This document shows positions 1 through 26,257 of a stretch of DNA of 26,257 nt, in pieces. The DNA is taken from NCBI GenBank assembly GCA_029974275.1, contig JARKSN010000334.1, positions 1-26,257 of the forward strand. Direction: 5' to 3'. How positions within the stretch are numbered: position 1 is the first letter of the stretch; each line of letters opens with the position of its first letter. Under the pieces are notes generated by a model. That model did no database searches, was not told the DNA's origin, and worked only from the letters and a program-made list of their open reading frames with translations. Position numbers and translations under genes: made by a program. Origin of the DNA: Candidatus Hydrogenedentota bacterium. GTDB lineage: Bacteria; Hydrogenedentota; Hydrogenedentia; Hydrogenedentales; SLHB01.

Positions 1-666
1 CCCCTGCGGATCCAACACCGTCAACGCCAACCGCACCGCCTGCGGCCTGCCCCAACCCCGACGCTGCGACCTCTCCTCCACCGGCGCGACCGGCGCCGGA
101 GGAGGCGGCAACGGCTGCCCCGGAACAAACGCCGGCGAAGGCGGAACAGGCATCCACAAATACGCCACCTCAAAATCCTTCACGCCATTCACCAACTCAA
201 AACTGCTCCTCCGGCCCAGCTTGACCGGCCTGCTCGCCACATCCTCGGCAGCCTGCGACGGAGCCAACAAAGGCAACGGCCCCTCGACCTGCGCCTCCTC
301 ACGGATCAACACCCCCCCCTGCTTCCGAGATCCCGGCTTCGTCCGATACCGCACCCACAACGCGCGCTTCCCCTCCCCATGCCGCACATCCATCGGCTGA
401 CCAATGACATAAAACTCCAACTCATCGCGCTTCCCCTCAAAAAGATGCCCCGCACCGCTCACCATGCTCTGCAAATCACGCGTCAACACACTCATGGCAA
501 TCCGAACATCCTGATACGCCGCACGATTCGACTCGCCCATCCGCCACGACCGAACCGACGTGTTGAATGCCTGATACACGCAAATCATCACCACCGAAAT
601 CAACGTCGTGGCGACCACAAGCTCCGCCAAAGTGAACCCCGCCTCACGACTACGGCAACGCAACAC
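1..666 (-). CDS. gspJ: Type II secretion minor pseudopilin J-like protein (3' end truncated by window edge)
   Basis: Not in the ORF track; translated by hand. The frame is open from GTG 666 (or TTG 663) to position 1: (M)LRCRSREAG|FTLAELVVATTLISVVMICVYQAFNTSVRSW...DVRIAMSVLTRDLQS...WGRPQAVRLALTVLDPQG. It has a prepilin cleavage motif with E+5, overlaps the gspI stop and follows G-H-I. Confidence 0.85.
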   Translation of the reverse strand, partial: MLRCRSREAGFTLAELVVATTLISVVMICVYQAFNTSVRSWRMGESNRAAYQDVRIAMSVLTRDLQSMVSGAGHLFEGKRDELEFYVIGQPMDVRHGEGKRALWVRYRTKPGSRKQGGVLIREEAQVEGPLPLLAPSQAAEDVASRPVKLGRRSSFELVNGVKDFEVAYLWMPVPPSPAFVPGQPLPPPPAPVAPVEERSQRRGWGRPQAVRLALTVLDPQG

Positions 667-1192
667 CCGCCCTCGCCTCCTCCGGAAGCCAAAGCTTATC
701 CGGATTAAACAACGTCTCCGCGCTCGCCTCATACCTCGCCCCAGCCCGCTCCCAACGCACCGTCGCCCAAATGCCGCCAATATACCGCTCCTTCAACATT
801 ACCAGCGGCTTGCCATCAGGACCCATCGGAACCGGCGGAGGCCCCCCCGGAAACGCCCCCGGAACAACGCCCCCCGGAACCATCGGCGGCAACGGCGGCA
901 TCGGAATCTTCACCAACGACACCTTCCTCGAATACGAAAACCGGGCAAAATCCCCCGCAAAATTGCCCGATTGAGTCCCCGGAACAACGACCGGCTGAAT
1001 CTCGACCTCCGATATCACCTGCTGCAAAAGAAAACGCGCCCACGTATAATCAGACGTCTGCGCCTGCGTCAAAGAAGCCTGACGAATCGAACGCTGCACC
1101 GCAAACACGCCCACGCTCAACACGCCCAACGCGACAACCGCCTCCAGCAAAATATACCCCGCTCCACAACGCCGCGACCTATCCCGCCACAT
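650..1192 (-). CDS. gspI: Type II secretion minor pseudopilin I-like protein
   Basis: Start re-called to ATG 1192: MWRDRSRRCGAG|YILLEAVVALGVLSVGVFAV. Prepilin motif with E+5 and a hydrophobic helix; lies between H- and J-like genes; the start overlaps the 3' end of gspH. Confidence 0.8.
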   Translation of the reverse strand: MWRDRSRRCGAGYILLEAVVALGVLSVGVFAVQRSIRQASLTQAQTSDYTWARFLLQQVISEVEIQPVVVPGTQSGNFAGDFARFSYSRKVSLVKIPMPPLPPMVPGGVVPGAFPGGPPPVPMGPDGKPLVMLKERYIGGIWATVRWERAGARYEASAETLFNPDKLWLPEEARAGVALP

Positions 1193-1706
1193 CGAACTGC
1201 CCCAAACGCCCCTTCGTCCGAATCGTGACCCGATCCCGATTCTTGCGCAACGCCACCGTCGCATAATCGCACGCCCCATTGGCATAAAAAGCGATAAACT
1301 GCGCCCCCTCCTCCTTATCCTTCCGGGCCGCAATCCGATCAATCTCGATCTCCTTCGGAAAATACGTCTTCCGCAAATACGGCTCCGGCGCCCGAAAAAA
1401 AACCTTCTCAAACCCATCCATCTTGGCAAAACGCATCACCCAATAACTATTCCGGCGCGTCTTCCGATCCTTGCTCAAATACACCCGGTACTCAACCCCA
1501 TCCGCCACCGCGCGCTCCTGCGCATACTTCATCACATTCAACAAATCGCGAACGCTCCGATCCGCCCGTATGCTCTTCACCGAATCCACAAACATCGGAG
1601 CAATCGACGCCGCAAGAATCGCGATAATCGCCGTGACAACCATCAGCTCAATCAGCGAAAACCCCGCCCGCGCGAAAACGACCTCTGCGCCGCCTCTTGC
1701 CTTCAT
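1179..1706 (-). CDS. gspH: Type II secretion minor pseudopilin H-like (GspH/FimT family) protein
   Basis: Start re-called to ATG 1706 (GAGG upstream). AG|FSLIELMVVTAIIAILA prepilin motif, 'YAQERAV' helix and a C-terminal 'IAFYANG' motif typical of GspH/FimT. Confidence 0.82.
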   Translation of the reverse strand: MKARGGAEVVFARAGFSLIELMVVTAIIAILAASIAPMFVDSVKSIRADRSVRDLLNVMKYAQERAVADGVEYRVYLSKDRKTRRNSYWVMRFAKMDGFEKVFFRAPEPYLRKTYFPKEIEIDRIAARKDKEEGAQFIAFYANGACDYATVALRKNRDRVTIRTKGRLGQFDVAG

Positions 1707-1800
1707 AACAACCTCAACAGAAAACGGCCCGCGCCACCCGCCCGGAAAACGCCCCCCGGACGCCGCGCCCAACGCCTCTCCGGCCCTCTGCCGGAAACCG

Positions 1801-2184
1801 TCACTCGCCTTCGATTTGCCAACTCGTGATATCGTCCGCCGTGTTCGGAGACTTGTCCGGCCCGCAAGAAAAAACGTCATAGACATCATGCGCGCCAGGA
1901 TGTTTGTATTGATAAGGAGAACCCCAAGGGTCCTTCTGCATGCGGCGCAAATACTTACGCTCACTCGTCATCAAATCGTTCAACGACTTGGGATACTTGT
2001 CATGATGATCAATCGCATACAAATCAATCGCATCCATCAACCGCTCCACATCCGCCTTCGCGCGAGTCTTCCGCGTCTCCTCCCCGCGCCCCCGAAACGA
2101 CAACGTGACCGTCCCGGCCAAAATGCCGATGATCACCGTCACCAAAATCAACTCGATCAAGGTGAAACCGCTTTTCTCCTGCAT
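1801..2184 (-). CDS. gspG: Type II secretion major pseudopilin G
   Basis: G|FTLIELILV prepilin motif, 'DPWGSPYQYKHPG' and C-terminal 'SCGPD...TADDITSW', which are GspG signatures; directly downstream of gspF. Confidence 0.92.
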   Translation of the reverse strand: MQEKSGFTLIELILVTVIIGILAGTVTLSFRGRGEETRKTRAKADVERLMDAIDLYAIDHHDKYPKSLNDLMTSERKYLRRMQKDPWGSPYQYKHPGAHDVYDVFSCGPDKSPNTADDITSWQIEGE

Positions 2185-2200
2185 ACGTCCACTCTCCGGG

Positions 2201-3401
2201 TTAAACCGAGGCCGACGAACTCAGCGTGAGCATCGGAAGCAACATGGCAATCACCAAAAAACCAATCACCACCCCCATCACCACAATCAAAACAGGCTCC
2301 AACAAAGCCGCCATCGCCTTGACCGCCCGATCCACCTCATTGTCATACGCATCGGCCAACCGCTTCGTCACCGCCCCCAAACGACCGCTCTCCTCCCCAA
2401 CAGCAAACATGCTGATCACCATCGGCGGAAAATGCGGACACTTCTGCAAACTCTCGCTAATGCTGTCCCCCTCCGTCACCCGCCCAAGAACCGTGCCCAC
2501 CTCCTCGGCAATCACCCGATTCGAAAGCGTGTCCTCCGTAACCCGCAACGAATTGAGAATCGGCACGCCATTTTCCAACAACGTCCCCAACGTACGCGCA
2601 AACTTGGCCATCTCATACTTCACGACGACCCCCTTCAACACCGGCATGCGCAACGCAACCTCATCCCGCCGCCGCCGTCCCCCATCCGTCCGCAAATACG
2701 CATACAGACCCGCCCCCACGCCAAACGCGACCCCCAGCACCGCCCACCAATACGACCCCATGAAATCACAAAGACCCATCACCACCCGCGTCGGCCACGG
2801 CAGCCTCGTGTTGAACTCCTCGAAAATCACCAAAAACTTCGGAAACACAAACGACACCAAAATGAAAACCGCGATCGTCCCAATACACACCAAAAACGCC
2901 GGATACACCATGGCGGACACCGCTTTGCCGCGCAACTCCTCCTCCTGATCGCCAAACGCGACAATACGCCACATCACCTCCTCAAGCATGCCCCCCGTTT
3001 CCCCCGCGCGAATGAGATTGCAATACATCGCCGGAAACACCTTCGGATGCCGCTCCAACGCCTCGGCGAACGTGCTGCCCTTCAAAATGTCATTGCGCAA
3101 ATGCTCAATGACAACCTTCATCTTCGGATTCGTCGTTTGATCGACCAGCGTGGCAAGCGCCCGCGTGATAGGCATGCCCGATTCATTCAGATTCGCCAAT
3201 TGCCGGAAAAAAACATTGCGATCCTGGAGCTTGACGCGCAACAACGCGCTGCGAAGCGCATCCTGCTTCTCGTCCCCCGTAAACTCCTCGATCGAAATGG
3301 GAAAATAACCCATGTCCCGCAAACGCGCAATCGCCGCCCGCTGACTCTCCGCCTCCATGACCCCGGTCATCGTTTCGCCCGGCGTCTTCTTCACCTCATA
3401 C

Positions 3402-3415
<14 letters not shown>
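2201..3415 (-). CDS. gspF: Type II secretion inner-membrane platform protein F (GspF/PilC family)
   Basis: Start re-called to ATG 3415 (MPQYKYEV). Two T2SSF repeats ('FFRQLANLNESGMPI...AGETGGML...AMVYP' and 'FARTLGTLLENGVPI...VGEESGRL...LEP') and three TM segments. Confidence 0.95.
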
Positions 3416-5144
<1,729 letters not shown>

Positions 5145-5185
5145 GCGAACAACTCCGATCGTTCATAAGTTCCAATAGAATCAAT

Positions 5186-5214
5186 ATGTTATCACACCCG
5201 CCGCGTGCGGGCAA
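5186..5214 (-). promoter_or_regulatory. Putative sigma70-type promoter of the gsp operon
   Basis: The minus strand reads TTGCCC (5214-5209), 17 nt, TAACAT (5191-5186), with an extended -10 TG, about 40 nt upstream of the gspE start. Confidence 0.55.
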
Positions 5215-5248
5215 GCGCCGCCGGCCCGCCCCCGCAAGCCCAACGCAA

Positions 5249-6286
5249 TCACTCCGGCCCCAGACCCTCGAGCGATGCCTTGGCCAACGAAGCCACCTCG
5301 GGACACTGAGCCGCCTCCCGATACAACGCGCGAGCATTCGCGGCATCAAGCAAACGAGTTCGATACACATGCCCCAATTCCACATTCAACTGCGCAACAG
5401 CTATCGGATTGACACACCGATCCCGCGCTTCCTTCAAGGCAGACGCAAGACGCGCCCCAGACCCAATATCCTCGCCCGGCTGCGCCACCCGACGCGCCAT
5501 GTCCAACGTCGCCCGAGACGCCGCCAACGTCTTCGGATACCGCGCGATCAACGCCTCAAAAGGAGCCAAACTCCCAGAACGATCCTGCCGCGCCGCATCC
5601 AACTCCTGCAAAGAGGCATACGAAAACGCCCGCCCCTCCGCCAACAATTCATGCCGCTCCCACGCTTCCGCACGATACGGCGAAGCCCCGAACGCCGACG
5701 TAAACTCCCGAATATATGTCTCGTACGCCGCATCCGCCTCGGCATACCAATGCAACTCCTCGTACGCCAACGACGCAAGCGCCAACTGCGCCTCGCCCGC
5801 CCGCGCATCCCCCCGATGCTGCTCGACCGCCATCTTCAACGCATGAAAAGCCCCCGTGAAATTCCCCTGCTCCCGCAAACGCGCCGCCGACGCCAAAGCC
5901 TGAACCAGCGGATCCTCCTCGGAAACATGATGCGCCACCAAAACGCCGGACGGAAAACCGGAATGCCGCTGCCCCAGCCACGCATAACTCGCCGCCACCA
6001 GCGCCACCGCCGCAACAGCGCCCGCAACGGCATACCGAAACGCCCGCGCACGCCGCGGCCGCGCCCCTTCGACAAGACGACGACGAACCGCCGGAGCCAG
6101 ATCAACGCCCAGCTCAGGCGCATCCCCAGGAATCGCGCGCACCAGCTCCTCCAACGCGCACAACTCCCCCCGCAACCCCGCATTCCGCCCCAACTCCCGC
6201 GAAAGAAACGCCCGCTCCGCCTCCGTCACCTCCTCATACAAACTGGCCGCCAACAACCCCCTCGCTCTTCGGAGACGAAACCACAT
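5249..6286 (-). CDS. Putative membrane anti-sigma factor with extracytoplasmic TPR-like domain
   Basis: Lies 23 nt downstream of the ECF sigma gene. Short N-terminal helical domain resembling an anti-sigma domain, one TM segment (YAVAGAVAAVALVAASYAWL), then TPR-like repeats ('AGEAQLALASLAYE', 'LIARYPKT', 'AQLNVELGHVY...ARALYREA'). Confidence 0.7.
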   Translation of the reverse strand: MWFRLRRARGLLAASLYEEVTEAERAFLSRELGRNAGLRGELCALEELVRAIPGDAPELGVDLAPAVRRRLVEGARPRRARAFRYAVAGAVAAVALVAASYAWLGQRHSGFPSGVLVAHHVSEEDPLVQALASAARLREQGNFTGAFHALKMAVEQHRGDARAGEAQLALASLAYEELHWYAEADAAYETYIREFTSAFGASPYRAEAWERHELLAEGRAFSYASLQELDAARQDRSGSLAPFEALIARYPKTLAASRATLDMARRVAQPGEDIGSGARLASALKEARDRCVNPIAVAQLNVELGHVYRTRLLDAANARALYREAAQCPEVASLAKASLEGLGPE

Positions 6287-6309
6287 AGCACTATTCCCTC
6301 ATGTCCCGA

Positions 6310-6873
6310 CTACGGCTCGCGCAAATCCTTCAATTCCTTCTGAAGCCGGCGCAACGCCCGAAACAAATGCACCTTCACGCTGCCCGTCGTGCACCCCAGC
6401 GCCTCGGCTATATCCGCAAGAGGCAACCCCTCATAATGCCGCAACATAAAAACATTCCGCTGCGACTCCGACAACCGCGCCAACGCCTTGCGCACCCGGA
6501 CATCTATCTCGCCCGCCCGAACCTGCTGCTCCGTCCGGCTGAACGCCGCACCCCCGCCCTCCGCGGAAATCGCCTCCTCCAGCGGCACATGACGAAAACG
6601 CTTCCGCCGCCGCAACAAATCAATCGCCTGATTCGCCGTCAACCGCACCAGCCACGGCAACAACCCGCCGCCGCGCGCCTCCCACGTATCAATCTTCCGA
6701 TGAACCTTGAGAAAAACCTCCTGCGACACATCCAACGCATCTTCCCGGTTGCCCGCAATCCGGTACGCCGTCGCGAAAACCTTCCCCTGAAACCGGCGCA
6801 CAAGCTCATCAAAAGCCCGCTCATCGCCCCGCTGAAACCTCAGGGCGATGTCCTCGTCGCTCTGCGACCGCAT
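6310..6873 (-). CDS. ECF-family RNA polymerase sigma-70 factor
   Basis: Start re-called to ATG 6873 (GGAGAAGG RBS). Region 2 'GDERAFDELVRRFQ...EDALDVSQEVFLK...WLVRLTANQAIDLLRR' and region 4 'LSESQRNVFMLRHYEGLPLADIAEALGCTTGSVKVHLFRA'; 187 aa. Confidence 0.95.
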   Translation of the reverse strand: MRSQSDEDIALRFQRGDERAFDELVRRFQGKVFATAYRIAGNREDALDVSQEVFLKVHRKIDTWEARGGGLLPWLVRLTANQAIDLLRRRKRFRHVPLEEAISAEGGGAAFSRTEQQVRAGEIDVRVRKALARLSESQRNVFMLRHYEGLPLADIAEALGCTTGSVKVHLFRALRRLQKELKDLREP

Positions 6874-6904
6874 CCCTTCTCCAGGATATTCCTCGCGCCC
6901 TTCC

Positions 6905-6933
6905 ATAACGTTCCCCATCGGGAAAAGGTTTAC
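6905..6933 (-). promoter_or_regulatory. Putative ECF-type (AAC...CGT) promoter upstream of the ECF sigma gene
   Basis: The minus strand reads GTAAAC (6933-6928), 17 nt, CGTTAT (6910-6905), about 30 nt before the ATG. This fits the general AAC-N16/17-CGT pattern of ECF promoters. Confidence 0.6.
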
Positions 6934-6954
6934 CCAACATTCTTCAAAAGACGG

Positions 6955-6977
6955 CTTGGGGAAACCCTTCCCCCAAG
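6955..6977 (-). terminator. Possible intrinsic terminator hairpin after the GT2 gene
   Basis: Minus-strand CTTGGGGGA-AGGGT-TTCCCCAAG stem (one G-U pair) about 17 nt after the GT2 stop, followed by CCGTCTTTT. The U tract is offset from the stem. Confidence 0.4.
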
Positions 6978-6994
6978 AAAGGTCTCCCCAACCC

Positions 6995-8023
6995 CTACGC
7001 CAAAAACAGATAATCCTCAAGCTCGCCATAGCCGCGCCCACGCATCCACGCACGGATTTCATCGCGAGCGCCCGGCGCGCCAACCGCCACGACAACAAAC
7101 GCCGCGCCCGGAACCGGCAAATCCTCCGGAGCCATTACACCATACCCATGAATGCAACGGCCAATCTTGCGCGGATGGATGTCCACCACCGCCAACGGCC
7201 TATGCTCCCCCCACTCACGCAACCAAGGCTTGCCCACCTCGCCCGCGCCCCACTGAAAAAACGGCCGATCCCCCGCAAGATACGACCGGGCCAAATAGTC
7301 ACGCTTGAGCGCGCGAAAACGCGCCGGACCATAGCGCGCATCCCGCATCGAAAACCGACCCGGCGATTCGCGCCACCGAAGCAAAGGACGAGGAACCTTC
7401 GCGAACCGCTTGCCCGCGAGAAACAACCGCATCACCAAATCATAATCCTCGGCCCAACCCCGATCGGTGTATCCGCCAACCTCATCCAGAGTTTCCCTGC
7501 GCAATAAAAAGGTCGGATGCGCAATCGGACACTCAACGAACAACTCTCGAACCATCGCAGCGTGATCCGTCAAACCATTGAGCCACGCCGCATACCGCTG
7601 CCGCCCCAACCCAACCCGCTCGCCAAAAACCGCAACCTCCGCCCCGCACAACGCAACATCCGGACGCTCCATCAACAACGCAATTTGCGCCTCCAACCGC
7701 GCAGGATGAGCAACATCATCCGCATCCATGCGCGCGATATACTCTCCCTGCGCCGCGTCGCACGCCCGGCGCAAAGCCTCGACAATCCCAACCGGACCCG
7801 ACCGGATAAGCCGAATGCGCGAATCCCCCCGCGCCAACGCCACGCCAATATCCCCCGAAGCGTCCGTCGAACCATCATCAAACAACAACAACTCCCAACA
7901 CGAATGCGTCTGCCCCTGAATCGACGCCACCGCCTCCATCAACGTGGCCGCCGCATTCCGGCACGGCATGACAACCGACGCCAAAGCCGCAGACCTCCCA
8001 AACCGCGCGCCGCTACGCCTCAT
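6995..8023 (-). CDS. GT2 glycosyltransferase with C-terminal Rossmann-like domain (B3GNTL1/QTGAL-like)
   Basis: GT-A motifs SVVMPCRN, DDGSTD, RMDADD and AEDYD; C-terminal 'WGAGEVGK...VDIHPRKIG'. ATG 8023 chosen as start. Confidence 0.88.
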   Translation of the reverse strand: MRRSGARFGRSAALASVVMPCRNAAATLMEAVASIQGQTHSCWELLLFDDGSTDASGDIGVALARGDSRIRLIRSGPVGIVEALRRACDAAQGEYIARMDADDVAHPARLEAQIALLMERPDVALCGAEVAVFGERVGLGRQRYAAWLNGLTDHAAMVRELFVECPIAHPTFLLRRETLDEVGGYTDRGWAEDYDLVMRLFLAGKRFAKVPRPLLRWRESPGRFSMRDARYGPARFRALKRDYLARSYLAGDRPFFQWGAGEVGKPWLREWGEHRPLAVVDIHPRKIGRCIHGYGVMAPEDLPVPGAAFVVVAVGAPGARDEIRAWMRGRGYGELEDYLFLA

Positions 8024-8280
8024 ACGAAAACCGCCAAACAATGCACCGAACCTTCCATCGCGCCTCCATCAAACCGCACACACACACCGATCGTTTTTTC
8101 GCCCCTCCGGTTGTTCTATACTCTTGGCAAACGCGATACAAGAAAAGAAAAACAACACAAACAACTTCACCCGGCACATGGCGGGCAGACACGCCCGACC
8201 CAAACGATCAAAAACCCGGACCGCCTCAAACGCGCCGCGTGAAAGGGGCAAACCCCCAAAACGGGAAAGCGAGGAAGACA

Positions 8281-9390
8281 ATGAAAACGAAAGCGCTGGC
8301 GGCAGCCATGGGATTCCTGCTGGCCGCGGCAGGAACAGCCTTCGCCCAAGACGACATCAACGCGACCCGCCGCAACGCACTCATCCGCGCCATCGAAAAA
8401 GCCGCGCCCGCCGTCGTCTCCGTCAACGTGGTGGTCGAAGGCAGAGTGGCCATGATGAGCGGCGACTTCTGGGATCTATTCGCACCGCCTCGCCCCATTT
8501 ACCGAAAAGTCAACACCGTCGGCAGCGGCTTCATCTTCGACCCCCAAGGATACGTCATCACCAACTACCACGTCGTCGAAGACGCCGCCAAAGTCGCATC
8601 CGTCACATTGCCGGACGGACGCGAAATCCCCGTCGACGTCATCGGCGCCGACAAACGCTCCGACCTCGCCGTCCTCAAAGCCCGCGCCACCGGCCTTCCC
8701 CACATACCCTTCGGAGACTCCAACGACCTCCTCATCGGCGAATGGGTCATCGCCATCGGAAACCCCTTCGGCTCCCTCATGAGCGACAACCAACCCACCG
8801 TCAGCGTCGGAGTCGTCTCCGCCAAACACCGAAGAGTGAACCCCCGCGTGGGCGAAGGCGAACGCCTCTACCAAGACCTCGTCCAAACCGACGCCGCCAT
8901 CAACCCCGGCAACAGCGGCGGCCCCCTCGTCAACGCCATGGGACAAGTCGTCGGCGTAAACACCATGATCTTCAGCCAAAGCGGCGGCAGCGTCGGACTC
9001 GGATTCGCGATCCCCATCAACCGCGTCGCCCGCGTCGCCCGCGAAATCATCGACCACGGACGACGACGAGACCCCTGGGCCGGATTCAAAGTCGAAGACA
9101 TCCAAACCCTGCGCGCCGATTACCGCGGCCAAGCATTGCTGCAAGAACTGGGCGCACGCGCCGAAAGCGGATGCCTCGTGGTCAATATCCTGCGCAACTC
9201 GCCCGCCTACCAAGCCTCCCTGCGACCCGGCGACGTCATCCTCAACCTCAACGGACGAAAAGTGACCGGAGCCACGGACATCGACTTCGCGCTATGGGAC
9301 CTCTTCGTCGGCGACACCGTCAACCTCGAAATCGACCGCCAAGGCCGCCGCATGACCATCGAATTCACGATTCAAGAACTGTCCCGCTGA
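8281..9390 (+). CDS. HtrA/DegP-family trypsin-like serine protease with signal peptide and single PDZ domain
   Basis: Start re-called to ATG 8281 (GAGGAAG RBS). Signal peptide ending AFA|Q; catalytic triad motifs TNYHVV, SDLAVL and QTDAAINPGNSGGPL; one C-terminal PDZ domain (NSPAYQASLRPGDVI). Confidence 0.93.
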   Translation: MKTKALAAAMGFLLAAAGTAFAQDDINATRRNALIRAIEKAAPAVVSVNVVVEGRVAMMSGDFWDLFAPPRPIYRKVNTVGSGFIFDPQGYVITNYHVVEDAAKVASVTLPDGREIPVDVIGADKRSDLAVLKARATGLPHIPFGDSNDLLIGEWVIAIGNPFGSLMSDNQPTVSVGVVSAKHRRVNPRVGEGERLYQDLVQTDAAINPGNSGGPLVNAMGQVVGVNTMIFSQSGGSVGLGFAIPINRVARVAREIIDHGRRRDPWAGFKVEDIQTLRADYRGQALLQELGARAESGCLVVNILRNSPAYQASLRPGDVILNLNGRKVTGATDIDFALWDLFVGDTVNLEIDRQGRRMTIEFTIQELSR

Positions 9391-9611
9391 CCCGCGCCCA
9401 TGACGCGCCAAACCCCAATCCCGGCAACCATGAAAACCCGAATCAACCATCGAATGCGTGAAATCCCGCCCACGCCGCTCCACTTTACGCAACCCCAATC
9501 TCTCAGACCCACACCACAATATTGACACATATCGATATTTGCGATAATTGATAAAAACACGCCTAAATCTGTCAACACTTAAGAAAGATGCCCATTACCG
9601 TAAGGAAAACC

Positions 9612-9640
9612 TTTACATACACGCCAGACTATGGCATACT
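9612..9640 (+). promoter_or_regulatory. Putative sigma70 promoter for the secreted protein gene
   Basis: TTTACA (9612-9617), 17 nt, CATACT (9635-9640), with an extended -10 TG at 9632-9633, inside the most AT-rich stretch of the window. Confidence 0.65.
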
Positions 9641-9901
9641 GGCACGTGCGCAAACGCATTACTTGGGATCGCGGAGCACAACATCTCATCAAAACCAAAA
9701 GGAGGACGCGGGGGCAAAATACTATGTTCGGAACAGATACGTAGTAAAACATTCTAATGCGCGACCACGCGCAAAGGAATAGAGTCTTCGATACCGCTCT
9801 CGCCTTGCCGGAGCGAAACCCATCCGCGGACAGCGTGTCTCGAAACAATCCGCGACGGGCCGACGAGCGAGCGCCACAACCCAAACGAAAGGACCGATAC
9901 A

Positions 9902-12151
9902 ATGTTAGGTCGATGGAACTACGCATACGGACTCGCGATCGCAAGCATGATCATTGCAGCCATGCTGATGCCGGCTCTGGCATGGGCCAAGCCCACCATC
10001 TCGGCGTCGGGCGACCACATCAACTTTGGCCGGCAACACGTGAACGAAGGGCCGACGGATGCCGCCGCCCTCGTAATCAGCAATATCGGCAACGGCCGCC
10101 TGACCCTCAACCCCGCCGGAATCGTGCCGGGGGGAGTCAGCCCCGACGACATGAAAGGACTCTGGCTGAGCGGACCCAACGCCAGCGACTTCACCATCGT
10201 GAGCAACGGCATCCCCGACTCGGGCATCGCCGCCGGAGAAAGCGCCGAGATCATGCTGGTCTTCGATCCGTCCGCCCGAGGCGTGCGCACCGCCACGCTG
10301 ACGATCTTCAGCAACCCGAATTACAAAGACACCGAAATGACCGTGGCCCTGACAGGCATTGGCTTCATTCCTGCCGCCCTCACGACGAATACCGTGGGCG
10401 AAGGAACCATTAGCGTGAGCAAGGATGCCCCGTACGACGTGGGCGACGAACTGACGCTCACCGCAACCCCAGCCGAAGATTGGGCCTTCGTAGGCTGGTC
10501 CGGCGATCTGACCGGCTCCGAAAACCCCGCCACCCTGACGCTCACCGGCGACGCCTCCGTGACCGCAACGTTCAAATGGACCGGCCCCGAACTCACCATC
10601 GTGAAAATCGGACAAGGCCGCGTCACCCAATCGCCGCCGCCGCCCTACAAAGCCGGCGCCGTGGTGACGCTCACCTTCAGCCCGTCGAACGGCCAACAGT
10701 TCTCCACCAAGCCCGACGTGCCGCCGGCGATGCCCGGCGATCCCGACGCGGGCTGGGTGTTCAGCCACTGGTCCTACACCCCCGACGCGCCACAATTCGC
10801 GGCCGCCTCGCTGGCGAACCCGGTCCAGATTACCGTAAACGCCGACACCACGATCTACGCGACGTTCCTGAACCTCGGCAGCACCTGCCACCCAACCGCT
10901 TCCCAAGAAGCGCAACTCATGTCGTTCCTGCGTAGCGCCTGGATCGGCTGGGACGGCGTATCGCAAGAACAGGCCGACCAAATGTTCGTAAAAGCGGAAA
11001 ACTACCTGAAGGATTTCCGCCAATACAACGAATGGTGGGGCCAAGAAGCGGTCTGCTGGTGGAACAACTTCAACCGCACAAGCGTCGGCGCGATTGACAA
11101 GGTCGGCGACGCCATGTGCTTCATGGGCATGCACATCATGGCCATGTCCATGAAAAGCGCCTGCATGCCCGGCGATCAAGAAACGATCGACGATCTCAAC
11201 CGCGTGCTCGACGCCGTCTACCGCAACATCATGATCACCGGAACCCCAGGACGCACCGCGCGCTTCTCGGGCCCGTCAAACAACGCTGCATACCAATGGT
11301 ACTACGGCAGCTACAGCAACGGAGCCTATGCCGGCGTCGCCCCATGGACGGACTACACCTGGCTGGGCTATCCGTCGCGCGACACGCAGACCGGCCTGTT
11401 CACTGGCTTGGCCGCATGCCTGAAGTACTGCACCGACGAGGCCGTCGTGGCCCGCACCCGCGCCATCGTCGAAATCATTATCGACCGGCTCATCGCCGAC
11501 AACTGGAGCATCCTCGACGGCAAAGGACACACCACCGCCAACAACTCCACGCTGCAAGCGCTGCAATACCGCGTCGCGTACAAGGCCAACCCGACCAAAT
11601 ACGCCAGCTTCCTAAACTCCATCAACTCCCACAACCTGTCGCTTTCGACAAACTACAACCTCTACAACACCAACTACTGGCAAAACAACCTGGACTGGAT
11701 GCGCGGCATCGGCATCACCATGCTCGAAACCAATCCAACCAAAATGACCTCCTTCGGCGTCACCTGGAACAACCGTTACCTGTCACGCCGCTACGACATG
11801 AACGGACTTCTCGCCGCGGCGACATGCCTCTTCGACCCCAAAACCGGAGTCGTGCCGGCAGACGCCTACGCGACGCTGCAAGGAGCCTTGGTCTGCGCGC
11901 CCGATCCCGTCCAGTGGTACCGCGCCGTCAACCTTTCCGTCGACCCGCGATTCACGGTCTACAACGCAACCTACGTGAACCAGGCCGCATTGCCGCATCA
12001 ACGCGCCCACGACGATTGGGATTGGCAGCGCTCGGCGGCCTTGGCCAAGCAAGGAGACAACAGCTTCGCCTACCAGTACCCAGGCTTTGACGTGTACACA
12101 ACGTACTGGATGGCCCGCGTGGCCGGCGTCATTCCGCCGCCAGCCCAATAA
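9902..12151 (+). CDS. Secreted multidomain protein: signal peptide, Ig-like (ASH/choice-of-anchor D-like) domain, two InlB-B/bacterial-repeat-like domains, unassigned ~420-aa C-terminal domain
   Basis: GAAAGGA RBS and a signal peptide ending ALAWA. Ig-like pattern 'INFG...ISNIGNGRLT...LSGPNASDFTI...IAAGES...VFDPSARGVRTATLTIFSN...VALTGIG'. Repeat pattern 'YDVGDELTLTATPAEDWAFVGWSGD...NPATLTLTGDASVTATF' with a second, insertion-bearing copy. The C-terminal domain is W/Y/N-rich. Confidence 0.85.
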   Translation: MLGRWNYAYGLAIASMIIAAMLMPALAWAKPTISASGDHINFGRQHVNEGPTDAAALVISNIGNGRLTLNPAGIVPGGVSPDDMKGLWLSGPNASDFTIVSNGIPDSGIAAGESAEIMLVFDPSARGVRTATLTIFSNPNYKDTEMTVALTGIGFIPAALTTNTVGEGTISVSKDAPYDVGDELTLTATPAEDWAFVGWSGDLTGSENPATLTLTGDASVTATFKWTGPELTIVKIGQGRVTQSPPPPYKAGAVVTLTFSPSNGQQFSTKPDVPPAMPGDPDAGWVFSHWSYTPDAPQFAAASLANPVQITVNADTTIYATFLNLGSTCHPTASQEAQLMSFLRSAWIGWDGVSQEQADQMFVKAENYLKDFRQYNEWWGQEAVCWWNNFNRTSVGAIDKVGDAMCFMGMHIMAMSMKSACMPGDQETIDDLNRVLDAVYRNIMITGTPGRTARFSGPSNNAAYQWYYGSYSNGAYAGVAPWTDYTWLGYPSRDTQTGLFTGLAACLKYCTDEAVVARTRAIVEIIIDRLIADNWSILDGKGHTTANNSTLQALQYRVAYKANPTKYASFLNSINSHNLSLSTNYNLYNTNYWQNNLDWMRGIGITMLETNPTKMTSFGVTWNNRYLSRRYDMNGLLAAATCLFDPKTGVVPADAYATLQGALVCAPDPVQWYRAVNLSVDPRFTVYNATYVNQAALPHQRAHDDWDWQRSAALAKQGDNSFAYQYPGFDVYTTYWMARVAGVIPPPAQ

Positions 12152-12173
12152 CCTCCGCCGTTCATGACAACCT

Positions 12174-12207
12174 CGCGGGACGGCCGGCGCACGCCGGCCG
12201 TCCCGCG
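12174..12207. terminator. Perfect 16-bp inverted repeat between convergent genes (probable bidirectional terminator or stabilising hairpin)
   Basis: CGCGGGACGGCCGGCG-CA-CGCCGGCCGTCCCGCG, between the stop codons at 12151 (+) and 12239 (-). No U tract on either side. Confidence 0.6.
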
Positions 12208-12238
12208 CACTATCCAGACATCCCCCGCGCGCGAGGCG

Positions 12239-12952
12239 TCACCTGCCCAACAGAACGTGCGTCGCCCAAAAACGAGCCAACGCCGCAAACGTGCGAAAAA
12301 GACGGGGAAAATTGAAAAACTGAGACTTGCCATGCGCCCGCTGAAAATGATGCACCGGCGCCTCCACAAAACGCCAGCCCGCCCGCCGAAATTTGTACAT
12401 CATCTCAACGCAAATCATGCCCGTGTCGCTGACCAGATCGATCCGCTCAAGCGCCGCCCGCCGAATCAAACGAAAATCACAATCGGTGTCCCGAACGCCA
12501 AGACCAAACGCGATCTTGACAACATAATGATACAAACGCCCAATCACGATCCGATGAAGCGGATCATGACGCACAATCTTGTACCCCTGCACAATGTCGA
12601 CATCGGGCCCGGCCCTCTCCAACAACGCCTCAAGCTCACGCACATCGTACTGCGCATCGCCGTCCGTATAGAAAATCCACTCCCGCGTGGCCGCCGCAAA
12701 CCCGCTGCGCAACGCGCCCCCATACCCCCGATTGACGGCATGACGAACAATCCGCACCCCCGGAAACCGCGCCCCAATCTCCGCCAAAACCGCCTCGTTT
12801 TGAGGACCCCGGCTCCCATCGTCGACAATCGAGAGATCATAATCCAGCCCCAACCGCTCCGCCGTCCGCACCGCGAGCAACACCATGCTCCCCATCGTGC
12901 CCCAATCGTTGTAATAAGGAAAAAAAATCGAAACAGACGGCCTCTCGCTCAT
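12239..12952 (-). CDS. GT2 glycosyltransferase, DPM1/polyprenol-phosphate glycosyltransferase-like
   Basis: Motifs SIFFPYYND, VDDGS, NRGYGGALRSGF, YTDGDAQYD, DTDCDFRL and 'VEAPVHHFQRAHGKS'. Start is ATG 12952 or GTG 12958. Confidence 0.88.
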   Translation of the reverse strand: MSERPSVSIFFPYYNDWGTMGSMVLLAVRTAERLGLDYDLSIVDDGSRGPQNEAVLAEIGARFPGVRIVRHAVNRGYGGALRSGFAAATREWIFYTDGDAQYDVRELEALLERAGPDVDIVQGYKIVRHDPLHRIVIGRLYHYVVKIAFGLGVRDTDCDFRLIRRAALERIDLVSDTGMICVEMMYKFRRAGWRFVEAPVHHFQRAHGKSQFFNFPRLFRTFAALARFWATHVLLGR

Positions 12953-12994
12953 CGCCACCGGCCCCCTTCAAACATTCCATCGCAAACGCGCGAA

Positions 12995-13984
12995 CTATTT
13001 CAGATACACATCCAAACGCGACTCAAAAAATTGCCGCGTTCGCAAAAGCCCCTCGCCAATCAACGTCCGGGGCTTCCACCCAAGACGCTCCCGGATGCGC
13101 GCATTCGAGATCGACACATCGCCCACGTCGAGCCGAACCCAGTCGCTCGACCATGGAACATGCTCGATCGACCCCCTCCCAAAAACCTCCGCGACCATCC
13201 CCGCAAACTCCACGATCGAATGCTCCGCATCGCCCGCGGCAAACAACACATCGCCCCACGCCGCGGGACACGTCGCCGCCGCCACAAGCGCATCCACGCA
13301 ATCATCCACATACAACACGTTGCGGCGCTGCGCCCCATCGCCAAACACCGTAAGAGGCCGATCCTGCAACGCAAGACCGATAAAATGATTCAACACGCCC
13401 GACTGACTGCTCTTGATGTTCGCGCGCGGCCCAAATACATTCGCCAAACGAACCACGCACGTCTTCAACCCATGAACGCGATGATATACAAGATGATACT
13501 TCTCCGCCGCGCTCTTGTTCGCCGAATATATGTCCAACGGAAACTCGGAATGACCCTCATCTATCGGATTGCGCACCATGCGCCCGCACTGCGTGCTCGT
13601 GCCCACATACACCACAACCGCCTCGGGATTGACCCCGCGAACACACTCAAGAACATTCATGGACCCCCGACAATTCACGTCAATGTCGAAAAACGGATCC
13701 TTCAACGAATACGTATGCGACGTGTGCCCCGCGCAATTAAAAATGAAATCCTGCTCACAAACCGCCGGCCCCACAAAATTGATGTCGCGAATGTCGTTGA
13801 CAATGACGCACATCCCCTCATCGCATCCCGCCACATTGGCCACATTGCCGCCCCCTTGGGACAACAACGAATCAAGAACCGTCACTCGGGCCCCCAGTTC
13901 CCGGCATCGGATCGCAAGATTGCTCCCAATAAACCCGAGCCCGCCGATCACCAAAACCCGTTTGCCAGAAAACTCCGTGTGCAT
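12995..13984 (-). CDS. NAD-dependent nucleotide-sugar epimerase/dehydratase (extended SDR)
   Basis: GGLGFIG nucleotide-binding motif, YSANK (YxxxK), RLANVFGP and [14 protein letters not shown]. Start re-called to ATG 13984 (GAGGGG RBS). Confidence 0.92.
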
Positions 13985-14101
13985 GCCCCTCATTCCATGC
14001 GGCCTCGCGTCGCCCCCGCCATTACGCCCCTCCACCAAACAAAAACGACTATCCCCCATTCCCCGCAACGTTTCAAGCCCACAACCCGCCGCGGAATAAA
14101 A

Positions 14102-15031
14102 TCAAGAACGCCGCGCCATATACGCCCGGATATCGGCAACATCCCGGTTGATCTGCTGAACCAACGCCGCGGGCGACGCAAACTTCCTCTCGGGACGAAG
14201 CCGACGATGAAAAACAATCTCGACGCTCTTCCCCACAAGAGACGCGTCATAATCCAACAAAAACGCCTCGACGACCACATCCTCCTGACGAATGGTGGGC
14301 GCAATGCCAATATTCACCGCGGCCACATGCGCCACCCCCTCCACAATCGCCTCCGCCGCATACACGCCGTGAGCCGGAACCGCGGCCACATGCGGCAACA
14401 CATTCGCCGTGGGAAAACCCAGCTTCCTCCCCACGCCGCGCCCCGGCACAACCTCGCCCGCCAAACTATACTTACGCCCCAAAAACGCCTCGGCCCCCTC
14501 CAAATCCCCCTCAAGCAAAAGCTCGCGAATCACCGTGCTGCTCACCCGCTCGCCATCCAACAACAACGCATCGACCTGCTGCGCCGTAAAACCATACGCC
14601 GGACCCAGCGACGCCAACAAATCAAAATCGCCCACCGCCCCCCGGCCAAAACGAAAATCATGACCGACCACCACATGAACCGCCCGACACCGATCCCGAA
14701 CAACACGCGCAACAAACTCGCGAGGATCAAGACCCGCCGTCTCCTCGGTGAACGGCAGAAAAAAAACCGCCTCCACCCCCGCCGCCTCAAACAACGCCAA
14801 CTTTTTCGCGTCCGTCGTCAACAGATTCGGAGCGCGCTCAGGAGCGAAAAAACGCCGGGGATGCGGCCGCATCGTCAACACCGCCGCCGTCCCCTCCCGA
14901 CGCCGCGCCTCCTGAACCACCTCATCCAAAATGCGCCGATGACCCAAGTGAACCCCATCAAAACTGCCAACCGTCAACACAACGCGCGGAAACGCCTCCG
15001 CCCCCTCCCAAACATCCTCTATCACATGCAT
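14102..15031 (-). CDS. ribF: Bifunctional riboflavin kinase/FAD synthetase
   Basis: Motifs GSFDGVHLGH, VGHDFRFG, VSSTVIR, GRKLGFPTAN and LRPERKF; directly follows truB. Confidence 0.96.
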   Translation of the reverse strand: MHVIEDVWEGAEAFPRVVLTVGSFDGVHLGHRRILDEVVQEARRREGTAAVLTMRPHPRRFFAPERAPNLLTTDAKKLALFEAAGVEAVFFLPFTEETAGLDPREFVARVVRDRCRAVHVVVGHDFRFGRGAVGDFDLLASLGPAYGFTAQQVDALLLDGERVSSTVIRELLLEGDLEGAEAFLGRKYSLAGEVVPGRGVGRKLGFPTANVLPHVAAVPAHGVYAAEAIVEGVAHVAAVNIGIAPTIRQEDVVVEAFLLDYDASLVGKSVEIVFHRRLRPERKFASPAALVQQINRDVADIRAYMARRS

Positions 15032-15049
15032 GACAACGCCCCGCCCCTC

Positions 15050-15943
15050 TCAACCCACCAACACCCGCCGAGGCTGCAAACAAAACCCCTGCGGCCCCGC
15101 CGTCACCTCAGCCACGGCAAGAAGCCTGCCCGACTGAGCCTTGACCTGGACCCAGCCGCTCTCCATCGGAAAAAAACCCTCGATGTCCGCAGGATGCAAC
15201 GCCCCGCCACACCCAACCAACCGCTCACAATGCGCAAAAACGCGCACCTCAGGCAACGTCAACGCCATTTCCGGAGGCAACAACCGATCAACCACGTCCT
15301 CCGCCCCCACAAACCGATCCAACGGCAACGCCGAAGCGATCCCATGAGGACCCACCGCCGTGCGCCGCAACGCCGCAAGCGCCGCCCCACACCCCAAAGC
15401 CATCCCCACATCATGACAAAGCGACCGGGCATACGTGCCCCGCGTGCAACGAACGCGAAAAACGGCATCCGGCGCCGCATAATCCAACACCGAAAACTCC
15501 CGAACCGTCACCGAACGCGCCGCCCGCTCAACCGTCTCGCCCTTGCGCGCCAGCTTGTACAAACGCTCGCCGCCCACCTTTACCGCGCTCACCATGGGAG
15601 GCGTCTGCTGAATCGTGCCCACAAAACGGTTGCACTCCGCCTGTATCCGATCACGCGTCAACCCCTCGGGAACCGACCGCCGCTCCACGACAGAACCATC
15701 AAGATCATACGAATCGGTGACGACCCCCAACCGCATCGTGCCCTCATACACCTTATCCATGCCGATCAAAAAATCCGAAAGGCGCGTAGCCTGACCCAAA
15801 CACAAAATCAACAACCCCGTCGCCGCAGGATCAAGCGTTCCCGTATGCCCCACGCGACGCGTGCCCGCGACGCGGCGAATCCGGTCCACAACATCATGCG
15901 ACGTAATGCCGCACGGCTTGTCAATCAACAAAATCCCGTCCAC
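15050..15943 (-). CDS. truB: tRNA pseudouridine(55) synthase
   Basis: Motifs DKPCGITSHD, GHTGTLDPAATGLL, QTPPMVSAVKVGGERLYKLARKG and CTRGTYARSL; GTG start with strong RBS. Confidence 0.96.
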   Translation of the reverse strand: MDGILLIDKPCGITSHDVVDRIRRVAGTRRVGHTGTLDPAATGLLILCLGQATRLSDFLIGMDKVYEGTMRLGVVTDSYDLDGSVVERRSVPEGLTRDRIQAECNRFVGTIQQTPPMVSAVKVGGERLYKLARKGETVERAARSVTVREFSVLDYAAPDAVFRVRCTRGTYARSLCHDVGMALGCGAALAALRRTAVGPHGIASALPLDRFVGAEDVVDRLLPPEMALTLPEVRVFAHCERLVGCGGALHPADIEGFFPMESGWVQVKAQSGRLLAVAEVTAGPQGFCLQPRRVLVG

Positions 15944-15998
15944 CCTCTCTCCTTACACGGCCCATGCGCCGCATTGATGCGCCCCAAAAACCCGGCCC

Positions 15999-17411
15999 TC
16001 ACCTCACCCGTTCAGGAGCCGCCGGCCACGCCCCATCCACGATATGCGGCAACCGCCACACCTTCCTTCCAGACCGATCACAAAAATAAAGCCGCGACTC
16101 GGAAGGGCGCCGCCCATGACCATCGGCCCAAAAAGCGTAAAAATCGGGATGGGCATTCAGCGGAACACGCGCATACGCATGATTGAAAAGACTGTTCCGC
16201 GTGAGCTGGCGCCGAAGCGACCACGTACCCCCGCGATCCCTGCTGATCCAAAGAGCCATTTCCCCCCCAGGGTTATACGCCTGCGGCCCCGGAACCGTCG
16301 GCGCCACAATCCGCCACGCGCCATCTGCCTCGATATACAAACTGCCCATGTCATAATTGCTGTCCACCCGGCACACCTCGCGAAACCGCCAAACCGCCCC
16401 ATCCCAATACGCCACGCGCAACCAACGATCCGCAGGACCCGAAACCCACGTCGTCGACGTGACATGCAAAATGGCCGGATTTCCCTGAGCGTCATACGCG
16501 ACATTCAACAAATAACAAAGAAGCCCCTCCGCCTCATAATCGCGCACCAACGCCGGATTGTCCACCGTTCGCAACGGCAACTCCAACGCCTCCCCCTGAA
16601 CATTCCGCCACGACTCCCCCATGTCCCGCGTCTCGCAGTAATACACATTCGTGCGATAATCAAGACCCTTCTTCGAAGACTCCCCCCGAAACCCATCCGG
16701 ATGATAATTGAACGCCATCCCCGCCTTGCCGGCCCCGAAAAAAGGCCAACTCACGGCATAATGACCAAACGCAACGCGCGCGATCCGCTGCGGAACCGAC
16801 CAAACACGCCCATCCGGACTCGATTGCCCAAACAACGACCGCCCCCCCTCCTCGTAGCGCGTATGCAACAAAAGAAACCCCCTGCCCGGAAAATGCCACG
16901 GCTGCGGATAGCTGTAATTCGTCGCCTCAACCAGATCAAACGCCTCGATGTCATACGGCTTCCGGCTTCGCAGAATATACGCAGGCCGCTCCGTGCCATG
17001 CGCACTGACAAAGACCCACAAATACCCCCCATCGCCAAGCGCCAACACCGGATTATCGTGAGCGTCATCCGTCCCCTTGTCCACCAAAATCGTGGGCTGA
17101 AACGCCTTTCCGGAAGCATGATCATAACACCCAACACACGCCAACAACGCGCGCTCGCCCGGCCTCGTGCCGCCATACACAAAAAACGTCTTGTTCGCCT
17201 CCGGCGCATACACCGCATGCGGATTATGACTGGAACAATACGTCCCCAGCCCCCCGCTGTACTTATACACATACTCGTTATCAAGACGACCAACGGAATA
17301 CCATATCCCCCGATACCCCGTATCCTTCACATTCAACACGACCTCGACATCGCCCGCCGCCGCCGCCGACACGACAGCCAGCCCCAACGGAAAAATCGCC
17401 GGCAGCCTCAT
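15999..17411 (-). CDS. Secreted BNR/Asp-box beta-propeller protein (probably carbohydrate-active)
   Basis: Start re-called to ATG 17411 (GGGAGG RBS). Signal peptide MRLPAIFPLGLAVVSAAAAG; Asp-box motifs SSPDGRVW, TRDMGESW and SRDRGGTW; 'DDAHDNP', 'SAHG' and 'YSYPQ' motifs. Confidence 0.78.
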   Translation of the reverse strand: MRLPAIFPLGLAVVSAAAAGDVEVVLNVKDTGYRGIWYSVGRLDNEYVYKYSGGLGTYCSSHNPHAVYAPEANKTFFVYGGTRPGERALLACVGCYDHASGKAFQPTILVDKGTDDAHDNPVLALGDGGYLWVFVSAHGTERPAYILRSRKPYDIEAFDLVEATNYSYPQPWHFPGRGFLLLHTRYEEGGRSLFGQSSPDGRVWSVPQRIARVAFGHYAVSWPFFGAGKAGMAFNYHPDGFRGESSKKGLDYRTNVYYCETRDMGESWRNVQGEALELPLRTVDNPALVRDYEAEGLLCYLLNVAYDAQGNPAILHVTSTTWVSGPADRWLRVAYWDGAVWRFREVCRVDSNYDMGSLYIEADGAWRIVAPTVPGPQAYNPGGEMALWISRDRGGTWSLRRQLTRNSLFNHAYARVPLNAHPDFYAFWADGHGRRPSESRLYFCDRSGRKVWRLPHIVDGAWPAAPERVR

Positions 17412-17434
17412 CGCGCACCTCCCTCGCCGTTTCA

Positions 17435-17599
17435 CCCAAAAACAACCGCAAAACGCCATGGTACGACAAAATCAAACACCGGCACAAAGAACCCCAAAGG
17501 TTTTATGTCCCACCGGCAATGGCATACAATGCCGTCCTAAATGGTTTCGCCCTTTGTACAAACACCGGACCCCCAAAGTCCGCCCAAAAACAACCGCAA
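17435..17599 (+). repeat. 17-bp exact direct repeat CCCAAAAACAACCGCAA (17435-17451 and 17583-17599) in divergent intergenic region
   Basis: Read directly from the sequence. A second pair, CAAACACCGG (17473-17482 and 17559-17568), lies between the two copies. Confidence 0.7.
17502..17530 (+). promoter_or_regulatory. Possible sigma70 promoter of aceE
   Basis: TTTATG (17502-17507), 17 nt, TACAAT (17525-17530). The -10 sits inside the palindrome GGCAT-ACA-ATGCC; the -35 is weak. Confidence 0.4.
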
Positions 17600-17623
17600 C
17601 GAAAGCGAGCGCGCCAGGTGAAC

Positions 17624-20299
17624 ATGCACGAACACTCCGAAAAAAACACCCAAGACCGCGAAGCCGAAACCCGGGAATGGCTGGAATCGCTGGACGCGGC
17701 AATGAACCATTCAGGCCCCGAACGCGTCCAAGAACTGCTGCGATCGCTGCAAGCCCGAGCGCACGCATTAGGCATCCGAATGCCCTTCTCGGCGAATACG
17801 CCCTACATCAACTCCATCCCCGTCGAAACCCAACCCCCCTACCCCGGCAGCCGCGAACTCGAACGCCGCATCAAAAGCATCATCCGCTGGAACGCCATGG
17901 CGATGGTCGTCCGCGCCAACCGCGAAGAACACGGCATCGGAGGCCACATCTCCACCTACGCCTCCGCGGCGACCCTCTACGAAGTCGCCTTCAACCACTT
18001 CTTCAAAGGCCCCGAACACGAACACGGAGCCGACCAAATATACTTCCAAGGACACGCCGCCCCCGGCATCTACGCGCGCGCCTTTCTCGAAGGACGAATC
18101 TCCCGAAAACACATCGAAAACTTCCGCCGCGAACTCCGCGAAAACGGCGGCCTCTCCTCCTATCCACACCCATGGCTCATGCCCAATTTCTGGCAATTCC
18201 CCACCGTCTCCATGGGACTAGGACCCCTCATGGCCATCTACCAAGCCCGCTTCAACCGCTACCTGCTCGACCGAGGCCTCCACGACACCCGCCACCAAAA
18301 AGTCTGGGCCTTCCTCGGCGACGGCGAAACCGACGAACCCGAAGCCCTCGGCGCCATTTCACTCGCCCCACGCGAAAAACTCGACAACCTCATCTTCGTC
18401 ATCAACTGCAACCTGCAACGCCTCGACGGCCCCGTGCGCGGCAACGGAAAAATCATCCAAGAACTAGAAGCCCTCTTTCGCGGAGCCGGCTGGCACGTCA
18501 TCAAAGTCATCTGGGGCGGCGATTGGGACCCCCTGCTCGCCAAAGACACGGACGGAGCGCTCGCAAGACGAATGAGCGAAACCGTGGACGGGCAATACCA
18601 AAAATACGTCGTCGAATCCGGCGCCTACATCCGCCGCCACTTCTTCGGCGGCGACCCGCGCCTCGAAAAACTCGCCAAAGGCCTGACCGACGAACAACTG
18701 CGCCGCCTGCGCCGCGGCGGACACGATCCCGAAAAAGTGTACGCCGCATACCTCGAAGCGGTAAACCACGCCGGAGCCCCCACCGTCATCCTCGCAAAAA
18801 CCATCAAAGGCTACGGACTCGGCGAAGCCGGCGAAGGCCGCAACATCACCCACCAACAAAAAAAACTGAACGAAGACGAACTCAGCGAATTCCGCACCCG
18901 CTTCGGCATCCCCATCTCCGACGAAGACGTCGCGCTGGCCCCATTCTACCGACCGCCCGACGACAGCCCCGAAATGCAATACCTGCAAACGCGCCGCAAA
19001 GAACTCGGCGGCTTCCTGCCAACGCGCCGCCCCGCAAGCGAACCCCTGGCCGCCCCGCCCCGCGCCTTCTTCGAAGAATTCTTCAAAGGAGCCGAAGACC
19101 GCGCCGTTTCCACCACCATGGCGGCCGTCCGCATCATTTCCAAACTGCTGCGCGACCCCGGCCTGGGCCGCCTGATCGTGCCCATCGTGCCCGACGAAGC
19201 CCGCACCTTCGGCATGGAAGCCCTCTTCCGCGAAGTGGGCATCTACGCCCATTCCGGACAACTCTACGAACCCGTCGACAGCGACACCCTGCTCTACTAC
19301 AAAGAAGCCCGCGACGGCCAAATCCTCGAAGAAGGCATCACCGAAGCAGGCGCCATGTCCTCCTTCATCGCCGCCGGCTCCGCCTACAGCACCCACGCCG
19401 TCAACACCATCCCCTTCTTCATCTACTACTCCATGTTCGGCATGCAGCGAATCGGCGACCTCGTCTGGGCCGCAGGCGACATGCGATGCCGCGGATTCCT
19501 GCTGGGAGGCACCGCCGGACGCACCACCCTCGCCGGAGAAGGCCTGCAACACCAAGACGGCCACAGCCACCTGCTCGCCCTCTCCGTGCCAAACCTCCTA
19601 TGCTACGACCCCGCCTTCGCCTTCGAAATCGCCGCCATCATCCGCGACGGCATCCGCCGCATGTACCAAGAACAAGAAAGCATCTTCTACTACCTCACCG
19701 TCGGCAACGAAAACTACCCCATGCCCCCAATGCCCGACGGCGCCGAAGAAGGCATCCTCAAAGGCATGTACCGCTTCAAACCCGCCGAAAACGCCGAAAA
19801 AAAACTGCGCGCACAACTCTTGGGAAGCGGAGCCATCCTCAACGAAGTCCTCAAAGCCCAACACATACTGGCCGACGAATTCGGCGTCGCCGCAGACGTG
19901 TGGAGCGTGACCAGCTACAAAGAACTGCGCCGCGACGCCATGGAAACCGACCGCCACAACCTGCTGCGCCCCGACGAAAAACCCAAAACCCCCTACCTCG
20001 CCCAATGCCTGAACGACACAGAAGGCCCCATCATAGCCGCATCGGATTACATGAAAGAACTGCCCGACACCCTCGCGAGATGGATGCCGCGCCCGCTGAT
20101 CAGCCTCGGCGCCAACGGATTCGGACGCAGCGAATCGCGCGAAGCATTACGCGACTTCTTCGAAGTCGACGCACGCTTCATTGCCTACGCAACCATGACC
20201 GCACTGGCGCGCGACGGCAAAATCAAAAAAGACACGCTCAAAAAAGCACTCAAACAACTCGCCATCAACCCAAACAAGCCCAACCCCATGAACACATGA
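17624..20299 (+). CDS. aceE: Pyruvate dehydrogenase E1 component, homodimeric type
   Basis: Start re-called to ATG 17624 (AGGTG RBS). Motifs ETREWLESL, GGHISTYAS, GLSSYPHPWLMP, ThDP-binding GDGETDEPE...NCNLQRLDGPV, EEGITEAG and GEGLQHQDGHS; 891 aa. Confidence 0.97.
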   Translation: MHEHSEKNTQDREAETREWLESLDAAMNHSGPERVQELLRSLQARAHALGIRMPFSANTPYINSIPVETQPPYPGSRELERRIKSIIRWNAMAMVVRANREEHGIGGHISTYASAATLYEVAFNHFFKGPEHEHGADQIYFQGHAAPGIYARAFLEGRISRKHIENFRRELRENGGLSSYPHPWLMPNFWQFPTVSMGLGPLMAIYQARFNRYLLDRGLHDTRHQKVWAFLGDGETDEPEALGAISLAPREKLDNLIFVINCNLQRLDGPVRGNGKIIQELEALFRGAGWHVIKVIWGGDWDPLLAKDTDGALARRMSETVDGQYQKYVVESGAYIRRHFFGGDPRLEKLAKGLTDEQLRRLRRGGHDPEKVYAAYLEAVNHAGAPTVILAKTIKGYGLGEAGEGRNITHQQKKLNEDELSEFRTRFGIPISDEDVALAPFYRPPDDSPEMQYLQTRRKELGGFLPTRRPASEPLAAPPRAFFEEFFKGAEDRAVSTTMAAVRIISKLLRDPGLGRLIVPIVPDEARTFGMEALFREVGIYAHSGQLYEPVDSDTLLYYKEARDGQILEEGITEAGAMSSFIAAGSAYSTHAVNTIPFFIYYSMFGMQRIGDLVWAAGDMRCRGFLLGGTAGRTTLAGEGLQHQDGHSHLLALSVPNLLCYDPAFAFEIAAIIRDGIRRMYQEQESIFYYLTVGNENYPMPPMPDGAEEGILKGMYRFKPAENAEKKLRAQLLGSGAILNEVLKAQHILADEFGVAADVWSVTSYKELRRDAMETDRHNLLRPDEKPKTPYLAQCLNDTEGPIIAASDYMKELPDTLARWMPRPLISLGANGFGRSESREALRDFFEVDARFIAYATMTALARDGKIKKDTLKKALKQLAINPNKPNPMNT

Positions 20300-21109
20300 T
20301 CACAACCAACACGCCGCGCGCGCCGCAGCGCAATTCGGACAGCCCCACTCACACAAATACCGCTCCGGCGCTTCCCGAAACGCCGCCGCCGCCGCTTCGA
20401 CAAGCGCTTCCATATCGGCAAGCAAGACGCGCGCACGCCCCAACCGCCCCTCCTGAAACACGCCACAGCCCCGAAGCAAACCCTCCATCTTCGGAAACCC
20501 GCGGCTGCACAACGGCGAAACCCCAATCCGAACCTCCGTGACACAACCGTCGCGATACAACAACCCCACAGGCTCAAGCCCAGGAGGACAAACCGATAGA
20601 TACGGAACATCCGCCATCACCTCGGCAAGATGCAGCAACGTGCACGACTCCAGCCCGCAGCCAATCAACAACACCTTGCCCCCGCGACGACGCAACCTGT
20701 CCAAAGGCGAATTCCAGCCCGCCGGCTCGCAACGCTCATGCCCCGCCAACGTCGCGTCAACCCCCGCCCCAATGCCGCACGCCGAATGCGTCGGATGCAA
20801 ACTGCGCACCACGCCAGGCTGCTGACGCATCCACTCCGGAAAAGCGCCAATCAACGGATGACAAGACGCGTCCACACGAAACGGCGGCCGCCCCGATCCC
20901 AACTGACTGTACGTGTGCGTAGGCGCATACAAACTTCCCTCGGGACCCAGAACCGTCAAATACGCACGCAGCAAACCCGGCGTCTCCCCCCGAGAAAGCC
21001 CCATCGCCCGCAACGACGTATGCACAAAAAGAGCATCGCCCACACGAACGCCCATGTCGCGCAACTGCCCCGTCAAACGGTCCGTGGTCCATGCCGCCCT
21101 GCCGAACAT
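20300..21109 (-). CDS. AAC(3)/YokD-family N-acetyltransferase (Antibiotic_NAT-like)
   Basis: Motifs GDALFVHTSLRAMG, PEGSLYAPT, IGAFPEW, RSLHPTHS and GGKVLLIGC...CTLLHLAE; C-terminal LCEWGCPNC. Confidence 0.85.
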   Translation of the reverse strand: MFGRAAWTTDRLTGQLRDMGVRVGDALFVHTSLRAMGLSRGETPGLLRAYLTVLGPEGSLYAPTHTYSQLGSGRPPFRVDASCHPLIGAFPEWMRQQPGVVRSLHPTHSACGIGAGVDATLAGHERCEPAGWNSPLDRLRRRGGKVLLIGCGLESCTLLHLAEVMADVPYLSVCPPGLEPVGLLYRDGCVTEVRIGVSPLCSRGFPKMEGLLRGCGVFQEGRLGRARVLLADMEALVEAAAAAFREAPERYLCEWGCPNCAAARAACWL

Positions 21110-21191
21110 GACAATAACGACTTACCTCTCGTGCGCCCCCAACAGCCCACTGCCGCCTCTTCCCAAAACCCGCCCACGCCCGCGAAAAGAC

Positions 21192-21965
21192 CTACCGGCC
21201 TTCCCCCTCAATCCCAAAAAGACGATTCGCATTCGCCGTCGTCGCCTCCGCCGCCTCCGCCAACGAAACGCCCTTCGCCTCGGCAATCGCCTCGGCGGCA
21301 TAACGCACAAAAACCGGCTCGCACCGCCTGCCCCGCACACGCTGCGGAGCCAAATACGGACAATCCGTCTCAACCAACAACCGATCAACAGGCGTCGCCT
21401 GGGCTGCGGCGCGCAACCCCCCCGCCTTCGGATACGTGACATTCCCGGCAAACGAGACGTAAAACCCCCACCCCACGCACCGCTCGACAAACGCCGCATC
21501 CCCCGCAAAACAATGCATCACGCCCCCCGGAAGACTGCCGCAATACTCATCCAGAATGTCCGCCATATCGGCATGACTGTCACGATTGTGAAGAACGACC
21601 GGAAGGCCCACGCTCACGGCAAGATCCAGCTGCCGGCAAAACGCGCGACGCTGCACCCCAGGATCAACCTCCGCATAATGATAATCAAGCCCCATCTCCC
21701 CCAGCGCAACCACCCCCGGAACCCCGCACAAATCGCGCAAAACGGCAACGGCAGCCTCGTCCACAGACGCCGCATGATACGGATGAACCCCCACCGCCCC
21801 AAACATCCCCGGACGCAACAACGCCGCCGCCTTCCGGCTTGTCTCCACACAATCGCCCACAACCATCATCCACGCAAGCTCCGCCAAAGCCCGCTCGATG
21901 ACCTCATCGCGATCCGCGTCAAAAACCCCATCGTAAACATGCCCATGCGTGTCAACCAAACGCAT
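21192..21965 (-). CDS. tatD: TatD-family metal-dependent DNase
   Basis: Motifs DTHGH, GVHP, GEMGLDY, LHNRD, HCFAG and ETDCPYLAP; the start overlaps the upstream stop (TGATG). Confidence 0.95.
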   Translation of the reverse strand: MRLVDTHGHVYDGVFDADRDEVIERALAELAWMMVVGDCVETSRKAAALLRPGMFGAVGVHPYHAASVDEAAVAVLRDLCGVPGVVALGEMGLDYHYAEVDPGVQRRAFCRQLDLAVSVGLPVVLHNRDSHADMADILDEYCGSLPGGVMHCFAGDAAFVERCVGWGFYVSFAGNVTYPKAGGLRAAAQATPVDRLLVETDCPYLAPQRVRGRRCEPVFVRYAAEAIAEAKGVSLAEAAEATTANANRLFGIEGEGR

Positions 21966-23005
21966 CAGGAAGGCGCCCCATCCTTCCCTGAAGAAGGCCG
22001 CCGCTTTCTCCGACGACGCCTCTTGTGACCCGAACGCTCCTGCGACGAATCCGCTTGCGACGAAGGATCCGACGCGCGCGTCGCCGTCACGGCAGCCTCC
22101 GCCTCGCCATCCTCCACATCATCCAACACGACGATTTCCGCAACCGACGCATTGATATCCACCACGGACGAAAGACGGCGGCCCTCCTCCTCCTCGAGTT
22201 CGGCAATGCCAGCCCCCAACTCCGTGAAAGCCTCAAACGCACGAACCTCTTTCTCCTCGTAATCAGGCCCCTCATCAAACCCGACCGACAACGGCGAAAA
22301 CTCGGGCCCCACGTCCGACAACGCCTCCTCCGCCCGATCCTCCGCAACCGCCTTCGCCTTCTTGCCAGATTGATACTGATCGTTTTCATAACTCAAACAA
22401 CAAAGCAAACGACCGCACTGCCCGCTGATCTTGGTCGGATTCAACGACAAATTCTGGCGCTTGGCCATTTTCATGGAAATAGGCATGAACTCGCGCAGCC
22501 ACGTCGCACAACACAACTCCCGACCGCACAAGCCAATCCCGCCGACAAGCTTCGCCTCATCGCGAACCTGAATATGCCGCAACTCAATCCGAGCCTTGAG
22601 CTCATGCGCCAAATCACGCACCAAATCGCGAAAATCAACCCGCTGATCCGCCGTAAAATAAAAAACCACCTTGTTCCGATCAAACGTGTACTCAACATCA
22701 ACAAGCTTCATCGCCAACTTGCGCGCCCGCATCTTCGACGCACACAAATCGCGCGCCCGCGCCTCGTCCCGCAATATCATGTCAAACGTTTCCGAATCAG
22801 CGTCCGTAAGCTTGCGCAACACCGACATCTTATACCGCCGCTCCGCGCCCGACGGACACGGCTCCGGAGACAAAATGCACGTGGCATACTCCTGCCCCCG
22901 ATCGCTCTTGACGATACAGGCCTCGCCACGCCTGAGAGGAATCTCGCCACACAAAAACGTGAACACGCGCGTAGGCTTTCTCAACCGCGCCTTGACAATA
23001 TTCAT
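21965..23005 (-). CDS. ricT: PSP1-domain protein RicT/YaaT
   Basis: Motifs FYFTADQRVDFRDLVRDLA, RIELRHIQVRDEAK, GGIGLCGRELCC and KISGQCGRLLCCLSYE; sits after holB as is usual. Start is ATG 23005 or GTG 23014. Confidence 0.92.
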   Translation of the reverse strand: MNIVKARLRKPTRVFTFLCGEIPLRRGEACIVKSDRGQEYATCILSPEPCPSGAERRYKMSVLRKLTDADSETFDMILRDEARARDLCASKMRARKLAMKLVDVEYTFDRNKVVFYFTADQRVDFRDLVRDLAHELKARIELRHIQVRDEAKLVGGIGLCGRELCCATWLREFMPISMKMAKRQNLSLNPTKISGQCGRLLCCLSYENDQYQSGKKAKAVAEDRAEEALSDVGPEFSPLSVGFDEGPDYEEKEVRAFEAFTELGAGIAELEEEEGRRLSSVVDINASVAEIVVLDDVEDGEAEAAVTATRASDPSSQADSSQERSGHKRRRRRKRRPSSGKDGAPS

Positions 23006-23047
23006 TCGATACACCGCTCCTGTTTCACAAAACGCCCTCGCGACAGC

Positions 23048-24133
23048 TTACTTCGCCGCAAGAGAAAAGAACAACACCCGGAACACGCGCTCCTCATTGA
23101 TAAAACGATCCAGTTGCTTGAACGCCCGCTCCACAGCCTTGATCTTCTCCTCAGGATCCGACGACGGCCGCTGCAAACAATCCAACTGATCGCGATTCAA
23201 AACGCGCCACGCATCCCCCGTCGCCTGATACACCAACTCGTCGCGATACCACGTCTGAAAAAGATACAAATACTCCAACATATCACGCTTGACCAACGCA
23301 TTCAGATGCCCCAACCGAAGCTCCTTCATCGCCTCGATATCCGCGCGCGACGCCTCGTCCACATGCTCAAACGCCAATTCAGACTCGACCTCCGCCTCAA
23401 AACGCTTGCGCTGATCCCCCAACACGCCCGCAAATTCCTCGGCCAGCTCCGACGGATCCTCGCCGCAGGAAAGACGACGCACAAAATCAATCGCCACAGA
23501 CCGCTTCGGCGAATCAACCAGATCCATCGCCCGCGACATCTGACCTTCCGAAAGATGAGCGATGGCCGCCGCCGTGTCATCCGCGACATCGCGCTCCCGC
23601 TTCAAAAACGCGACAACCGTCTCCGGACGAAGACGACGAAACCGCACCATCTGACAACGCGATCGAATCGTGGGCAACAACATCCGCGGATACTCACTCA
23701 ACAAAAGAAACAACGAATTGCCCGGCGGCTCCTCAAGCGTCTTGAGAAAATGATTCTGCGCCGCAAGATTCATCCGATCGGCGTCCTGAAAAACGACCGC
23801 CCGCCACGAAGACTCAAACGGGCGCAAAGAAGAGTACTCGATAACCTCGTCAACCTGATCCAGCACGATCTGTCGCGACTTGCCCCCAGGCCCAACCGTC
23901 TTCACGTCCGGATGATTGCCGCTCCGAATCTTCCGGCACGAAAGACAACTTTCACAAGCCTCCCCCCCGCCCTGCCGGCAATTCAACGCCTTGATCAACT
24001 CCATAGCCGCAAGACGCTTGCCCACGCCCCCCGGCCCCAAAAACAACATCGCGTTCGGCACACGGCGCCCTCGCGCAACGCCGCTCAACAAACGAATGGC
24101 GACCTCCTGATCAAGAATGTCGCCCAAACTCAC
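23048..24133 (-). CDS. holB: DNA polymerase III subunit delta'
   Basis: GPGGVGK, zinc motif C...CESCLSC, HPDV, AQNHFLKTLEEPP and LLPTIRSRC; the GTG start overlaps the tmk stop. Confidence 0.95.
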   Translation of the reverse strand: MSLGDILDQEVAIRLLSGVARGRRVPNAMLFLGPGGVGKRLAAMELIKALNCRQGGGEACESCLSCRKIRSGNHPDVKTVGPGGKSRQIVLDQVDEVIEYSSLRPFESSWRAVVFQDADRMNLAAQNHFLKTLEEPPGNSLFLLLSEYPRMLLPTIRSRCQMVRFRRLRPETVVAFLKRERDVADDTAAAIAHLSEGQMSRAMDLVDSPKRSVAIDFVRRLSCGEDPSELAEEFAGVLGDQRKRFEAEVESELAFEHVDEASRADIEAMKELRLGHLNALVKRDMLEYLYLFQTWYRDELVYQATGDAWRVLNRDQLDCLQRPSSDPEEKIKAVERAFKQLDRFINEERVFRVLFFSLAAK

Positions 24134-24768
24134 GGACCGCCCCCCCGCGCCGCCAACACGACATCGGCATGCGCCCGGACCTCCGCAAAAACCGCGTCGA
24201 TCGCGCGCCCGGCATCAACCACCTTGACCCGCCCCGGCTCCTCCTCCGCAAGACGCCGAAACTCCGCGCGCACCCGCTCATGAAACGCAACAGACTCCTG
24301 CTCAAGCCGATCCGGAGCCCCCACCCCCTTCGCGCGCTCCAGCCCCTCCGCAACAGGAACATCCAACACAATCGTGAGATCAGGCCACACCCCGCCCACC
24401 GCAAGCGCATTCAACCGAACTATCGTCTCCCGGTCCAACGCCCGGCCCGCACACTGATACGCCACCGTCGAATCCACAAACCGATCGCACAACACAATCG
24501 ATCCCGACTCAATCGCTGGCCCGATTCGTTCCGCCACATGCTGGGCGCGAGCAGCCTCATACAAAAACGCTTCCGCCAACGACGTCATGCCGCGAAAATC
24601 CGGATCAAGCAACACGCCCCGAATCGCCTCGCCGATCGTCGTGCCGCCCGGCTCGCGCGTGACCATCACGACACGGCCCTGATCTTCAAAATGACGCGCC
24701 AACAAACCAATCTGCGTCGACTTGCCGCCTCCCTCGACGCCCTCAAGCGTGATGAATACGCCCCTCAT
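24130..24768 (-). CDS. tmk: Thymidylate kinase
   Basis: Motifs FITLEGVEGGGKSTQ, TREPGGT, CDRFVDSTVAYQ and PDLTIVLD. Confidence 0.97.
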   Translation of the reverse strand: MRGVFITLEGVEGGGKSTQIGLLARHFEDQGRVVMVTREPGGTTIGEAIRGVLLDPDFRGMTSLAEAFLYEAARAQHVAERIGPAIESGSIVLCDRFVDSTVAYQCAGRALDRETIVRLNALAVGGVWPDLTIVLDVPVAEGLERAKGVGAPDRLEQESVAFHERVRAEFRRLAEEEPGRVKVVDAGRAIDAVFAEVRAHADVVLAARGGGP

Positions 24769-25622
24769 TCGCCAATCACCCGCAGGCGCGCACGCCGCGC
24801 AGCCTCAAAAAACGCCTCCAGCGACGCATCCGAACCCGAACCCACCCACGCGCACACCTCGTCAAGACGCCGAGACAACGCATCCAGACCCGATACAATG
24901 GATTCCCGGTTGGTAAGACAAATGTCGCGCCACAACTCCGGACGGCCCTCGGCAATGCGCGTGACATCGCGAAAACCCTTCCCCGCAACAACGCGAACAT
25001 CGCCCGCCGCATCCGCCAATTCCGCCAAACACGCCGCCACAATATGCGGAATATGACTCGTCCGCGCGACCAACGCATCGTGCCGCTGCGGCTCCATCAC
25101 CGCAATGCGCGACCCAACACACTCCCACAACCGACGAACCGTCGCGTACGCATCCTGCGCAACGCCCTCGCTCGGCTCCATAATGACCACCGAGCCCGCA
25201 TACAACCCGGCATCGCCATACTCCGCGCCAAACTTCTCAGAACCCGCCATGGGATGGCTGCCCACAAAACGACGCGGCGCCGGCCACGTCGCAACGGCAT
25301 GCGCGCAAATGCGCCCCTTCGTGCTCGCAACATCGGTGACAACGGCATCCGGAGCGCAGACAGGACGAATCTCATCAAGCTTCGCCGCAACCATATTCGC
25401 CGGCGTGCAAATCACAATCAGATCGGCGCCCGCGCAAGCAGCACGCGCATCAAGCGATACCTCGTCCGCCGCGCCAACCGCCAACGCCGCATCCAGACTG
25501 GACTGACGATGCCCCACGCCCCGCACACGCCCCGCCAGCCCCCGCGTCCGCAACGCCAAGCCCAAAGAAGCGCCCAACAAGCCCGCGCCAATGATCGTCA
25601 CTGTGCCAAACGACTGCCCCAC
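24765..25622 (-). CDS. tyrA: Prephenate/arogenate dehydrogenase
   Basis: Motifs IIGAGLLGASL, TDVASTK, GSHPMAGSE, HDALVARTSHIPH and GFRDVTRIA; GTG start with GGGAGG RBS. Confidence 0.94.
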   Translation of the reverse strand: MGQSFGTVTIIGAGLLGASLGLALRTRGLAGRVRGVGHRQSSLDAALAVGAADEVSLDARAACAGADLIVICTPANMVAAKLDEIRPVCAPDAVVTDVASTKGRICAHAVATWPAPRRFVGSHPMAGSEKFGAEYGDAGLYAGSVVIMEPSEGVAQDAYATVRRLWECVGSRIAVMEPQRHDALVARTSHIPHIVAACLAELADAAGDVRVVAGKGFRDVTRIAEGRPELWRDICLTNRESIVSGLDALSRRLDEVCAWVGSGSDASLEAFFEAARRARLRVIGE

Positions 25623-25756
25623 GCGGCCTCCCTGGCAATAAAACGCTCACATAAGGCCCATACACAACCAAGCCACCCAAACAACCAGCAACCACCCGCC
25701 CGCGCAGCCCCGCTGAACATCGGATCGCACGCCAACCCTACAACCAAAACCTATTC

Positions 25757-26257
25757 CTAAGACCCCATTTCCCCAGCCGCCGCAATGGCCTCAGGCAACG
25801 TGAACGCACGCAAATACAACGCCCGCCCAATGATCGCCTCGTCCACGCCCTCCGGCTCCAAAACACGCACCCGCCGGATATCGTCCAGACAAGACATGCC
25901 GCCAGAAACCGTCACCGGAATAGACACCGCCCGGGCGACCGCCCGAGTCGCCTCAAGATTGGGACCGCGCATCATCCCATCGCTCAAAATATCGGTGTAT
26001 ACAATGCGCGCCGCCCCGGCCTGCTCCACCTCGCGCGCAAAATCTATCGCGCAAGTCTGAGTGTCCTCAAGCCACGCATGAAGCGAAACCCTGCCATCGC
26101 GCGCGTCAATCCCCACCACAATCCTGCCGGGAAAACGCCGCGCCGCCTCCCTCAAAAAACCGGGATCCGCATGCGCGGCCGTGCCAAGAATGACGCGGGC
26201 CGCCCCCGCCTCCACGACCGACTCCACCGCCGCCATATCCCGAATGCCGCCGCCCAC
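25757..26257 (-). CDS. hisA: ProFAR isomerase HisA (5' end outside window)
   Basis: Motifs GGGIRD, RVILGTAA, VGIDARDG, YTDILSDGMMRGPN, SGG and IGRALY. Confidence 0.94.
   Translation of the reverse strand: MGGGIRDMAAVESVVEAGAARVILGTAAHADPGFLREAARRFPGRIVVGIDARDGRVSLHAWLEDTQTCAIDFAREVEQAGAARIVYTDILSDGMMRGPNLEATRAVARAVSIPVTVSGGMSCLDDIRRVRVLEPEGVDEAIIGRALYLRAFTLPEAIAAAGEMGS

What the first reader, a model, noticed from the sequence alone, without database searches (positions are those of the whole stretch)
6995..8023. Bacterial GT2 resembling the eukaryotic queuosine-tRNA galactosyltransferase (B3GNTL1/QTGAL): possible bacterial tRNA glycosylation enzyme
Seen: a GT-A domain followed by 'RYAAWLNGLT...LFVECPIAHPTF...VGGY...AEDY...PLLRWRESP' and a C-terminal domain 'WGAGEVGK...AVVDIHPRKIG...FVVVAVG...GYGELEDYLFLA'. 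The protein has no TM segment and lies outside any polysaccharide cluster. Recalled, not verified here: human B3GNTL1/QTGAL has a collinear series of motifs (RYTRWINQLT, PTWF, PEDL, LLLYRHHP, IWNAGKQGR, FCDVDENKI, EGQDFLHF at the extreme C-terminus) and galactosylates queuosine in tRNA-Tyr. Inference: this may be a bacterial member of that clade acting on tRNA or another non-polysaccharide acceptor. As far as I know, Q-glycosylation is described only in animals.
Basis: partly seen in the sequence, partly recalled or inferred. Interest (0 to 1): 0.7.

Follow-up and report, generated by a model that had tools for sequence, protein, structure and literature searches.

The report
Bacterial relative of queuosine-tRNA galactosyltransferase
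This gene encodes a soluble sugar-transferring enzyme from a widespread, unnamed bacterial family that resembles, along its whole length, the animal enzyme that adds galactose to the tRNA base queuosine, so some bacteria may also add sugar to queuosine, although no activity is shown here.

Summary
The ORF (6995-8023, minus strand, 342 aa) and every motif quoted from it are real. It belongs to an almost always single-copy GT2 family found in many bacterial phyla. I fetched eukaryotic sequences whose homologs NCBI names QTGAL/B3GNTL1. They align with the family end to end (25% identity; HHalign 99.9%). The likeness is not generic: a eukaryotic profile of the acceptor-side region scores the family at median 18.1 bits against 2.1 for 148 other close GT2s, while the donor-binding core does not discriminate. 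A tree of the catalytic domain leaves the sister relation unresolved (not rejected, p-AU 0.47). The genome has tgt, queA, queC, queE and queG. Functional evidence is weak. que genes lay near the gene in 1 of 196 loci, about chance. tgt is near-universal (79/80 carriers, 78/80 non-carriers). Eight of nine Chloroflexota carriers lack queA but have a TGT that looks queuine-inserting. Verdict: homology well supported; queuosine-tRNA glycosylation is the best single guess (about 40%), untested. The scan reported this family before in another genome (e1-5118551).

The parts
6995..8023 (-). Gene for a 342-aa soluble two-domain GT2 of the QTGAL-like bacterial family
   Evidence: (AlphaFold2 mean pLDDT 94.6)
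7481..7978 (-). GT-A donor-binding core (PF00535, residues 16-181); its N-terminal part is generic and does not separate this family from other GT2s
   Evidence: eukaryotic N-core profile: family median 44.8 bits, non-family 59.75
7715..7726 (-). DxD motif, residues D100-D103; D100, D102 and D103 are invariant in 101 bacterial and 43 eukaryotic rows; inferred metal/NDP-sugar binding
   Evidence: role from PMC7185993 passages
7349..7624 (-). Acceptor-side region (about residues 134-225) specifically shared with eukaryotic QTGAL: Y144-x-x-W147-x-N149, P166, P170, E192-D193, L214, R218
7445..7453 (-). xED motif (A191-E192-D193); D193 is the inferred catalytic base of an inverting GT-A
   Evidence: E and D invariant in both groups
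6998..7267 (-). C-terminal Rossmann-like beta/alpha domain (about residues 253-342) with a W-G-A-G-x-x-G loop, distantly like the Rex and PglD/VioB N-terminal domains; collinear with the C-terminal domain of eukaryotic QTGAL to the last strand
6956..6991 (-). 16-pair hairpin followed by a T-rich tail just after the stop; possible intrinsic terminator
   Evidence: 6 sites found against 5.9 expected in shuffles, so weak

Best explanation
The protein is a cytoplasmic, inverting GT-A glycosyltransferase of the bacterial family most similar to eukaryotic QTGAL, and it glycosylates queuosine-34 of one or more GUN-anticodon tRNAs. Shown: fold, motifs, specific full-length homology to QTGAL, orphan single-copy gene, host with Q-pathway genes. 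Inferred from GT-A chemistry: D100-x-D102 holds a divalent metal and an NDP-sugar, and D193 deprotonates the acceptor hydroxyl for an SN2 transfer that gives a beta-glycoside. Inferred from homology only: the Y144/W147/N149 helix and the P166-P170 loop bind the cyclopentenediol of queuosine, and the C-terminal domain helps hold the tRNA. The sugar need not be galactose and the tRNA need not be tRNA-Tyr.
For: Eukaryotic seeds match the bacterial family profile over columns 4-335 of 337 (E 1e-40 to 1e-47), and their named homologs are QTGAL/B3GNTL1. P0001 against one seed: 25% identity over 359 columns; profile-profile 99.9% over 318 columns. Part-wise test on 101 family and 148 non-family GT2s: mid region 18.1 vs 2.1 bits median (70 of 101 vs 1 of 148 reach 15 bits), C-terminal part 11.1 vs -1.4. 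The full eukaryotic profile ranks family members in 25 of the top 25 and 45 of the top 50, and ranks this gene first in its own genome (78.8 vs 73.9 bits). With a eukaryotic query the Atlas lists eukaryotic B3GNTL1-like clusters, then bacterial 327-340-aa GT2 clusters, one matching in size, length and taxon a cluster hit by P0001. One copy per genome in all five groups searched, apart from split genes in draft assemblies, with variable neighbours, which fits a stand-alone housekeeping enzyme. 163 of 166 carrier genomes tested have tgt (+53, 60+61, 107); two of the three exceptions have queA. All 8 queA-less Chloroflexota carriers have a TGT without the pocket valine, the pocket type that sits beside the queuine-salvage gene qng1 in two other genomes.
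Against: No activity data. Only about 25% identity, and many acceptor-side positions differ (E164/C165/H169 vs H/G/M; bacterial R98, R199, K240), so substrate may have shifted. Que genes next to the gene in 1 of 196 loci, about chance. tgt is as common in non-carriers (78 of 80), so co-occurrence says little. 8 of 9 Chloroflexota carriers lack queA, none has qng1, 0 of 5 tested has the QPTR transporter, and their TGT pocket does not literally match the published queuine-salvage pattern. The catalytic-domain tree does not recover family plus eukaryotes as a clade. P0001's own C-terminal domain scores only 1.6 bits on the eukaryotic C-terminal profile, and P0001 ranks 88th of 249 on the full profile. 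Its charge (pI 8.8) is not unusual among the genome's GT2s.
Confidence: 0.4

Rival explanations
1. True homolog of QTGAL, but acting on another soluble acceptor: a different RNA position or modified nucleoside, a free base or cofactor, or a small diol. The tRNA-queuosine specificity arose only in eukaryotes.
For: Orphan, single-copy, soluble; no que linkage; carriers without queA; residues differ around the acceptor site. Scattered links point several ways: fusion to a 2-thiouracil desulfurase domain (P0331), to a CYTH domain (P0277) and to a methyltransferase (P0298) whose stand-alone homolog lies in 8 family loci. The C-terminal domain resembles dinucleotide-binding Rex domains.
Against: The residues shared only with QTGAL lie in the acceptor-side region and the C-terminal domain rather than in the donor core. 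No partner enzyme of a small-molecule pathway recurs across phyla among the neighbours annotated.
Confidence: 0.3
2. A cell-envelope transferase (LPS, EPS, glycolipid or protein glycan) that is merely encoded away from its cluster.
For: This is the default role of bacterial GT2s. Best family and structure hits are EpsE, TuaG, SpsA, chondroitin and heparosan synthases. PglD/VioB-like Rossmann modules occur in glycan-pathway proteins. A few loci have a GT4 or an epimerase next door (L070/L186, L047, L050, L193).
Against: All those hits are below cut-off or cover mainly the GT-A core (Foldseek query TM about 0.5). The family is a separate clade. No flippase, polymerase or multi-GT cluster recurs among the roughly 240 neighbour genes annotated, of about 900 called. 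Strict single-copy retention in 76 of 109 genomes of the phylum is unlike variable glycan genes.
Confidence: 0.2
3. The likeness to QTGAL is convergent: a GT2 core and a common Rossmann module were joined independently, and the function is unrelated.
For: The GT-A tree leaves the eukaryotic clade on a long unplaced branch. Similar Rossmann modules exist in other proteins of the genome (C158 hits).
Against: Specific similarity in the mid region, which all 148 comparison proteins also possess. Same order of elements down to the last strand. The AU test does not reject one clade.
Confidence: 0.1

Closest known systems
QTGAL / B3GNTL1 (eukaryotic queuosine-tRNA galactosyltransferase, GT2)
   Same: Length (about 335-360 aa), two-domain architecture, DxD and xED motifs, Y-x-x-W-x-N helix, W-x-A-G-x-x-G loop and terminal E-x-x-D; soluble.
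   Different: About 25% identity; distinct residues around the acceptor site; bacterial host; donor, acceptor and tRNA unknown. QTGAL uses UDP-galactose and Q34 of tRNA-Tyr (passages of bioRxiv 10.64898/2026.06.28.735034).
Glutamyl-queuosine tRNA-Asp synthetase (GluQ-RS/YadB)
   Same: The described bacterial hypermodification of Q34 (PMC13602947 passages list Q and gluQ).
   Different: Unrelated fold; adds glutamate (recalled). The host genome has no match over the GluQ cut-off (217 of 277 bits).
SpsA/EpsE/TuaG-type and chondroitin/heparosan synthase GT2 domains
   Same: GT-A core fold (Z 22-26 over about 215-240 residues).
   Different: No match to the C-terminal domain as a unit; curated cut-offs missed by far; this gene is not in a glycan operon.
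QTMAN/GTDC1 (queuosine-tRNA mannosyltransferase)
   Same: Same proposed acceptor base.
   Different: Forms an alpha linkage on the allylic hydroxyl; a GT-B fold enzyme (recalled); no similarity was tested or expected.

Membership tests
GT2 (GT-A fold, inverting) | PF00535 domain with DxD and xED motifs in a GT-A fold | tested here: met
QTGAL/B3GNTL1 clade | Full-length collinear similarity, including the C-terminal domain | tested here: met
   for P0001 alone the C-terminal part scores weakly (1.6 bits), so the link runs through the family profile
QTGAL/B3GNTL1 clade | Similarity beyond generic GT2 motifs, against close non-family GT2s | tested here: met
   (the C-terminal contrast is partly circular, since non-family rows were chosen for lacking that domain; the mid-region contrast is not)
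QTGAL/B3GNTL1 clade | Reciprocal best match | tested here: met
   best hit of the eukaryotic profile in the own genome; Atlas reciprocal look-alikes. A database-wide reciprocal search was not run.
QTGAL/B3GNTL1 clade | Monophyly with eukaryotic QTGAL | tested here: inconclusive
   10% of bootstrap trees; p-AU 0.466
QTGAL/B3GNTL1 clade | Host has Q-containing tRNA (TGT and Q supply) | tested here: met
   genes only: tgt, queA, queC, queG over cut-off, queE by BLAST, four GUN tRNAs; queD, queF and folE not searched
QTGAL/B3GNTL1 clade | Transfers galactose from UDP-Gal to Q34 of tRNA-Tyr | not testable with these tools
   needs an enzyme assay or tRNA LC-MS
Named bacterial glycan GT2 equivalogs (EpsE, TuaG, MftF, WcaA and others) | Score over the curated NCBIfam cut-off | tested here: not met
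   19 families hit, none over cut-off
Bacterial glycan-cluster transferase | Conserved location in a polysaccharide operon | tested here: not met
   only part of the neighbour genes were annotated (about 240 of about 900)

The most novel reading that the evidence does not exclude
Glycosylated queuosine is not an animal invention: a QTGAL-like family spread patchily over Hydrogenedentota, Gemmatimonadota, Myxococcota, Verrucomicrobiota, Chloroflexota, Bacteroidota and Gammaproteobacteria puts a sugar on Q34 of bacterial tRNAs, and eukaryotic QTGAL descends from it. This would be an undescribed bacterial tRNA modification, missed because the bacteria whose tRNAs are well studied probably lack the gene.
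Probability: 0.35. Interest if true: 0.8.

Novelty: new variant of a known kind. Interest (0 to 1): 0.55.

Why it matters
In the papers seen, galQ and manQ are described for animals, and the bacterial Q derivatives listed are Q and gluQ. A bacterial QTGAL relative makes two things testable. One is whether bacteria carry glycosylated queuosine. The other is where the human enzyme came from. It also offers small bacterial proteins for a structure: searches of the PDB returned only generic GT2s and no entry named as QTGAL. A cultured carrier exists: Aureibacter tunicatorum WP_309940588.1 is a full-length member (345 bits on the family profile, 95 on the eukaryotic profile). If the acceptor is something else, the family is still an uncharacterised conserved enzyme whose assay would show how tRNA specificity arose.

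Tried and rejected
Search of longer proteins for fusions or algal forms: filled by multi-GT2 proteins; its one full-length hit is a UvrA-GT read-through matching the uvrA-GT gene order in Gemmatimonadota, and the algal fusions of earlier findings were not retrieved. Fusions P0302 and P0383: no Pfam family on their N-terminal extensions, which read like shadow frames. Co-loss with tgt in the own phylum: uninformative (tgt 108 of 109, queA 107 of 109); family f7 lacks the gene (0 of 10) but keeps tgt and queA. Co-occurrence in Chloroflexota: 9 of 9 filtered carriers have tgt against a base rate of 150 of 171, not significant. Carriers vs non-carriers in three further groups: 79 of 80 vs 78 of 80 (80 of 104 carriers tested). 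Que-gene linkage reported by earlier finding e1-5118551 was not seen in my loci (0 of 196 with queA); no Bacteroidota genome set could be sampled beyond one Aureibacter locus. Viral or phage members: only partial matches. Protein charge as a sign of RNA binding: not distinctive. Rfam: no match in the window. Fold searches: only GT-A core matches; the C-terminal domain was not folded and searched alone. Literature: nine searches gave no title or abstract on bacterial QTGAL homologs; Zhao et al. 2023 Cell and Yuan et al. 2019 PNAS are not held, and the former may contain a phylogenetic survey that I could not see.

Full report
Observation. window:6995-8023 (minus) is a 342-aa ORF containing all motifs quoted from it. 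Pfam gives GT2 at residues 16-181. None of 19 NCBIfam hits reaches its cut-off. There is no clear hydrophobic segment. AlphaFold2 on a 34-row alignment gives a confident model (pLDDT 94.6) with a GT-A domain and a small C-terminal beta/alpha domain. Close homologs are labelled mostly Candidatus Hydrogenedentes. The window is contig C197 of a 4.38-Mb genome scored 100% complete.

The family. Full-length members occur in records labelled Hydrogenedentota/Nitrospiraceae, Gemmatimonadota, Myxococcota, Chloroflexota, Verrucomicrobiota, Planctomycetota, Acidobacteriota and Proteobacteria (80 loci) and in Bacteroidota. With a profile of the C-terminal 209 residues, orthologs were found in 76 of 109 genomes of the own phylum (80 matches minus 4 weak-only), 10 of 171 in the phylum of an Anaerolineales record, 18 of 201 for an Opitutaceae record, 59 of 151 for a Polyangiaceae record and 27 of 301 for a Thiohalomonas record. 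I name these groups from the record titles of their centre genomes. Copy number is one, apart from split genes. No full-length viral member was found.

Link to QTGAL. A short-motif scan of metagenomes returned 60 loci. Six held intron-less ORFs that match the bacterial profile nearly end to end (five over columns 4-6 to 334-336 of 337, one over 3-290; E 1e-40 to 1e-47); the others were exons, partial ORFs or chance hits. Using these six as query, 17 of the 120 listed homologs carry the names queuosine-tRNA galactosyltransferase or B3GNTL1-type names (ids listed). The human protein was not among them, so the tie to the assayed enzyme rests on database naming. P0001 aligns to one seed at 25% over 359 columns, and the two alignments match at 99.9% over 318 columns. 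A model of the seed shows the same order of elements in the C-terminal domain. To test whether this is generic, I split a 43-row eukaryotic profile in three and scored 101 family proteins and 148 non-family GT2 proteins, the latter picked as the closest GT2s from my searches and the genome. The donor core favours the non-family set (59.75 vs 44.8 bits). The mid region (18.1 vs 2.1) and the C-terminal part (11.1 vs -1.4) favour the family. The pattern [YF]-x-x-W-x-N occurs in 92 of 101 family, 43 of 43 eukaryotic and 10 of 148 other proteins. The C-terminal contrast is partly built into the choice of the comparison set; the mid-region contrast is not. In its own genome the gene is the top hit of the eukaryotic profile and the only one extending past column 240. 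P0001 is one of the more distant members (rank 88 of 249).

Phylogeny. On the GT-A domain alone (55 rows after dropping 34 of 89 for length of branch or redundancy), the family (98/94) and the eukaryotes (100/99) are each clades, but only 10% of bootstrap trees join them (FastTree on all 89 rows likewise). The AU test does not reject their union (p 0.466). The sister relation therefore rests on shared features, not on the tree.

Context. The gene lies between a divergent htrA and a downstream ECF sigma/TPR/type II secretion block. The sigma gene follows it in 22 loci of close relatives, one being the window itself. Elsewhere the neighbours change by lineage: uvrA and gyrA in Gemmatimonadota, asnS (convergent) or a methyltransferase in Myxococcota subgroups, single cases of queE, elp3 and an rRNA methyltransferase. 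A tblastn of tgt, queA, queC, queE, queG and gltX against 196 loci (80 with up to 6 kb flanks, 116 with 1.5 kb; a few are duplicates) found one que neighbour; my rough expectation by chance is about one. Fusions among cluster representatives include a 2-thiouracil desulfurase domain, a methyltransferase and a CYTH domain, each a singleton cluster.

Queuosine supply. The genome has tgt, queA, queC, queG, queE and all four GUN tRNAs, and no GluQ over cut-off. tgt was found in 163 of 166 carriers tested (exceptions G003, G110, G711), but also in 78 of 80 non-carriers. A possible refutation came from Chloroflexota: 8 of 9 filtered carriers lack queA against 44 of 171 overall, none has qng1, and 0 of 5 has QPTR. 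All 8 have a TGT with a GGSLG pocket in place of GGLSVG. That pocket lacks the valine that the Bartonella paper describes as blocking queuine (PMC11570991 passages), and the same pocket type lies beside qng1 in G125 and G150. It does not literally fit the paper's GG[LS][AS]G pattern, these genomes are probably two or three related lineages, and four non-carriers have the same TGT. So the hypothesis survives but gains little.

Mechanism. By GT-A chemistry (PMC7185993 passages), D100-x-D102 binds metal and donor and D193 is the base of an inverting transfer, as reported for QTGAL (SN2, beta-galactoside from UDP-Gal). Residues shared with QTGAL beyond the core cluster on the acceptor side and in the C-terminal domain, whose nearest solved relatives are Rex and PglD/VioB Rossmann domains. 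I infer that these build a binding site for Q34 in an anticodon loop. This last step is inference from homology only: 0.4 for Q-tRNA, 0.3 for another soluble acceptor, 0.2 for envelope glycan, 0.1 for convergence.

Literature. I saw keyword passages of bioRxiv 10.64898/2026.06.28.735034, PMC7185993, PMC11755703, PMC11570991, PMC13602947, PMC12518689 and PMC11705514, and search listings only for the rest; no supplements. They place galQ/manQ in animals and list Q and gluQ for bacteria. Nine searches showed no paper on bacterial QTGAL homologs, but the founding Cell paper is not held and may survey them. This scan reported the same family earlier in another genome (e1-5118551); that note is not independent evidence.

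Verdict. Real gene; well-supported bacterial counterpart of QTGAL by sequence; function untested and not backed by context. New variant of a known kind, interest 0.55, with a cheap decisive experiment.

Noticed in passing
L264-L271 and L289-L291 (Chloroflexota carriers G177, G186, G222, G238, G254, G278, G137, G213): These queA-less genomes have a TGT with a GGSLG pocket and an FDELPP segment; six have a second TGT match, divergent in the three inspected. None has qng1, and 0 of 5 tested has QPTR, so the queuine source is unexplained.
   Followed up: partly
Myxococcota handles: Two or more tgt matches in 24 of 37 carriers against 12 of 37 non-carriers (my count from the tables; split genes included, kin not independent). 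A second TGT paralog may travel with the gene.
   Followed up: no
L033:7149-7808: queE lies directly downstream of the family gene on the same strand in one Gemmatimonas record.
   Followed up: partly
L048, L062, L209, L211, L213-L216, L218, L232: A gene of the class II tRNA-synthetase cluster lies near the family gene in a group of mostly Myxococcota loci; the three scanned (L048, L062, L216) are asnS, convergent with it. tRNA-Asn is a Q tRNA.
   Followed up: partly
P0298; L063, L064, L204, L205, L207, L210, L212, L226: An uncharacterised SAM-dependent methyltransferase lies in the same loci as the family gene and is fused to it in one protein.
   Followed up: partly
P0331: Fusion of a 2-thiouracil desulfurase (PF04463) domain to a full-length family member; a singleton sequence.
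   Followed up: no
window 20300-21109 (-): Gene with an aminoglycoside 3-N-acetyltransferase family domain (PF02522, E 5e-46) between tatD and the pyruvate dehydrogenase E1 gene.
   Followed up: no
window 9902-12151 (+): 749-aa protein with a signal-like N-terminus, an Ig-like domain, InlB B-repeats and an unannotated C-terminal 400 residues.
   Followed up: no
window 12239-14068 (-): A two-gene unit: a polyprenyl-phosphate-sugar-synthase-like GT2 and an NAD-dependent epimerase, after truB-ribF.
   Followed up: no
window 1-7098 (-): ECF sigma factor, TPR protein and a type II secretion/pilin block (ATPase, GspF-like, several pseudopilins); the order after the GT gene is conserved in close relatives.
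   Followed up: partly
L065: Record titled Klebsiella pneumoniae MAG, but its family member resembles the Myxococcota ones; the label is doubtful.
   Followed up: no
G037-G046 (family f7 of the own phylum): All 10 genomes of this small-genome family (about 3.3 Mb) lack the gene while keeping tgt and queA: a natural negative control for tRNA analysis.
   Followed up: partly
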